From the sequence record PZ445521.1: a DNA stretch of 64,000 bases; one strand, given 5' to 3'. The position numbers were made by a program, and so were the translations under genes. Below the pieces are notes generated by a model. That model was not told where the DNA came from. It worked only from the letters and a program-made list of their open reading frames with translations, and ran no database searches. Below, piece by piece: positions 1 through 64,000 of this stretch; position 1 is the stretch's first letter; every line of letters starts with the position of its first letter. This DNA comes from a phage.

Positions 1-229
1 CACAGCGAATTTTACCAAGAATCAAAGTTTTTAATTCATATGTATCTCCAGTAAAAAAGTTAGTTAACATTATTTTCCAAGAGAAATCATCAGAAGGACC
101 TTCAGGAGTCATACAATCTACAAATTCAAATTGTTCTTTATATAAATGCCACTGAAGTTCTTTAGTTTCGATAGCTTTATAGCCGTCGTGATCTTTACCT
201 TTGATGTATGAGTTAAGATTGATTTTCAT
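1..229 (-). CDS. hypothetical protein, N-terminal part only (gene runs off window start)
   Basis: ATG at 229..227 with upstream AGGAG-like RBS; open frame MKINLNSYIKGKDHDGYKAIETKELQW... continues to position 1. Confidence 0.5.
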   Translation of the reverse strand, partial: MKINLNSYIKGKDHDGYKAIETKELQWHLYKEQFEFVDCMTPEGPSDDFSWKIMLTNFFTGDTYELKTLILGKIRC

Positions 230-310
230 TTTATTCTCCTTTGTTTGTGTAAAATAATACTATCACAAAGGAACCATACTGTAAACAACTTTGTGCAATC
301 TTTGGAAAAT

Positions 311-334
311 AAAAAAGGACTCCCGAAGGAGTCC
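311..334 (-). terminator. C(UUCG)G stem-loop / rho-independent terminator
   Basis: Inverted repeat ggactcc-cgaa-ggagtcc at 317..334 preceded by A6 on plus strand, i.e. hairpin plus U6 on the minus-strand transcript. Confidence 0.6.
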
Positions 335-339
335 TCAAC

Positions 340-558
340 TTATGCTTTCTGCTTACCAAAACGAGAAGCATCATCTCGAAGAACCGCACGTGCTCGGCGC
401 ATGATCTTCTCAACAGTTTGATTGATACGAGAGTTCGACCCACGCTTGTAACCAGCGCGTTTAGAATCACCAACTTTCTTTTCAACTGCTTTCTTTGCTT
501 TAACTTGTTTTGCCATTATAAATTCTCTTTTAAATGAAAATGCAGGACTTATTGGCAT
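340..558 (-). CDS. small basic (Lys/Arg-rich) protein; alternative start at 516 (MAKQVKAKK...)
   Basis: ORF track; two in-frame ATGs (558, 516); the 558 start would overlap the upstream ORF by 10 nt. Confidence 0.5.
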   Translation of the reverse strand: MPISPAFSFKREFIMAKQVKAKKAVEKKVGDSKRAGYKRGSNSRINQTVEKIMRRARAVLRDDASRFGKQKA

Positions 559-737
559 TGCCTGCGCAAGCCCTCAAAGGGGTACTTAGGTTTTGAATAT
601 TTACCGACAGGATAACCATAAACCTCGTCATCATACCACCAAGACTTACACAGATAACACTTTTCTGACGCATGATAGTAACATTCAAGAGGTACACCGT
701 AAAACTGCCGGGGTCTTAAAACTATAATGATTCGCAA
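549..737 (-). CDS. hypothetical Cys-rich small protein (62 aa)
   Basis: ORF track; same strand as neighbours. Confidence 0.45.
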   Translation of the reverse strand: MRIIIVLRPRQFYGVPLECYYHASEKCYLCKSWWYDDEVYGYPVGKYSKPKYPFEGLRRQCQ

Positions 738-805
738 ATCATTAATCAGACAGTTCGACGGCTCCTCGTTTTAACTTCACACTAAGGCAGTGACTCTCCA
801 ATAAA

Positions 806-1054
806 TTACTTCAGTGTTACCACAAAGTGACGAACTGCTTTTCGTGCAGCAGAAGCCAAAGGCTTAGCATATTTAAGTTCATCTTTTTCCTGAAGCTCAG
901 CAGCTAATGCAGTTTGAGCAGGATTCAGATGTTTGAAATAACGCAGGATTTCAAGAGCTTCGGCTTCAACATCAATAGAAGCGCCATAGTTTTCGTGACC
1001 ATTATTCCATGCGTTTCGTTGCAGTTCAAGAGCGTGTTGTAATTGTTTAATCAT
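806..1054 (-). CDS. rIII: lysis-inhibition accessory protein rIII
   Basis: 82-aa ORF directly downstream of gene 31, matching T4 rIII size and position. Confidence 0.75.
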   Translation of the reverse strand: MIKQLQHALELQRNAWNNGHENYGASIDVEAEALEILRYFKHLNPAQTALAAELQEKDELKYAKPLASAARKAVRHFVVTLK

Positions 1055-1193
1055 TTAAAAATTCTCGTTAGAGATTAAAACTCGGTAGTCACGTTCTTCT
1101 GAATTTCATCTTCTTTCGACAGATCTCTCAGTTGTAGACTACCACATAGAATTGTTCGGTTAACTTATTATTCCGACACCCAATTCATATTAT

Positions 1194-1201
1194 TATTTAT
1201 A
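1194..1201 (-). promoter_or_regulatory. possible late promoter (TATAAATA on minus strand)
   Basis: Plus-strand tatttata = reverse complement of TATAAATA, about 140 nt upstream of rIII. Confidence 0.3.
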
Positions 1202-1537
1202 TCACTTATAAAGACACGGAATAGCTTTATAGTGACAGGTAACGAATTTTTGTTTAATTTCTTTTGGCTGCTTAAGACCCAGAGCTACAAAAGGATGCGG
1301 AACATTTCGAATTTGACCAACTGGAAGAGAAGTCAAATCACCAACTTCGCAGAAACCTTCAGGAACATCAGGACCGACAGAGTGAACTACACACAGTTCA
1401 GGAACTTCACCTTGAACACGTTTACCGATGATAAGTCCTGATTCTGTAACTTCTTCATCACCGGCTTGTGCAGGTTCAGAAACTAAAATAACATATTCAC
1501 CGACAGCACGAATTGGTAGCTGTTGTACTTCAGACAT
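1202..1537 (-). CDS. 31: gp31 co-chaperonin (GroES-like) for capsid protein folding
   Basis: 111-aa [33 protein letters not shown]... matches T4 gp31 length and sequence as recalled. Confidence 0.9.
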
Positions 1538-1593
1538 CGTTTTTCCTTTTTGTTAACAGATGAATTAATAATAACAAATAATTCTTAAAGCAT

Positions 1594-1902
1594 TTATTTA
1601 CCAATAAATTGAAGCAAATGCTCAGCTTTCATACCATTAACAGAAATCAATTTGTCAATAGAAAAACCTCGCCACTCGCCAAGCTCAACATCAAATACTG
1701 GAATCATATCAGTAGATTCTTTCCGAGCAGATTCAGTCAATTTACCAGTTTGCATGGTTGGCATAAAGTCCGCATCACGAGTGCCTTTCATAGTACGAAT
1801 AGTACCATCAGACTTTTCAAAAACTACGTTTGAAATACCCATGGACAATTTAGTTTTCAAAATTTCACGAATTGCTACTTTTTGTTCAGTCGTCAGTTTC
1901 AT
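1594..1902 (-). CDS. hypothetical protein (31.1 position)
   Basis: ORF track; position between 31 and cd. Confidence 0.55.
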   Translation of the reverse strand: MKLTTEQKVAIREILKTKLSMGISNVVFEKSDGTIRTMKGTRDADFMPTMQTGKLTESARKESTDMIPVFDVELGEWRGFSIDKLISVNGMKAEHLLQFIGK

Positions 1903-2139
1903 TTATTTACCTATTACAGTTTTAATATGAGTTGTTCCACGTTCTTTAAGAGTGGAAAGCAATTTTTGGCATTTTTCTAAATCAGATTTCCAACTATACG
2001 GCCTATCAATACAAACCCATTCTGACTTATAATACTGTTTCCATTTAGAGAAAAAATACTTCTTATACTCTACAGCAAATGAAATGTTCTCGTTAGAATA
2101 AGAACTAATTGCTGTGAGCTGTACCAAACGAAATTTCAT
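1903..2139 (-). CDS. hypothetical protein (31.2 position)
   Basis: ORF track; 1-nt overlap with cd. Confidence 0.5.
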   Translation of the reverse strand: MKFRLVQLTAISSYSNENISFAVEYKKYFFSKWKQYYKSEWVCIDRPYSWKSDLEKCQKLLSTLKERGTTHIKTVIGK

Positions 2140-2720
2140 TATTCACCACAGAATTCGTTGATATTTTCCCAGTTTAACTTATTCAAGTTTTTCTTAGGAA
2201 CATTAAACACTTCAATACCTGCATTTCGCAGAATATCATCCCAGCCAGGTTTATTTTTATCGTATGTTTCACAATAAACCAGCTTTTTAATTCCAGATTG
2301 AGCTATCGCTTTTGCACAATCTGGGCAAGGAGAAAGTGTTACATACATAGTAGCACCTTCAATAGAAGAACCATTTCGTGCAGCAAACAAAATCGCATTT
2401 AGTTCAGCGTGAATTTCATTTTTAGACGACCATTCAGAGTGAGCGCTACGGTGTTCTTTCGCCAAGACAAAACGATCAGTTGAACCAAACGATACGCATT
2501 CAGGCTTATGACCTTGAATGATAGTATGTTTAGGCTTGTTCAACAACCAGCCTTGTTCAGCAGCATAATCACAGCAATTCACACCACCAGCAGGTGAACC
2601 ATTATATCCGGTAGAAATAATACGTCCATTCTTTTCAATTACTGCTCCTACCTTCCAGGAGCAGCATTTTGATTCTTGCGATACTAAATATGCAATTTGA
2701 AGTACTGTACTCGCTTTCAT
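2139..2720 (-). CDS. cd: dCMP deaminase
   Basis: 193-aa ORF with zinc-binding HAE...PCxxC deaminase motifs (HAELNAI, SPCPDCAKAI). Confidence 0.9.
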   Translation of the reverse strand: MKASTVLQIAYLVSQESKCCSWKVGAVIEKNGRIISTGYNGSPAGGVNCCDYAAEQGWLLNKPKHTIIQGHKPECVSFGSTDRFVLAKEHRSAHSEWSSKNEIHAELNAILFAARNGSSIEGATMYVTLSPCPDCAKAIAQSGIKKLVYCETYDKNKPGWDDILRNAGIEVFNVPKKNLNKLNWENINEFCGE

Positions 2721-3055
2721 TTCATAATCACCAGATAAGCAGATTTAGCAGTTTCTACACGATAAATTTCGTGACGAAGTTTAGTTATACTTTTAATAAC
2801 AGAACTAATTATATTCTGCCCATCTTTAAAGCGGTTTTTCTTATCAATAAAAATTGCGCCAACCAGCTTTTTGTGAAGCTCAACTGGATACTTCGTCACA
2901 ATAATAGCATCATACACAGAAGGATGAATACTATTCACTAGAGTGTCATTCATTAAAGTTATTCTAATGAACTGTGCTGTTTCAGAGTCAAGCGCTCTAT
3001 GATCGCCAGTATCATTTTCAAGACAATTATCAATTATATCAGTTAAATTCATCAT
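2717..3055 (-). CDS. hypothetical protein (cd.1 position)
   Basis: ORF track; 4-nt overlap with cd. Confidence 0.5.
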   Translation of the reverse strand: MMNLTDIIDNCLENDTGDHRALDSETAQFIRITLMNDTLVNSIHPSVYDAIIVTKYPVELHKKLVGAIFIDKKNRFKDGQNIISSVIKSITKLRHEIYRVETAKSAYLVIMK

Positions 3056-3288
3056 AGTACGCCATACACCCTTTGTGCTTCAACTAATCCATCAAAATCC
3101 AATTTGAGATGTGTTATTTGGTCACCATCACCTGGATTCACAATTACTAATACTGAACGAGGAGTTTCGGTAATAACGCGAACCGATGTTTCTGGAAATC
3201 GTTCAGAAACCTTATTTACCAATTCCTGAGCAAATAGTTTAACTTTTTCTTGGAATTCTTTAACAGTAATTGGTTTTTCACTTAGCAT
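3052..3288 (-). CDS. hypothetical protein (cd.2 position)
   Basis: ORF track; 4-nt overlap upstream. Confidence 0.5.
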   Translation of the reverse strand: MLSEKPITVKEFQEKVKLFAQELVNKVSERFPETSVRVITETPRSVLVIVNPGDGDQITHLKLDFDGLVEAQRVYGVL

Positions 3289-3318
3289 TTTGTTTTCCTC
3301 ATTTGTTTCGGTAGAGCT

Positions 3319-3348
3319 ATAATATCACAACTCTACCACAAAGTAAAC
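3319..3348 (-). promoter_or_regulatory. T4-type early promoter (GTTTAC -35, 18-nt spacer, TATTAT -10)
   Basis: Minus strand reads GTTTACtttgtggtagagttgtgaTATTAT in the 64-nt gap upstream of ORF starting at 3288. Confidence 0.55.
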
Positions 3349-3352
3349 TATA

Positions 3353-3628
3353 TTAAATTGCTTTGAATTCTGATGTCTGCGATTCAAAACGAATATCACC
3401 TTTGATGACTAACTCAGCGTCAAGACCGAATACGACAATGATATGCGCGGAACCTGGATACAGCGTAATGGCAATAGAATCCACCTGGTCTGGAAGCAAA
3501 GTGTTCAATACATGAGTCACTTGAGCATGAATTCGAAGCTCGGCTGCGTTATCAAGCTTTTCAAACATATTATTAGCAATAATTTGGCTAAACACTACTT
3601 CTACGATTTTAGAATAAGTCGGAAACAT
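3353..3628 (-). CDS. hypothetical protein (cd.3 position)
   Basis: ORF track. Confidence 0.5.
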   Translation of the reverse strand: MFPTYSKIVEVVFSQIIANNMFEKLDNAAELRIHAQVTHVLNTLLPDQVDSIAITLYPGSAHIIVVFGLDAELVIKGDIRFESQTSEFKAI

Positions 3629-3630
3629 AT

Positions 3631-3831
3631 TTACCTCACATAATTTTCTTCAAGCCAATCAATAACATCTAACGCATTATCAAAAGTTGAACCATCTACT
3701 TTGTCTTCTGTTTCATAATCAAGAACATCTAAGCCTACTCTTCCATTAACAATAGGCCATAAACAAAATAAATATTTCTTTTCTTTTTCAATTTTATCAC
3801 AAAGTTGATAAATCTTTTCTATGTTATTCAT
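3631..3831 (-). CDS. hypothetical protein (cd.4 position)
   Basis: ORF track. Confidence 0.5.
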   Translation of the reverse strand: MNNIEKIYQLCDKIEKEKKYLFCLWPIVNGRVGLDVLDYETEDKVDGSTFDNALDVIDWLEENYVR

Positions 3832-4020
3832 AAGTTTTCCATGGTAAAGGCAGTTTAGTTTTCTTTACTGTTAGTTCAACATCAGGATTCTTTTCTCTTA
3901 ATTTAAGGCATTCCTCCCAAGCTCTGATTTCACTAGTGAATACACAAAATTGCCCATTACTAGTACCAACTAAACCACTATTTACAATAACAATAGACCA
4001 AGTTTCATGATGCCACGCCA

Positions 4021-4021
<1 letters not shown>
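3824..4021 (-). CDS. hypothetical protein (cd.5 position); start trimmed to internal ATG at 4021
   Basis: ORF track 3824..4051; internal Met gives TAATG junction with pseT stop. Confidence 0.45.
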
Positions 4022-5246
<1,225 letters not shown>

Positions 5247-5249
5247 TTA

Positions 5250-5474
5250 TTATTTCTCAACCAATGATTGAATATAATCATGCAGGTCTTTAGATGCTTT
5301 ACCCCACTTATTTTGGTATTCATTTTTAAGATTAGCACGTGATTGAGCTAATAAAACATCATTAGTTGGAGGTAAAGATTCTAACCGCTGAATCTGGCGT
5401 CCATAAATCATTGCAGCCATCTCGGATTCATAAATCAATCCTTTGAGATGTTCAAATTGATGCCATGAAATCAT
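5250..5474 (-). CDS. hypothetical protein
   Basis: ORF track; 4-nt overlap with next ORF. Confidence 0.5.
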   Translation of the reverse strand: MISWHQFEHLKGLIYESEMAAMIYGRQIQRLESLPPTNDVLLAQSRANLKNEYQNKWGKASKDLHDYIQSLVEK

Positions 5475-5770
5475 TTACATTTATCCTCTTTTAACTCTTG
5501 ACGATAATAACATATCATAGTTTTCTGGTCATGTACATATCGTTTTACATCATTAAGCCAAATACGAAATTCCTGGGAATCTTCAAATGGCATACCGACC
5601 CAAGCTTTACCATCGATAACTTTAACTTGCCAAGATAGTTTAGCTTCATCATATGACTTTATTTGTACAGGCCAATTAGGATGAACTGTTTCTTTCTTTA
5701 CTTCTAGAGGCTTTGTCGAACAACCAACTAGAAGACCAATAGATAATATTACTGCTGATAGTTTAATCAT
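5471..5770 (-). CDS. putative outer-membrane spanin (lipoprotein; T4 pseT.2-like)
   Basis: N-terminus MIKLSAVILSIGLLVGC has signal peptide and LVGC lipobox; adjacent to TM/coiled-coil partner. Confidence 0.6.
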   Translation of the reverse strand: MIKLSAVILSIGLLVGCSTKPLEVKKETVHPNWPVQIKSYDEAKLSWQVKVIDGKAWVGMPFEDSQEFRIWLNDVKRYVHDQKTMICYYRQELKEDKCK

Positions 5771-6120
5771 TTAGAAAGGTCCTGGATGTCTTCTGCGAAC
5801 TTGTTGAAGGAGTTGTTGATTTGTTTTTCAACCAATCCTGGCTTACGAGCCACCACATCCGCCTTCTTTGCATCTTTGCGCAGTTTTTCATTTTCACGCT
5901 CAATAGCAGCAATTGCCTCACGATTTTTATTATTCATCGCATCAATATAATTATACTGAATTCGCAAATTATTTAATGCTAAGGCGTTTTCATTGGCCGT
6001 TTTTGTAATTTCAGTAACTGATGTTTCTAATCTTTCTACCTTATTTTTTAAAATAATAGATGTTCCACCAAATACTATTACAAGTAATAGCAAACCTGCT
6101 GTCGTATTACTTAATTGCAT
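5767..6120 (-). CDS. putative inner-membrane spanin (T4 pseT.3-like)
   Basis: N-terminal TM helix (AGLLLLVIVFGG) followed by coiled-coil-like sequence; ATGA overlap with lipoprotein ORF. Confidence 0.6.
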   Translation of the reverse strand: MQLSNTTAGLLLLVIVFGGTSIILKNKVERLETSVTEITKTANENALALNNLRIQYNYIDAMNNKNREAIAAIERENEKLRKDAKKADVVARKPGLVEKQINNSFNKFAEDIQDLSK

Positions 6121-6617
6121 AAAGTTTTAATAACCTCTATAATATCGTCTTGAGAAAGACCGTTAATTAAAATATGATGTTCCGCCGGAGATTTAGAAAT
6201 TTTAAAGCATGCCGCAACATCTTCTGCCATATCCGATGCGCTACGATTTGGATTACTAATTCCAAGACGATGTTTTCCCGTTAAAGGATTAACGATAATA
6301 TAGCATTTACAGCTATTGATATGAACATTAGGTTGAGTCTGATTAATGAACACTTCACAATCATACTTAGCGAGTTGATTTTCTAAAAAGACTTTCATCT
6401 CCTCAACTGCATCAGGAAGCATATCACGGGCTTGCTCAAGACGACGATTTCGATATTCTTTAATGGTCGTTTTCCGCTTGACTTGCTTAGCTAAATCTTT
6501 CTTAAGATCGGTGATATATCCAACTCGCCGATTTCCTTTAAATACAGAAATCCCATCTGTAGTATCACCGTATGCTTCAACGACCATTTCAGTAGTAATA
6601 AGCTGCAAATCCATCAT
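6111..6617 (-). CDS. alc: Alc, transcription terminator on cytosine-containing DNA
   Basis: 167/168-aa ORF between pseT cluster and rnlA, as in T4. Confidence 0.8.
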   Translation of the reverse strand: MMDLQLITTEMVVEAYGDTTDGISVFKGNRRVGYITDLKKDLAKQVKRKTTIKEYRNRRLEQARDMLPDAVEEMKVFLENQLAKYDCEVFINQTQPNVHINSCKCYIIVNPLTGKHRLGISNPNRSASDMAEDVAACFKISKSPAEHHILINGLSQDDIIEVIKTLCN

Positions 6618-6645
6618 AAAGTCCTCATGTTATGTTAGTAAGACT

Positions 6646-6675
6646 ACTATAACACAACACGAGGGACTTGTAAAC
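6646..6675 (-). promoter_or_regulatory. T4-type early promoter upstream of alc
   Basis: Minus strand GTTTACaagtccctcgtgttgtgtTATAGT. Confidence 0.5.
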
Positions 6676-6678
6676 AAC

Positions 6679-8266
<1,588 letters not shown>

Positions 8267-8293
8267 AATAAAATGGGCCTTGCGGCCCACTCC

Positions 8294-9472
8294 TTAAAAG
8301 TATTTTTTAAAACTCATCATAACTTTATCATCAACATCATTATCAATCTGTGCAACAAGGTAAGATGACAGTTCTACTTCTTGTGGCGCGGATTGAACAT
8401 TATCAGAATTAAGATATTCACGAATCCAAGGATATGGATGTTTAACCGGAGCATCGGTAATCGGGCATGGAAGACCACAATGTTTCATACGAGATACAGT
8501 TAAGTAATCAATAAAGCTCCACATGCTATTTGTATTTAATCCAGGAACATCGCCATCTTTAAATAAATGAACTGCCCAATCTTTTTCTTGGCGGTTAACT
8601 TCCATGAAAATATCAACTGCTTCTTGTTCACACTCTTGAGCAATTTTAACCCATTCATCGCCATCAGTGCCAAGTTGAAGTTGACGAATAATATATTGAG
8701 TGCCTTTAAGGTGAAGCTGCTCATCACGTGCAATGAACTTCATAATCTTGGCATTACCTTCCATGATTTCCATGTTCTTATGGAAGTTAAAGGTACATGC
8801 GAAAGATACATAAAAACGAATAGCTTCCAATGCGTTGATTACATGCAAACAGAGGTAAAGAGATTTCATTAGCTCATGCTTCCAATACGTCTCATGCTCA
8901 ATAGCATCTTCAATAACGTCTTCGTCTGCATTAATTTCTTTTTGGTATTCGATATCAGCTTTAGCGTTTTCCCAATAACGAGTTTTAATCAGAACATCAT
9001 CATAATAACGTCCAATGGATTCAGCACGTTTCATAATAGCTTCATCTAATACAATTTCATCAAATACCTTCGATGGATCAGTATAAAGATTTCGCATGAT
9101 ATGTGTATATGAACGGCTGTGAATAGTTTCACTAAAAGTCCACGTAGCAACCCATGTATCAAGGCTTGGGTCTGAAATTAATGACATAAGTACAGCAGAC
9201 GGCGCACGACCCTGAATGCTATCCAAAAGTGATTGATACTTCAGGTTATTAGTAAAAATATTCTGCTGATACTGAGGAAGTTTATTAAATTGTGCAGCAT
9301 CCATCATCAAGTTTACTTCTTCAGGACGCCAGAAAAATGATAATTGCTTTTCAGTCAAATCTTCAAAAACTTTATGGCGTTGAATATCATAACGCGCAAT
9401 ACCAAGACCTGAACCGAAGAACATAGGTTCTTTTAAAACATCAACTGGATTTGTATTAAAAACTGTGCTCAT
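8294..9472 (-). CDS. nrdB: ribonucleotide reductase small subunit, uninterrupted (no intron)
   Basis: 392-aa continuous ORF with diiron-tyrosyl radical motifs; matches T4 NrdB as recalled. Confidence 0.9.
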   Translation of the reverse strand: MSTVFNTNPVDVLKEPMFFGSGLGIARYDIQRHKVFEDLTEKQLSFFWRPEEVNLMMDAAQFNKLPQYQQNIFTNNLKYQSLLDSIQGRAPSAVLMSLISDPSLDTWVATWTFSETIHSRSYTHIMRNLYTDPSKVFDEIVLDEAIMKRAESIGRYYDDVLIKTRYWENAKADIEYQKEINADEDVIEDAIEHETYWKHELMKSLYLCLHVINALEAIRFYVSFACTFNFHKNMEIMEGNAKIMKFIARDEQLHLKGTQYIIRQLQLGTDGDEWVKIAQECEQEAVDIFMEVNRQEKDWAVHLFKDGDVPGLNTNSMWSFIDYLTVSRMKHCGLPCPITDAPVKHPYPWIREYLNSDNVQSAPQEVELSSYLVAQIDNDVDDKVMMSFKKYF

Positions 9473-9523
9473 AAATTTTCCGCTTAGTTAATAGTTGGTG
9501 ACTCGTCCGTGAGTCAAATTATA

Positions 9524-11788
9524 TCATAATTTACAGGATGAACAATCTTCAGCTTTTGGAGTTTCTATTTCATAATCATCAGTACCAGAACCATCGCGGG
9601 TATTATGATAATAGAAATTTTTTCCGCCAAAATACCAAAAATACAAAAGGTCATCAATCATTATTGACATTGGAACCTTGCCTTTAGGGAAGATTTGGGG
9701 GTCATAGTATGTATTCGCCGAAGCTGATTGACAAACCCATTTCAGCATAATAGCTACCTGCGTAAGATAAGGTTTATTACCTTTCTTAGCTAATTTCCAT
9801 GTATAGTCGTAAAGGTCTATGTTATGCTCAATATTGGGCACGACTTGATTAAAGGAGCCCTCTTTTGATTCTTTAACAGAGACTGGTCCACGTGGAGGCT
9901 CGATACCGTTTGTACTGTTAGAAACTTGGGAAGATGACTCACATGGCATAAGTGCTGATAATGTGCTATTACGGATGCCAAAGAGCTTAAGGTCTTCCCG
10001 CAGCGACGACCAGTCACAAACGTATTTTGGAGCTGCGATTTGGTCAATCTTTTTATTGTACCAGTCGATAGGTAATTCGCCTCGAGACCAACGAGTGTCT
10101 GAATAATATTCGCAAGGTCCTTTTTCTTTGGCGAGCTTAATGGATGCTTTAATGAGTCCATACTGTAATCTCTCAAATAGTTCATGTGTTAAATCGTTAG
10201 CATCTTCATAAGAAGCAAAGTTACTTGCCAGCCAAGCTGCATAGTTAGTAACACCTACACCAAGGTTTCGACGCTTTTTAGCTTTTTCTGCTTCAGGAAC
10301 TGGATATCCTTGGTAATCCAAAAGATTATCAAGAGCACGAACTTGAACTTCTGCCAATTCATTAATTTTATCTTGGTCTTGCCAATCAAAGTTATCCAGC
10401 ACAAATGCAGATAATGTACACAATCCAATTTCAGCATCAGGACTATTCACATCATTTGTTGGAATAGCAATTTCACAGCACAAGTTGCTCTGACGAATAG
10501 GTGCCTTTTCACGAATAAATGGCGTATAGTTATTCGTATTATCAATGAACTGCACATAAATCCTTGCTGTTCCTGAGCGTTCAGTCATGAGCAATTCAAA
10601 TAGTTCACGGGCTTTAATGCGCTTTTTACGAATATTAGGGTCTTTTTCTGCTGCTTCGTATAATTCACGGAAACGGTCTTGGTCTTTAAAATAAGAATAA
10701 TAAAGCTCGCCACCCATTTCATGCGGACTGAACAAAGTAATGTAATCATTCTTTCCAAAACGTTCCATCATTAGATCATTCAGTTGAACACCATAATCCA
10801 TATGACGGATACGGTTTTCTTCTACACCTTTGTTATTTTTCAAAACGAGAAGATTTTCAACTTCCAAATGCCAAATAGGATAATAAGCAGTAGCAGCGCC
10901 GCCACGAATTCCACCCTGTGAGCATGATTTAACAGCAGTCTGAAAATGTTTCCAAAAAGGAATAACACCAGTATGGCGTACTTCACCCATGCCAATCTTA
11001 GAACCTTCGGCACGAATCATACCAACGTTAATACCAATTCCAGCGCGTTTGGAGATATATTCAACAATTGAAGCAGAAGCCTTATTGATAGACTTTAATG
11101 AATCACCTGCCTCAATAACAACGCATGAACTAAACTGCCGAGTTGGAGTACGGCAACCAGCCATAATAGGAGTTGGTAATGAAATCTGTCGAGTAGATAC
11201 TGCTTCATAAAAACGAATAACGTGTTTTAATCTATCAACAGGTTCATCTTGATGCAATGCCATTCCAATAGTCATAAATGCAAACTGTGGAGTTTCATAA
11301 ATTTGACCAGTGGTTTTATCTTTAACTAGATATTTTTCTTTTAATTGCATCGCCCCGGAATAAGTAAATTCCATATCCCGCTCATGCTTAATTTTTGATT
11401 CTAAAAATGTAATTTCTTCGGCAGAATATTTTGACAACAGTTCAGGGTCATATTTACCTTCATTTACACAGTAAGAAATATGGTCAATAAATGAACGTGG
11501 TTCATACTGCCCGTAAACATGCTTACGAAGAGCGAACATTAAACAGCGTGCAGCTACATATTGGTAATCAGGCTCTTCAACTGAAATAGAATTCGCAGCA
11601 GCCTTAATTACAATGGTTTGAATGTCATCAGTGGTCATTCCATCACGGAGATATGATTTAATATTTTCATATAATTCATAAGGATCTACAGATGTTCCTT
11701 CAGCTGCCCAAGATAAAACTTTAATAATTTTTTGCGGGTCAAAGCTCTGAGAAACACCACTACTTTTGATAACATTAATTAATTGCAT
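9524..11788 (-). CDS. nrdA: ribonucleotide reductase large subunit
   Basis: 754-aa ORF, ATP-cone N-terminus, NLCCEI catalytic motif. Confidence 0.9.
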   Translation of the reverse strand: MQLINVIKSSGVSQSFDPQKIIKVLSWAAEGTSVDPYELYENIKSYLRDGMTTDDIQTIVIKAAANSISVEEPDYQYVAARCLMFALRKHVYGQYEPRSFIDHISYCVNEGKYDPELLSKYSAEEITFLESKIKHERDMEFTYSGAMQLKEKYLVKDKTTGQIYETPQFAFMTIGMALHQDEPVDRLKHVIRFYEAVSTRQISLPTPIMAGCRTPTRQFSSCVVIEAGDSLKSINKASASIVEYISKRAGIGINVGMIRAEGSKIGMGEVRHTGVIPFWKHFQTAVKSCSQGGIRGGAATAYYPIWHLEVENLLVLKNNKGVEENRIRHMDYGVQLNDLMMERFGKNDYITLFSPHEMGGELYYSYFKDQDRFRELYEAAEKDPNIRKKRIKARELFELLMTERSGTARIYVQFIDNTNNYTPFIREKAPIRQSNLCCEIAIPTNDVNSPDAEIGLCTLSAFVLDNFDWQDQDKINELAEVQVRALDNLLDYQGYPVPEAEKAKKRRNLGVGVTNYAAWLASNFASYEDANDLTHELFERLQYGLIKASIKLAKEKGPCEYYSDTRWSRGELPIDWYNKKIDQIAAPKYVCDWSSLREDLKLFGIRNSTLSALMPCESSSQVSNSTNGIEPPRGPVSVKESKEGSFNQVVPNIEHNIDLYDYTWKLAKKGNKPYLTQVAIMLKWVCQSASANTYYDPQIFPKGKVPMSIMIDDLLYFWYFGGKNFYYHNTRDGSGTDDYEIETPKAEDCSSCKL

Positions 11789-12105
11789 AAGTCCTCAACT
11801 TGAAAATCGTCTTTAAACACTCGGTTAACTATATGAGCTATTATATCACCATGACACGGCTTTGGTTTACATGTGCATCCTAGCCTCATTCCACGTAAAG
11901 GCTCTAAATGTGCTTTAGTTATTTCTCCGGATTTAATTCGACGTATAAAATCTTTTTTGAATAATTCAATGGCAGCCTCCCGGCTGCCAGCATCTTTACC
12001 GACGTAATTTCCCCAAAATGTACCACGGTGAATATTAACATCAAAGTCGGATTTATATTTATTCACTACTCGGCATAGACGGCCCACGCTGGAATAATTC
12101 GTCAT
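11779..12105 (-). CDS. hypothetical protein with CxC-x4-CH motif (nrdA.1 position)
   Basis: ORF track; [12 protein letters not shown] motif. Confidence 0.5.
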
Positions 12106-12322
12106 ATTGTTTTTCCGTTAAAACAGTAATATCGTAGTAACAGTCAGAAGAAGTTTTAACTGTGGAAATTTTATTATCAAAATACTCACGAGTCATTTTA
12201 TGAGTATAATATTTTTTACCATAAATGATAATAGGCTGTTCTGGTCCTGGAACTTCTAACTCGCTTGGGTTAGGAAGTGTAAAAAGAACAACGCCAGAAG
12301 TATCTTTAAATCGTAAAATCAT
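12059..12322 (-). CDS. hypothetical protein (nrdA.2 position)
   Basis: ORF track. Confidence 0.45.
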
Positions 12323-13179
12323 ATTGCCATTTTCCCTTTAATTGCTGGATGCGATTCATAATTTTCAAGGATAAAATCTTTCGGTTTCATGTATTCAGTT
12401 AACCAGTAAAGCTGTGTTTCGGTGTCACAATTTCCAAACTCTATAGGCCAATCAATTTTAAGTTCACATAGTTCTTTAGGCTCACGACGTAAAATTTCTT
12501 TACATTGCTCAGTATGATTCATATAGATGTGAGTATTACCACCAGAAAATATCAAATCTCCTGGGATAAGATTACACATCTTAGCCACAATATGCGTCAA
12601 GGCAGCGTACGAGGCAATGTTGAATGGCAATCCCAAGAAAACATCTACACTTCTTTGGTACCATTGTAAATCAAGATAACCATTACGCACATTAAACTGA
12701 TAGAACATATGACAGGGCGGTAATGCCATTTGATTGATTTCAGCTGGATTCCATGCTGAAACGATTTGACGTCGATCAGTTGGTAATTTTTTAATACGAT
12801 CAATAGTTTCAACTAATTGATCCACACCACCGAAATCACGCCATTGTTTACCGTATATAGGACCAAGTTCACCACTATGATATCCTAGGTCTTTAGCCTG
12901 GTTTTCATAGTTATCGTCCCAAATAGTTTTGCCTTGAATAAGACTACCATGAGTGCGAAGACGTAAATCATTAACATTGGTAGAACCGGAAATAAACCAT
13001 AAAAGCTCAGCAATGCATGCATTCCAGGCGAGCTTCTTAGTTGTTACTGCAGGAAAACCTTTACTTAAATCCCAGCGTAATTTAGTACCGAACAAAGCAA
13101 TTGTTCCTGTGCCCGTTCGGTCATCGGTTTCATAGCCATTTTCAAAAATGTCTTTAATTAAATCTTGGTATTGTTTCAT
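12319..13179 (-). CDS. td: thymidylate synthase, uninterrupted (no intron)
   Basis: 286-aa continuous ORF; PPCH active-site motif; matches T4 Td exon-joined length. Confidence 0.9.
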
Positions 13180-13224
13180 TTAGTACCTTATATAAATTAT
13201 AATACATTTTATGAAGCTAAATAA

Positions 13225-13572
13225 TCAATACGGTTTAGCATCAAATTTTCTCTCAATTTCAGGCGTGAAATATAATTCTTTACCGCGTTTGGAAAAGCGA
13301 CCAATAATATGATAATTATTCTCATCAAACGTGATATTACCAATATCCATAGCTTTCAACCAAATATCGATATTTCTATCCAACTTTATGTCAAAATTCC
13401 AATACGGAGAACTATTACCGAAAATACTGCAAGCGGATTCAGTAAAACAACTACTATAAATCTTATCTTTAGGAACTACTAATTGATAGACACCTTTAAT
13501 AAACTGAGGACCCTGCCATTTTGGTTGTTTCGTGTCTTTTTCTAATAGAATAGGGTAATAATTAAAATTCAT
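13225..13572 (-). CDS. hypothetical protein inserted between frd and td
   Basis: ORF track, 115 aa; frd and td are adjacent in T4 as I recall. Confidence 0.5.
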   Translation of the reverse strand: MNFNYYPILLEKDTKQPKWQGPQFIKGVYQLVVPKDKIYSSCFTESACSIFGNSSPYWNFDIKLDRNIDIWLKAMDIGNITFDENNYHIIGRFSKRGKELYFTPEIERKFDAKPY

Positions 13573-13591
13573 ATTTCCGCCACGCGTTATT

Positions 13592-14418
<827 letters not shown>

Positions 14419-14429
14419 ATTATCTCCTA

Positions 14430-14762
14430 TTAAAAAGGATCAGGAACATATCCGCTAGCTTTAATCATTTTAATTAACGTTAACATTCCTTTGTTAACTG
14501 CTCGTGAGATTTCATCAAAAACTTCATCACTAAAAAGTTCTAACACGCCCTTCTGAACTTTTAATTTACAGCCAACAATTTCTTCATCGCCTATAGTAAA
14601 TTCATTACCACCAATTCCACCGAAAAACTTAATTACACCAGTTAACTGTCTTCCACGAGAATATGGGTCGTGTGATAAAGTAATATGAGTCACCCCGGGT
14701 ACAGTTTTAAATTGGCAGCGAATATTTACTTGTGAAATTCCAGTTACATGAATGTCAGACAT
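14430..14762 (-). CDS. hypothetical protein (frd-32 cluster)
   Basis: ORF track. Confidence 0.5.
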   Translation of the reverse strand: MSDIHVTGISQVNIRCQFKTVPGVTHITLSHDPYSRGRQLTGVIKFFGGIGGNEFTIGDEEIVGCKLKVQKGVLELFSDEVFDEISRAVNKGMLTLIKMIKASGYVPDPF

Positions 14763-14772
14763 AATATTTTCC

Positions 14773-15015
14773 TCAAATAGACTTTTTCACAATTTTCCAA
14801 TCAGCTTTAAACTGATCGACGTCAGAGTGATAAATCCAAAATCCTGCGCTTTCACCGTCTTCATAAAGCGGACACCCATCACATTCATCTTCCCATCCCA
14901 TGCCACGTAAAAGGTGTTCAGCTTTTTCAACAAGTTCAGAATCTTTACCGATGATATTAAAATACCATTTACCTCTAACTTCCGAATCTTTGATGCTCTG
15001 ACGTTGTAATCTCAT
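14773..15015 (-). CDS. hypothetical protein (frd-32 cluster)
   Basis: ORF track. Confidence 0.5.
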   Translation of the reverse strand: MRLQRQSIKDSEVRGKWYFNIIGKDSELVEKAEHLLRGMGWEDECDGCPLYEDGESAGFWIYHSDVDQFKADWKIVKKSI

Positions 15016-15073
15016 TTTATTCTCCTCAAGTTGATAAGGCTATAGTATCATTACCATAGCCCGTTGTAAACAA

Positions 15074-15334
15074 TTATTTTTGAATTTTATCGAGCCACTT
15101 ACCAGGCTTAATCATTTCTTTAGTAGCCTTTTCCATACTTCTGAACTTGACCAATAGAGGATAGGTATCGACACCCATAACTAAACTGGTTACAAGACTG
15201 TGTTCACCTACAAGCCATAACGAATACGTTTGAATACCGAGCCCGTAATTTCTGTCTTTATGGACCCGTACACCCATCACTTCAAATTTCTCACTAGCTT
15301 TTTCTACCGCATCCAGGAAATCATCTTTAGTCAT
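15074..15334 (-). CDS. hypothetical protein (frd-32 cluster); start trimmed to internal ATG
   Basis: ORF track 15074..15376; internal Met avoids 40-nt overlap. Confidence 0.45.
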   Translation of the reverse strand: MTKDDFLDAVEKASEKFEVMGVRVHKDRNYGLGIQTYSLWLVGEHSLVTSLVMGVDTYPLLVKFRSMEKATKEMIKPGKWLDKIQK

Positions 15335-15335
15335 A

Positions 15336-15716
15336 TTAGGCCTTAAAAGTTTTTCGCAAAAGTTCAATGATTTCATCTACATTGTTTTCATCTACAATGC
15401 AGTGAATTTTTGTTACGCCAGAAACCTTGTCTTTGACTTCATCTTCTTCAGAAGTCGGTTCTTTATACTCACGAAAACAATGAAATTCATCTTCGCAAAT
15501 TTCTAAAAGTCTATCTTTGAGGTAAAAATGCTTTCCATTTGCGCATTCAATGTGTTTTACTGCTTTATATCCATTAGCGACGGAAACTTCTTTAACTTCA
15601 AACCATCCGCCATTATCTCGAATAGCTTTAACGATTGATGAATTAGAACGTGGGCTATAATTAATAAATGTATCAATAAGTCTTGGAACAAGTTCATACT
15701 TTTTGCCAATATACAT
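15336..15716 (-). CDS. hypothetical protein (frd-32 cluster)
   Basis: ORF track, 126 aa. Confidence 0.5.
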   Translation of the reverse strand: MYIGKKYELVPRLIDTFINYSPRSNSSIVKAIRDNGGWFEVKEVSVANGYKAVKHIECANGKHFYLKDRLLEICEDEFHCFREYKEPTSEEDEVKDKVSGVTKIHCIVDENNVDEIIELLRKTFKA

Positions 15717-15760
15717 TATGTTTTCCTCATTTTAACGGGGCTGTAATAGCCCCTTAATAA

Positions 15761-16012
15761 TTATTGTTCAATCAGTCCCATGTAAAATTCTGCGTCTTCA
15801 GAATCCATGCCGTCACAATACTCATTAGCCATAAAGCGGGTGAGGTCTTCAAGAGGACCTTCAATGACAATAGAAAAATTGCAATAATTGGGATCATCGT
15901 GAATACTTGTGATACTAAGCTCAGGATAACGATTACGAATAATTTCTTCAATATATTCAAAATCAACGATGTCAATATCAACTTTAGCCATATTATTTTC
16001 CTCTTTAATCAT
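15761..16012 (-). CDS. hypothetical acidic protein (frd-32 cluster)
   Basis: ORF track; first gene downstream of the promoter at 16035..16064. Confidence 0.5.
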
Positions 16013-16034
16013 CAGCAGTATTGCCGATAGTTGT

Positions 16035-16064
16035 ATAGTACCACAGTCCTTGTGGTATGTAAAC
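16035..16064 (-). promoter_or_regulatory. T4-type early promoter (GTTTAC / TACTAT, 18-nt spacer)
   Basis: Minus strand GTTTACataccacaaggactgtggTACTAT; cassette near-identical to 37408..37458. Confidence 0.6.
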
Positions 16065-16086
16065 TGTTTTGTGAAAAAATTTTTGA

Positions 16087-16114
16087 AATAAAAAAGGGGA
16101 CCCTAGAGGTCCCC
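16087..16114 (-). terminator. rho-independent terminator downstream of gene 32
   Basis: ggggacc-ctaga-ggtcccc hairpin preceded by A-run on plus strand (U-run after hairpin on minus transcript). Confidence 0.65.
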
Positions 16115-16136
16115 AATTAATTAGTAATATAATCTA

Positions 16137-17045
16137 TTAAAGGTCATTCAAAAGGTCATCCAGGTCCGTGTCATCAGCACTAGATGAACTACCAGAGCTT
16201 GAGCTCATAAAATCATCTTCAGTTTTTGTATTAAAGTCATCAACATTGAATGCATCCAAATCATCAGCAACTTTATCAGCTTTCTTAGCAGCAGTTGCAG
16301 CAGCACTGCCCATCACAGCAGTTCCCATAACTTGACCGAATTTAGTGCTCAGTTCTTCAAATGATTTGAATTTATCTTTAGAAGTCATTTCAGAAAGATC
16401 AACCATTTGTTCGAACAGTTCTTTCTGGAAAGATTCATCGTCAATGTTTGGAATCGCAGATTGATTCAGGAATTTAGATTCATCGTAGTTACTAAATCCA
16501 GAAACTTGTTTAACTTTCAGTACAAAGTTAGCACCTTCCCACGGACAAGTTACATCAACCGGAGTTTCACCCATTTCAACATCAACTGCAATCATTGCAT
16601 TGATTTTATCCCAGATTTTCTTACCGAAACGGTATTTAAATACTTTACCTTCGTTTTCTGGAGCAGCTGGGTCTTTTACTACAAGAATGTTAGCCCAGTA
16701 AGAAGTTTTACGTTTAACAAGACTGTACTCTTTATTGTCAGTGTTGTACAGATCATTTTTACTGATGTATTGACATACTGGGCAAGAATCGTAATCACCG
16801 TGGGTAGATGAGCATGTTTCGATATACCATTTACCATTTTTCTTGAAACCGTGATTTACAAGAAGTGCGAATGGTGCTTGTTCATCATTTTTAGACGGAA
16901 GAAAACGAATTACTGCTTGACCGTTACCCGCATTGTCGAGTTTCAGTTTCCACTCGCCTTTATCTTCAGAAGAAAAACCACCTTTATTTCCAGCCAGTTT
17001 AGCCATTTGTGCAGCGAGTTCAGCAGTAGATTTACGTTTAAACAT
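16137..17045 (-). CDS. 32: gp32 single-stranded DNA-binding protein
   Basis: 302-aa [53 protein letters not shown]... with acidic Ser/Asp C-tail; matches T4 gp32. Confidence 0.95.
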
Positions 17046-17095
17046 TTTTATTTCCTTTTTAATTTAATTAACAGTTGGTGCTATGACACTTTACC

Positions 17096-17728
17096 TCATA
17101 GCTGGCATAATTCGCAATACTCTGGGTCTTCGAGAGGTATCCAACCCGAGTTGAAATACTTTACCATCGATTTAGCAGTTGTATCAGTTATATTTATATT
17201 ACCTTTAACTCTTCGCCATCCAGGAGTTTTACCGTACAGATTAGAGGATAATAATAACACATAATTCTCGTAAGCAATATGAGATAATTTCCAAGACTCT
17301 ATATTAGCTCGTGATGTTTTCCAAGGTCTGAAATCGTCACGGTTCATATAATTAGCCAATCTCATATGCTCTCTAACTTCCGGGTCTTTAGCTGGGTGAG
17401 TTTCACCACTCACACCAAATCCGCCGCCAGCATATACCAGATTAAAATAGTCTGGATTATCTCTGGCATTTACTTCAAGTTGGTATTTTCGCTCTGCTTC
17501 AATAACATCCAAATCATCATCAATTTGAATTATTTTAACGCTCGGTTTTTGAAGCATTACCGCATTTAAAAATCTTTTTTGTTTACACGAACTCCAGTAT
17601 TCCTTTCCGGAAGAGTCATATATTATTCCGTTCTCAAATGAGCAATTTAATTTACTACCGATATAGTAGTATGGCGGAGTCTTATTTTTGACACGGTCTT
17701 CAAATGTAAACCAATATACTATATTCAT
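17096..17728 (-). CDS. putative seg-like GIY-YIG homing endonuclease (T4 segG position)
   Basis: N-terminus NIVYWFTFEDRVKNKTPPYYYIGSK resembles GIY-x(10-12)-YIG; sits between 32 and 59. Confidence 0.4.
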   Translation of the reverse strand: MNIVYWFTFEDRVKNKTPPYYYIGSKLNCSFENGIIYDSSGKEYWSSCKQKRFLNAVMLQKPSVKIIQIDDDLDVIEAERKYQLEVNARDNPDYFNLVYAGGGFGVSGETHPAKDPEVREHMRLANYMNRDDFRPWKTSRANIESWKLSHIAYENYVLLLSSNLYGKTPGWRRVKGNINITDTTAKSMVKYFNSGWIPLEDPEYCELCQL

Positions 17729-17729
17729 A

Positions 17730-18383
17730 TCAATACTTGCAAGATTTCACAGTTTCAATGAAAACACTTTTAGCTTTCTGCGAATCAATATTTAAAATTT
17801 TTCTATAAGCCTTTAACTTTATAGAATAATTATTCCAGACTAAATTATCAGTCTGTTCATCATGTTTATCGATTATATTTAAAAACGAATCAAGCAAGAT
17901 AAACGTCTCAAACGAAATTATATTCGATTGAAGTAGTTTAAAAATATAACTTGATTGAACTTTTGGATTATATTCAAAAATTTCTTTAAAAGCAGAAACT
18001 TCAACTTTTTTACTAAAATAATAAATGTTGCGAATATCTTCTTCAAACTTAAATTTAATTTGCTTTAAGCGTCCGATATATTCACGATAAAACACAAGTG
18101 CATCAGCGTCAGAGATGTCGCCAATCCAAGCATCTTGGTTAGCAACCAAATTACTTATAAAGATTAAAGCAAGTTCCTTTAATTTATATTTTTCTGATAA
18201 CTTCTGAAAAAAATACTTATCCCTTCGCTTTTGATAAGCGGCATCAGACACCCGCATGCACCAATTATACTTAATAACATCATACTTTCCATTCATATGT
18301 TGTTTTATCATTAAGTATAATTTATAAACTGATTTACCATCAATGTATCTTTCACCACCAGCAGGCATGCGGAGTTTAATCAT
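17730..18383 (-). CDS. 59: gp59 helicase loader
   Basis: 217-aa ORF; length and position match T4 gp59. Confidence 0.85.
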   Translation of the reverse strand: MIKLRMPAGGERYIDGKSVYKLYLMIKQHMNGKYDVIKYNWCMRVSDAAYQKRRDKYFFQKLSEKYKLKELALIFISNLVANQDAWIGDISDADALVFYREYIGRLKQIKFKFEEDIRNIYYFSKKVEVSAFKEIFEYNPKVQSSYIFKLLQSNIISFETFILLDSFLNIIDKHDEQTDNLVWNNYSIKLKAYRKILNIDSQKAKSVFIETVKSCKY

Positions 18384-18718
18384 AGCAGAAAATCTAATGT
18401 ATTAGTTTTTTCACAACGAACAACAGAAGGACGTAAAAGATTTTCGTCAATAGCTTCCGACTGAATTTTTTCAATTATACCCGAAGGAATAAATTTAGCA
18501 AATTGAGTTTCAGGAATAGAGTTTTCTTCCAAGAATGCTGTCGTAGCTTCAAGATAACTCATTCCAAACTCTTCTACCATTTTTTCAATAATAAATCCAT
18601 TTTCTTGACGATCAAGAAGCTTTGCTATTTCATCCTTTTCTTTCTTGATTGAAAGTTCTTTTTCTGAAAGACCGGTCTCATCGACCGGGCGAATATCATT
18701 TAGAGAAAACTGTGTCAT
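18380..18718 (-). CDS. 33: gp33 late-transcription co-activator
   Basis: 112 aa from MTQFSLNDIRPVDETGLSEKE..; track ORF has 3-codon upstream extension. Confidence 0.85.
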   Translation of the reverse strand: MTQFSLNDIRPVDETGLSEKELSIKKEKDEIAKLLDRQENGFIIEKMVEEFGMSYLEATTAFLEENSIPETQFAKFIPSGIIEKIQSEAIDENLLRPSVVRCEKTNTLDFLL

Positions 18719-18965
18719 AAAGTTCAACTACCTCTTCAGTTTCAGCTTCAAACACATCACGGTTATCTTTATGATACAAAGCTAATAGACGATTAAACAT
18801 CTTACCATCAACGCCAAGTTCATCTTTGGCACGAATTCGAATATCTTTAATCAGTTCATTATAACCGGAAATTTTCAGTTTATGATCAGATGCTTCTTTA
18901 ATAAATTTAGCCAAGTCTTCGCCATGGATAGCTTCATCAAATTCAACCATTTCTTTTTTAGCCAT
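18696..18965 (-). CDS. dsbA: DsbA double-stranded DNA-binding protein (late transcription enhancer)
   Basis: 89-aa ORF between rnh and 33. Confidence 0.8.
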   Translation of the reverse strand: MAKKEMVEFDEAIHGEDLAKFIKEASDHKLKISGYNELIKDIRIRAKDELGVDGKMFNRLLALYHKDNRDVFEAETEEVVELYDTVFSK

Positions 18966-18973
18966 TATTCACC

Positions 18974-19891
18974 TCAAAATTCATTAATGCTATTAGTTAA
19001 TTTAGAAAGACCCGCTTTTACAAAATATGAATAAATTTTGCCACGCGGTGGTAATTTATATGAATTATAGTAATTCACAATGTTTGAAGCAATATTATCA
19101 GGAATATAATCAAAATCAATTAGAACTAAATTTTCTTTATATCGATTATATTCAGATTCAGTGAGAAGCACCTTAGCTTGCTCGCGGTCATTAGCAATAG
19201 CTTCAACAATAGAGGTTTTCATTGAAGGAGTTCGTTCACCTTCAACTCTGGTAAACCAAAAGTCAGATCGTACTTTAACTGAAGCAACGTTATCCTTTTT
19301 GTCACCTTTAAGGATTTTAGTCATACAGTCAATTTCAGCAGAACCGCTTTTAATTTTAACCCATTTCTTGTGCATCGGTGACCATTGCTTAACATTTGGG
19401 TATTTATGGAGTTGAGTAAAGTCACCATCCGATGAAATGATTAAAATCTTATGTCCTTCTAAAGAGAACTTTTTAACAAGAACAGCAATATGGTCATCTG
19501 CTTCATACTTATCAATATCCATAACAATGTATGGCATATAAGCTTTCAATTCATCTATAACTTTATGACTGGATTCAAAATAACCTTCCCAGTCCCAAGT
19601 AGATTCTTCTCGTGCTTTTCCACGGTTTTTCTTATAATAATAAGCAAAATCACGACGCCAATATCCAGATTTCGCGTTATCAATACACAGTACAATTTTA
19701 GTGTATCCAAGAGCTTTTGCTTTTTTGACATTAAACTTAATTGAGTTCAATATCAAATGACGAACCATTGATAAATTAATTTTTTCTTTATCTGGAAAGT
19801 TTACCAAAGCAGTTGAAAGCGCAATTTGACTAAAGTCAATTAAGCAGATTCCTTCTTTGTAATCTTTATCCAGCATCATTTCTAAATCCAT
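18974..19891 (-). CDS. rnh: RNase H (5'-3' exonuclease, FEN family)
   Basis: 305 aa from MDLEMMLDKDYKEGICLIDFSQIA..; matches T4 RNase H. Confidence 0.9.
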   Translation of the reverse strand: MDLEMMLDKDYKEGICLIDFSQIALSTALVNFPDKEKINLSMVRHLILNSIKFNVKKAKALGYTKIVLCIDNAKSGYWRRDFAYYYKKNRGKAREESTWDWEGYFESSHKVIDELKAYMPYIVMDIDKYEADDHIAVLVKKFSLEGHKILIISSDGDFTQLHKYPNVKQWSPMHKKWVKIKSGSAEIDCMTKILKGDKKDNVASVKVRSDFWFTRVEGERTPSMKTSIVEAIANDREQAKVLLTESEYNRYKENLVLIDFDYIPDNIASNIVNYYNSYKLPPRGKIYSYFVKAGLSKLTNSINEF

Positions 19892-19953
19892 ATGAACCTC
19901 GTTCAATTAGTGAGATTTCTATTATATACCATCCGAATCTTAAAGTAAACAAG

Positions 19954-19961
19954 TATAAATA
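19954..19961 (+). promoter_or_regulatory. late promoter TATAAATA for gene 34
   Basis: Exact TATAAATA 35 nt upstream of gene 34 ATG. Confidence 0.7.
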
Positions 19962-19995
19962 CTTATTATTGAAAACACAATAGGAGCCCGGGAGA

Positions 19996-22900
19996 ATGGC
20001 CGAGATTAAAAGAAAGTTCAGAGCAGAAGATGGTCTGGACGCAGGTGGCGATAAAATAATCAACGTAGCTTTAGCTGATCGTACCGTAGGAACTGACGGT
20101 GTTAACGTTGATTACTTAATTCAAGAAAACACAGTTCAACAATATGATCCAACTCGTGGATATTTAAAAGATTTTGTAATCATTTATGATAACCGCTTTT
20201 GGGCTGCTATAAATGATATTCCAAAACCAGCAGGAGCTTTTAATAGCGGACGCTGGAGAGCATTACGTACAGATGCTAACTGGATTACGGTTTCATCTGG
20301 TTCATATCAATTAAAATCTGGTGAAGCAATTTCGGTTAACACTGCAGCTGGAAATGACATTACGTTTACTTTACCATCTTCTCCAATTGATGGCGATACT
20401 ATCGTTCTCCAAGATATTGGAGGAAAACCTGGAGTTAACCAAGTTTTAATTGTAGCTCCAGTGCAAAGTATTGTAAACTTTAGAGGTGAACAGGTACGTT
20501 CAGTACTAATGACTCATCCAAAGTCACAGCTAGTTTTAATTTTTAGTAATCGTCTGTGGCAAATGTATGTTGCTGATTATAGTAGAGAAGCTGTAATTGT
20601 AACACCAGCGAATACTTATCAAGCGCAATCAAATGATTTTATCGTACGTAGATTTACTTCTGCTGCACCAATTAATGTTAAACTTCCAAGATTTGCTAAT
20701 CATGGCGATATTATTAATTTCGTTGATTTAGATAAACTGAATCCACTTTATCATACAATTGTTACTACATACGATGAAACGACTTCAGTACAAGAAGTTG
20801 GAACTCATTCCATTGAAGGCCGTACATCGATTGACGGTTTCTTGATGTTTGATGATAATGAGAAATTGTGGAGATTGTTTGACGGGGATAGTAAAGCACG
20901 TTTACGCATTATAACGACTAATTCTAATATTCGTCCAAACGAAGAAGTTATGGTATTTGGTGCGAATAACGGAACAACTCAAACAATTGAGCTTCAGCTT
21001 CCAACTAATATTTCTGTTGGTGATACTGTTAAAATTTCCATGAATTACATGAGAAAAGGACAAACAGTTAAAATCAAAGCTGCCGGTGAAGATAAAATTG
21101 CTTCTTCAGTTCAATTGCTGCAATTCCCAAAACGTTCAGAATATCCGCCTGAAACTAAATGGGTAACTGTTCAAGAATTAGTTTTTAACGGTGAAACTAA
21201 TTATGTTCCAGTTTTACAGCTTGCTTATATAGAAGATTCTGATGGAAAATACTGGGTTGTACAGCAAAACGTTCCAACTGTAGAAAGAGTAGACTCTTTA
21301 AATGATTCTACTAGAGCAAGATTAGGCGTAATTGCTTTAGCTACACAGGCTCAAGCTAACGTCGATTTAGAAAATTCTCCACAAAAAGAATTAGCAATTA
21401 CTCCAGAAACATTAGCTAACCGTACTGCTACAGAAACTCGTAGAGGTATCGCAAGAATAGCAACTACTGCTCAAGTGAATCAGAACACCACATTCTCTTT
21501 TGCAGATGACCTTATCATCACTCCTAAAAAGCTGAATGAAAGAACAGCTACTGAAACTCGCAGAGGTGTTGCTGAAATTGCTACGCAGCAAGAAACTAAT
21601 ACAGGAACCGATGATACTACAATCATCACTCCTAAAAAGCTTCAAGCTCGTCAAGGTTCTGAATCATTATCTGGTATTGTAACTTTTGTATCTACTGCAG
21701 GTGCTACTCCAGCTTCTAGCCGTGAATTAAATGGTACGAATGTTTATAATAAAAACACTAATAATTTAGTTGTTTCACCTAAAGCTTTGGATCAGTATAA
21801 AGCTACTCCAACACAGCAAGGTGCAGTAATTTTAGCAGTTGAAAGTGAAGTAATTGCTGGACAAAGTCAGGAAGGATGGGCAAATGCGGTTGTAACGCCA
21901 GAAACGTTACATAAAAAGACATCAACTGATGCAAGAATTGGTTTAATTGAAATTGCTACGCAAAGTGAAGTTAATACAGGAACTGATTATACTCGTGCAG
22001 TCACTCCTAAAACTTTAAATGACCGTAGAGCAACTGAAAGTTTAAGTGGTATAGCTGAAATTGCTACACAGGTTGAATTCGACGCAGGCGTCGACGATAC
22101 TCGTATCTCTACACCATTAAAAATTAAAACCAGATTTAATAGTACTGATCGTACTTCTGTTGTTGCTCTATCTGGATTAGTTGAATCAGGAACTCTCTGG
22201 GACCATTATACCCTTAATATTCTTGAAGCAAATGAGACACAGCGTGGTACACTTCGTGTAGCTACACAGGTCGAAGCTGCTGCAGGAACATTAGATAATG
22301 TTTTAATAACTCCTAAAAAGCTTTTAGGTACTAAATCTACCGAATCGCAAGAAGGTGTTATTAAAGTTGCAACTCAGTCTGAAACTGTAGCTGGAACGTC
22401 AGCAAATACTGCTGTATCTCCAAAAAATTTAAAATGGATTGCGCAGAGTGAACCAACTTGGGCAGCTACTACTGCGATAAGGGGCTTTGTTAAAACTTCA
22501 TCTGGTTCAATTACATTCGTTGGTAATGATACAGTCGGTTCTACCCAAGATTTAGAACTGTATGAGAAAAATAGCTATGCGGTATCACCATATGAATTAA
22601 ACCGTGTATTAGCAAATTATTTACCGTTAAAAGCAAAAGCTGCTGATACAAATTTATTGGATGGTCTAGATTCATCTCAGTTCATTCGTAGGGATATTGC
22701 ACAGACGGTTAATGGTTCACTAACCTTAACCCAACAAACGAATCTGAGTGCCCCTCTTGTATCATCTAGTACTGCTACGTTTGGTGGTTCAGTTTCGGCA
22801 AATAGTACATTAACTATTTCTAATACTGGAACTGCAACTCGTCTGATTTTTGAGAAAGGACCTCAAACTGGAACTAACCCAGCACAGACGATGACTATTA

Positions 22901-23865
22901 GAGTTTGGGGAAATCAGTTTGGCGGCGGTTCAGATACAACACGTTCTACTGTATTTGAAGTTGGTGATGAAACATCTAATCACTTTTATTCTCAACGTAA
23001 TAAAGCTGGTAATATTACGTTTAGCATTAATGGTACTGTGATGCCAATAAATGTTAATGCTTCGGGTTCTTTAAATGCGAATGGCGTTGCAACATTTGGT
23101 AGTTCAGTTACAGCCAATGGTGAATTCATCAGCAAGTCTGCAAATGCTTTTAGAGCAATAAACGGTGATTATGGGTTCTTTATTCGCAATGATGCTGCTA
23201 ACACCTATTTTATGCTTACTGCATCGGGTGATCAGACTGGCGGATTTAATGGATTACGTCCTTTGTCTATTAACAATGCATCTGGTCAAGTAACGATCGG
23301 TGAAAGCTTAATCATTGCTAAAGGTGCTACTATAAATTCAGGTGGTTTGACTGTTAACTCGAGAATTCGTTCTCAGGGTACTAAAACATCTGATTTATAT
23401 ACCCGTGCACCAACATCTGATACGGTAGGATTCTGGTCAATTGATATTAACGATTCAGCTACTTATAACCAGTTCCCGGGTTATTTTAAAATGGTTGAAA
23501 AAACTAATGAAGTGACTGGACTTCCGTACTTAGAACGTGGCGAAGAAGTTAAATCTCCTGGTACACTGACACAGTTTGGTAACACACTTGATTCGCTTTA
23601 CCAAGATTGGATTACTTATCCAACGACACCAGAAGCGCGTACCACTCGCTGGACACGTACATGGCAGAAAACCAAAAACTCTTGGTCAAGTTTTGTTCAG
23701 GTATTTGACGGAGGTAACCCTCCTCAACCATCTGATATCGGTGCTTTACCATCTGATAATGCTACAATGGGGAATCTTACTATTCGTGATTTCTTACGAA
23801 TTGGTAATGTTCGCATTATTCCTGACCCAGTGAATAAAACGGTTAAATTTGAATGGGTTGAATAA
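19996..23865 (+). CDS. 34: gp34 long tail fiber proximal subunit
   Basis: 1289-aa ORF MAEIKRKFRAEDGLDAGGDKIINVAL...; internal (I)TPKKL/RGxAxIAT repeats. Confidence 0.95.
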   Translation: MAEIKRKFRAEDGLDAGGDKIINVALADRTVGTDGVNVDYLIQENTVQQYDPTRGYLKDFVIIYDNRFWAAINDIPKPAGAFNSGRWRALRTDANWITVSSGSYQLKSGEAISVNTAAGNDITFTLPSSPIDGDTIVLQDIGGKPGVNQVLIVAPVQSIVNFRGEQVRSVLMTHPKSQLVLIFSNRLWQMYVADYSREAVIVTPANTYQAQSNDFIVRRFTSAAPINVKLPRFANHGDIINFVDLDKLNPLYHTIVTTYDETTSVQEVGTHSIEGRTSIDGFLMFDDNEKLWRLFDGDSKARLRIITTNSNIRPNEEVMVFGANNGTTQTIELQLPTNISVGDTVKISMNYMRKGQTVKIKAAGEDKIASSVQLLQFPKRSEYPPETKWVTVQELVFNGETNYVPVLQLAYIEDSDGKYWVVQQNVPTVERVDSLNDSTRARLGVIALATQAQANVDLENSPQKELAITPETLANRTATETRRGIARIATTAQVNQNTTFSFADDLIITPKKLNERTATETRRGVAEIATQQETNTGTDDTTIITPKKLQARQGSESLSGIVTFVSTAGATPASSRELNGTNVYNKNTNNLVVSPKALDQYKATPTQQGAVILAVESEVIAGQSQEGWANAVVTPETLHKKTSTDARIGLIEIATQSEVNTGTDYTRAVTPKTLNDRRATESLSGIAEIATQVEFDAGVDDTRISTPLKIKTRFNSTDRTSVVALSGLVESGTLWDHYTLNILEANETQRGTLRVATQVEAAAGTLDNVLITPKKLLGTKSTESQEGVIKVATQSETVAGTSANTAVSPKNLKWIAQSEPTWAATTAIRGFVKTSSGSITFVGNDTVGSTQDLELYEKNSYAVSPYELNRVLANYLPLKAKAADTNLLDGLDSSQFIRRDIAQTVNGSLTLTQQTNLSAPLVSSSTATFGGSVSANSTLTISNTGTATRLIFEKGPQTGTNPAQTMTIRVWGNQFGGGSDTTRSTVFEVGDETSNHFYSQRNKAGNITFSINGTVMPINVNASGSLNANGVATFGSSVTANGEFISKSANAFRAINGDYGFFIRNDAANTYFMLTASGDQTGGFNGLRPLSINNASGQVTIGESLIIAKGATINSGGLTVNSRIRSQGTKTSDLYTRAPTSDTVGFWSIDINDSATYNQFPGYFKMVEKTNEVTGLPYLERGEEVKSPGTLTQFGNTLDSLYQDWITYPTTPEARTTRWTRTWQKTKNSWSSFVQVFDGGNPPQPSDIGALPSDNATMGNLTIRDFLRIGNVRIIPDPVNKTVKFEWVE

Positions 23866-23873
23866 GAGGTATT

Positions 23874-24989
23874 ATGGAAAAATTTATGGCAGAGTTTGGA
23901 CAAGGATATGTCCAAACGCCATTTTTATCGGAAAGCAATTCAGTAAGATATAAAATAAGCATAGCGGGTTCTTGCCCGCTTTCTACAGCAGGACCATACG
24001 TTAAATTTCAGGATAATCCTGTAGGAAGTCAAACATTTAGCGCAGGCCTTCATTTAAGAGTTTTTGACCCTTCCACCGGAGCATTAGTTGATAGTAAATC
24101 ATATGCTTTTTCGACTTCAAATGATACTACATCAGCTGCCTTTGTTAGTTTCATGAATTCTTTGACGAATAATCGAATTGTTGCTATATTAACTAACGGA
24201 AAGGTTAATTTTCCTCCTGAAGTAGTATCTTGGTTAAGAATCGCCGGAACGTCTGCTTTTCCATCTGACTCTATATTGTCAAGATTCGACGTATCATATG
24301 CTGCTTTTTATACTTCTTCTAAAAGAGCTATTGCATTAGAGCATGTTAAACTGAGTAATAGAAAAAGCACAGATGATTATCAAACTATTTTAGATGTTGT
24401 ATTTGACAGTTTAGAAGACGTCGGAGCTACCGGGTTTCCAAGAAGAACGTATGAAAGCGTTGAGCAATTCATGTCAGCGGTTGGTGGAACTAATAACGAA
24501 ATTGCGCGTCTACCAACTTCAGCTGCTATAAGTAAACTCTCTGATTATAATTTAATTCCTGGTGACGTTCTTTATCTTAAAGCCCAGTTATATGCTGATG
24601 CCGATTTACTTGCTCTTGGAACAACAAATATATCTATCCGTTTTTATAATGCATCTAACGGATATATTTCCTCGACACAAGCTGAGTTTACTGGACAAGC
24701 TGGGTCTTGGGAATTAAAGGAAGATTATGTAGTTGTTCCAGAAAATGCAGTTGGATTTACGATATATGCACAAAGAACTGCTCAAGCGGGACAAGGCGGT
24801 ATGCGAAATTTAAGCTTTTCTGAAGTATCAAGAAATGGCGGAATTTCAAAACCCGCTGAATTTGGCGTCAACGGCATTCGTGTTAATTATATCTGTGAAT
24901 CTGCTTCACCTCCGGATATAATGGTACTTCCTACACAAGCATCGTCTAAAACTGGTAAAGTGTTTGGGCAAGAATTTAGAGAAGTATAA
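23874..24989 (+). CDS. 35: gp35 long tail fiber hinge connector
   Basis: 371-aa ORF immediately after 34. Confidence 0.9.
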   Translation: MEKFMAEFGQGYVQTPFLSESNSVRYKISIAGSCPLSTAGPYVKFQDNPVGSQTFSAGLHLRVFDPSTGALVDSKSYAFSTSNDTTSAAFVSFMNSLTNNRIVAILTNGKVNFPPEVVSWLRIAGTSAFPSDSILSRFDVSYAAFYTSSKRAIALEHVKLSNRKSTDDYQTILDVVFDSLEDVGATGFPRRTYESVEQFMSAVGGTNNEIARLPTSAAISKLSDYNLIPGDVLYLKAQLYADADLLALGTTNISIRFYNASNGYISSTQAEFTGQAGSWELKEDYVVVPENAVGFTIYAQRTAQAGQGGMRNLSFSEVSRNGGISKPAEFGVNGIRVNYICESASPPDIMVLPTQASSKTGKVFGQEFREV

Positions 24990-24994
24990 ATTGA

Positions 24995-25017
24995 GGGAGC
25001 CTTCGGGTTCCCTTTTT
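24995..25017 (+). terminator. rho-independent terminator after gene 35
   Basis: gggagcc-ttcg-ggttccc hairpin followed by TTTTT. Confidence 0.65.
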
Positions 25018-25020
25018 CTT

Positions 25021-25028
25021 TATAAATA
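25021..25028 (+). promoter_or_regulatory. late promoter TATAAATA for gene 36
   Basis: Exact TATAAATA 24 nt upstream of gene 36 ATG. Confidence 0.7.
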
Positions 25029-25051
25029 CTATTAAAATAAAGGGGCATACA

Positions 25052-25717
25052 ATGGCTGATTTAAAAGTAGGTTCAACAACTGGAGGCTCTGTCATTTGGC
25101 ATCAAGGAAATTTTCCATTGAATCCGGCCGGTGACGATGTACTCTATAAATCATTTAAAATATATTCAGAATATAACAAACCACAAGCTGCAGATAACGA
25201 TTTCGTTTCTAAAGCTAACGGTGGTACTTATGCATCAAAGGTAACATTTAATGCTGGTGTTCAAGTACCATATGCTATAAACAATACAAACCAAAGTGGT
25301 ATTTATCCTGGTAATGGAGATGCAGCTACTTTTGTTACAGCAAATATTGATATTGTTTCATGGTATGGCGTAGGATTTAAATCATCACAAGGATCTGCCG
25401 GTAGAACTGTAGTAATTAATACACGCAATGGTGATATTAGCACAAAAGGTGTTGTGTCGGCAGCTGGTCAAGTAAGAAGTGATGCGGCTGCTCCTATAGC
25501 AGCGAATGACCTTACTAGAAAGGACTATGTTGATGGAGCAATAAATACTGTTACAACAAATGCAAACTCTAGAGTGTTACGATCTGGTGACACTATGACG
25601 GGAAACTTAACCGCACCAAACTTTTTCTCGCAGAATCCTGCATCTCAACCTTCACATGTTCCACGATTTGACCAAATCGTAATTAAGGATTCTGTTCAAG
25701 ATTTCGGCTATTATTAA
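25052..25717 (+). CDS. 36: gp36 long tail fiber distal connector
   Basis: 221-aa ORF. Confidence 0.9.
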   Translation: MADLKVGSTTGGSVIWHQGNFPLNPAGDDVLYKSFKIYSEYNKPQAADNDFVSKANGGTYASKVTFNAGVQVPYAINNTNQSGIYPGNGDAATFVTANIDIVSWYGVGFKSSQGSAGRTVVINTRNGDISTKGVVSAAGQVRSDAAAPIAANDLTRKDYVDGAINTVTTNANSRVLRSGDTMTGNLTAPNFFSQNPASQPSHVPRFDQIVIKDSVQDFGYY

Positions 25718-25725
25718 GAGGACTT

Positions 25726-28700
25726 ATGGCTACTTTAAAACAAATACAATTTAAAAGAAGCAAAACCGCAGGTGCACGTCCTGCTGCTTCAGTATTAGCC
25801 GAAGGTGAATTGGCTATAAATTTAAAAGATAGAACAATTTTTACTAAAGACGATTCAGGAAATATCATTGACTTAAGCATTTCCGCTGGCGGTAATATCA
25901 GTGGTAATATCACTCAAACTGGTGATTATACACAGACTGGAAAATTTAATTTAATTGGCCCGCAGATTATAGCAAGTGGTGGATATATTGAGTTTAATTA
26001 TCGTACTACTGGAAGTGGGGCTTGGTCCGGTCAACACACTGCAAAGGCTCCAATTTTTGTAGATTTAAGCTCAGCTACTTCCACATCTGAATATAATCCT
26101 ATAATTAAACAGCGCTTTAAAGATGGAACTTTTTCATTAGGTACTTTAGTTTCTGAAGGTTCGTTGAAGATTCATTATATTGATGAAACTGGTCAATCTA
26201 AATATTGGACATTTGCGCGCTCAGGTAATTTTCAAGTTGATTCTGGTAATTTATTAGTATCTGGTGGGTATTTAGTCGCTCAGAGTAATATTGAAACAAG
26301 AACAGGTTCTTTGATTGGTCCATCTGTTGTAACTAAAAATATTTCATTTGATACGAAAGCGTTTGGACAATACGATTCGCAGTCATTAGTTCAATATGTT
26401 TATCCTGGAACTGGTGAAACAAACGGAATTAATTACCTTCGTAAATTCCGTGCAAAATCTGGTGGTACGATTTATCATGAATTAGCTTCTGCACAAACCG
26501 GAAAAAGTGATGAACTGTCTTGGTGGACCGGTAATACAGCCGTTAATAAACAAATGGGCCTTCGCAATGATGGGTCTTTAGTGTTGCGACGCTCACTCGC
26601 AATTGGTACAATTACAACAGATGAAAACATTAATAATTACGGCTCAACTGGAGCAATGGGTGAATGCTATATAGTCATTGGAGATGCCGCAACTGGTGTA
26701 TCATATAAAAGATCTGGTGTATATGATTTAGTTGCTAATGGTCTTTCTATCGCGTCTATTACTCCTGACAGTTTCCGTAGTACTCGTAAAGCATTATTTG
26801 GACGTTCAGAAGACCAAGGCGGAACATGGAATATGCCTGGAACGAACGCCGCGTTTTTATCGGTTCAAACACAGGCTGATGAAAACACTGCTGGAGACGG
26901 TCAAACCCATATTGGATATAACTCTGGCGGTAAAATGAACCACTATTTCCGTGGTAAAGGAAAAACTAATATTAATACTCAAGAAGGCATGGAAGTTAAC
27001 CCGGGTATTTTGAAATTGGTAACTGGCTCTAATAATGTAATGTTTTATGCTGATGGCGGTATTACATCTGTTAAGCAGCTTTCAATATATAACGGCATAT
27101 ATTTAGCAGCTAATAATTCTACTGCTGGGCTAACATTCGCTCCAACTACTACAATTGATGGCACTAAGCAAATTTTGTGGGAAGGCGGTACTCGTGCTGG
27201 TCAGAATAAAAGCTATGTAACTGTTAAAGCATGGGGTAATTCATTTAACGCATCTGGCGATCGTAATCGTGAAACGGTTTTTGAAGTAGCTGATGGACAA
27301 GGATATTATTTTTATTCACAGCGTGTGGCTCCAAGTGGCTCTGAAACTACTGGGCCTGTTGTAACCCAGTTCAATGGACAAGTTAATGCTAGAGGAAGTA
27401 TTATTACTGACGGAAGTTTTAAAGTTAATGGATTAAGCACTTTAGTCGGTAATGTTACCATGTCTAATGGTTTGTTTGTTCAAGGTGGTTCTTCTATTAC
27501 AGGCCAAGTAAAAATTGGTGGAACAGCAGATGCATTAAGAATTTGGAATGCTGAATACGGGGCTATTTTCCGTCGTTCTGAAGATAAGCTTTATATTATT
27601 CCAACTCCGCAGAATGCTGGTGAATCAGGTGGTATTTCTAATTTACGTCCGTTCTATATTACATTAAGTACTGGTAAAGTTTCCATGGATCATGATGTAG
27701 ATATCGGCGGCGGTAGATTTAAAGTAGAAGTGGCTGGAACTACGGCTGGTCAACGTATTATAGTTAATGCAGCGAGCGATGCTATTAGAATAAATGCTCC
27801 AACACAAGAGTCTTCTAACTTCATTCAAGGACGTAAGGCTGATGTGAATAAATGGTATTTGGGTATTGGCGATGGCGGCAACGTCGTTCGTATGCACAGC
27901 TACACATATTCACATGGTATTGCATTAAATTCTGATTCTGTCGATATTACTAAGCCTCTTAAAGTCGGAAACGCCCAACTAGGAACTGACGGTAATATTA
28001 CCAATGGTTCAGGAAACTTTGCCAACTTAAATACCACGTTAAATCGTAAAGTTAATTCTGGATTTATTACTTATGGAGCAACCTCTGGATGGTATAAGTT
28101 TGCAACTGTAACAATGCCACAATCCACTTCAACAGTCTTCTTTAAAATAGTTGGAGGTTCTGGATTTAATAGCGGATTATTCACACAATGTAATATTGCT
28201 GAAATTGTTTTACGTACTAGTAATGAAAGACCTGCTGACTTAAATGCTGCATTATACACAAGAACAATTGGAGCTGCATTTAAAGATATTGCAGTTAATA
28301 ACGTCTCTGGAGATACATATGACATTTATGTTTCTGCTGGAACATATTGTAATCAATTAGCTTGTGAGTGGTCATGTACCGAAAATGCTACTGTTAGTGT
28401 TATTGGTATTAACTCATCTACACAATCACCTGTAGATGCTCTTCCAGATACAGCAGTTAACGGTCAAGTTGCTAATGTTCTTAATAACTTGGTTGATCGC
28501 GGTAAAGTTAAGCGTTATGAAGCCGATTCTGAAATAGCTATTAATAGCCCAACCGGTATTCGTATCAGAAGCAATGGCGATAAAACTGGTTCTGTGGCTA
28601 CAATGTTACGAAATGATGGCGGTAGTTTTTATATTCTGTTTACAGATAAAAATGCCACCGATGGCGCAGCAACTGTTAATGGTGATTGGAATAGTAAACG

Positions 28701-29487
28701 TCCTTTCGCAATTAACTTAACAACCGGCGAAGTGATGATGAATAATGGCATAGCTGTTCGCAGCGCTGCTTTATTCTATAATAGCATAAACGTCAAAGAT
28801 AATGGTTCTATTAACTTTGATAAATCAGGTGCTAACCCGAGAAATATGAGAATATTTCATGCTGGCGATGCTTCTCGCGGTAACCGTATTGAAATTGCCG
28901 ATGAAACTAACTATATTGCTTACTTTGAAAAAACTCCAGGTGGAGCTAACCGCTTTGTAGTAAATAATGCTACTGTGGCTGGTGTTAATCAAATGAATTC
29001 ATTTGGTATTAACATCAATAACGCACTTGGTGGAAACAGTATAGCATTTGGTGATAATGACACTGGCATTAAACAATCCGGTGACGGACTTCTTGATATC
29101 ATTACTAACGCCGCACGACGAATGAGATTCCAGACGGGTGACACTTATTCTGACATGAATATAAATGCTCCAAACGTTTATATTCGTTCTGATATTCGTT
29201 TGAAATCTAATTTCAGACCTATTGAAAATGCTCTTGAAAAGGTTGAGCAGCTTGATGGTTTAATCTATGATAAAGCTGACTATATAGGTGGTGAAATTGT
29301 TCAGACTGAAGCAGGTGTTATTGCTCAGAAATTGAACGAAGTATTACCTGAAGCAGTTCGTGAAGTTGAAGATATTAAGGGTAATAAAATACTCACTATT
29401 TCTTCTCAATCCCAGATTGCTCTTCTAGTTGAAGCTGTGAAAACACTTTCTGCTCGTGTAAAAGAACTTGAATCTAAACTTATGTAA
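25726..29487 (+). CDS. 37: gp37 long tail fiber distal subunit (T2-type, 1253 aa)
   Basis: ORF MATLKQIQFKRSKTAGARPAASVLAEGELAINLKD...; followed by separate gp38 adhesin. Confidence 0.9.
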   Translation: MATLKQIQFKRSKTAGARPAASVLAEGELAINLKDRTIFTKDDSGNIIDLSISAGGNISGNITQTGDYTQTGKFNLIGPQIIASGGYIEFNYRTTGSGAWSGQHTAKAPIFVDLSSATSTSEYNPIIKQRFKDGTFSLGTLVSEGSLKIHYIDETGQSKYWTFARSGNFQVDSGNLLVSGGYLVAQSNIETRTGSLIGPSVVTKNISFDTKAFGQYDSQSLVQYVYPGTGETNGINYLRKFRAKSGGTIYHELASAQTGKSDELSWWTGNTAVNKQMGLRNDGSLVLRRSLAIGTITTDENINNYGSTGAMGECYIVIGDAATGVSYKRSGVYDLVANGLSIASITPDSFRSTRKALFGRSEDQGGTWNMPGTNAAFLSVQTQADENTAGDGQTHIGYNSGGKMNHYFRGKGKTNINTQEGMEVNPGILKLVTGSNNVMFYADGGITSVKQLSIYNGIYLAANNSTAGLTFAPTTTIDGTKQILWEGGTRAGQNKSYVTVKAWGNSFNASGDRNRETVFEVADGQGYYFYSQRVAPSGSETTGPVVTQFNGQVNARGSIITDGSFKVNGLSTLVGNVTMSNGLFVQGGSSITGQVKIGGTADALRIWNAEYGAIFRRSEDKLYIIPTPQNAGESGGISNLRPFYITLSTGKVSMDHDVDIGGGRFKVEVAGTTAGQRIIVNAASDAIRINAPTQESSNFIQGRKADVNKWYLGIGDGGNVVRMHSYTYSHGIALNSDSVDITKPLKVGNAQLGTDGNITNGSGNFANLNTTLNRKVNSGFITYGATSGWYKFATVTMPQSTSTVFFKIVGGSGFNSGLFTQCNIAEIVLRTSNERPADLNAALYTRTIGAAFKDIAVNNVSGDTYDIYVSAGTYCNQLACEWSCTENATVSVIGINSSTQSPVDALPDTAVNGQVANVLNNLVDRGKVKRYEADSEIAINSPTGIRIRSNGDKTGSVATMLRNDGGSFYILFTDKNATDGAATVNGDWNSKRPFAINLTTGEVMMNNGIAVRSAALFYNSINVKDNGSINFDKSGANPRNMRIFHAGDASRGNRIEIADETNYIAYFEKTPGGANRFVVNNATVAGVNQMNSFGININNALGGNSIAFGDNDTGIKQSGDGLLDIITNAARRMRFQTGDTYSDMNINAPNVYIRSDIRLKSNFRPIENALEKVEQLDGLIYDKADYIGGEIVQTEAGVIAQKLNEVLPEAVREVEDIKGNKILTISSQSQIALLVEAVKTLSARVKELESKLM

Positions 29488-29488
29488 A

Positions 29489-29517
29489 AGAGGGCTTCGG
29501 CCCTCTAAGGATTTTTT
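29489..29517 (+). promoter_or_regulatory. UUCG stem-loop between 37 and 38 overlapping gene 38 RBS region
   Basis: agagggc-ttcg-gccctct hairpin then aaggatttttt; ATG of 38 at 29519. Confidence 0.5.
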
Positions 29518-29518
29518 A

Positions 29519-30304
29519 ATGGCAATTGTAGGTGTTCCTGGCTGGATTGGTGAATCTGCCGTGAATGAAACTGGACAACGTTGGATGGATGCTGCAATGA
29601 GAGCAGTCCGTGTTTCAGTTCCCGGTTGGATGAGCTCAATGGCCGGACAATCTAAAGAAGTATATTATAGCATTGGTGCTAGTAATTCTTATAATAAAGA
29701 TACATTAATAAACTGGATAAAAGCACAAGGGTCCACGCCTGTTGTTATTACTATTACAGGAAATATTGTTTCTCAATCTACTGGTGTTCCATGCTTAGAT
29801 TTTCCTAGCTCATTAACTAATGCATACGTGACACTTAATATCAATTCAGGCGTGCATGTTTGGGGCCGTGGCGGGAATGGCGGAAATAACTCTGCAGGTG
29901 GAGCAGGAGGAACTGCAATAAATAATGGAATTGGAACTAGATTGCGTATTAACAACAATGGTGTTATCGCAGGAGGCGGTGGCGGCGGTGGCGGCGGATA
30001 TTATTCTCCTTTTTCACAAATGAAATTGACTTTTGGCGGTGGCGGCGGTCGTCCATTTGGTGCTGCTGGCGGGTCTGCTAATATGGAACAGGGCGCTACT
30101 GCTGGTACTATTTCTGCACCTGGTAAAGGGTCTGTCAATGGTATCTATAATGGCGGGAATGGCGGTGATGCTGGTGCCGCAGGTGGTAAATGTAATATTC
30201 GTGGGCAAGGATCAGAATATAACGGCGGTGCGGCTGGTAAAGCTGTTACTGGTAATGCTCCAACTTGGACTAAGGTTGGTACAATATATGGTTCAAGAGT
30301 ATAA
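29519..30304 (+). CDS. 38: gp38 tail fiber adhesin with glycine-rich motifs (T2/T6 type)
   Basis: 261 aa from MAIVGVPGWIGESAVNETGQRW.. with GGGGGGGGGYY and GGGGGRPFGAAGG glycine-rich blocks; track ORF has 17-codon upstream extension. Confidence 0.85.
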   Translation: MAIVGVPGWIGESAVNETGQRWMDAAMRAVRVSVPGWMSSMAGQSKEVYYSIGASNSYNKDTLINWIKAQGSTPVVITITGNIVSQSTGVPCLDFPSSLTNAYVTLNINSGVHVWGRGGNGGNNSAGGAGGTAINNGIGTRLRINNNGVIAGGGGGGGGGYYSPFSQMKLTFGGGGGRPFGAAGGSANMEQGATAGTISAPGKGSVNGIYNGGNGGDAGAAGGKCNIRGQGSEYNGGAAGKAVTGNAPTWTKVGTIYGSRV

Positions 30305-30336
30305 TTTTTGAATAAATATCCTTAAAAGGAGGGTCT

Positions 30337-30993
30337 ATGGCAGCACCTAGAATATCATTTTCGCCCTCTGATATTCTATTTGGTGTTCTAGATCGCTTGT
30401 TCAAAGATAACGCTACCGGGAAAGTTCTTGCTTCCCGGGTAGCTGTCGTAATTCTTTTATTTATGATGGCGATTGTTTGGTATAGGGGAGATAGTTTCTT
30501 TGAGTACTATAAGCAATCAAAGTATGAAACATACAGTGAAATTATTGAAAAGGAAAGAAATGCACGCTTTGAATCTGTCGCCCTGGAACAACTCCAGATA
30601 GTTCATATATCATCTGAGGCAGACTTTAGTGCGGTGTATTCTTTCCGCCCTAAAAACTTAAACTATTTTGTTGATATTATAGCATATGAAGGAAAATTAC
30701 CTTCAACAATAAGTGAAAAATCACTTGGAGGATATCCTGTTGACAAAACTATGGATGAATATGCAGTCCATTTAAATGGACGTCATTATTATTCTGACTC
30801 AAAATTTGCTTTTTTACCAACTAAAAAGCCTACTCCCGAAATAAACTACATGTACAGTTGTCCATATTTTAATTTGGATAATATCTATGCTGGAACGATA
30901 ACCATGTACTGGTATAGAAATGATCATATAAGTAATGACCGCCTTGAATCAATATGTGCTCAGGCGGCCAGAATATTAGGAAGGGCTAAATAA
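30337..30993 (+). CDS. t: holin T
   Basis: 218-aa ORF with single N-proximal TM (VAVVILLFMMAIVWY) and large C-terminal domain. Confidence 0.9.
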   Translation: MAAPRISFSPSDILFGVLDRLFKDNATGKVLASRVAVVILLFMMAIVWYRGDSFFEYYKQSKYETYSEIIEKERNARFESVALEQLQIVHISSEADFSAVYSFRPKNLNYFVDIIAYEGKLPSTISEKSLGGYPVDKTMDEYAVHLNGRHYYSDSKFAFLPTKKPTPEINYMYSCPYFNLDNIYAGTITMYWYRNDHISNDRLESICAQAARILGRAK

Positions 30994-31266
30994 TTATTTG
31001 TTCGTATACATCTCTAGATATCGATATACACCCTCAAAACCCTCGTTGAATTCGTCGATGAGGGTTTTCTTATCTTCTTGAGTTAATTCAGAAACAATTT
31101 TACGGAATGAATTCTGATTTAACTTTCTACCTTCATGCGTTACTCCAATCTCATTCAGAAATGCAATAAAATTAGCACGATTCTCAACAATATCTTCTCT
31201 GGAAAATTTAATTAAAATAGACGCAACAGTAATAATTTCACGAACTGTATCAATGTTTTTATTCAT
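30994..31266 (-). CDS. asiA: AsiA anti-sigma70 factor
   Basis: 90-aa ORF MNKNIDTVREIITVASILIKFSREDIVENRANFIAFLNEIGVTHEGRKL... matches T4 AsiA. Confidence 0.95.
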   Translation of the reverse strand: MNKNIDTVREIITVASILIKFSREDIVENRANFIAFLNEIGVTHEGRKLNQNSFRKIVSELTQEDKKTLIDEFNEGFEGVYRYLEMYTNK

Positions 31267-31278
31267 TAACTATACCAC

Positions 31279-31431
31279 TCAATTAGTTGACTTTGTTATA
31301 ATATCATCAGACGCTTGATTTGTAAACTGGTCTGTGTTATTTTCTTCAAAAATTTTTTCTACGAATTCTTTGAACGACTCACGTTCCTGAGCTACATTAT
31401 GCTCGATTACCTTTTCAAGATTATGACTCAT
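31279..31431 (-). CDS. hypothetical small protein (50 aa), not in ORF track
   Basis: ATG overlapping arn stop (ATGA); MSHNLEKVIEHNVAQERESFKEFVEKIFEENNTDQFTNQASDDIITKSTN. Confidence 0.45.
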   Translation of the reverse strand: MSHNLEKVIEHNVAQERESFKEFVEKIFEENNTDQFTNQASDDIITKSTN

Positions 31432-31706
31432 TCGAAATAATCTTCAATTTCATAATCATGGACATAAATCATTATAGTTTTTAATACATCATCAATACTT
31501 TTTCCTGGAGCTGGAATTACGTAAAAATACCCTGCTTTTGAGAGGTCTTTATAAGTTCCAATCAAGAAATCATTATTCTCAAGATGTAGTTCTTCAACTA
31601 ATTCATTAACAATTGAGTGGTATAAATTTGGTAGAAACTTATATAGCTTTTCTAGAATATCAATTTTGATTGTATATTGAACCACAGACTGAGAATCAAT
31701 AATCAT
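31428..31706 (-). CDS. arn: Arn anti-restriction protein (McrBC inhibitor)
   Basis: 92-aa acidic ORF adjacent to asiA as in T4. Confidence 0.8.
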   Translation of the reverse strand: MIIDSQSVVQYTIKIDILEKLYKFLPNLYHSIVNELVEELHLENNDFLIGTYKDLSKAGYFYVIPAPGKSIDDVLKTIMIYVHDYEIEDYFE

Positions 31707-31789
31707 AGACCTTCCCCTTATGTTTCTGTTTGCGATTAGATTCTTTAAACGCTTTCTTCTTATCCTTATGAACAGAAGCTTTATTGAAA

Positions 31790-32008
31790 TTATGTTTTGC
31801 GACTAAATTGTTCATAGTGCTGAATTACCTCTCTCAAACATTTGCATGTGAATGAAAACTTTTTAGCTACACCACATTCAAATATATGTTCTCTTAAATC
31901 GTGTGTATCCGTATATCCCATCTCAACAATAAAATGCCGTATTAGATTTTTATCTTTATCATTGAGATAATTAAAATAATCAGATTTTGAATTAATTTCC
32001 CTGGCCAA
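31790..32008 (-). CDS. hypothetical protein (arn-motA cluster)
   Basis: ORF track. Confidence 0.45.
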   Translation of the reverse strand: MAREINSKSDYFNYLNDKDKNLIRHFIVEMGYTDTHDLREHIFECGVAKKFSFTCKCLREVIQHYEQFSRKT

Positions 32009-32288
32009 ATTGAATCACCTTCAGTTGACGTTTTAATTCTTTTATCATTTCTTCGTTCATCGCAATATAAAGATCGCGTAAAGCAGGTTTTAGCATGTCA
32101 TTTATTATAGAACTAAATGGACATACATAATCTTTTCCTACGAGCTTTTTGGTGAATTCCATATCACAGAACTTAAATCCCGGCTCATTGGTATAAATTC
32201 CCCAATTAGTTGACATCATTTTATTGGCATATTCTAGTGCCTGGATTTGATTCATAATTCCATCAATTTGAAACTTTTTAATATTCAT
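31992..32288 (-). CDS. hypothetical protein (arn-motA cluster)
   Basis: ORF track. Confidence 0.5.
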   Translation of the reverse strand: MNIKKFQIDGIMNQIQALEYANKMMSTNWGIYTNEPGFKFCDMEFTKKLVGKDYVCPFSSIINDMLKPALRDLYIAMNEEMIKELKRQLKVIQFGQGN

Positions 32289-32749
32289 TAGTAAAGGTCC
32301 TCAGAGTAAAGTTCTTTTTCACTACCACCACGTTCAATACGTACTTGTCCAGCGTAAGTTGCAATAATCATTGCTTCTTCGCGAGTCCAATAATTACTAT
32401 ATTGGTCAATAAATCCTTGGTCATCATCACAAACTTGCTGAGTAACTAATTGGGGTTTAACTACATCTAAAACTGCTGCCATATCTTTAGAATAATGACG
32501 AGCACCTGGAATAATAAGAGTTCGTCCATCTTTTAATTTAAAACGGTTGGCTGCACAGACAATTCGTCGTTGATACTTTTGATTTTCATCCCAGTACGCA
32601 GTCTGCCAACAAATTTCAGGAACTTCTTTCAGAATATCTTCTTCTGTGCATTTATAACCATGTGCTTTAAACTTTTGAACAAGACTTTCTGGAGTTTCAC
32701 GAGATAAAGGAACATTCAGCATTTTTAAACGATTAATAAATGGGTTCAT
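32288..32749 (-). CDS. hypothetical protein (arn-motA cluster)
   Basis: ORF track, 153 aa. Confidence 0.5.
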
Positions 32750-33075
32750 TTAAACCATCCTTTAATACGTTGCCACAAAGTTTTCTGCTGAGCTTTGTTA
32801 ACGCCAATTGAGCGAATAACCGGTTGAGATTCCTGGAATTCTTTATAATCGGCAAGGTAAATTTCGTAAGCTGCATCTGTAAAGGAACTTATCGCTGCCA
32901 TGAAATTATTGCGAATACCTACTGGAGCATCTTTACTTTCACGAATAATCATGTATTTACCAGTCTTAATCTTTACAATAGTTCCAAGATAAGCTCCATG
33001 ATACCAGATGTCCCACCCCTCTTGAGTGGGTTCTGCGCAACGACGAAGTTCATTGACAATTTCTAACTTGTTCAT
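32746..33075 (-). CDS. hypothetical protein (arn-motA cluster)
   Basis: ORF track. Confidence 0.5.
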
Positions 33076-33085
33076 TATTTATTCC

Positions 33086-33721
33086 TCACAGTTCAGATGC
33101 TACAGTGATTACAGCTTCAATGTTTTCTGCCGAGCGTTTAATGTCAAGATACACATTACCGTTTTTAGCGATTTTACATGACATTCCGATGTCAGTAAAT
33201 TTCTGAATATGATGTTCCATCATTTTGTATCCAAAAATTCGCATATTTCCATTGTTGTTAATTTCAAAATTACGAATTCCGTGGGTGCGTTTTTCTAAAA
33301 TAGCGAGATAGTTACTGCGGTAAGTTTCAACCTTTTTAAGAACAAATCCATTTTCATCTAAAAGTTTTAACATGAGGTCTTTATCTTCTTCCATATCAGA
33401 AGTAATCTCGCGAGCTTTACGAGTTGCTCGTTTTTTCAGTAGTTCCGGAGCATTTTCCTGTGCGTATAAAGTTGCTGCGTTTGAAATAATATCTTGCGCT
33501 TCGCCTGTGATGATTAATCCATCACCTGATTTCTCTACCAGGCCTTTTTTGATCAATACCCCAATATTACTATTAACTACTGCGTTACCTAAATCTGGAT
33601 GCACCTCACGAACTTCTGCAGCTGTAATGAAATCTTTCTTAGCAATAGTAATTAAAATCGCAGCAGTTTTTTCATTCAGAACATCGTTAGAAGCTTTGAT
33701 GATGTAAGTTACTTTAGACAT
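33086..33721 (-). CDS. motA: MotA middle-transcription activator
   Basis: 211-aa ORF MSKVTYIIKASNDVLNEKTAAILITIAKKDFITAAEVREV... matches T4 MotA. Confidence 0.9.
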   Translation of the reverse strand: MSKVTYIIKASNDVLNEKTAAILITIAKKDFITAAEVREVHPDLGNAVVNSNIGVLIKKGLVEKSGDGLIITGEAQDIISNAATLYAQENAPELLKKRATRKAREITSDMEEDKDLMLKLLDENGFVLKKVETYRSNYLAILEKRTHGIRNFEINNNGNMRIFGYKMMEHHIQKFTDIGMSCKIAKNGNVYLDIKRSAENIEAVITVASEL

Positions 33722-33762
33722 TTTCTAATCTCCGTAATTCTGTATCAGTAGTTGATAGTTGT

Positions 33763-33792
33763 ATAGTACCACAGTATGCTTTGGTTGTAAAC
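33763..33792 (-). promoter_or_regulatory. T4-type early promoter upstream of motA
   Basis: Minus strand GTTTAC-N18-TACTAT; shares the gatagttgtatagtaccaca cassette core with 16026.. and 37408.. Confidence 0.55.
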
Positions 33793-33816
33793 CGTTTTGT
33801 GAAAAAAATTTTAAAA

Positions 33817-33843
33817 TAAAAAAGGGAGAGCCTCGGCTCTCCC
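33817..33843 (-). terminator. stem-loop terminator after small ORF downstream of gene 52
   Basis: gggagagcc-tc-ggctctccc hairpin with flanking A-run on plus strand. Confidence 0.55.
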
Positions 33844-33848
33844 TAAAA

Positions 33849-33998
33849 TTACTGCATGACTGTGATAACTGTCATGATAACACGTTGAATGCCGAACGCA
33901 AGAAGACCTCCTGCTACGGCTGGAACAACACCTACCCCCGCTAGTAAAATGCCGCCAGATACTAATGCTGCGCTTGTAATACCTATAAATGGACTCAT
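33849..33998 (-). CDS. small membrane protein (49 aa), not in ORF track
   Basis: ATGA overlap with gene 52 stop; RBS GAGGAAA; MSPFIGITSAALVSGGILLAGVGVVPAVAGGLLAFGIQRVIMTVITVMQ. Confidence 0.5.
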   Translation of the reverse strand: MSPFIGITSAALVSGGILLAGVGVVPAVAGGLLAFGIQRVIMTVITVMQ

Positions 33999-35323
33999 TT
34001 GATTTCCTCTAAATCTTTAGTGTATTCTGTAACTACATCAGTAGTTTTCCAATATTCGTTTTCTTCTTTCTTAGCTTTAGCTTCTTCAGCAAGTTTCTTT
34101 GCTTCGTCGGAAGTCATATGAAAAATATTCATTCCGACTAGTTTATCAACATAAGAAGAATACATATCAATTTTAGAAAGTTCTTCGGTCAGTTCTTTGC
34201 GAGTTTTACCCTGTACAACGATTTCACCTGAAATTACTTTCTTAATGAAATGTGCCTTGGCAAAGGCTAAACGAAATGCTGATTCAGTTTCTTTGATTTT
34301 GTTATCAATTCGTTTTTGGACATAAGTTTTACGAACTTCAACGAAGTCTTTGATTAAATCAACTACGTTATCGTAAACTTGTAGCTTTCCTTTCTCATTA
34401 ATAACGGTAATATTTTGGGAACGACGCTCAATCAACCCGAAGTCTTTCATAATTTTCGCGTGACGTTCTTCTTCGTTATCGCTCAAAGCGTATTCTTTGC
34501 GGAATTTAACTTTAAAGCCAAAACCATGCTCACCACAAGCATCATCCCATGTAATGAAGCCTTTATCTTCAAGTGGGTCTAAGATTTTACTCACATAAGT
34601 TTCACGATCATACTTATACGGAATCTCAGTGATGTGCATTTGAGTTCGTGAAGTAAACTTATATGTTCCACGAATTTCATATTGTCCATCAATTTCAACG
34701 ACTTCACCACGAAATTCTGGGAATTCTACCTTCGGTTTAGTTACTTTCTTTCCTTGAAGAGCTTGTAGTACAGCTTTCTTGACAGAAGAAACACTATGAG
34801 GAAGAATGTAAGTTGCATAACCAGTTGCAATACCGGAAACGCCATTAAGAAGAACAGTAGGAATAATAGGCAAATAGAAAGCAGGCGGAATGTGTTCTTT
34901 ATCTTGATGTACCGGAGCATACTCAGTATCTTTATATACACTATAGAAATTTTTACTTACACGAGCAAAAATATAACGACTTGCTGCTGCTTTTTGGACA
35001 GTACGAGAACCAAAGTTTCCTTGACCATCTAACAGAGGAAAGTTATTATTCCAAGTGTTAGCCATCAAAGCACCTGCGTCTTGCGCAGAGTTTTCACCAT
35101 GATGATATCCAAGGTCCGCTACACCACCTGCAATAGAAGCGAGTTTGTGAAACTTATCTTTATTTCCTCGTGCCAAATCAAGAGCTCGAGCAATAACAAA
35201 TCGTTGAACTGGCTTAAATCCATCAATCATATTTGGAATAGCACGATTTTCAACCGTGTACATAGCATAAGCCAATGCTTCATTATCAATGATACTTTTT
35301 AAATCGCGATTATTCAGTTGCAT
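33995..35323 (-). CDS. 52: gp52 DNA topoisomerase II medium subunit
   Basis: 442-aa ORF MQLNNRDLKSIIDNEALAYAMYTVENRAIPNMIDGFKPVQRF.. (GyrA-like). Confidence 0.9.
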   Translation of the reverse strand: MQLNNRDLKSIIDNEALAYAMYTVENRAIPNMIDGFKPVQRFVIARALDLARGNKDKFHKLASIAGGVADLGYHHGENSAQDAGALMANTWNNNFPLLDGQGNFGSRTVQKAAASRYIFARVSKNFYSVYKDTEYAPVHQDKEHIPPAFYLPIIPTVLLNGVSGIATGYATYILPHSVSSVKKAVLQALQGKKVTKPKVEFPEFRGEVVEIDGQYEIRGTYKFTSRTQMHITEIPYKYDRETYVSKILDPLEDKGFITWDDACGEHGFGFKVKFRKEYALSDNEEERHAKIMKDFGLIERRSQNITVINEKGKLQVYDNVVDLIKDFVEVRKTYVQKRIDNKIKETESAFRLAFAKAHFIKKVISGEIVVQGKTRKELTEELSKIDMYSSYVDKLVGMNIFHMTSDEAKKLAEEAKAKKEENEYWKTTDVVTEYTKDLEEIK

Positions 35324-35327
35324 AAAT

Positions 35328-35468
35328 TTACCATACTAGTGAATGTAGTGCCATAATAACATCAGAAATGAAAAGCACGACTTGAATTAATCCGAACATT
35401 ACTCCATAATATAGTGCTACTAATAAAGTAGCAAGGGCTAATGAATAGCCCAAGATTTTCTTAATCAT
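35328..35468 (-). CDS. small hydrophobic protein (46 aa), not in ORF track
   Basis: ATG overlapping ac stop; MIKKILGYSLALATLLVALYYGVMFGLIQVVLFISDVIMALHSLVW; stop 4 nt before gene 52 ATG. Confidence 0.5.
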   Translation of the reverse strand: MIKKILGYSLALATLLVALYYGVMFGLIQVVLFISDVIMALHSLVW

Positions 35469-35619
35469 TAGTAGATAACAACACAAATGTTAAATATGCA
35501 CACATACCCTGAGCTAAAGCTTGCGAAAACACACTGCTGGCATCAATACAGATAGTTAAAACACATGCTACTATCCAACAAATAAATGAAATAACTCCTA
35601 ATAATTTTGCAATATTCAT
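35461..35619 (-). CDS. ac: putative Ac (acridine sensitivity) membrane protein, 52 codons
   Basis: MNIAKLLGVISFICWIVACVLTICIDASSVFSQALAQGMCAYLTFVLLSTND; located between stp and 52 as in T4; RBS GAGGAAAA. Confidence 0.55.
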   Translation of the reverse strand: MNIAKLLGVISFICWIVACVLTICIDASSVFSQALAQGMCAYLTFVLLSTND

Positions 35620-35626
35620 ATTTTCC

Positions 35627-35707
35627 TCACTGGAGTCCGAAGACGCCTTTGGTTTTAAGATTGTTACGATAGAACTGCATCACGTGTTCGTTGTGGAAAT
35701 TACTCAT
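35627..35707 (-). CDS. stp: Stp peptide (26 aa), modulator of host EcoprrI restriction / PrrC anticodon nuclease
   Basis: [26 protein letters not shown] matches T4 Stp as recalled (one difference); ATG overlaps ndd stop. Confidence 0.75.
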
Positions 35708-36165
35708 TAATATGCCTGTAAAACAAATTTAAAGTTATCAGCCAACATACGGTTCATTTCTTCAAGTGTTTGATACTCAGAATGATGATTACGAGTAAAC
35801 GCCAAAGCTAACTGACCTTTACCAAATCCCGTCGTCAGAGGTTTCATCTTAGAAGCAGGCAGATAAAACACTGTGTATGGAACATTGTTATTTGCAATAG
35901 TACGCGCAAGTTGAGACCGGCGTTGACGAATATGACTTAAAACCGCACTGAATCCTTGCTTAGAACGCTGATTACCTACATAAAATCGTGCTGACACACA
36001 TGGATTACTAAATGGACGACCATCTAATTTACTTACTAAAAAGTAAAATCCAGGTTTAGATAAAATGTCTTTATGCGGAGTTCCCAAAAACCATTCACCG
36101 CCCTTGATTGTGCCAATAACAGTAGCGCCTGCATTATTCAGATCAGTAACAGTCATGTATTTCAT
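35707..36165 (-). CDS. ndd: Ndd nucleoid disruption protein
   Basis: 152 codons from [26 protein letters not shown].. with GAGGAAA RBS; track ORF extends 16 codons upstream. Confidence 0.85.
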
Positions 36166-36225
36166 ATTAATTTCCTCTAAATTATTTTCTACTCCAAGGC
36201 CGCATGAATACACACGGCCATTAAA

Positions 36226-36441
36226 TTACTCGTCGCAGTCGACGCTCAATTCCCAGAATTCTTCTACGGTATAAGTTTCAGTATCATTTTCAATACAGAA
36301 ACGTTCATTACTGTTATTTGCTAAAGTAGCGTTAACTGTCATTTTCTCGCTAGTGCTCTTAAGAGGTGAAATACGAATTAACTGATCACCATTATCTAAA
36401 CAAAAAATTTCACCAACTTTTACATCTTTAAAGCTTTTCAT
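36226..36441 (-). CDS. hypothetical protein (ndd-denB cluster)
   Basis: ORF track. Confidence 0.5.
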   Translation of the reverse strand: MKSFKDVKVGEIFCLDNGDQLIRISPLKSTSEKMTVNATLANNSNERFCIENDTETYTVEEFWELSVDCDE

Positions 36442-36449
36442 AATTCACC

Positions 36450-36560
36450 TCAAGGAGTATAAAATCCAAATGCAGTTGTTGACCATCCCATCCAATATGG
36501 GAAATTTGCACCAATGTAAAACATAAGAATATAAAACCAACCGCTCAGCAAATTCATCAT
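36450..36560 (-). CDS. tiny membrane protein (36 aa), not in ORF track
   Basis: MMNLLSGWFYILMFYIGANFPYWMGWSTTAFGFYTP; ATGA-type overlap upstream. Confidence 0.4.
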   Translation of the reverse strand: MMNLLSGWFYILMFYIGANFPYWMGWSTTAFGFYTP

Positions 36561-36754
36561 TTTACACCGTTCCAAATTGTTTCAACCACAGATTTTAAAC
36601 CATTTTGATGAATATCCATTCCGACTACTGCCATCAAATAGATTCCAACTACAACTGAACCTAAGGCAAAAATCAGCATGAAAATGAATAAAGCCGGAAA
36701 AATATTATCGAAAAACCATTCAATAAATGTAAAAGCACTGCGTTTACGCTTCAT
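36557..36754 (-). CDS. small membrane protein (65 aa); start trimmed to ATG with GAGGAAAA RBS
   Basis: ORF track 36557..36775; internal Met at 36754 has good RBS and avoids overlap. Confidence 0.5.
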   Translation of the reverse strand: MKRKRSAFTFIEWFFDNIFPALFIFMLIFALGSVVVGIYLMAVVGMDIHQNGLKSVVETIWNGVK

Positions 36755-36761
36755 ATTTTCC

Positions 36762-36875
36762 TCACATAAATCCAAAGTAAACGTTTAATACATCAATCAT
36801 TAAAACGATTGGGAATATACTCAAAACTATTAGTATTATAACTACATTCCATATAGCTTTAACAATCTTTTTCAT
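36762..36875 (-). CDS. tiny membrane protein (37 aa)
   Basis: MKKIVKAIWNVVIILIVLSIFPIVLMIDVLNVYFGFM with GGAGG RBS; track ORF 36762..37010 extends through upstream promoter. Confidence 0.5.
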   Translation of the reverse strand: MKKIVKAIWNVVIILIVLSIFPIVLMIDVLNVYFGFM

Positions 36876-36940
36876 TTTCTGTTCCTCCGTAGTTGATAGG
36901 GTAATAGTACCACGGAAGAACAGTCTTGTAAACAACTTTT

Positions 36941-37039
36941 TTAAAAATATTCGTAATAAATGTGAATACCAATCACTACTGCCGAAACTTGTGCAACCAA
37001 CCATGCACACGCAATAAGTACAGAATTCAAAATTTTCAT
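36941..37039 (-). CDS. tiny membrane protein (32 aa), not in ORF track
   Basis: MKILNSVLIACAWLVAQVSAVVIGIHIYYEYF; ATGA overlap with next ORF. Confidence 0.4.
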   Translation of the reverse strand: MKILNSVLIACAWLVAQVSAVVIGIHIYYEYF

Positions 37040-37122
37040 AATAACCTCATCACAAAAGTAAATGTTAAACAAATTACTGGAATACTAATTAACCAAACAA
37101 AACACCACCATAATGAACTCAT
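37036..37122 (-). CDS. tiny membrane protein (28 aa), not in ORF track
   Basis: MSSLWWCFVWLISIPVICLTFTFVMRLL; ATGA overlap with upstream ORF stop. Confidence 0.4.
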   Translation of the reverse strand: MSSLWWCFVWLISIPVICLTFTFVMRLL

Positions 37123-37382
37123 AGTTCAATCTCAGCGATTTTCATTTCACTACTATTAATAGCCGCTTTAAGACTATCTGAAAGAATTACATTCCAGTGG
37201 TCATTCATATGACCATTAACTAAGCGTGTAATTTCTTCAGGAGTTGAAAAATAAGGCTGATCAGACTCCCAATGCGATAATCCTAAGCGAGTATAAATCA
37301 TGCCTTCATCATCGCTAGAATATTCAACTGACACAAACTCATCAGTTATTTTATGTTTAGCGTAATAAAATTTAAATTTCAT
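37119..37382 (-). CDS. hypothetical protein (87 aa); start trimmed to ATG after GGAG RBS
   Basis: Track ORF 37119..37484 reads through the promoter cassette; internal Met MKFKFYYAKHK has ggagaataaaATG context. Confidence 0.5.
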   Translation of the reverse strand: MKFKFYYAKHKITDEFVSVEYSSDDEGMIYTRLGLSHWESDQPYFSTPEEITRLVNGHMNDHWNVILSDSLKAAINSSEMKIAEIEL

Positions 37383-37416
37383 TTTATTCTCCAAATCCGT
37401 ATCAGTTGATAGTTGT

Positions 37417-37446
37417 ATAGTACCACGGTCCTTGTGGTATGTAAAC
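37417..37446 (-). promoter_or_regulatory. T4-type early promoter (GTTTAC-N18-TACTAT)
   Basis: Cassette 37408..37458 is about 50/51 identical to 16026..16076. Confidence 0.6.
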
Positions 37447-37465
37447 TGTTTTGTGAAATTTTTTT

Positions 37466-38023
37466 TTAAATGGAAAGATACCATCCGTTGTAGTTGCTTT
37501 TTCTTACAACCTTACGAAGGTCTTCTCTGTCACCGATGAACTTCGGAGTGTACTGGATGACACCTGGATGAATTTCTTTAGTGTTGAATATAATTATACA
37601 GTCAGCGACTTGATGATTTAGAATGGGCCCTAGATTTATTCCAGAACCGTATGGATACTCTCCGCTGCATCCTGTTGTTACAGAAATCCAACGTGAGTCA
37701 GTTTGGTGTGTCTTAACTTCTACACGAAGCCCGCAGTATCTTGGATGCGCCAATACATCCCATGCGTATGTATACGGGTCATTAACATCCTCTTGGCCTT
37801 TATTGACATATCCGCTTAGCCAATCTGCTACAAAAAATTCTGCGTACACAGCGATACGACATCTTTCAATAACTTCTGCTTTATCCTGGTTCGGGTTTTG
37901 TTTTAAAGAGTATCTTGCTGTATCAGCAATTTTGACCTTCATTTCACTAGTCAAGTCACTGTTCGATAGGGTAAATGTCGGAATCTGAAATAGTCTCTGT
38001 AAACCCGGATTCGTTTTCTGCAT
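37466..38023 (-). CDS. denB: endonuclease IV
   Basis: 185-aa ORF located beside rIIB as in T4. Confidence 0.8.
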   Translation of the reverse strand: MQKTNPGLQRLFQIPTFTLSNSDLTSEMKVKIADTARYSLKQNPNQDKAEVIERCRIAVYAEFFVADWLSGYVNKGQEDVNDPYTYAWDVLAHPRYCGLRVEVKTHQTDSRWISVTTGCSGEYPYGSGINLGPILNHQVADCIIIFNTKEIHPGVIQYTPKFIGDREDLRKVVRKSNYNGWYLSI

Positions 38024-38285
38024 TTAGACTTTCCTTTTTACCGCTGAGATAAGCGTTATATACTTTAAGAGTGCCATAATAAATTCGGTCATTTTCATCT
38101 AAAGACTCGCGGTCAAGTTCATCGAGCTCCTTTTTATCCATGACTATAACATCATTACAGTAAAGAAACCCAAGTTTTTCGTGACCAAACTCAAATTTAT
38201 TACAGTACACAATATTAGCGTGATGATTTCCGTGCAGTTTAATCTCTTTTATGTCGGAATCACCGATATTCATACAATAAATCAT
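37956..38285 (-). CDS. hypothetical protein overlapping denB 5' end
   Basis: ORF track 109 aa; 68-nt out-of-frame overlap with denB start. Confidence 0.4.
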   Translation of the reverse strand: MIYCMNIGDSDIKEIKLHGNHHANIVYCNKFEFGHEKLGFLYCNDVIVMDKKELDELDRESLDENDRIYYGTLKVYNAYLSGKKESLNAENESGFTETISDSDIYPIEQ

Positions 38286-38304
38286 AATTTTTCCTTAAAA
38301 CAAA

Positions 38305-38318
38305 AGGGCCGAAGCCCT
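38305..38318 (-). promoter_or_regulatory. C(UUCG)G intercistronic stem-loop
   Basis: agggc-cgaa-gccct (UUCG loop on minus transcript) between stop of 38324..38518 ORF and RBS of next gene. Confidence 0.55.
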
Positions 38319-38323
38319 TTATT

Positions 38324-38518
38324 TTACTTGAATTGTGCAATTCTTTTCTCTAGACATTCAGCATAAGATTTCATTGAGATGAACTGTGAAAGCAGCAGTT
38401 CTTGCTCAACTGCACTAACTGTTAGAAACTTTGCGCTTTCTAAAAATTTACTCAGTGCATTAATTTTGAGCATTAATTGATCGTATTCTTCTTTTACTCG
38501 TGCTTGATAACCTAACAT
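38324..38518 (-). CDS. hypothetical coiled-coil-like small protein
   Basis: ORF track; flanked by two identical stem-loops. Confidence 0.5.
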   Translation of the reverse strand: MLGYQARVKEEYDQLMLKINALSKFLESAKFLTVSAVEQELLLSQFISMKSYAECLEKRIAQFK

Positions 38519-38533
38519 AATTTTCCTTAGTTA

Positions 38534-38547
38534 AGGGCCGAAGCCCT
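38534..38547 (-). promoter_or_regulatory. C(UUCG)G intercistronic stem-loop after rIIB
   Basis: Second copy of agggccgaagccct immediately 3' of rIIB stop. Confidence 0.55.
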
Positions 38548-39485
38548 TATTTAAATTGTTCAGTAACGTCTTCAACTACTTCGTATTGGCAGGTACGCAT
38601 TTTAGCATCGTTGTAATCAATCGGAATTGATACTACATCACGCGGATGTACTTTAACTTTTACGACTCGGCTGGTTGAACTGCCAAAGTGACGAATATAA
38701 GATTTAGAACACACATGCAGACCACGAGAACAAGTTTGTGTATCATCGTCATTCACACGAGTACGTGGCATTTTAACTACTTTACCCGGACTGTTATCAA
38801 AGGTGTTTGAGTGACAGTCAAAGTAATTGCTGCGAACTACTTTCCAAGCATAGAAGTAACCATCTTCTGTAATTTCAATATCGTTTGCTACCAAGAAATC
38901 AAAGAGTCGAGATACCGCTTTTTGGCTTGGGTTTTCCAGCAGATTTTCCAAGAACGGAAAATAAAATTCAAAGTTTTCGCCTTTTTCCATCGAATCAAGA
39001 ATACGATCAACTAAACCAGACCGCAATTCAATATTTTGATAGAACAAGCTTCCACCTTCAATTCGAACATCGCCGGAAATATATTTTTCAACAGCGCGAC
39101 GAACATTAATTTTTTGTGCAGCTTCTTCCAGCCTATCCGCTACAAGCAGATTAAGAATTTCCTGGAAGTTTGAATGAGTATTAGGAGTTGCGTTATAAGT
39201 TACACCGTCAACAGTAATTGAAATGAATTTTTTAGATGCATTCCAAATAATGTCAGATTTAGCAACTGGAGCAATAACTGCATCGCTATTAACTTTAACT
39301 GTAATATCACCGCTAATAGTAACTTTAGAGCGTTTAGCTTCTTCAGCATTTTTCAAAACACGACGGATTGTGTCAACCGATACATCCTTCCAATAAGCTA
39401 ATTCCTGTTGGGTATAATTACCACTTGAATACAGTTTAACAATTTCAGCTTGTTCGTTTTTGGTCAGGCATTTAATATTGTACAT
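38547..39485 (-). CDS. rIIB: rIIB membrane-associated protein
   Basis: 312-aa ORF MYNIKCLTKNEQAEIVKLYSSGNYTQQELAYW.. Confidence 0.9.
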   Translation of the reverse strand: MYNIKCLTKNEQAEIVKLYSSGNYTQQELAYWKDVSVDTIRRVLKNAEEAKRSKVTISGDITVKVNSDAVIAPVAKSDIIWNASKKFISITVDGVTYNATPNTHSNFQEILNLLVADRLEEAAQKINVRRAVEKYISGDVRIEGGSLFYQNIELRSGLVDRILDSMEKGENFEFYFPFLENLLENPSQKAVSRLFDFLVANDIEITEDGYFYAWKVVRSNYFDCHSNTFDNSPGKVVKMPRTRVNDDDTQTCSRGLHVCSKSYIRHFGSSTSRVVKVKVHPRDVVSIPIDYNDAKMRTCQYEVVEDVTEQFK

Positions 39486-39496
39486 AATTTTCCTTA

Positions 39497-41674
39497 TTAG
39501 GCCGCAAGGGCCTTCATAGTTTTAGCGATTTGGGAAACTTCATCATCACTTAAAGAGTTGCGATAACCGATGAAGTCGGAAACAATACGGAATTTCTTGG
39601 TAAACTCAGCAACCATTTTATCACTATTTTTTGAAGCATTACGTGATAATTCATCAAAAAGATTAGTTACCGTCCAGATGTCATGACCGATGGTATCTTT
39701 TCCACCATTAAAATATACACCGCGCAATGAACTAACTATATTAGCGAGTCGTGTATATTCTTCAGAAACTTCATCTGTACTGAAGTACTTCATCATAAAA
39801 TCTAGTTCAGGATGCTTGATAATTTTATCAATATATCGTTGAGCTGAACTTGAATAACCTACATACTTATCATAATCTACATCATCAAAAGCATCTACAT
39901 ATAAATCACGCAAAGCTTCAAAAATACATTGGCACTGACCAAGCTCTTTTACCTTTTTCTGCAAAAGCGGACGAATAACATAAAATTCATTAATGCCAAT
40001 AAGATTAGCCATACGAATCAAAATATTCATAGATGGATGACAAAGCGATGTAGTACCATCCATAGAGAAAATATCAGAACGATGCATATACGCTACATAA
40101 CCAGTAATTTCATCTGCTTCTGACGTAAGTGTAAATAGTTCCTCTTTTTCCCAGCGCCCGTCTTTAATTTCAAACTTAAATGCTGTAGCAGCTTTAGGAC
40201 GAGGAGCTTTACTTTTAACTACCTTTGGAATATAACTTTTTACTAAAGCTTCAATTTCTGACAAATAGTGAATGTTAACTTCATCACTTTCAAACATCGC
40301 CATAATATCAGGGAGTAAATCAATCTGCGATTCTACTTCCGGATTAATAAACAGAAGACGCTCATTGTGATGAATATTTAAAGTGTTATTAAATTCACTA
40401 TCATCTAACGCATGTGCTAATCCACGGACAATATTAACACGATTTTTAATATTATCAATAACGATATTAATTTTTGTTGTATTAATACCAAACAGACGAT
40501 AACTTGATGCAACGGCTGAAGTTTCATGACTTTGCTTAATACGCTTCAGTCGAGGGTCAAGATTTACTTCATACACAACCCCTGCATTGCATAGCTTACT
40601 GTCAGGTTCAAACATGCTCTGCATTTTCTTATATGACAGATTTTTAGTCGTGAATTTGACTGAATTACTAATCATATAATCTCGAGCAGAATACCCCATC
40701 TTCATCAATTCACGATATGTATGACGAGGAGATGTAGATTCTTTAAATCGTTTTACATCTTCATTAAATGCTTTCTCACTGAGTTCTTTAACTCGTTCAA
40801 TAATATTTTTACGAGTACGATCATCAAGTGAAAGAGCCTCACGAGATGGAGCAATATCCAGTGAACCCATTGGAAACTTAATGTAATTCACTTCATTGCG
40901 AATGCTTAGCCAGTTACGGTCTCTAATAACACCATCGATAGGATAAACGATACCGCCGTAGATAGCATATAATCCACCACGATCTGGCCAGTATCTTTCT
41001 GGATTTACACCGTAATAATCATCAAAATCCGGAAAATAATCAATTTCGCGGTCAAGACCATTAATGATAGCCAAATCTTTGAATGGTCGCATGATATAAG
41101 AAACTTCATAAGCAAAGTTTCTAAAGTCTTTTTCTTCAACTGGAACTACGATTTCAATACCAGTTTTATCATCTGGACCCATTTCTTTTACGAATGTAGG
41201 TTTAATTTGTGGACCATCGCCATCCATGTAAGCTACATAACCACGAATTTCACCTTTATGATACGAAGTAATACTAAATGTATCAGTATAACTAAACGGA
41301 GATTTAGAACCTAAACCAAATCCGCCAATGAAATCGTTAGATTCAGCCTTAGATGAACTGAAGTATGAATTATACAAACCAGGAGAATTATCATCACCTT
41401 GAATATCAAAATCACTCATACCCGGACCAAAATCTCGACAAACAAATCGTGGGTCTAAACGTCCAGGAACTTGTATGATAAATTTTTCAGGATTTCCATT
41501 AAGTGCATGGGCATCAATCATGTTAGTAATCAATTCACGGACTACTGCGCGAATCTTGTTTGTATACAAATCAGATGACAGAATTTTAAATACTTTAGGA
41601 TTTGCTGCGATGCTAAATGCTTTTGATTTAGAACCATTACCAAGAATTGTTTCTTTTTCAGTGGTGATAATCAT
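39497..41674 (-). CDS. rIIA: rIIA protein (GHKL ATPase-like)
   Basis: 725-aa ORF. Confidence 0.9.
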
Positions 41675-41684
41675 AATTTCCTCA

Positions 41685-41888
41685 TTAATTCATATTACGC
41701 TTAATAACTTCAGCAACTTCTAGTAGTTCATCTTTAGTTGCAGTGTCGGATTGAATTTTATCTCTAATATCTTTAAAGCGGTTTTTAAATTCTTCGGCTT
41801 CTCCCATATCGAAAAAGCGTTGAATGATTCTATATTCTCGATGAACTGCTTTATCAAAAAGTTCTAAATTTACTTTATATGATTTCAT
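41685..41888 (-). CDS. hypothetical protein (rIIA.1 position)
   Basis: ORF track; early promoter-like GTTTAC..TGGTATAAT just upstream at about 41895..41930. Confidence 0.55.
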
Positions 41889-41942
41889 TTCAATATCCTC
41901 ATTTGCCCAATTAATTATACCACATCCTTGTGGTAAAGTAAA

Positions 41943-43763
41943 CTACTGGCTCATCCATTCTTTACGAAGGTCAGCATTATCTCCCATGAGCATTTCAAAA
42001 AGCTCTTTCCAGTTCTCAGGAAGTTTAACAACATCATATACTGGATTTTGAATCATCTCACGATATTCAGATTTTTCCAAAGAGCCAAGTCCCTTAATAT
42101 AACGGATGCTATGTTTAGGTAGAGCATCTTTGGCACTCTCATATTCAGCGACTGTATAAAACCATTCTTGTTTTTTACCGACCTGAGCGATGATTACAGG
42201 AGTTTTGACAAAGCGAATTCGTCCTTGCTCAAACAATTCTGGCCAATTACTAAAAAACCCGAGCAGAGAAGGATAAATGCTTCCTAGACCATCATGGTCA
42301 GCATCGGTCATAATAGCAATATTATGATAATTCAAGTTTTCAGCTTTTTCACCAAGAACTAATCCAGTGATTGCGCAAATATCAAACAGTTCTTTGTTTT
42401 TAAGCATATCAGCATATGACATACCCCAACTGTTGAGAACTTTACCACGCAATGGATAACCACCATGAAGTTCTTTATCACGAACATCAATAAGATATCC
42501 GATAGCAGAATCACCCTCAGTCAAGAAAAGAGTAGTATCAGCATCTTTACCACAAAGATTCGCTTTGATATGTTTATGAACCTTAGCTTTAGAAGCCTTT
42601 TTAGCTGCTTTAGTTTCTGCTGCTTTTTCTGCTGCCAATTTACGGGCCAAGGCAGCTTCAATAATCGGCATTAAAATTGCTTCATTATTTAGAATAGCGC
42701 GTGAAATCTTTTTAGCATCAAGTTGAATATGACTACGAATTTCACCAAAAGGAGAAGTAAGTCGTTCTTTAGTTTGAGAATCAAATCGCATGTTTTTCAT
42801 ATCACGGACAAACATAACGATAGTCAAACATTCTTTAACGCGTGCTTTAGTTACATCAATTTTGAACTTACGTTTGATTTGTGGAATAAGGTCTTCACAA
42901 ATATCATCCATAACACAGTCAATGTGATGGCCACCATTCTTAGTGTGAATGTTATTCACATAAGTTAATTGGCGAAATCCATCCGGTGAACGACCAACCG
43001 CAATAGAACAATTTTCTTGTTCTTGAACAATAGCATGTTCATCATACTGTCGTGCATATTTCTTAAAATTGCCCTGAACCTTTTTACCATTAAAGGTAAA
43101 TTGAATATCAGGATAAACAACAGCAAGTGTCTGGAGACGATCTAGTGTAATGTCAAGATAAACTTGGGACAGCTCATTAGTTTCAAATGACATAAAATCA
43201 GGAATGAAAGTAACACGGGTTCCTTTCCATTTTCCTGGAATAGTTTCCCATGATTTATTTTCCATGCCATTTGAACAACGAACTACAATATTATTTTGAC
43301 CATCGCCAGTTTCACCGACAAACATCACAGAAAAAATGTTAGTTAAACTAGAACCAACACCATTCATACCACCGGTGACACGTTCTTTATCATCACCGAA
43401 GTTACCACCCGCTTTTGGAATAGTCCAAGCAGCAACTGGACCAGGAATTTCTTCACCGGTAGGTGTTTTAACCATCGCTTGTGGAATACCGCGACCGTTA
43501 TCTTCAACTGTTACCTGATTATTTTTAATGGTAACATTAATTTTATTCGCGAATTTAAACTTAGTACGAATACCTTCATCGACTGAGTTATCGATAATTT
43601 CATCAATAAGCTTAACAAGACCAGGTACATACTGAACACTTTCCCATTTACCAAACAGAAAGCGCTCATGCATTTCATTAGCAGAAGAGCCAATATACAT
43701 GCCGCTACGCTTTTTGATATGTTCAATATCGCTCAGAATTTTAATTTCATTCTTAATCATCAC
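41943..43763 (-). CDS. 39: DNA topoisomerase II large subunit, unsplit (39 and 60 equivalents in one ORF)
   Basis: 606-aa continuous GyrB-like ORF (GHKL ATPase N-terminus, Toprim region). Confidence 0.9.
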   Translation of the reverse strand: MMIKNEIKILSDIEHIKKRSGMYIGSSANEMHERFLFGKWESVQYVPGLVKLIDEIIDNSVDEGIRTKFKFANKINVTIKNNQVTVEDNGRGIPQAMVKTPTGEEIPGPVAAWTIPKAGGNFGDDKERVTGGMNGVGSSLTNIFSVMFVGETGDGQNNIVVRCSNGMENKSWETIPGKWKGTRVTFIPDFMSFETNELSQVYLDITLDRLQTLAVVYPDIQFTFNGKKVQGNFKKYARQYDEHAIVQEQENCSIAVGRSPDGFRQLTYVNNIHTKNGGHHIDCVMDDICEDLIPQIKRKFKIDVTKARVKECLTIVMFVRDMKNMRFDSQTKERLTSPFGEIRSHIQLDAKKISRAILNNEAILMPIIEAALARKLAAEKAAETKAAKKASKAKVHKHIKANLCGKDADTTLFLTEGDSAIGYLIDVRDKELHGGYPLRGKVLNSWGMSYADMLKNKELFDICAITGLVLGEKAENLNYHNIAIMTDADHDGLGSIYPSLLGFFSNWPELFEQGRIRFVKTPVIIAQVGKKQEWFYTVAEYESAKDALPKHSIRYIKGLGSLEKSEYREMIQNPVYDVVKLPENWKELFEMLMGDNADLRKEWMSQ

Positions 43764-43813
43764 TTATCCTCGTTTGGTTTCGGGAATATTATACTCCAGT
43801 AATCATAAAGCTA

Positions 43814-43829
43814 AAGGCCCGAAGGCCTT
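43814..43829 (-). promoter_or_regulatory. C(UUCG)G stem-loop downstream of lipoprotein ORF
   Basis: aaggcc-cgaa-ggcctt immediately after stop at 43831. Confidence 0.5.
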
Positions 43830-43830
43830 T

Positions 43831-44100
43831 TTATTTAAAACGAATAGTTGAATCCTTAAAGAACAGCCCAGAACATACTGTTCCTTCTACTTTCTGCCCG
43901 GTAGGTCCAACAGCACGAAATCCAGTATGTTGGAAATCATTTTCAGAGCAACCGAACCAGTTATATCCAGTGATTTCAATATTCGTAAAACCACTCGATG
44001 ATAAAATTTTAGTTGCATTATCAGCATCAGTACATCCTACTAAAGATACTGCTAATACTAATGCTGCGATAGAACGATTAACATATTTCATAATTTTCAC
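43831..44100 (-). CDS. putative lipoprotein (39.1 position)
   Basis: Signal peptide with LVGC lipobox (MKIMKYVNRSIAALVLAVSLVGC). Confidence 0.55.
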   Translation of the reverse strand: MKIMKYVNRSIAALVLAVSLVGCTDADNATKILSSSGFTNIEITGYNWFGCSENDFQHTGFRAVGPTGQKVEGTVCSGLFFKDSTIRFK

Positions 44101-44468
44101 TTAAATTTAATGGCTTGAAGGAGACTAATAATTCTTAAACGGCTTCTTTCATCTTTAACTGTAAAAGAAAGAGGATCGCCAGATTTCATAGTGATAGTGC
44201 ATTCAAAATCAAAATCTTCGGAAACTTCTTTGAAGAAGTCAAATTCTTCATCATAAATTAGAACATTACTCTGACAACTATGAAGAATTTTTCCATCATT
44301 TCCAGATGCTGTACTAATCATTGTAACATTATGACCTTTCATATCTTCAACGATAAATTCACTAGTCAATATTACAGCATTAATAGAACTATTCCTATTA
44401 CTAGCAGAAAGTAGATATTTCTGTTCTTCACCTTCACGAATGCGATATTTCTTACCAATTTTAAACAT
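44097..44468 (-). CDS. hypothetical protein (39.2 position)
   Basis: ORF track. Confidence 0.5.
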   Translation of the reverse strand: MFKIGKKYRIREGEEQKYLLSASNRNSSINAVILTSEFIVEDMKGHNVTMISTASGNDGKILHSCQSNVLIYDEEFDFFKEVSEDFDFECTITMKSGDPLSFTVKDERSRLRIISLLQAIKFK

Positions 44469-44470
44469 AA

Positions 44471-44647
44471 TTACCCTTTAAGTAAGTCGTAAAAACCACC
44501 ATTCACATGCTTAGGAGCAGAAGGCCGACGAGTAGACAAACGATGACATTTAGGGCAAACATCATTTTCTCGTTCAGAAATCTTTTTAATTTTTTCATAT
44601 TCATGCCCGCAATCTTCGGATTGGCATTTATAATCATACATTGGCAT
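44471..44647 (-). CDS. small zinc-ribbon protein (58 aa), not in ORF track
   Basis: MPMYDYKCQSEDCGHEYEKIKKISERENDVCPKCHRL.. with CxxC...CPKC. Confidence 0.5.
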   Translation of the reverse strand: MPMYDYKCQSEDCGHEYEKIKKISERENDVCPKCHRLSTRRPSAPKHVNGGFYDLLKG

Positions 44648-44649
44648 AA

Positions 44650-45075
44650 TTATTCCTTAAAGTGTGCTTTCAACATTTGATACAAGGACCATGCCTGTTC
44701 ATTATTTTCAATAGTAACTTTCATGACAGGAAATTCTGTGAAATCTTCTATTTGTTCTTGCTCTTTCTCTTCCTGCTCTTGCTCTTCAGCTGCCTGGTAT
44801 GGATTTTCAACTTCATCAAAGAATTCAGCTTCGCTAGTAGAAAGCCAAATAAAATCTTCATCCAAAATATCTTTACCGGAGGATAATGCCAATCTTCCAG
44901 TAGATGACATAATTTTAGTTGGACGACCAAGATAGTCAATATCTATAACTTTAAAAGGTTCCATACCTAAACGTCGTGCATAAATTCCGTTTTCAGTATG
45001 GTCTTTAATAAAAGCTTCTTGAGCTTGTTTATTTTTAAATTGATACCATTTATTAACTTCAAATCTAATAGCCAT
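44650..45075 (-). CDS. goF: acidic protein, possibly GoF (comC-alpha) homolog
   Basis: 141-aa ORF in the T4 goF position; assignment by size and synteny only. Confidence 0.45.
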
Positions 45076-45290
45076 TAATAAATTTCCTTCCAGTAAGTTG
45101 TACCGTCTTCAGTGATTTCACGGAATACACCGTAAATCGGTTGTTTATCACCAACCTTTTCATACACATAAACCGAAGTCAAGTGAGTAAACTTGATGGT
45201 GTGTTCCTTTTGAACTACTACCAAATCTGGATTGAATAATACATCTTCAAATTCGTCATTAGTGCAGTTCTGAACAATTTTACGTTTCAT
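45075..45290 (-). CDS. cef: possible Cef (tRNA processing modifier) homolog
   Basis: 71-aa ORF in T4 cef position; assignment by size and synteny only. Confidence 0.45.
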
Positions 45291-45303
45291 TACAATTTCC
45301 TCA

Positions 45304-45573
45304 TTAATTGAACAGTGGAGCGATGCGTTTCAGAAGAGTAGCAGCACCTTTGGCAAATTTTACATCATGAAAAACAGTTTCTTCTTCCGTTACAACACGA
45401 GCTTTAATGTTTTCACAATCCCAATTTTTGCGAACAATCTTCAAAAGCTGCAGTAAATCTTTACATTCAGCAATATCAATAACACATCCACGAGAATCTT
45501 CCATTATCGCACGATAACCGTAAGCCATACCATAATCATTAAAAGATTGCTCGATGATAATTAAGTTTTCCAT
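45304..45573 (-). CDS. hypothetical protein; start trimmed to ATG (track start is TTG)
   Basis: ggagaataaaATG context identical to the 37382 start. Confidence 0.5.
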   Translation of the reverse strand: MENLIIIEQSFNDYGMAYGYRAIMEDSRGCVIDIAECKDLLQLLKIVRKNWDCENIKARVVTEEETVFHDVKFAKGAATLLKRIAPLFN

Positions 45574-45670
45574 TTTATTCTCCAAGTTATTTTCTGTATC
45601 AGTAGTTGATATTGATATAGTACCATAATCAACTACTGATGTATATAGTTTTATGAAAAAATTTTAAACT

Positions 45671-46162
45671 TTATGCATAGCGAGCTTTGCTGTAGTGTTT
45701 AATCCAACTTTCAGGAATGACTTTGTATGTTCCTAAAAATACCGCGTTGTATAACTTAACGCCATCTTCTACCCATTGATCGGTAATGTATGCACACATA
45801 GCGCGAGTACGGTTAACAACACCTTCCTCACCTTCAGTAAATTCAAACTCATAAGGAGCAACGAACTTGATAGCTTGACCGAGTTTCCACTTAAAGTCTA
45901 CACCTACATGCGAAGTATCAATCGTTTCAATTCCTTTAGCGGGAACAGCTTTCAAAAACGCAGGCTCAAGAAATTTCCATCGAACATAACCAAACTGAGG
46001 TTTAGACATTCCATCTTTAGGAATGATACGCACTTTTACTTCAGAATCTTCATCTTTAACACCATGTTTAAGCTGAATGCTTACGACTTCAACCAATTTT
46101 CCTGCTGCCTTAGAACGGGATTTATCAGATACACGAGCAATTTCACCGATATTAATATTCAT
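45671..46162 (-). CDS. motB: MotB-like protein
   Basis: 163-aa ORF in T4 motB position. Confidence 0.6.
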   Translation of the reverse strand: MNINIGEIARVSDKSRSKAAGKLVEVVSIQLKHGVKDEDSEVKVRIIPKDGMSKPQFGYVRWKFLEPAFLKAVPAKGIETIDTSHVGVDFKWKLGQAIKFVAPYEFEFTEGEEGVVNRTRAMCAYITDQWVEDGVKLYNAVFLGTYKVIPESWIKHYSKARYA

Positions 46163-46235
46163 AATTATCTCTCACTTGTTAAAAAGATTTTATACTCCAC
46201 AGGACCATTATACTCTGGTCCCAAGAGTTTGTAAA

Positions 46236-46739
46236 CTAGCTTACACGAACATTAATCACTGCGCTACGAGGAACTACAGAGTATTCTCCAGCATGAACTA
46301 CGTTCAGAAGTTCAACGCCATCTTCAATCCACTGGTCAGTTACCCAACCACCGACCGGATTCGCGAATGGACGACGAATGTAAACCGCCTTACACAACAA
46401 ATCAGTCGGGTCTTCAATTTTTTCAACTGGTGCCACATACATAGAAACTAAATCCATATCAATATGGAATTTTTCCTGTTCTTCTTTTTCAATTTCTGTC
46501 AATAGACTAAAATCTTTTTCATAAATAATAAGCGATGACACCATTCCATAATAGTTTCTAATTTCAATATACATCATGCCGATAAGAATTCCGCTATTAA
46601 CACTAATAACAGTAAAAGGATATCCGCCAGTTAAAGCAAGAAGTTCACAAAACTTATTATGAGCTGTATTAGACAGTACCGGAAAATTCTTAATTTCATC
46701 AAATTTTTTCAATTGATAAACAGCATTATTTTTAATCAT
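46236..46739 (-). CDS. hypothetical protein, paralog of the MotB-like C-terminal domain
   Basis: Shares DQW(V/I)EDGV(K/E)L.N.V..G.Y.V.P motif with 45671..46162. Confidence 0.55.
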   Translation of the reverse strand: MIKNNAVYQLKKFDEIKNFPVLSNTAHNKFCELLALTGGYPFTVISVNSGILIGMMYIEIRNYYGMVSSLIIYEKDFSLLTEIEKEEQEKFHIDMDLVSMYVAPVEKIEDPTDLLCKAVYIRRPFANPVGGWVTDQWIEDGVELLNVVHAGEYSVVPRSAVINVRVS

Positions 46740-46749
46740 AATTTTCTCT

Positions 46750-47253
46750 TTAATCTAAGGTAATAAAGCCTTTTAGTTCGGCATGAGATTTGCGGAACAT
46801 TACTTGATGCCCGCCAACGATAACTTGGTCATCTGGTACTTCGTATACAGCAAGATAAAATCCTTTAGAAGCTAATTCTTCACGCTCTTCTCGTGTGAAC
46901 CATCTCATCATATCATATTCGCTAGCGAAAGCAAAATGATAAAGAGCTATAAACCATCCTGGAATATAGTGATCTACGCCTACATATTCTTCTTTCTCAA
47001 AATTAGTATTAATTGCTATATTAGCATTTTTAACTAATAATTTGTCTTCATGCGGCACAGGAATTCTTTTATTATCATTACTATGATGCATAAAATTGGG
47101 TCTGTCATAACCTACGCGTAATAACCACTCTTCACTCCATGAATCTATTATACTCCTGTACGGAGTTATTTGAACACAAAGATCTCGACGTATTGTTATA
47201 GCATCTTCATAATTAAGAATACTAAACGATGATTCAACACGATAAATTTTCAT
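46750..47253 (-). CDS. hypothetical protein
   Basis: ORF track, 167 aa. Confidence 0.5.
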   Translation of the reverse strand: MKIYRVESSFSILNYEDAITIRRDLCVQITPYRSIIDSWSEEWLLRVGYDRPNFMHHSNDNKRIPVPHEDKLLVKNANIAINTNFEKEEYVGVDHYIPGWFIALYHFAFASEYDMMRWFTREEREELASKGFYLAVYEVPDDQVIVGGHQVMFRKSHAELKGFITLD

Positions 47254-47316
47254 TTTATTATCCTCAGTAGCTATGGTGTTATAATACCATAACTAACCGA
47301 GGAAGTAAACAACTTT

Positions 47317-48000
47317 TTATCGTTTTGTTGGAAGAGATAGAGGATCGCACTCTTCCTCTGACGGAGCATCTTCAAGACCCATAGCATAGCGCAAAGCATA
47401 CTTCATCATCAGGATGTCTTTCGCACAGTCATGAATAGAATCATGCGCAACGAATCCATCTAAAGTTCCTTTTGGAAGAGGACACGTGGTCATATCACGA
47501 ACAAGGAGAAGTGCTTCAATTCTGGTACGAATATCACGCTGATTCCAAAATTTACAAGGTTCTAACTTAAATGTATCAAGCTCATTCTCGGAAACGCCGT
47601 TAAGACGTTGAATATCGCGAATGAGATCGACTAAAATTGGAAAATCAAAAGACATTCCACGGCACCAGCCTTGAGATTTCCAAGGATCGATATTATGCGC
47701 ATTGATGTAATCATTAAATTTTGCAATACCATCGATAGTGCTTACATCTTCATCTGATGGCGCAATATTTTTTCGAGCTTCAGGAGATTGATTCTTCCAC
47801 CATTCGATAGTGCTTTTAGTAAAAAGACGATGTCCTTTTTGGCTTTTTAAATCAAATTTGATTTTAATGCCACGTGAAACTAATTCATCAAATGTTTCAA
47901 CGACTTCTGGATTAGGGTCAAAAGCAATTACAGCCAAATCAATAACAGCTGCTTTTTCACCGCTTCCCATTGTTTCAAAATCTATAATAAAATCAAACAT
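47317..48000 (-). CDS. dexA: exonuclease A (DnaQ-like 3'-5' exonuclease)
   Basis: 227-aa ORF MFDFIIDFETMGSGEKAAVIDLAVIAF.. (DEDD exo motif). Confidence 0.85.
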   Translation of the reverse strand: MFDFIIDFETMGSGEKAAVIDLAVIAFDPNPEVVETFDELVSRGIKIKFDLKSQKGHRLFTKSTIEWWKNQSPEARKNIAPSDEDVSTIDGIAKFNDYINAHNIDPWKSQGWCRGMSFDFPILVDLIRDIQRLNGVSENELDTFKLEPCKFWNQRDIRTRIEALLLVRDMTTCPLPKGTLDGFVAHDSIHDCAKDILMMKYALRYAMGLEDAPSEEECDPLSLPTKR

Positions 48001-48275
48001 TAAATTTTCCTTGCTAAATCGCGAATTTGACCTACAGTATAATCTTGGATATAAACTTTATTAATAGGCTCATCAATAAATTTTGCCATAGATTCAATAT
48101 CTTTTTGTATCTCTTCAAGACTGTATACTATCTTTAAAGCTTTTTCGCGAATAGTAATATTTTCAGGACTAGAATTTTCCTCAATGACAGCTTTAACATT
48201 TGTCATAAGAGATTTAAACTGATGCAAACTTAATTCAATCATTAATAACCGCCTTATAAAGATGGCTAATTTCAC
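48000..48275 (-). CDS. hypothetical small protein (paralog array member 1)
   Basis: ORF track; shares LEEI(Q/E)(K/R)D...DY(T/V)(V/L)G(Q/E)I motif with next ORF. Confidence 0.45.
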   Translation of the reverse strand: MKLAIFIRRLLMIELSLHQFKSLMTNVKAVIEENSSPENITIREKALKIVYSLEEIQKDIESMAKFIDEPINKVYIQDYTVGQIRDLARKI

Positions 48276-48495
48276 CTAAAACATAATCACTGATTGTGAC
48301 AGTTTTCACTTCACCACAAAAGAATTCTAACGCAATTAAATCTCGTTCAATTTCTTCTAATTGAAGCATTAACTTGCCAGATTCAATTTTTACATTTCTA
48401 CGATTTTTACTATAAGCTATTTCATAAATTTCGCTCACTTTATCTTGAAGCAGATAAAACTGGTCTTTAGTTATTTCCACGAATAGCTTCCTCAA
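48235..48495 (-). CDS. hypothetical small protein (paralog array member 2)
   Basis: ORF track. Confidence 0.45.
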   Translation of the reverse strand: MRKLFVEITKDQFYLLQDKVSEIYEIAYSKNRRNVKIESGKLMLQLEEIERDLIALEFFCGEVKTVTISDYVLGEISHLYKAVIND

Positions 48496-48727
48496 ATTTA
48501 ATTAGTAATTTACAGACACTTTCATCTAGTGTAATTACCGTATCTGTATTACTGTGATATGATTGTTTTTCAATTCGTTTAATTGCTAATATAGTATCAC
48601 TTATAAGATAAAGCTTATGAAGGAGCTCAGCTCCTGTTACCATAACATCGAGATTATCTTGCTTATTAGTATGCTTCCTTATACCATCTATTAGACGATT
48701 TAAATATTTTGAATTAATGTTAATCAT
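48467..48727 (-). CDS. hypothetical small protein (paralog array member 3)
   Basis: ORF track. Confidence 0.45.
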   Translation of the reverse strand: MININSKYLNRLIDGIRKHTNKQDNLDVMVTGAELLHKLYLISDTILAIKRIEKQSYHSNTDTVITLDESVCKLLIKFEEAIRGNN

Positions 48728-48733
48728 ATAGCC

Positions 48734-50053
48734 TCACACATAAAACACATCATAACGACCACGTGTTACACCAACATAAAGAAGCTGCTGAGCTAGTTCA
48801 GCATCTGCATAATGAATACAAGGCGTATAAATGAAAGCACGGTCTACAGACATACCCTGGGCTTTATGGAATGTTGATGCAGGAAGTGCTTTCACTTTAC
48901 TAAACTGTGATTTAGCATCCCAAAAATCACTCCACGGAGCCTTTCCGCCTTTATTCCAATTTTTATAAGTTTCTGCCGTTTTACCTAAAAACAGGTTAAA
49001 CTTATATAGCTCTTCATCAGATGAAATTATTTTAATCTTTTCACGATAATATTCATCATCGCCGTAAGTTTCTACTGTTAAATCCCAATGACGAATTAAG
49101 TATTCTCCAGGAACACCACGAGCTTTAACAAACGTTGATGTATACTCTGCTTCTATAATACGAACTAATTGTCCATTATTAAAAATAATTTCTGATACCG
49201 GTTTTCCGTCAATTTTATACGTTTTAATTAACGGTTCTTGCATTACAATAATTTCACCGACAATAAAGTCTTTATCAGTTTCAAAAATCTTTTTGCGAAT
49301 AATATTGTTTAACTTATCAACAGATTTATTCGTAAATGCCATTACGCGATTTTCAAACAAATCATCTAATGATTTTACGATTGAAAAATAATTTACCATA
49401 AAATCACGTAAAGCGGTATCACCAGTAAATCCACGTACTCCATGCCCGTCAACAACTTTATCATAAATCCACTTACCGTTGCGAACATCAGTAGCTACAT
49501 CAATAATAGGAGCATTACTGCGTTTAACTTCAGTAAGTTCACACTGATAAAAATCTTTGTGTGTAAAGAATGGACTGATATAAGCAGTATTTTCTCCTGG
49601 GTCAACAGGTCTAATTTGCTTATTATCGCCTATTCCAATTATAGTACACCACGGTGGAATAGTTGAAAGCAAAATTTTGAAGAGCTTTCTATCATACATT
49701 GACACTTCGTCGCAGATTAATACCCTGCATTTAGCTAAATCTGGTACTTCCTTCTGTTCAAAAAGAACGTTTTCTTCATACGTAACTGGGTTAATTTTAA
49801 GAATACTGTGAATAGTACTCGCTTCTTTCCCTGACAGTTTTGAAAGAATCTTTTTAGCTGCATGAGTAGGAGCTGCTAAAATAATACCAGTTTCACCCGT
49901 AGATATTAAAGCTTCAATGATGAATTTTGTAAGAGTAGTCTTACCAGTACCAGCAGGTCCATTAATAGTTACATGATGTTTCTTTTCTTTAATAGCCCTC
50001 ATAACGATGTTAAAGGCATTTTTCTGGCCTTCTGTCAAATCATCAAATGTCAT
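48734..50053 (-). CDS. dda: Dda DNA helicase (SF1)
   Basis: 439-aa ORF with Walker A GPAGTGKTT; matches T4 Dda. Confidence 0.9.
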   Translation of the reverse strand: MTFDDLTEGQKNAFNIVMRAIKEKKHHVTINGPAGTGKTTLTKFIIEALISTGETGIILAAPTHAAKKILSKLSGKEASTIHSILKINPVTYEENVLFEQKEVPDLAKCRVLICDEVSMYDRKLFKILLSTIPPWCTIIGIGDNKQIRPVDPGENTAYISPFFTHKDFYQCELTEVKRSNAPIIDVATDVRNGKWIYDKVVDGHGVRGFTGDTALRDFMVNYFSIVKSLDDLFENRVMAFTNKSVDKLNNIIRKKIFETDKDFIVGEIIVMQEPLIKTYKIDGKPVSEIIFNNGQLVRIIEAEYTSTFVKARGVPGEYLIRHWDLTVETYGDDEYYREKIKIISSDEELYKFNLFLGKTAETYKNWNKGGKAPWSDFWDAKSQFSKVKALPASTFHKAQGMSVDRAFIYTPCIHYADAELAQQLLYVGVTRGRYDVFYV

Positions 50054-50361
50054 CGGAAAGTCCCTGCAATTGGAATACTAACAATACGCCCAGTATCTAG
50101 AATTCGTTGATATAATCTTTGTGTATCTACATCAGGCTTAACATGTTTAACTTCTATTTTATTAAACCAAAACTTGCGTGGAGTCTCAACTAGTCTTGGA
50201 ATTCCCATACCTAAAGCTAGTTTATATTGGTCTTTGAGAGTAGTAAAAACTCTATCAGCAATCTCTCTTTCAAAAAACACAGCAGGACGATGTTCATCAA
50301 GTGGAACTGGCGCCGTAAATCCGTCTTTGTCTCGGTAAACTATCGCGTATACATAAACCAT
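50050..50361 (-). CDS. hypothetical protein (dda.1 position)
   Basis: ORF track; ATGA overlap with dda. Confidence 0.5.
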   Translation of the reverse strand: MVYVYAIVYRDKDGFTAPVPLDEHRPAVFFEREIADRVFTTLKDQYKLALGMGIPRLVETPRKFWFNKIEVKHVKPDVDTQRLYQRILDTGRIVSIPIAGTFR

Positions 50362-50362
50362 A

Positions 50363-51109
50363 TTATCCTCGGATAAGTTTAAACATTGAACAATTTAGCG
50401 GGTATCCTCTTTTCAGTTTAAGTTTATCAATAAAAGACAAATTTTGATACCGCTCTACACCTTGAATAATTTTATCACACATATCATATTGCATTTCTGC
50501 TTCTGACAGCTTTTTCACAATTTTCCAATCCGAGCCTTTAAGAAGAACGTTCAATTTAACAACTTCAGCGCCTTCTGCTATGCGAGAACCATCAATACGT
50601 GCTTTAAGTGCTATAATCCTTAGCTTAATGTCAGAGGTCTGTTTTGATTTAGAAAGCTGAGAAATGTGTTCAATTCGGTTTTCACGTTTTTTCTGTATAG
50701 CTTTAATTTGATTATAAGTCTTTTTGATTTTAGCCCATTTCTTTTCATCTAAATTTAGTTTATGAACTTTTTTCGCAGATGAACGACCAATTCGCAAAGC
50801 AAACAAATCACGTTTTTCAATTAACTCCTCTAAAGTATAATCAGAACGAAATGTATTATACTTTTTCTTTACTGCAATAACATTCCCTTTAATGTATCCA
50901 ATGTTATTATCAAAACGTTCTAATGATAATTTCTCTCCTTCAATACGATTATCAAAAGGTTCTCCTGAATAGGCACAAACTTTTTGATCTAAAATATTCT
51001 TAATGTAATTGAAGTCTAAGTTAAAATCTTTAGAACGTCTTTTTGCAGATGCCTGAGTGTGCTCTAAACGACGTTTAATTTTACGAATTTGATTATTAGA
51101 CAGTTTCAT
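50363..51109 (-). CDS. srd: possible Srd homolog
   Basis: 248-aa basic ORF in the T4 srd position; synteny and size only. Confidence 0.45.
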   Translation of the reverse strand: MKLSNNQIRKIKRRLEHTQASAKRRSKDFNLDFNYIKNILDQKVCAYSGEPFDNRIEGEKLSLERFDNNIGYIKGNVIAVKKKYNTFRSDYTLEELIEKRDLFALRIGRSSAKKVHKLNLDEKKWAKIKKTYNQIKAIQKKRENRIEHISQLSKSKQTSDIKLRIIALKARIDGSRIAEGAEVVKLNVLLKGSDWKIVKKLSEAEMQYDMCDKIIQGVERYQNLSFIDKLKLKRGYPLNCSMFKLIRG

Positions 51110-51229
51110 ATTTTCTCACATCTTACGGACGATTGACTACTATATTATAACATTTTTACCTTGGCTTGTAAACAATTTTATGAAAAATGCTTCAAAAATT
51201 TCATGGTATAATGAATCTAAGTCCTTCCG

Positions 51230-51832
51230 TTATAGATTAAATCCTTCAAAATCAAGAGTATAGATAGTATATGTTGAATACTTTTTATACTCATATCTAT
51301 CTGCAATTCTAAATACACTTCCAGCTGGTATCATTACTTCTTGTTCATCTGAAACTAATTCCATATTACGATAACGATGGCTATCCGGAAACTTAAAGTT
51401 TGGATTGTATTCTTTACAGCGTAGAGCTTTTATAGCATACTCCTGGAAATTGAATACCATAGGAGCTTTGAATTCAAAAATAACTTGTGTGTTATACTCT
51501 AAACCAGAAGCAAAATGTAGAGCTATATTTTTATCATATGAAGCTGATACTACTTTATCAAATGTAATAATATCAATTCCTTGATTTAACACCTGCTTAG
51601 TCTCAGCTGGAACACCTCTCCAAAGAGGTTTATCGTTTGGAACCAAACGAGATTTGATTATTTCATTTAACCAAGAATGATCGTCTGGTTTATTAGTAAT
51701 ACAATGAATTAAAAGTTCAATTTCAGATAAATTAAACCCTTCAGAAAGTAATTCTTCACGAATAGAAGCACGCACCGATGCATCCATTGATTTTATTTTA
51801 AAATCTTTTAGTTGCATTACTGAGTATTTCAT
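51230..51832 (-). CDS. modA: ADP-ribosyltransferase ModA
   Basis: 200-aa ORF with R...S-x-S/T...EQE ART motif (EQEVMIPAG). Confidence 0.7.
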   Translation of the reverse strand: MKYSVMQLKDFKIKSMDASVRASIREELLSEGFNLSEIELLIHCITNKPDDHSWLNEIIKSRLVPNDKPLWRGVPAETKQVLNQGIDIITFDKVVSASYDKNIALHFASGLEYNTQVIFEFKAPMVFNFQEYAIKALRCKEYNPNFKFPDSHRYRNMELVSDEQEVMIPAGSVFRIADRYEYKKYSTYTIYTLDFEGFNL

Positions 51833-52452
51833 TCAACTACCTCAATATCATAAACTTTAAATGTTCCAAATGAATCGTGTAATTTTTCTTTTGAAATAGA
51901 AGTTATTCTATACTTTCCAATTGGAATCATCCATTCTTGTTCACGCACAATCATCATTAAGTTATCAGTACGCTCTGAATCTAGCCCATCAGTATCTTCA
52001 TACGTGTACTTAAACTCAGTATTAGGAGAAGAAAGTATAATATCGCTGATATGGTCAGAATAATTAAAAGCTTTATTAGTTTTTAAGCGAAGTATTATTT
52101 TAGTAAAATATTCAGCGTAAGAAAAAGAACATGCTGTGAGCAAACTAGTAGTAAATGAATCTACTCTATTCGTTGAAAACACTTCTCCAACTTGTAAATC
52201 TTTAATAAGTTCTTCTGTTGATTTTGATATACCACGATATAACTGATAAGGTGATTTAGTTAAATGCTTTTTAATGATTTTATTCAACTGCCGATGAAGA
52301 GCTTCATTCTTTTTGGCTTCCATACATTGCCAAAGAACTGACTGCTCAAAGTCAGTAAATTTTTCACAGACCTTTTTATACATATCATATTGAAAATCGA
52401 CGCTTTCAGCTTTTATAGATAACTGTTCAACATCTGCAAGATTAATAATCAT
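51829..52452 (-). CDS. modB: ADP-ribosyltransferase ModB
   Basis: 207-aa ORF with EQE motif (REQEWMIPIG); ATGA overlap with modA. Confidence 0.7.
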   Translation of the reverse strand: MIINLADVEQLSIKAESVDFQYDMYKKVCEKFTDFEQSVLWQCMEAKKNEALHRQLNKIIKKHLTKSPYQLYRGISKSTEELIKDLQVGEVFSTNRVDSFTTSLLTACSFSYAEYFTKIILRLKTNKAFNYSDHISDIILSSPNTEFKYTYEDTDGLDSERTDNLMMIVREQEWMIPIGKYRITSISKEKLHDSFGTFKVYDIEVVE

Positions 52453-52519
52453 GATAGCCTCCGTATACTTCAGAAGCTATCATATCATCGTTAGAAAGGA
52501 AAGTAAACAACTTTTTGAA

Positions 52520-52702
52520 TTATTTTGCCCAGGGAGCCCAGGGCGGAGGGTCAAGATGGTATGAAGCTAGTTCTTCTAGAAGAGCATCTGGGGCTTCAAT
52601 TCCATAATTCTGTAATACTATACGGTACTCTTTCTTATAATCACTGGAATCATTCTGGTTATTCGTAGAATGATTATCTTCTAACATCTCAAATAAATCC
52701 AT
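52520..52702 (-). CDS. hypothetical small acidic protein
   Basis: ORF track. Confidence 0.45.
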   Translation of the reverse strand: MDLFEMLEDNHSTNNQNDSSDYKKEYRIVLQNYGIEAPDALLEELASYHLDPPPWAPWAK

Positions 52703-52710
52703 ATTAATTC

Positions 52711-53181
52711 CTAGCGATAAAAACCAAATTGACGATTAGCTTCAATAATCTTTCTTTCTTCTTCGGACATTCTCCAGCGTAGTCCAACGTCAAAATGAGC
52801 CCAGACCATCTTAACAAATGCATTTATATCTTTAATATCTTCAATAATGAATGTTTTACTTTTAAAAGGCTGACTCGCTAATTTAACTTTATCATCTTCA
52901 AACAGGTCAAAAAGACCATATTCATGAGCTCTTTTATAGCCTTTAATAGTTAAAGCTTCAGAAGAAGAAAATGGTGAATCTGTATTCTGCAAAATATCTT
53001 CAGTATGCTTTATAATTAGAATAATATTTTCTGGATATTTTCTTTCTTTTATATCTTTAATTAAAATATCCGGATTTTCTGCTAAAGGAATAATTAATGA
53101 GCATTTTTTATCAAGTGTATTTACTGATTTACCTTCTTTAGACATAAATTCTATTGAATAATGTTTTGCTACTTCAATCAT
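52711..53181 (-). CDS. hypothetical protein
   Basis: ORF track, 156 aa. Confidence 0.5.
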
Positions 53182-53334
53182 GGGATTTCCTTTTGCCTAC
53201 TAATGGACCATCGGGAATTTTGTTTTCCTGGATATATTTCTCATTTTCTTCCATCATTTTACTGCCAATTTTAAGAAGCAAATCCAGTGCTTCATTTGCT
53301 TTAGCTTTAGCCTCTTCCAGCGTCATATCTTTGT

Positions 53335-53538
53335 TCACGATTTATCCCCATAGATGTCTCTCATCAATTTAAGCGCTGAGCGTTCTAATTTCTTTTCTTT
53401 CTCAGCACTAATCATTGATTTCATCCATTCTTCCGATTCGTTCTGCATTTCTTTATTTGCTTGTTCAACCCAACCATCATCAATGTACATTGAGTTTGGT
53501 CTATTGAACCATTCAAGAATCTTCTTGAGAGCTTTCAT
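53335..53538 (-). CDS. hypothetical small protein
   Basis: ORF track. Confidence 0.45.
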
Positions 53539-54010
53539 TTATTTTACCTAAAACAATAGTAGGAGCATTGTCAAATTTATGAATTTTTAGCAAATTTGGA
53601 TTTAAATTATTCCATAAAGAGGTAATAAAATATGATAGCGCACTTTCGTCCGTAATTATAAATTTATTTCCTTTATCTATTTTCCAATCATATATTGAAT
53701 CATATGAATAGAAGGATAACGGTTTATTATTATAATATGCTTCAGCAACATCAATATAGTTAGATTTAGTAAATGCTTGAATTGCCATAAATGGAGAATT
53801 TTGTACAGTTTCAATAATTCCGATCTTTTTAAGTTTTATTTCAACATCTTCTGGAATTGGCATTGAAATAAAATCTTCTACTAGATACATGTTATTGTCA
53901 TATCTTTTATCAATCATTACTGCTACGGTAATTGGAACATCCTTGACAAACGCCATACTAATGCTATTGATAGACATTTCAAACAAAATTGCTTCCATAA
54001 TTTTCCTCAA
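53513..54010 (-). CDS. hypothetical protein
   Basis: ORF track, 165 aa. Confidence 0.5.
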
Positions 54011-54348
54011 TCACAAGATGTAGATGAACAACTAGAATCACAAGAACTTCCACATGAATCGCCCGTCCATACATAAACAGGAACATTAGTATCATATGAA
54101 TCAGAACTAGACTGTGTTTTCTGTGTGTTAGATGATGTAGTAGGTACTGACCAGCGCCAAGGATTTTTATAATATTCTTGGGCTTCTTCATAAGTCATAG
54201 TAACTGCTTCTACTGTTCCATCTCCCATATAAACATATTCAACTACAGTTAAAGGAAGGTAGTCATTTGAAATAGGAACTACACCTTCCCCAGGAGTCGT
54301 AGAGAAAAAATCCGTAAAGAAACTTTTAAACCAGTTAAAGATAAACAT
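54007..54348 (-). CDS. hypothetical protein with Cys/Ser-rich C-terminus
   Basis: C-terminal [19 protein letters not shown]; hydrophobic N-terminus. Confidence 0.5.
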
Positions 54349-54554
54349 TACAAAAAGCCTCTTTTGAATTCGACTTGCTTTTCACCATAATCATATCGAA
54401 TCTCTGCATTAAATTCGACAGAACCATCTGCGTACATCATAAATGAATGCACAACAACTTCTGTAGACCATGGTTGCAATTCATATTTCTTCATTACATG
54501 TCGTGAAATGATAATATCTAAATCTTCATTCGGTTTAATCCAACGATTTAACAT
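54348..54554 (-). CDS. hypothetical small protein
   Basis: ORF track; early promoter GTTTAC..TGGTATAAT upstream at about 54575..54612. Confidence 0.5.
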   Translation of the reverse strand: MLNRWIKPNEDLDIIISRHVMKKYELQPWSTEVVVHSFMMYADGSVEFNAEIRYDYGEKQVEFKRGFL

Positions 54555-54620
54555 AGTGCTCTCCTCTATAAGATAATTCTATTATACCATACTCATTTTG
54601 GAAAGTAAACCGTTTAAATG

Positions 54621-54647
54621 AAAAAAAAAGGACTCCCGAAGGAGTCC
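54621..54647 (-). terminator. C(UUCG)G stem-loop terminator downstream of soc
   Basis: Same 18-nt hairpin ggactcccgaaggagtcc as at 317..334, preceded by A9. Confidence 0.6.
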
Positions 54648-54653
54648 TTGAAT

Positions 54654-54899
54654 TTATTCACCAGTTACTTTCCACAAATCTTCATTTGCAGCAATCCATT
54701 CAGTACGTTGATTTTCTTCATATACTGTAGAATATGCTGCTTTTTCTGAAGGGAATGTCTGGTAATGAGCTCCAGAAATTTTGTGAACGTCAGAATAAAG
54801 AGGGAAAGCTACGGAAATTTCCTTTCCTTCAATTTTCTTATTTCCATCTAATTTCTGCTCAAATGTTTTGATATTAACATAACCGCGAGTACTAGCCAT
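54654..54899 (-). CDS. soc: Soc small outer capsid protein
   Basis: 80/81-aa ORF MASTRGYVNIKTFEQKLDGNKKIEGKEISVAFPLYSDVHKISGAHYQTF.. matches T4 Soc as recalled. Confidence 0.85.
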   Translation of the reverse strand: MASTRGYVNIKTFEQKLDGNKKIEGKEISVAFPLYSDVHKISGAHYQTFPSEKAAYSTVYEENQRTEWIAANEDLWKVTGE

Positions 54900-54929
54900 G
54901 TAATTCTCCTTTTATTTAAATTACATGAT

Positions 54930-54937
54930 TATTTATA
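54930..54937 (-). promoter_or_regulatory. late promoter TATAAATA upstream of soc
   Basis: Plus-strand tatttata about 30 nt upstream of soc ATG. Confidence 0.6.
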
Positions 54938-54982
54938 ATAAATTCTCGCGGCTTTTAAGTCGTCGTTTAAATAAACGAGCTA

Positions 54983-55501
54983 TTAATAGCCTCGATCTTG
55001 ACGTGCGAAATTTTCGGCATTTTTCAGATAATAAAGTTTAAAGATTTCCTCAGCTGACATTCCAAGAGCAATAAATTTATTCATAAAAAAGTGAAATTGG
55101 TCAATCAGTTCAAATTTAATTTCAAGCTGATCTTCAGGAGATAAGTCTTGAATTTTCTTGGATTGCATTTCAGAATAACGTTTCTTCCAAGGTTTCCATA
55201 CGGCAGAAGCTTCTTTTTCACCATTACTCATACCACCAAGAGAAGTATATAGCTCGCGAGTTTCATCTGCGATATAATCGTCTTGGTTTCGCAGCCAAGC
55301 AAGAACTTCTCCTGCGGTTTCAAGTGAATCAGGATGACGATTTGTTTCTGGCTTATCATTAGCCAAACGAATCTGTAAAGACCGCTGCATATCAAGCATA
55401 ACCTGCAATGGGTCTTTTTCATCACCGAGAATATCCCAGTATTCATTTTGAGCTTTATCAACACCTTCGATCAAATGAGCGCATTCATTAAAGTGAGCCA
55501 T
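54983..55501 (-). CDS. 56: dCTP/dUTP pyrophosphatase (gp56)
   Basis: 172 codons from MAHFNECAHLIEGVDKAQNEYWD.. with AGGAAA RBS; track ORF has 31-codon upstream extension. Confidence 0.8.
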   Translation of the reverse strand: MAHFNECAHLIEGVDKAQNEYWDILGDEKDPLQVMLDMQRSLQIRLANDKPETNRHPDSLETAGEVLAWLRNQDDYIADETRELYTSLGGMSNGEKEASAVWKPWKKRYSEMQSKKIQDLSPEDQLEIKFELIDQFHFFMNKFIALGMSAEEIFKLYYLKNAENFARQDRGY

Positions 55502-55572
55502 TATTTTTCCTTTCAATTCATGGGTTAGTAGATTAATTATACAATAAATATATAAAGCAATAAGGAGGACAT

Positions 55573-55773
55573 ATGGTACAAAAATTAATGGCACTTGTTG
55601 ATGCCATAAAAGGTAATAAGAAACGTATAGCTTTTACTATTTCTGCTATGGTAGGAATTTTACTCTGGAACTTTATTCTATCACCTGTTGCGATTGCACA
55701 TGGTATTAATATTCCAGTAGTTACTCTTGATACATTCGTAGATTTAGCATTTGCTTTAGTTGGGTTAATTTAA
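55573..55773 (+). CDS. small two-TM membrane protein on the opposite strand to flanking early genes
   Basis: Strong RBS AAGGAGG 5 nt before ATG; MVQKLMALVDAIKGNKKRIAFTISAMVGILLWNFILSPVAIAHGINIPVVTLDTFVDLAFALVGLI; 4-nt convergent overlap with gene 61. Confidence 0.5.
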   Translation: MVQKLMALVDAIKGNKKRIAFTISAMVGILLWNFILSPVAIAHGINIPVVTLDTFVDLAFALVGLI

Positions 55774-56798
55774 ATCTTGGCATATTTAGATAGCCGCATT
55801 TTAGCCATCAACCCCTGGGCAATATTATTTTTCATATATTCCATAATTTGTTCAGTGGTTGCACCTTCCTTTCTAATCATATCATTAACATCTTTTGATT
55901 TCCAGGGAGATTTATCCCAAAACATAACCCTTTCTCCTGCATCAACTAATTTAGTCATTCGCTTAATAGTGTCAGGATGACGAGGTTCATTATCTAAAAC
56001 CCACACACGTCTATCTTTAAATGGAACAACTTCTAGGTCTAATTGACCACCCGTAATAGCTATACCATTTTCAATAAAAAGTGAATCTATAGGTCCTTCT
56101 AGAACATATACATCACCATCTTTAACTCGTTCTACTCCATAGATTTTTGTTGCCTCAGGATAAGCTTTGATGGTGATATATTTTTGAGGAGCATCTTTCT
56201 TTAATGCACGTCCTTGAAAAGACTCAGCTTTTCCATTAGCATTATAAATTGGAATAACAAGACGAGGCTCAGAAATTTCCTTTTTATATGTTCCCGGTGC
56301 TATACTATTAACTAATTTAGGCCATTCGGTTGTAAACCAAAGATATTTCCATTTATCCTTTGGAATACAACGAGCTTTTACGTATTTTATAATTGGATGG
56401 TCTTCCGCCAGTTTATCTAATCTAACACATGACGGAAGAGATTTAATTATTTTCTTCTCAGGTTGTTTAGGAAGTTCTTTAGGTTTTTCTACTGGACGAC
56501 TTTTACCTTTTTCTTTTCTTATTTCAAAGATATACTCACGATATAAATCAGGTTCAAACTCCTTTAAATATATTCCGATTGGTGCATGATAGTTACAGTT
56601 ATAACAATGAATATTTCCTTCATTATTATCGCCATAATACCATCCACGAGCTTTATTCTGGTCGGTTTTTGAATCTCCACAAACAGGGCATCTAAACCGT
56701 AATTTAAAAGTTGAACTATTATTTACTTGTGTGAATTTAGGTAAATGGGCTAATGCACGATACGCAAACTCATTATCAATCCAAGGTATTGATGACAT
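55770..56798 (-). CDS. 61: gp61 DNA primase
   Basis: 342-aa ORF with N-terminal zinc ribbon (CPVCGDS...CYNCNYH) and Toprim domain. Confidence 0.9.
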   Translation of the reverse strand: MSSIPWIDNEFAYRALAHLPKFTQVNNSSTFKLRFRCPVCGDSKTDQNKARGWYYGDNNEGNIHCYNCNYHAPIGIYLKEFEPDLYREYIFEIRKEKGKSRPVEKPKELPKQPEKKIIKSLPSCVRLDKLAEDHPIIKYVKARCIPKDKWKYLWFTTEWPKLVNSIAPGTYKKEISEPRLVIPIYNANGKAESFQGRALKKDAPQKYITIKAYPEATKIYGVERVKDGDVYVLEGPIDSLFIENGIAITGGQLDLEVVPFKDRRVWVLDNEPRHPDTIKRMTKLVDAGERVMFWDKSPWKSKDVNDMIRKEGATTEQIMEYMKNNIAQGLMAKMRLSKYAKI

Positions 56799-56800
56799 TT

Positions 56801-56965
56801 TTACTCTTCTTTTTCTTTAGATTCCTCTTTTTTCTTTTTAGGAATCTGTTCAGGACCTTTATTTACTACAGCACCTGATGTTGTTCCAGTAGAGATATTT
56901 TCAGGATTACCACCTGAATCTCCAGCAACCATATCTTCTTTAATAAATTCTTTATATGTTTTCAT
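56801..56965 (-). CDS. hypothetical small Lys/Glu-rich protein (54 aa), not in ORF track
   Basis: MKTYKEFIKEDMVAGDSGGNPENISTGTTSGAVVNKGPEQIPKKKKEESKEKEE; stop 2 nt before gene 61 ATG. Confidence 0.45.
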   Translation of the reverse strand: MKTYKEFIKEDMVAGDSGGNPENISTGTTSGAVVNKGPEQIPKKKKEESKEKEE

Positions 56966-56966
56966 A

Positions 56967-57323
56967 TTAACCTCTATTCATAAAAGCATTAAAAATTTGG
57001 TCATCAATAGATGGCGCAGTAATATTTTCTGCATCATTTAGCAAATCATTAATTTCATCGGATAGCATAACACATGTACCTTTATTTCCTGTAATTGTTA
57101 CTGCACAATTACGAACGTTTTCTTTATCAAATTTTAGGTTAATATTTTCGTAGTGAAAATCCTTTAATGCCGAATATATCTTTAAAATGAAATTGTCTTT
57201 TACTACAATAAACCCAACCTCACTATTAAAACGCGGTTCATGGAAACTGTAATAAACCTTTTCATCTATAAAATCGTATGAAATTTTTTCCATTTTTAAA
57301 TATGAAAATTCAGAACTATACAT
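56967..57323 (-). CDS. hypothetical protein, single-domain member of a VKDN / SIDDQIFNAFMN family (61.1 position)
   Basis: 118 aa; C-terminus SIDDQIFNAFMNRG shared with next ORF. Confidence 0.55.
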   Translation of the reverse strand: MYSSEFSYLKMEKISYDFIDEKVYYSFHEPRFNSEVGFIVVKDNFILKIYSALKDFHYENINLKFDKENVRNCAVTITGNKGTCVMLSDEINDLLNDAENITAPSIDDQIFNAFMNRG

Positions 57324-57324
57324 A

Positions 57325-57957
57325 TTAACCTTTATTCATAAAAGCATTAAAAATTTGATCGTCAATAGAAACTTTTACTTTAGGCTGTTCTTCAAACGGT
57401 AATTCATATCCACATATTACAATTTTGTGATCGATACCAAAATACACAGAAGCAATATTATTAATATTATTTTCAGTGAAATCTAAATCAACATCAATAT
57501 CTTTTTGACTAACGCTCAAAGGATAATTAATACGAATAATTCGATTATCTTTAACAAAGATTCCACCGACATACTCTGTGCTGCGTTTAAAGTTTACACG
57601 TTTCCTAAATGAAAAATATTCAGGTTCTTTATGGGCTCGACTCATAGGGCTTAAAGTGTATTCCGAATATGAAATATCAAATCCTACACCTTCAATATGA
57701 GCCAAAGTATCATGATTAAACCAATTATAATCGTATGCCAAATCCATTAAATTGTAATATGTGAAAGGCACCGGATTAACATCATATGTTGTACCTTTAA
57801 AATCTGCCCAGGCAACGATTTCGTTATCTTTAACAATTACAAAAATTGTGCCAATAAGATATCCACGGTTATTTTCATCAGGTGTTATATTATAACATTG
57901 TGCATCAGGAAATTTACCGTATTTAAACGGTGGATTTTTGTGCATATAATAAATCAT
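57325..57957 (-). CDS. hypothetical protein with two copies of the VKDN domain (61.2 position)
   Basis: 210 aa; internal repeats IFVIVKDNEIVAW / GIFVKDNRIIRI; C-terminus SIDDQIFNAFMNKG. Confidence 0.55.
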   Translation of the reverse strand: MIYYMHKNPPFKYGKFPDAQCYNITPDENNRGYLIGTIFVIVKDNEIVAWADFKGTTYDVNPVPFTYYNLMDLAYDYNWFNHDTLAHIEGVGFDISYSEYTLSPMSRAHKEPEYFSFRKRVNFKRSTEYVGGIFVKDNRIIRINYPLSVSQKDIDVDLDFTENNINNIASVYFGIDHKIVICGYELPFEEQPKVKVSIDDQIFNAFMNKG

Positions 57958-57958
57958 A

Positions 57959-58252
57959 TTATTCGCCTGTGATTTCGGTTACGATATTTTTGTTATTAAA
58001 GTTTTTATCGCAATACAGAACATAATTATACTGCATTACACCACCAGACTTAAGTTGTTTTTGCACTTCAGCTTTCATTTCAGGACGATCGCGCTCAACG
58101 ATATTCATAATATCCGCTTCAATTTGAGTTTCAACTTCAGTCTGATCTGCAGTCATAGACCATTCACACAAATCTTTATCATATCCTGCCATAGCAGGCT
58201 GAGCAGCACAAGAAGCCAAAGTAAAAATTGTAGCAAAAATAAATTTTTTCAT
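57959..58252 (-). CDS. sp: Spackle periplasmic protein (superinfection exclusion / lysozyme inhibitor)
   Basis: 97-aa ORF with signal peptide MKKFIFATIFTLASCAAQPAMA. Confidence 0.8.
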   Translation of the reverse strand: MKKFIFATIFTLASCAAQPAMAGYDKDLCEWSMTADQTEVETQIEADIMNIVERDRPEMKAEVQKQLKSGGVMQYNYVLYCDKNFNNKNIVTEITGE

Positions 58253-58312
58253 GATAATCTCCTCAGTAGTTTATGTTTATATAGTATCTCAATTTCCAAC
58301 AAAAGTAAACAG

Positions 58313-58570
58313 CTATTTTAAAACTTCTGCGTAATCACATGTTACAAACTGTTTCTCTAGCTTAACGATTTTACGAAAATACCTTTTATACTGACGAATC
58401 TGCCTCTTCGTAGGACGTACAGCAAACTTAATAAATTCCACTCGACCAAATGGAGGACTTTCTTCTGCTGGAATATCTAGCACCAATTCCCACGTATCTG
58501 CAATAAGTGCTTTGAATTGAGTATTTTTCCTGACGTTATACGGAGTAGGTTTAAATAAAACAATATGCAT
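58313..58570 (-). CDS. hypothetical basic protein (61.4 position)
   Basis: 85-aa ORF adjacent to dmd. Confidence 0.5.
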   Translation of the reverse strand: MHIVLFKPTPYNVRKNTQFKALIADTWELVLDIPAEESPPFGRVEFIKFAVRPTKRQIRQYKRYFRKIVKLEKQFVTCDYAEVLK

Positions 58571-58571
58571 A

Positions 58572-58754
58572 TTATCCTCGGCAATCTACTTCACATACTT
58601 TCTTGTCATCAATGAAAGCTTTAACTAATGCTTTATTAACTTCAGCATATTGAGTAGTAGCCCATTGAACGTCATCTTTCATCATTGTGGTTTCTTTAGT
58701 AAACATGCTTTCATTCTTAAACCACCCCATAAAAACTACCTTTACCAATTCCAT
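58572..58754 (-). CDS. dmd: Dmd, inhibitor of host RnlA/LsoA toxins
   Basis: 60-aa ORF MELVKVVFMGWFKNESMFTKETTMMKDDVQWATTQYAEVNKALVKAFIDDKKVCEVDCRG matches T4 Dmd as recalled. Confidence 0.85.
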   Translation of the reverse strand: MELVKVVFMGWFKNESMFTKETTMMKDDVQWATTQYAEVNKALVKAFIDDKKVCEVDCRG

Positions 58755-58812
58755 AACAATCTCCTCATTTAACCAACAAGACTACTATACCATAGTCTCG
58801 TCAGCTTGTAAA

Positions 58813-60240
58813 CTAAAATTTTAATTCATTCGCCAAAGCATCTAACTGAGCTCGAGTGGATTCATTTCTTTGATAGCGATTCTGCTCAGCCTGAATCTGT
58901 TGTGAACCTGCTACTTCACTCACTTCAGTTGGAGTAGAATCTTGTTCGATTTCTACCCATTTCTGATTTCCCTTTTGAACACCCATCAAAAACTTATTCC
59001 ATTTATTTTTATCACCATATCGTGATTTGATTTGCTTAATGAGTTGTTGTTCAGCAGCTGCTAACTCCTCGGTTTCAATGACCGCAAGCATAAAATCGGC
59101 TGTTGCTGGAAGACCGGCAGATTCTGCAATATCGCTCATGTTAACATCGGAAGAGTCCCAAGCTTGTTTACCAACCTGTGCTGCAGTCCAAAGAACAGTT
59201 TCGGTTTCAACAGCAAGAGCACGCAATTCCTCTGCAATAGCTTTAACAGTTGTGTAACTATTTTCTGAATAAACTCTAATGCGGCAAGATTTACAAATAC
59301 CCAGATAGTCGACAATAATGATTGTTGGAACAAAATTCTTCTTAAGCTTCAATTCGTTTAAAAGTGATCGAAATGTATTAGCATCTGCTCCACCAGTAGG
59401 ATACTGTTTAACGATTAAACGACCGAGAGTAGATTTCTCGCGCCATTTTTCCATTTTTCCTTTATACTCAGCGTAAGAAATATGCCCATCATCAATGTCA
59501 TCAAGAGAAACATCAAGCATGTTAGCGTCAATACGCTTAGCACAGACTTCTTCTGCCATTTCCATGGAAATGTAAAGAACATTATGTCCGAGCTGTAAAT
59601 AATCTGCCGCTAATGAACACAATCCTAATGATTTACCAACGTTAACGCCAGCCATTAAAACGTTCAGTGTTCCAGTTTCAGCTCCGCCTTTAGTAATTTT
59701 GTTTAGAATTCTGAGTTTAAATGGAACCTTACGAGCTTTATTCATATAAGATAGCCAACGCGCTTCATAGTCATCCATCCAATCATGACCAACGTAGCTA
59801 TCAAATGAAATTGATAATGCTTGGCGCATGATGTCAGGAATAGCACCTACATCTGGCATTTTCTTATTTCGTTTTTCCGGAGGAAGCTCAGCATTAGTTT
59901 GAATTTCGATTATTTTAGACGTAGCATTAAACATCGCCCTTTGCTGAACATATTTTTCTGTTTCTTTTACTAACCAGCTGTGGTCTTCTGGAGAATCAGC
60001 CAGTTTTGAAATAAGTGTTTTTACACCAGAATATTCTGTTTCAGTAAATGAACTATTTTCTAATGCAACATTTAATGCATTAATAGATGGAACGCTATGA
60101 TACTCATTAACATGAGATTTAATTAATTTGAATGTATTTTTAGCTGGACCACTTTCAAAATATTCTGAATCCATATATGGCCAAACTTTTGAAAAATAAG
60201 CTTGATCAAATATAAGATGAGAAAGAATAATTTCTACCAC
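58813..60240 (-). CDS. 41: gp41 replicative DNA helicase (DnaB-like)
   Basis: 475-aa ORF with Walker A GVNVGKS. Confidence 0.9.
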   Translation of the reverse strand: MVEIILSHLIFDQAYFSKVWPYMDSEYFESGPAKNTFKLIKSHVNEYHSVPSINALNVALENSSFTETEYSGVKTLISKLADSPEDHSWLVKETEKYVQQRAMFNATSKIIEIQTNAELPPEKRNKKMPDVGAIPDIMRQALSISFDSYVGHDWMDDYEARWLSYMNKARKVPFKLRILNKITKGGAETGTLNVLMAGVNVGKSLGLCSLAADYLQLGHNVLYISMEMAEEVCAKRIDANMLDVSLDDIDDGHISYAEYKGKMEKWREKSTLGRLIVKQYPTGGADANTFRSLLNELKLKKNFVPTIIIVDYLGICKSCRIRVYSENSYTTVKAIAEELRALAVETETVLWTAAQVGKQAWDSSDVNMSDIAESAGLPATADFMLAVIETEELAAAEQQLIKQIKSRYGDKNKWNKFLMGVQKGNQKWVEIEQDSTPTEVSEVAGSQQIQAEQNRYQRNESTRAQLDALANELKF

Positions 60241-60249
60241 ACTTACTCC

Positions 60250-60612
60250 TTAAAAGAATTTAAACTTTTTCTTTGACCTTTTATTAAATGCATCTTGTAG
60301 TTGCATTGTAATACATTTTTCTACATGAGGAGCTAACTCAGCTTTTCTTTCTTGGTCAAGAACAGCAAAGTCCATTACAACCTTTCCATCAACCCAATCC
60401 AGTTTTGTTACATACACTATATGTGTAGAACCATCTTCTAGTTTAATGACAATCTCCTGGATAACATTTTCCATGGCAGATTTAATTATCTTAAGAGACT
60501 CATTAAAAAGACGTTCTTTTCTTTCTTCTTCCCCCTCCGAAGAGGGGGATTCATCGATAATTTCTAGATCTAAATCTAAATCATCTTTATTCATTAAATT
60601 CTTCCATATCAC
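60250..60612 (-). CDS. 40: gp40 head vertex assembly chaperone (alternative start at 60594)
   Basis: 120-aa ORF between 41 and uvsX as in T4. Confidence 0.7.
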   Translation of the reverse strand: MIWKNLMNKDDLDLDLEIIDESPSSEGEEERKERLFNESLKIIKSAMENVIQEIVIKLEDGSTHIVYVTKLDWVDGKVVMDFAVLDQERKAELAPHVEKCITMQLQDAFNKRSKKKFKFF

Positions 60613-61768
60613 TTAACTGTTCGAGGTCAGTTTCTAAATCAGCTGCTGATTTACTTTTACTTTCTGGAGATTTAAATTTTTCAACCTTTGAGTTAATCAA
60701 TTCATCAACTTCAGCTTCAACAATTTCATTACTATCAATAGCACCTAACTGATAAGCACGTTTAATAGCATCTCGGAATGGTTGATGCTTAAATAAAGGA
60801 CCCCAGAATGTAGTGCAGTTGGTATCTTTTGCACGCCAAGATTTTTCTTCGCGAATCATCTCGCCGGTTTCTTCATCAAGAAATTCACGAGCATACCAGC
60901 CATTTTTAGGTTTTACCACGAATCCTAATTCTAGAGCCATATCTAACAATCCAGAATAAGGATCGATACCACCGTCAAATTTAACATCAATAAAGAATTT
61001 ACTTTTTTCTTTAACGGTACGAGATTTTTCTACATTTAGAACAAATTGATACCCCTGAAGATCAGAACCATCTTTAATCTGACGCTTACCGATAATGAAT
61101 ACGGTATCAGCCGAATACATTACGCCTGTACCACCTGTCATCACGGTTTTACTAAACATTTCAATTGTTTCAATTGTATGATTAACCGCAACACATGGAA
61201 TATTTTTAATGCTAAAGTAAGGAGTAACAATACGGAATAATGACTTCAGTGATTTAGCACGAGTCATATCTGCCACAGATTTTTCATTCAAGGCATCTTC
61301 CGTTTCTTTCTTAGAAGCCATATTACCGATTGAGTCGATGAATACAATAACTTTTTCACCGCGCTCAATAGCTTCAAGCTGATTCACCATATCAATTTTC
61401 AGCTGTTCAACTGACTGGATTGGCGTATGAATTACTCGTTCCGGGTCAACTCCCATGGATCGTAAATAAGCTGGAGTAATACCAAATTCACTATCATAGA
61501 ATAGACAAACCGCGTCAGGATATTTGTTCAAATATGCCGCAACCATAGTCAAAGACATATTTGATTTAAAGTGTTTAGAAGGCCCTGCGAAAATAGTTAA
61601 ACCAGACTGCATACCGCCATCAATCGCGCCAGAAATAGCAATATTAAGCATTGGGATTTTTGTACGGATTACATCCTTTTCATTAAAGAATTTAGATGTA
61701 GTCAGTTCAGCAGTCATTTTAGAAGTGGAAGCTTTAATCAAACGGGATTTTAAATCTGCAATAGACAT
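60587..61768 (-). CDS. uvsX: UvsX recombinase (RecA-like)
   Basis: 393-aa ORF MSIADLKSRLIKASTSKMTAELTTSKFFNEKDVIRTKIPMLNIA.. matches T4 UvsX. Confidence 0.9.
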   Translation of the reverse strand: MSIADLKSRLIKASTSKMTAELTTSKFFNEKDVIRTKIPMLNIAISGAIDGGMQSGLTIFAGPSKHFKSNMSLTMVAAYLNKYPDAVCLFYDSEFGITPAYLRSMGVDPERVIHTPIQSVEQLKIDMVNQLEAIERGEKVIVFIDSIGNMASKKETEDALNEKSVADMTRAKSLKSLFRIVTPYFSIKNIPCVAVNHTIETIEMFSKTVMTGGTGVMYSADTVFIIGKRQIKDGSDLQGYQFVLNVEKSRTVKEKSKFFIDVKFDGGIDPYSGLLDMALELGFVVKPKNGWYAREFLDEETGEMIREEKSWRAKDTNCTTFWGPLFKHQPFRDAIKRAYQLGAIDSNEIVEAEVDELINSKVEKFKSPESKSKSAADLETDLEQLSDMEEFNE

Positions 61769-61845
61769 TCATTTTTTCCATAGGCATCATTATATTTTCC
61801 TCACTGGTTAAAGATAGAGTAATTATAACACAATAAATTTAGGCA

Positions 61846-62694
61846 TTAATCAACTGCTATTGGATGAATAGCATTAAACTTATGAAATGCTTCTGATTTT
61901 TCTTTACGTGAAACACACATGCGAAGAACCTTTAATGGCTCGTCTTCTTCACCCAACGATTTTCGTTTTTCAATATTCGATGTTTTCCAACGAGCTTGCT
62001 CTGGAAACTCTCTATTGATTTGCTCAAGCGCTCTATTATGTTTAGAATTACTACGAATTGAACTGCACCCGCCAGGAGCTTGTGCTTTTCCAGATACAAC
62101 CAGATATTTGAACAAGGCCAAATGCGGATAACCTTGATTAATTAAATTGAGAAATGCATACATATCTTCGCACAAATCAATTTTTCCATACCCAATTTGT
62201 TCTGTCGTAAGTTTTCCAAGGTCATACCATGTATTCGTGAATCCATATGAATTTTCACGATAATTACCCCAAGATGAAGTAATTTTAAAAATTGGTAGAC
62301 GAGCATGGCCATGATAATACCCGCAATCCATGGCATCTTCGACGTATTGAATCAATTCATAGAACTGTTCACGGGTTAATTGATTGACTTTATCTACACA
62401 ACGACGGTCATCTCTTTTTCGCATTGAACTCATACGAATAGTAGTATCATCGTCAATCATCCAGATTCGTTGACCTGCATACATATCAGTAATTGCTTTA
62501 CGAGTACCAGCAATTCCATTTACATCGTCAGGAATAGTTATAATTTTAGCTCTAGACCCATAGGCATCATAATAAGCTTTTTCTTCATGTTCACGCACTA
62601 CAATATGGGGTTCATAATTAGTCGGAAACATATCAAGGGCAGAAACTGCCCCGACACGCTGATAACTTGGAATTACGAATTGAATCATTTCCAC
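61846..62694 (-). CDS. putative glycosyltransferase with DxD motif in the beta-gt locus (not T4 beta-gt)
   Basis: 282-aa ORF with WMIDDDTT; sits between uvsX and 42. Confidence 0.5.
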   Translation of the reverse strand: MEMIQFVIPSYQRVGAVSALDMFPTNYEPHIVVREHEEKAYYDAYGSRAKIITIPDDVNGIAGTRKAITDMYAGQRIWMIDDDTTIRMSSMRKRDDRRCVDKVNQLTREQFYELIQYVEDAMDCGYYHGHARLPIFKITSSWGNYRENSYGFTNTWYDLGKLTTEQIGYGKIDLCEDMYAFLNLINQGYPHLALFKYLVVSGKAQAPGGCSSIRSNSKHNRALEQINREFPEQARWKTSNIEKRKSLGEEDEPLKVLRMCVSRKEKSEAFHKFNAIHPIAVD

Positions 62695-63425
62695 TCACCT
62701 TTATAGTCTTTTTTCACAATATGAGTTTCGCCAGTATTCCACCAATGATCAACCAAGTAAAAATGACGAGAATATACATGAAGACTTCCAACATTCCATA
62801 TAATAGAACCTGCTTTATACTGACGAGTTGAATCGCCTGCATTCAAATCAGATACTAATTTATCTAATACGTATTTTTGCCATGCATAATCATTACGGAA
62901 TCCGAAGACCACGTCATTTGAGCGCATGCTTACTACTGCATTGACTTTCTTATCACGAATCAGGTACTGTACTGTATTAGTACACATGAAATCTGACATA
63001 CCATCTTTATTGTAGTCAAATTGCATGGATGGACGAGTATAAATCATGATACCACGCCGAGAATCAGGATTTTGACCAAGTTCAGCTAAACACATATCAT
63101 ACTGGGCATAGTTATCTTCTGACCAAATAGCCCAACCATAATTCGAGTTAATTTCGCCTTTAGAAGATGCTACCTGCTGCCAAATCTTTGGTGTTTCACC
63201 TGGAATATCTTTAACAAACAAGCTCTTAGATTTATACCATTCAAGTTCGCGCTGAATGTATTCATCATTAAGAGCACCAAAAATAAACGGTTCATCTGCT
63301 ACAAATGATGCGCCAATAATTTCAATAGTTTTAACACCAGTTTTATCAACTACGAAATCTTTTTCTTTTAATGCAAGCCCCAAATGAAGACGGATTTCTT
63401 CAACTGTCATAGAGTCACTAATCAT
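62685..63425 (-). CDS. 42: dCMP hydroxymethylase
   Basis: 246-aa thymidylate-synthase-fold ORF. Confidence 0.85.
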   Translation of the reverse strand: MISDSMTVEEIRLHLGLALKEKDFVVDKTGVKTIEIIGASFVADEPFIFGALNDEYIQRELEWYKSKSLFVKDIPGETPKIWQQVASSKGEINSNYGWAIWSEDNYAQYDMCLAELGQNPDSRRGIMIYTRPSMQFDYNKDGMSDFMCTNTVQYLIRDKKVNAVVSMRSNDVVFGFRNDYAWQKYVLDKLVSDLNAGDSTRQYKAGSIIWNVGSLHVYSRHFYLVDHWWNTGETHIVKKDYKGEWK

Positions 63426-63432
63426 TTAAACC

Positions 63433-63582
63433 TCAATTGATACATTCATATTTAACTTGTAACAGTAATAAACCCCAACCTAAAATAATAGTTGGAATCA
63501 TAAGAGGAACCGTTACACTATAGTATATACTTATTATAATCATCAAGATTAAAAGCAACACTGTTATAATTTTGCTTTTCAT
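63433..63582 (-). CDS. small membrane protein (49 aa), not in ORF track (imm.1 position)
   Basis: MKSKIITVLLLILMIIISIYYSVTVPLMIPTIILGWGLLLLQVKYECIN; ATGA overlap with imm stop. Confidence 0.45.
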   Translation of the reverse strand: MKSKIITVLLLILMIIISIYYSVTVPLMIPTIILGWGLLLLQVKYECIN

Positions 63583-63830
63583 TCCTTATCTCTGATGATA
63601 ATTACCTGATTTGGTTGTGCAGACTTTTTAGTTTCACCCGCAATTGACCAAATAAATGTAATAAACCAACCAATAATTGACCAGTTAAACAGTAAAGATG
63701 TGAAAAAGATTCCTACTGTCGATTTTGACCCACGCATCAAAGCAATAAACCATGGAAGCATGTATATAATAATAGCCAACACACCTGAAACTAAAACCAT
63801 AAAAATTGAACCTGCTACTAAAGTTTCCAT
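63579..63830 (-). CDS. imm: Imm superinfection immunity membrane protein
   Basis: 83-aa two-TM ORF. Confidence 0.8.
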   Translation of the reverse strand: METLVAGSIFMVLVSGVLAIIIYMLPWFIALMRGSKSTVGIFFTSLLFNWSIIGWFITFIWSIAGETKKSAQPNQVIIIRDKE

Positions 63831-63841
63831 ATTTTCCTCAC

Positions 63842-64000
63842 TTAGTCAAATTTTTTACGCATGAATTATAAGAATTCACTACATACTCCATCGGAGCATT
63901 TTTACCAGTACGCCATTGGTAATTATTGGCCCAATTAGCCCAAAGCTCGGCGCAGTAGTTTTCAATTTTTTCTTCGCGTGTAATTACATCCGAATTACGA
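63842..64000 (-). CDS. 43: 3' end of DNA polymerase gene 43 (partial)
   Basis: Open minus-strand frame from window end to stop at 63842, in the T4 position upstream of imm. Confidence 0.5.

Follow-up and report, generated by a model that had tools for sequence, protein, structure and literature searches.

How should a phage locus be read in which two neighbouring genes between primase gene 61 and helicase gene 41 encode related proteins of 118 and 210 amino acids, and in which the 3' ends of both genes lie in a near-identical 49-bp repeat: as the mark of a recent duplication, or as an older arrangement that is conserved for what its DNA does? We examined this in a window of 64,000 nucleotides, which denotes the whole stretch of DNA that was analysed and not the locus itself. 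At 100% identity, the stretch matches Shigella phage JK38 (Tequatrovirus), and all six small ORFs that an initial annotation had placed between genes 61 and 41 are present on the minus strand and agree with the annotation of JK38 (Table 1). Our reading, to which we give a probability of roughly 0.6, is that the locus is the anti-TA island of T-even phages, here carrying two AdfA-family genes in tandem, with the DNA of their common tail doubling as a P61-type promoter.

Table 1. Features of the region between genes 61 and 41 and its borders, in window coordinates.
Feature	Position	Strand	Basis
Gene 61, DNA primase	55770..56798	-	ORF; DNA primase annotation in the identical JK38 record
Gene 61.1, 54 aa	56801..56965	-	phrog_1823 (unknown function); 53/54 identical to T4 gp61.1
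Repeat copy 1: last 14 codons of the 118-aa gene, stop, T, ATG of 61.1	56963..57011	-	
Middle promoter P61 (copy 1)	56964..56988	-	Sequence identical to the T4 P61 segment; pattern match
118-aa single-domain AdfA-family paralogue	56967..57323	-	Pfam PF23813, 31.9 bits; phrog_4122; AlphaFold
Repeat copy 2: last 14 codons of adfA, stop, T, ATG of the 118-aa gene	57321..57369	-	
Second, putative P61-type promoter, inside the adfA tail	57322..57346	-	Pattern match; promoter annotation in phage Lutter
adfA (gene 61.2), anti-DarT factor A, 210 aa	57325..57957	-	Pfam PF23813, 461.7 bits, full length
sp, spackle periplasmic protein, 97 aa	57959..58252	-	Pfam T4_Spackle, E=5.8e-45; 91/97 identical to T4 Sp
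tifA (gene 61.4), ToxN inhibitory factor A, 85 aa	58313..58570	-	83/85 identical to T4 gp61.4; Pfam DUF7279
dmd (gene 61.5), RnlA toxin inhibitor, 60 aa	58572..58754	-	Pfam Dmd, E=1.8e-45; 59/60 identical to T4 Dmd
Sigma-70-type early-promoter-like site upstream of dmd-tifA	58784..58812	-	TTTACA-17-TATAGT with TG, 10/12 matches

The suspicion that this slot serves counter-defence held up, with AdfA, TifA and Dmd all identified in it. Srikant et al. 2022 named the dmd/tifA/adfA region a possible 'anti-TA island', renamed T4 gp61.4 TifA as the inhibitor of ToxN, and described Dmd as the inhibitor of the RnlA toxin (PMC9391042). In the window, the orthologues of dmd, tifA and adfA are likewise clustered between genes 41 and 61, with the same genes in the same order and flanking proteins that are 94-98% identical to those of T4, while, unlike in T4, a 118-aa gene and a second tail-promoter copy are added and the first 60 residues of AdfA are only 40% identical to T4 AdfA. 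T4 has the same AdfA architecture and one tail-promoter copy, the 118-aa gene and the second promoter copy being all that is extra in the window, which speaks against reading the arrangement as novel. NCBIfam models gave no match for any of the four unnamed island proteins, and the 61.1 product had none in Pfam or NCBIfam. Given that the island and AdfA are already known, the original observation as written adds little; it is the 118-aa relative, extra to T4, that is so far unstudied.

Residues 1-210 of the larger protein aligned with positions 1-211 of the AdfA profile, far above the cut-off of 27 bits, and the 210-aa product is annotated 'anti-DarT factor A' in PV857777. PHROGs cross-matches agree with the gene identities. 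The 210-aa gene is adfA, and its product is a full-length member of the family of RB69/T4 gp61.2. In PMC11257639, AdfA is described as a DarT-binding inhibitor whose R164H exchange in RB69 switches DarT1 binding (H permits it, R prevents it), the deletion of T4 AdfA is stated to cause no phenotype, and AdfB of phage ICP1 and AdfN (gp30.3, NADAR) appear as further phage anti-DarTG factors and proposed functional analogues. At the position equivalent to RB69 residue 164, most AdfA alleles carry H and RB69-like alleles carry R, whereas the alignment places N167 there in the window AdfA instead of the H of the allele shown to bind and neutralise DarT1, a difference that bears on allele specificity and not on family membership. 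Two VKDN-containing domains had been claimed for this protein, and their sequence resemblance is weak (N half versus C half without tails, profile comparison E=2.7e-4, probability 42%); it was the AlphaFold model that added to the claim, by predicting the order of five strands plus a helix twice (E2-64 / H67-77 and E100-159 / H162-173, followed by a tail helix, H198-207), at a medium overall confidence (pLDDT 72) that is low for the tail helix.

The 118-aa protein resembles the second of these modules. Its match to the AdfA profile covers positions 113-211 only and lies about 5 bits above the cut-off of 27. The proposed paralogy with the 210-aa protein was borne out by BLASTP both for the whole proteins (E=6e-11) and, upon removing the tails, for the short body against the C half of AdfA (E=1e-4, 32% identity over 79 residues), although the tail supplies much of the former score; when the AdfA C half and the short family were compared as profiles without their tails, the probability was 28% (E=6e-4). 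In its AlphaFold model (pLDDT 82, pTM 0.71, core pLDDT >90, tail helix of low confidence), the five-strand-plus-helix module occurs once (E8-64 / H67-78), in line with the single domain copy claimed before, and is followed by a short strand (E84-87), a helix (H89-100) and the tail helix (H106-115). The 118-aa protein shares with AdfA the C-terminal module, the invariant tail and the slot between sp and 61.1, but it consists of a single module plus tail, at half the AdfA length, where AdfA has a two-module architecture of ~210 aa, and its Pfam score barely clears the threshold. Where RB69 AdfA has R164, or H in the exchange, the two window proteins both have N, and short forms have N, H or D at the helix position aligned with this specificity site. 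The 118-aa gene is a single-domain paralogue, old in origin, of the C-terminal module of AdfA, the one which bears the DarT1-specificity residue (RB69 R164).

Annotations of the 118-aa protein read 'hypothetical' everywhere, and a literature search on a short AdfA paralogue returned nothing. A PDB sequence search with the family profile gave nothing meaningful (best E=0.39), and a fold search of BFVD gave family members only, all of unknown function. Ten matches were obtained upon searching 1.84 billion cluster representatives with the profile, all of them T-even-like, and hence without a link to cellular families or DarG. We also considered gp038 of phage VR25 as an AdfA N domain in a separate gene and rejected this, since without its tail it matched the N profile at E=0.12 versus E=3e-4 for the C profile; by these scores it is another single-module, tail-bearing member of the family.

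What, then, is the 49-bp repeat? Its two copies are identical at 46 of 49 bases, giving an ungapped score of 40, whereas resampling the region 60 times with a first-order Markov model gave 12.1 +/- 1.1 (maximum 15); this is far beyond chance, and a degenerate back-translation of the tail found 2 exact matches in 64 kb, where 0 were expected. As originally described, both proteins finish in SIDDQIFNAFMN(R/K)G, and after each stop the repeat runs on into T-ATG, the start codon of the next gene. The repeat is the coding DNA of the family's invariant tail, DDQIFNAFMN(R/K)G; the 118-aa protein ends within the broader family pattern DDQIFNAFM(N/K)R(G/D), followed by a stop and the ATG of the next gene. 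The same tail is found on three different body types in at least three genera. In Tequatrovirus, the tail DNA also holds the MotA-dependent middle promoter P61 as well as the Shine-Dalgarno sequence and start codon of the next gene, so that the window genome has two tail-promoter copies, 358 bp apart.

For T4, the P61 transcription start is listed at position 19122 of NC_000866 (Hinton 2010, Table 1; PMC2988021). This is the 9th base of 61.1, so that TAATAT, the -10 element, falls where the stop, T and AT meet, with TGCTTTT lying 12 bp farther upstream. Copy 1 in the window has the identical sequence and is placed alike with respect to 61.1 and 61: its MotA box TGCTTTT (56982-56988) lies inside the codons N-A-F, the 12-bp spacer contains the Shine-Dalgarno sequence GAGGT, and the -10 element (56964-56969) is made up of the stop TAA, a T and the AT of the 61.1 ATG. 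Transcription from it would start at base 56957, again the 9th base of 61.1. Unlike in T4, however, this copy sits in the tail of the 118-aa gene and not in that of adfA, and the adfA tail holds the second, putative copy, in which the MotA box (57340-57346) and the -10 element (57322-57327) are unchanged and the spacer carries one G-to-A exchange. Measured against the middle-promoter pattern, a MotA box (a/t)(a/t)(a/t)TGCTTtA lying 12 +/- 1 bp upstream of a -10 TAnnnT, both copies read taaTGCTTtT, 12 bp, TAATAT, with T instead of A at the last position of the box. They are among 26 occurrences of this pattern in the 64-kb window, where 7.75 +/- 2.5 would be expected. Both copies are annotated as promoters in phage Lutter, whose copy 1 has the same 27 nt as P61, and we consider copy 2 to be probably active. 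Its transcripts would start at base 57315, within the third codon of the 118-aa gene, and it would therefore serve 61.1 and 61 rather than the gene whose start codon it overlaps. Read-through from early transcription may instead be the source of full-length 118-aa protein. For dmd, an early promoter lying upstream has been described (PMC9391042), and Lutter has a promoter annotated at the place equivalent to the early-promoter-like site of Table 1. Going downstream from promoter copy 1, the first ORF to be complete is gene 61, which borders the island.

With identity of 60% or more as the limit, 299 phage records carry the 118-aa gene, and in 276 of these the identity is at least 95%. Upon querying the gene junctions, we found three states of the locus in Tequatrovirus, namely the tandem of both genes in 158 records, the short gene only in 141 (T2 included) and adfA only in 180 (T4 included), where the first two add up to the 299 records with the 118-aa gene. 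Beyond this genus, Gaprivervirus VR25 has short forms that are 46-49% identical, and there are other forms of 120-125 aa. The short-only state would be explained by a deletion of adfA. In T2, the 12-nt spacer between sp and the 118-aa gene, TTAGAGGTTAGT, agrees with the tail end ATAGAGGTTAAT in 10 of its 12 bases; a clean microhomology junction was discarded because the fit is inexact, with one extra T, and we limit the claim to this 10/12 tail remnant. The adfA-only state could arise through recombination between the two tails. We rejected the identity of the T4 tail with that of the 118-aa gene as proof of such an event, since the adfA tail of phiD1, which has the tandem, is also the same apart from one base. 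The locus of phiD1 apparently runs adfA + 118 + remnant + 118.

Together, these findings allow a wider proposal, which we offer tentatively and hold to be rather improbable: that the tail is a portable junction cassette, in which a C-terminal docking helix and a middle promoter are combined with the signals that start translation downstream, namely ribosome-binding site and start codon, and through which toxin-binding modules can be swapped, stacked and deleted by homologous recombination while primase expression stays undisturbed, with the 118-aa protein as a putative inhibitor of a defence toxin. The bodies seen at this one locus are of 210, 145-157 and 118-125 aa. In T4-type phages, gene shuffling is reportedly mediated by PeSL (promoter-early stem-loop) cassettes (Arbiol, Comeau and Krisch, 2010). 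The tail resembles these in that a short regulatory sequence is conserved, returns where genes meet within a plastic region and can serve as a recombination substrate, but differs from them in being a coding tail with a middle promoter instead of an intergenic early promoter with a stem-loop. As to function, the 118-aa protein may do as AdfA does and block a toxin of host defence by binding it one to one. T2 lacking adfN but keeping the 118-aa gene formed no plaques on DarTG1 cells (PMC11825919), and as T2 has the 118-aa gene without adfA, the short protein at its native level does not neutralise that DarT1. Its specificity would differ from that of AdfA, its target being something other than the E. 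coli DarT1 tested so far; having kept the module with the AdfA specificity residue, it is a candidate inhibitor of other DarT variants or toxins.

Instead of binding a toxin itself, the short protein might be a partner or modulator of AdfA or of some other protein with the tail, for instance if the C-terminal helices of the two paired. The identical tail and the tandem arrangement in 158 records fit such a role, as do the pair of tail-bearing genes found in Gaprivervirus too and the predicted low-confidence tail helix, joined to the body by a flexible linker as would be expected of a docking element. We nonetheless regard it as unlikely, because the short gene stands alone in the 141 T2-type records and adfA alone in the 180 T4-type records. 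It is quite unlikely, in our view, that the 118-aa ORF survives as a remnant without function, or mainly as a DNA carrier for P61 and the 61.1 ribosome-binding site. This would account for the promoter and ribosome-binding-site roles of the tail DNA, for the lack of a DarTG1 benefit from the gene in T2 without adfN (PMC11825919) and for T4-type phages doing without it. Yet, the tail of adfA itself supplies P61 in T4-type phages, making a carrier ORF unneeded, and the 118-aa ORF is undisrupted, keeps an identity of at least 95% across 276 records, has a confident compact predicted fold (core pLDDT >90), is the sole family member in the 141 T2-type records, and is kept as short forms in genera without a consensus MotA box in the tail, which have GCC or GCA for GCT.

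Whichever role the short protein has, about 300 sequenced Tequatroviruses carry a half-size AdfA relative, including T2, described in the literature as without an adfA homologue. Because tail, promoter and ribosome-binding site overlap, deleting or recoding adfA or the short gene could alter the expression of 61.1 and the primase, a caveat for knockout experiments on either gene; the three-state polymorphism, in turn, offers natural isogenic-like comparisons for host-range tests.

That the repeat marks a recent duplication or recombination which made the 118-aa gene from adfA, in an ongoing arms-race expansion as first proposed, is very unlikely: the repeat is 94% identical while the remaining gene DNA cannot be aligned, the gene comes and goes among close relatives and segmental amplification has been observed experimentally at the adjacent dmd-tifA (PMC9391042), but the protein bodies are only ~30% identical, short forms occur in Gaprivervirus (46-49% identity) and other lineages with alignments already pointing to a split of the short forms from the AdfA C domain that predates the parting of Tequatrovirus and Gaprivervirus, at least three genera keep the tail on bodies of three types, and the repeated DNA must serve peptide, MotA box, -10 element and Shine-Dalgarno sequence at once. 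The duplication is old. As tail, P61 and downstream ribosome-binding site occupy the same 49 bp, the segment is strongly conserved, and we suggest that the near-identity of its copies would reflect these stacked constraints together with occasional gene conversion and not recency. The two tails are identical over 33 nt in L010 and differ at 3 sites in VR25, and codon choices in the tail, such as GCC or CGA, are common to the copies within a genome and differ between genera.

Between the primase gene 61 and the helicase gene 41, ORF calling returned six small minus-strand ORFs, at exactly the positions given by the initial annotation. Shigella phage JK38 (Tequatrovirus) matches the region 56700-58900 at 100% identity and has the identical six-gene list in its annotation; more than 100 further T4-like phages match it at 97-99%. 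A full-length match (461.7 bits) places the 210-aa protein in the Pfam family 'AdfA, anti-DarT factor A', a label that it also carries in the annotation of phage Ec_O157kw; Pfam furthermore identified the 97-aa protein as Spackle and the 60-aa protein as Dmd, and the 85-aa protein is identical to T4 gp61.4 at 83 of 85 residues. T4 gp61.4 inhibits the ToxN toxin and was renamed TifA by Srikant et al., who suggested that 'an anti-TA island' might be made up of dmd, tifA, and adfA and regarded the remaining genes of the region as attractive antitoxin candidates (PMC9391042). The anti-defence reading of the island, given for the T4 slot in the initial annotation, is right and already published, as borne out by the identities of adfA, tifA, and dmd and by that report. 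Searches of Pfam, PHROGs, and NCBIfam assigned no function to the 54-aa protein (61.1). Just past the primase gene, a 66-aa hydrophobic ORF on the opposite strand is the counterpart of a T2 gene annotated 'similar to RB69ORF029w'.

Features of the island and its surroundings, in window coordinates
Feature	Position	Strand	Basis
66-aa hydrophobic ORF	55573-55773	+	
Gene 61, primase	55770-56798		
49-bp direct repeat, copy at 118-aa gene end	56963-57011		
P61-type element, copy in 118-aa gene tail	56964-56988	-	pattern match
118-aa gene	56967-57323	-	
49-bp direct repeat, copy at adfA end	57321-57369		
P61-type element, copy in adfA tail	57322-57346	-	pattern match
adfA (61.2), 210-aa protein	57325-57957	-	
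AdfA N167 codon	57457-57459	-	
AdfA residues 1-60	57778-57957	-	
Gene 41, helicase	58813-60240		

New here are a widespread single-module AdfA relative, a locus that exists in three states, and an overlap between the C-terminal tail of the family and the promoter P61. We assign a probability of about 0.6 to the explanation as a whole, which joins well-supported parts, namely the identities of the genes, their membership in the family, the overlap with the promoter, and the polymorphism of the locus, to an inhibitor function of the 118-aa protein that we infer.

The 118-aa and 210-aa proteins are paralogs, as had been proposed. BLASTP aligned them at E=6e-11 with 13 of the 39 identities in the common tail, and upon removal of both tails the 118-aa protein still matched AdfA residues 111-186 (E=1e-4, 32% identity, 79 residues). 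It also scored 31.9 bits against the Pfam AdfA profile (cut-off 27 bits), in the C-terminal half only. In a good AlphaFold model of the short protein (pLDDT 82, core >90), five strands lead into a helix (67-78), after which come a short strand, another helix, a linker of low confidence, and a helix at the terminus. The medium-quality model of AdfA (pLDDT 72) passes through the order of five strands plus helix two times, at 2-77 and at 100-173, before the same terminal helix. The second part of the proposal, two domains against one, is likely but not proven: the structural order speaks for two related modules in AdfA, but a profile comparison of its tail-free halves gave a weak signal (E=2.7e-4, probability 42%).

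The near-identical 49-bp direct repeat noticed in the initial annotation is real, with 46 of 49 bases identical and a score of 40 compared to 12.1 ± 1.1 in resampled sequence, and each copy runs from the final 14 codons of a gene through its stop and a single T to the start codon ATG of the gene that follows. We found that this DNA corresponds to a known promoter region. The T4 middle promoter P61 starts at base 19122 of the reference genome (Hinton review, PMC2988021 Table 1), which is the ninth base of 61.1, as this gene is complement(18966..19130) in NC_000866. In T4, the -10 element TAATAT combines the stop codon of adfA (TAA) with the following T and the first two bases (AT) of the 61.1 start codon. 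Located 12 bases upstream within the tail codons N-A-F, taaTGCTTTT agrees with the MotA box as published, (a/t)(a/t)(a/t)TGCTTtA at 12 ± 1 bp. The spacer holds GAGGT, the Shine-Dalgarno of the next gene, which stems from the R-G codons. The two such elements in the window differ by one spacer change, and both carry a promoter label in the annotation of phage Lutter. The 49 bp thus carry four overlapping constraints, from the peptide, the MotA box, the -10, and the ribosome-binding site together with the start codon, which are enough to account for the conservation with no recent event. From the predicted copy in the adfA tail, transcripts would start in codon 3 of the 118-aa gene, so that the full-length short protein would come from early transcripts reading through from upstream of sp or dmd, and this copy would serve 61.1 and 61 instead. 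Against 7.75 ± 2.5 expected, the window contains the pattern TGCTTY-N12-14-TANNNT 26 times, mostly on the transcribed strand, with 18 of the occurrences on the minus strand; these sites could offer a rapid overview of candidate MotA-dependent promoters in the phage.

The initial annotation had read the repeat as a recent duplication or recombination, which proved unsupported, since the family is old and wide and the overlapping constraints can account for the conservation of the repeat. Searched exhaustively with the family profile, 1.84 billion cluster representatives gave only ten matches, all in T-even-like phages and among them short forms with lengths of 119, 120, and 125 aa. The 119-aa form of Gaprivervirus VR25 (46% identical by tblastn, 49% in alignment) adjoins a gene for a 145-aa protein that ends in the same tail but has another body, and an IMG/VR scan located the tail coding pattern on three body types of 208-216, 145-157, and 117-119 aa. 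Given these short forms in other phages and another genus, the three tail-bearing bodies, and at least 95% identity of the 118-aa protein in 276 of the 299 records carrying it, we take the duplication as ancient and the short gene as maintained. Structure, fold, and sequence searches found no link to solved structures or cellular families. In the tails of Mosigvirus and Gaprivervirus, the alanine codon GCA or GCC breaks the MotA box core and leaves the peptide unchanged, indicating that the peptide itself is under selection. The tails of one genome have common codon choices that differ between genera, and in one compared locus (L010) they are identical over 33 nt, which points to occasional gene conversion between tails.

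Gene order varies around these genes. In VR25 (L006, 1559-2580), the tandem 145-aa and 119-aa genes are directly followed by a 73-aa gene noted as 'similar to bacteriophage T4 gp61.4', and dmd lies elsewhere in the island, indicating shuffling between genera. In RB69 (L005, 3012-3690), an insertion between sp and 61.4 holds imm and imm.1, which are superinfection-immunity genes, adfA is separated from 61.1 by two additional small ORFs, and 61.1 is longer (92 aa), with only its C-terminal part in common.

Upon counting arrangements with junction-specific 160-nt queries, we obtained 158 records with the tandem junction (adfA tail into 118-aa gene), 141 with the T2-type junction (sp straight into 118-aa gene), and 180 with the T4-type junction (adfA into 61.1), the first two adding up to the 299 records with the 118-aa gene. 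T2, which according to the literature naturally has no adfA homologue, holds the short paralogue in this slot, annotated gp61.2. The 12 nt that separate sp from the short gene in T2 agree with the end of an adfA tail at 10 of 12 positions, the stop reading TAG in place of TAA, and we therefore read the T2 type as a probable deletion of adfA. If its two tails recombined, a tandem genome would turn into the T4 type and keep no scar; the sequences give no direction for this change. Yersinia phage phiD1 (HE956711; L007, 1201-2903) carries adfA, then two 118-aa genes with a 33-aa tail remnant between them, and then 61.1; as the stretch contains ambiguous bases, this may reflect either a true triplication or an assembly error at the repeat.

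The literature describes AdfA as a small DarT1-binding protein that blocks this toxin, and the single change R164H switches on DarT1 binding in RB69 AdfA (PMC11257639). This site falls in the helix of the C-terminal module, the one common to the short protein. Most alleles have H there, including Ec_O157kw (98% DNA identity), RB69-like alleles have R or H, and the window has N167, so that N would be a third natural state of this predicted site. Short forms have N, H, or D at the aligned position, flanked by conserved residues, which looks like a specificity-determining contact. Hence, the 118-aa protein is most likely a toxin binder with its own target. T2 lacking adfN, the gene of another anti-DarTG factor (gp30.3, NADAR), forms no plaques on DarTG1 cells with its short gene retained (PMC11825919), which counts against an action of the short protein on the DarT1 tested there. 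T4 resists DarTG2 although it lacks the short gene, which is thus dispensable for this resistance. Deletion of T4 AdfA gives no phenotype (PMC11257639). The adfA gene is furthermore a mosaic: its first 60 residues are identical to T4 at 24 of 60 positions, with an N-terminus resembling that of RB69, compared to ~87% for the remainder and 94-98% for the neighbours 61.1, sp, tifA, and dmd.

Follow-up and report, generated by a model that had tools for sequence, protein, structure and literature searches.

A T2/T6-type beta-glucosyl-HMC-alpha-glucosyltransferase gene at the T4 beta-gt locus of phage record PZ445521.1

Results

Identity of the gene between uvsX and gene 42

[quoted passage not shown] We regard this as the best explanation. 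Locus, gene identity, protein family, fold and motif conservation were established here; statements on the product, genetics and defence effects are drawn from the literature, and the residue roles and the modification ratio of this phage are predictions. The gene itself is not new: Winkler and Rueger are said to have described the original cloning of the T2 and T6 glucosyltransferase genes in 1993. The coding sequence and its neighbors are as follows.

61846–62688, minus strand: ba-gt (ggt), 280 aa plus stop; beta-glucosyl-HMC-alpha-glucosyltransferase, Pfam TAGT, GT-A fold
60587–61768, minus strand: uvsX, RecA-like recombinase, 393 aa; downstream neighbor of ba-gt
62685–63425, minus strand: gene 42, dCMP hydroxymethylase, 246 aa, which makes the hmC precursor; upstream neighbor of ba-gt

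The original prediction had placed a glycosyltransferase other than T4 beta-gt at this locus and had called for a homology search against the T2/T6 and T4 enzymes. That search supports the prediction on both sides. The window protein is 99% identical over 280 aa to ggt of T2 in both T2 records (three residues differ) and 98–99% identical over 280 aa to T6 ggt, with four substitutions and, in either T6 record, a further lesion. It matches PHROG 842 (phrog_842, 'beta-glucosyl-HMC-alpha-glucosyltransferase') with E = 2.4e-89 and Pfam PF20691 (TAGT, TET-associated glycosyltransferase) with E = 1.7e-9, its 38.4 bits exceeding the gathering score of 27.5. The latter match spans residues 6–209, or profile positions 3–205 of 205, and TAGT was the sole Pfam match to the protein at E <= 1. 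In contrast, BLASTP against T4 beta-gt revealed no similarity (best E = 2.2), which rules out homology to that enzyme and agrees with the earlier impression that the two do not resemble each other. T4 b-gt belongs to Pfam PF09198 and has a GT-B fold (PDB 1JG7). When T4 beta-gt and the alpha-gt of Shigella phage JK38 were searched against the whole window by tblastn, only chance-level matches were returned, and the window encodes no other hmC glucosyltransferase.

Closely related genomes carry the same gene. In a search with a 25-kb query, window positions 39497–64000 were 100% identical to positions 1–24504 of JK38 (MK962755.1), which makes the window in effect a circularly permuted version of JK38 (species Tequatrovirus zeezee23). 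The JK38 protein QEG05891.1, annotated as beta-glucosyl-HMC-alpha-glucosyl-transferase, is identical to the window protein. A 1201-nt stretch covering the gene (61700–62900) is likewise 100% identical by megablast in JK38 and in Escherichia phage QOTSP. The protein of phage NR1 is also identical, and that of TB37 differs by N24D only.

Translation start and gene neighborhood

The initial ORF list gave a 282-aa frame at 61846–62694 on the minus strand, counted from the first in-frame GTG. The reading frame is real, yet its length needs correction: translation almost certainly begins two codons further on, with the ATG at 62688, affording a protein of 280 aa. Three observations favor this ATG, and the GTG at 62694 was dropped on their account: the ATG (62686–62688) overlaps the gene 42 stop codon TGA (62685–62687) as ATGA; a Shine-Dalgarno-like GGTGAG at 62694–62699 precedes it with a 5-nt spacer; and the annotations of JK38, T2, BGP, TB37 and NR1 all use this start. 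The ATGA overlap further suggests that translation of ba-gt is coupled to that of gene 42.

62685–62699, minus strand: ba-gt translation start region, read from the sequence

The flanking frames confirm that the gene occupies the place held by beta-gt in T4, and the claim that T2 and T6 carry their second-glucose enzyme at the equivalent position was also correct: in both phages ba-gt lies between uvsX and gene 42, separated from uvsX by a 77-bp spacer only. The window has the same 77-bp spacer (61769–61845) and, like T2 and T6, lacks segA here. T4 differs from the window phage, T2 and T6 in having segA and the 351-aa b-gt at this locus instead of ba-gt. In T4, segA is a GIY-YIG homing endonuclease gene that lies between uvsX and b-gt (T4 locus excerpt 3571–4236). 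Both gene replacement and insertion of a homing endonuclease have thus taken place at the uvsX–gene 42 locus.

Two further features of the neighborhood were observed. A 49-aa, strongly hydrophobic ORF (MKSKIITVLLLILMIIISIYY...) occupies 63433–63582 on the minus strand, in the gap that separates gene 42 from imm; the JK38 record lists it as a hypothetical protein, and the interval of about 150 bp is unannotated in the T4, T2 and T6 records compared. Inside codons 13–18 of ba-gt, at 62636–62652 on the minus strand, a GC-rich hairpin (GGGGCAGTTTCTGCCCT) is followed by a T-rich tract and is conserved in T2 and T6. It is the lone terminator-like site in a scan of 61500–63600, where 1.2 would be expected from shuffled sequence, and because the count is no higher than in the shuffles the hairpin may be chance rather than a feature. 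Promoter-like sites in the same interval were likewise not in excess (12 versus 10.0 expected from shuffled sequence).

Conserved motifs and predicted fold

A search of 5.8 billion proteins recovered 11 relatives with identities down to 29%, all of them phage-like TAGT proteins and most unnamed; PF20691 is also present in nine of the 11. The residues invariant in the resulting alignment, whose homologues reach down to 32% identity, include I6, P7, S8, Y9, R11, D79, D80, D81, D175 and G206/G207, and several of these fall into three short motifs.

62656–62673, minus strand: IPSYQR, residues 6–11, after strand beta-1; I6, P7, S8, Y9 and R11 invariant
62446–62454, minus strand: DDD (D79–D81), the DxD motif, codons gac-gat-gat; invariant
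62164–62169, minus strand: E174–D175 ('CED'), at the N-terminus of model helix 174–184; D175 invariant, E174 nearly so

An AlphaFold2 model built on the homologue alignment (mean pLDDT 70.5, pTM 0.73) matches GT-A, GT2-like glycosyltransferases and contains a single Rossmann-like alpha/beta/alpha nucleotide-sugar-binding domain. Consistent with this assignment, the T6 TAGT has been described as a GT-A enzyme, sister to GT2 (PMC13216743). With its GT-A fold, ba-gt has no relationship to alpha-gt and beta-gt of T4, both of which are GT-B enzymes. The N-terminal 120 residues of the model are confident, while the loops at 125–151 and 194–211 are poor (pLDDT < 50). By analogy with GT2-type enzymes, IPSYQR, which follows a strand modeled at residues 3–7 (pLDDT of about 85), is probably the UDP-binding loop. 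The WMIDDD motif noted at the outset withstood comparison with the homologues, since its three aspartates are invariant, and the model places them directly after strand 74–77 (pLDDT of about 87), the canonical position of a DxD motif, where they would bind the divalent cation together with the diphosphate of UDP. E174–D175 may supply the catalytic base, much as the ED/TED motif does in inverting GT2 enzymes. Because the two loops are modeled with low confidence and the family has no experimental structure (a sequence search of the PDB returned no chain matching the window protein), these residue roles are putative.

Could the DDD motif be coincidental, in a protein that is not a glycosyltransferase at all? 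The near-identity to the T2 and T6 enzymes, the TAGT and PHROG 842 matches, the GT-A model and the conservation of the motifs together exclude this reading.

Predicted pathway and DNA modification

As a T2/T6-type ba-gt, the window enzyme would act last in the three-step pathway established for T2 and T6. Gene 42 would supply hm-dCMP, so that replication places 5-hydroxymethylcytosine in the DNA; the phage alpha-glucosyltransferase would add an alpha-linked glucose to hmC; and ba-gt would then attach another glucose, donated by UDP-glucose, in beta linkage to the 6-OH of the first, yielding gentiobiosyl-hmC. The chemistry is expected to be that of an inverting, metal-dependent GT-A enzyme, with UDP-glucose and the divalent cation bound by the IPSYxR loop and D79–D81 and with E174/D175 as the likely base. 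The alpha-gt of JK38 lies at 34830–36032, about 10 kb past the point corresponding to the window end, and JK38 has no beta-gt; a partner alpha-gt is probably present in this phage too, given 100% identity to JK38 over 24.5 kb.

Published HPLC/MS analyses of virion nucleosides bear directly on the product and in effect supply the mass-spectrometric check that the original prediction had called for. In seven Durham phages (Solly, TB37, QOTSP, NR1, CP, Some and EH2), 5-hmdC makes up about one-third and alpha-gentiobiosyl-hmdC about two-thirds, with background alpha-glucosyl-hmdC and no beta-glucosyl-hmdC, and the authors credited the second glucose to a TAGT gene syntenic with T4 b-gt (PMC13390438). 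Because the window protein is identical to that of NR1 and the gene to that of QOTSP, T6-like virion DNA is expected here: about two-thirds gentiobiosyl-hmC and one-third unglucosylated hmC, with scant mono-alpha-glucosyl-hmC and no beta-glucosyl-hmC. These proportions are carried over from NR1 and QOTSP, as sequence alone gives no mono- to di-glucosyl ratio: T2, only three substitutions away, has no more than about 5% gentiobiosyl-hmC. Through the same literature (PMC13390438), the original prediction of an hmC glucosylation pattern different from that of T4 is upheld.

A TAGT-family enzyme might instead glycosylate hmC directly, use another sugar donor or accept beta-glucosyl-hmC. The family does offer grounds for asking, as its members are diverse and occur with an alpha-GT, with a beta-GT or alone (PMC13216743), and a beta-gt homologue lies beside a ba-gt homologue in Citrobacter phage Moon and in Enterobacter and Cronobacter phages. 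Nonetheless, 98–99% full-length identity to the T2 and T6 enzymes, identity to the protein of NR1, whose DNA holds alpha-gentiobiosyl-hmdC, and the possession of alpha-gt but not beta-gt by the identical genome of JK38 leave such a specificity highly improbable for the window enzyme. Elsewhere in the family, a homologue of T4 b-gt (about 49% identity) adjoins an annotated ba-gt in Moon (NC_027331), vB_VIPECLUMC02 and Pet-CM3-4, suggesting beta-glucosyl-hmC as the acceptor of some TAGTs, a possibility also raised in PMC13216743.

Allelic variation and the T2 and T6 records

We compared the ba-gt alleles residue by residue. Relative to the window protein, two independent T2 records carry R11H, N24D and P251S, and T6 carries N24D, Y40N, D55G and R106H. 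The T2 records are AP018813 (locus excerpt 3283–4125) and MH751506 (3286–4128), and R11H and P251S set both apart from the NR1 and TB37 proteins as well; codon 11 corresponds to window positions 62656–62658. In the TAGT alignment R11, which lies in the putative UDP-binding loop IPSYxR, is otherwise invariant, and P251 is nearly so. According to figures from Lehman and Pratt (1960), as relayed by a citing paper, T2 has about 5% of its hmC in the gentiobiosyl form and T6 about 72%, while about 25% is bare. R11H could be a candidate cause of the low diglucosylation in T2. In that case R11H, alone or together with P251S, would account for the long-known gap in diglucosylation between T2 and T6, and the window allele would serve as a 'high-activity' reference.

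The T6 records hold lesions of their own. In MH550421 (locus excerpt 3138–3980), codon 10 of ba-gt is changed from CAG to the amber codon TAG, and the gene is annotated as 261 aa starting from M20. AP018814 (locus excerpt 2135–2974) has instead lost 3 nt from GATGATGAT, so that only DD is left of the invariant DDD. These lesions are either laboratory-stock changes or sequencing errors, and the window gene has neither.

Such records, together with the low gentiobiosyl-hmC content of T2 despite its having the same gene, raise the alternative that the window gene is present but inactive or weak, like a T2-type hypomorph, leaving the DNA mostly mono-alpha-glucosylated. We give this very little credence: the window protein keeps R11, P251 and an intact DDD and has no premature stop, and the identical NR1 protein and QOTSP gene go with about two-thirds gentiobiosyl-hmdC. 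An active T2/T6-type enzyme thus remains the preferred reading. More broadly, the window/NR1 protein (with its identical QOTSP gene) and the TB37 protein, which carries N24D only, both accompany about two-thirds gentiobiosyl-hmC, and BGP, with eight substitutions, has a 1:2:2 modification pattern. The tentative idea that natural ba-gt alleles determine the balance between mono- and di-glucosylated hmC is one that we consider rather unlikely.

Distribution and annotation

Megablast of 61700–62900 against 50,697 phage records matched 640, of which 475 aligned over at least 80% of the query; the commonest annotations among the matches were beta-glucosyl-HMC-alpha-glucosyl-transferase, beta-alpha-glucosyltransferase and glucosyl transferase. 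With the 280-aa protein as query, tblastn matched 689 phage records, of which 472 reach at least 95% identity, versus 126 records for T4 b-gt, of which only 29 reach at least 90%. Since some 470 records carry this allele (at least 95%) against about 29 with a T4-type beta-gt (at least 90%), most phages of the genus have ba-gt at this locus (see also PMC13216743), and T4 is the exception.

The two unrelated enzymes, b-gt and ba-gt, are mixed up in some database annotations. In Enterobacteria phage RB55 (KM607002), the gene labelled 'b-gt: beta-glucosyl-HMC-alpha-glucosyl-transferase' is in fact 100% identical to T4 b-gt.

Discussion

Which host defences can see the phage DNA depends on how its hmC is glucosylated, and studies of T6 show what the second glucose contributes. 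Deletion of ba-gt from T6 leaves only alpha-glucosyl-hmC, with gentiobiosyl-hmC lost; the Brig1 glycosylase degrades DNA of this mutant but not wild-type T6 DNA, and the mutant is more sensitive to Brig1 (PMC11078745). DNA of T6 lacking g-gt also becomes a substrate of BapA (bioRxiv 10.64898/2026.02.25.707755). Gentiobiosyl-hmC resists Brig1 in vitro as well as BapA, yet is a target of GmrSD-type type IV enzymes (PMC11078745; bioRxiv 10.64898/2026.02.25.707755; PMC13216743).

Cloned from T2 and T6 decades ago and annotated in hundreds of genomes, ba-gt is a known feature, and its biology is unchanged by the present analysis. The practical value lies in the annotation and in the prediction of T6-like DNA, mostly gentiobiosyl-hmC and devoid of beta-glucosyl-hmC.

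Overall, the window gene most closely resembles ba-gt of T2 and T6, with which it shares the length of 280 aa, the locus, the ATGA overlap with gene 42, the DDD motif and, as far as JK38 indicates, an alpha-gt partner in the genome. T4 b-gt is alike in its syntenic locus, its use of UDP-glucose and the beta linkage formed on modified phage DNA, but has a GT-B rather than a GT-A fold (our model; PMC13216743), and its acceptor is hmC itself, whereas enzymes of the window type act on the glucose of alpha-glucosyl-hmC. Among inverting GT-A/GT2 enzymes, SpsA, TarP, TarS and the BcsA catalytic domain share only 8–18% sequence identity with the window protein and have no clear counterpart of its C-terminal 70 residues. 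The acceptors of GT-A/GT2 enzymes are polysaccharide, lipid or teichoic acid, in contrast to the sugar on duplex DNA that is the acceptor of ba-gt.
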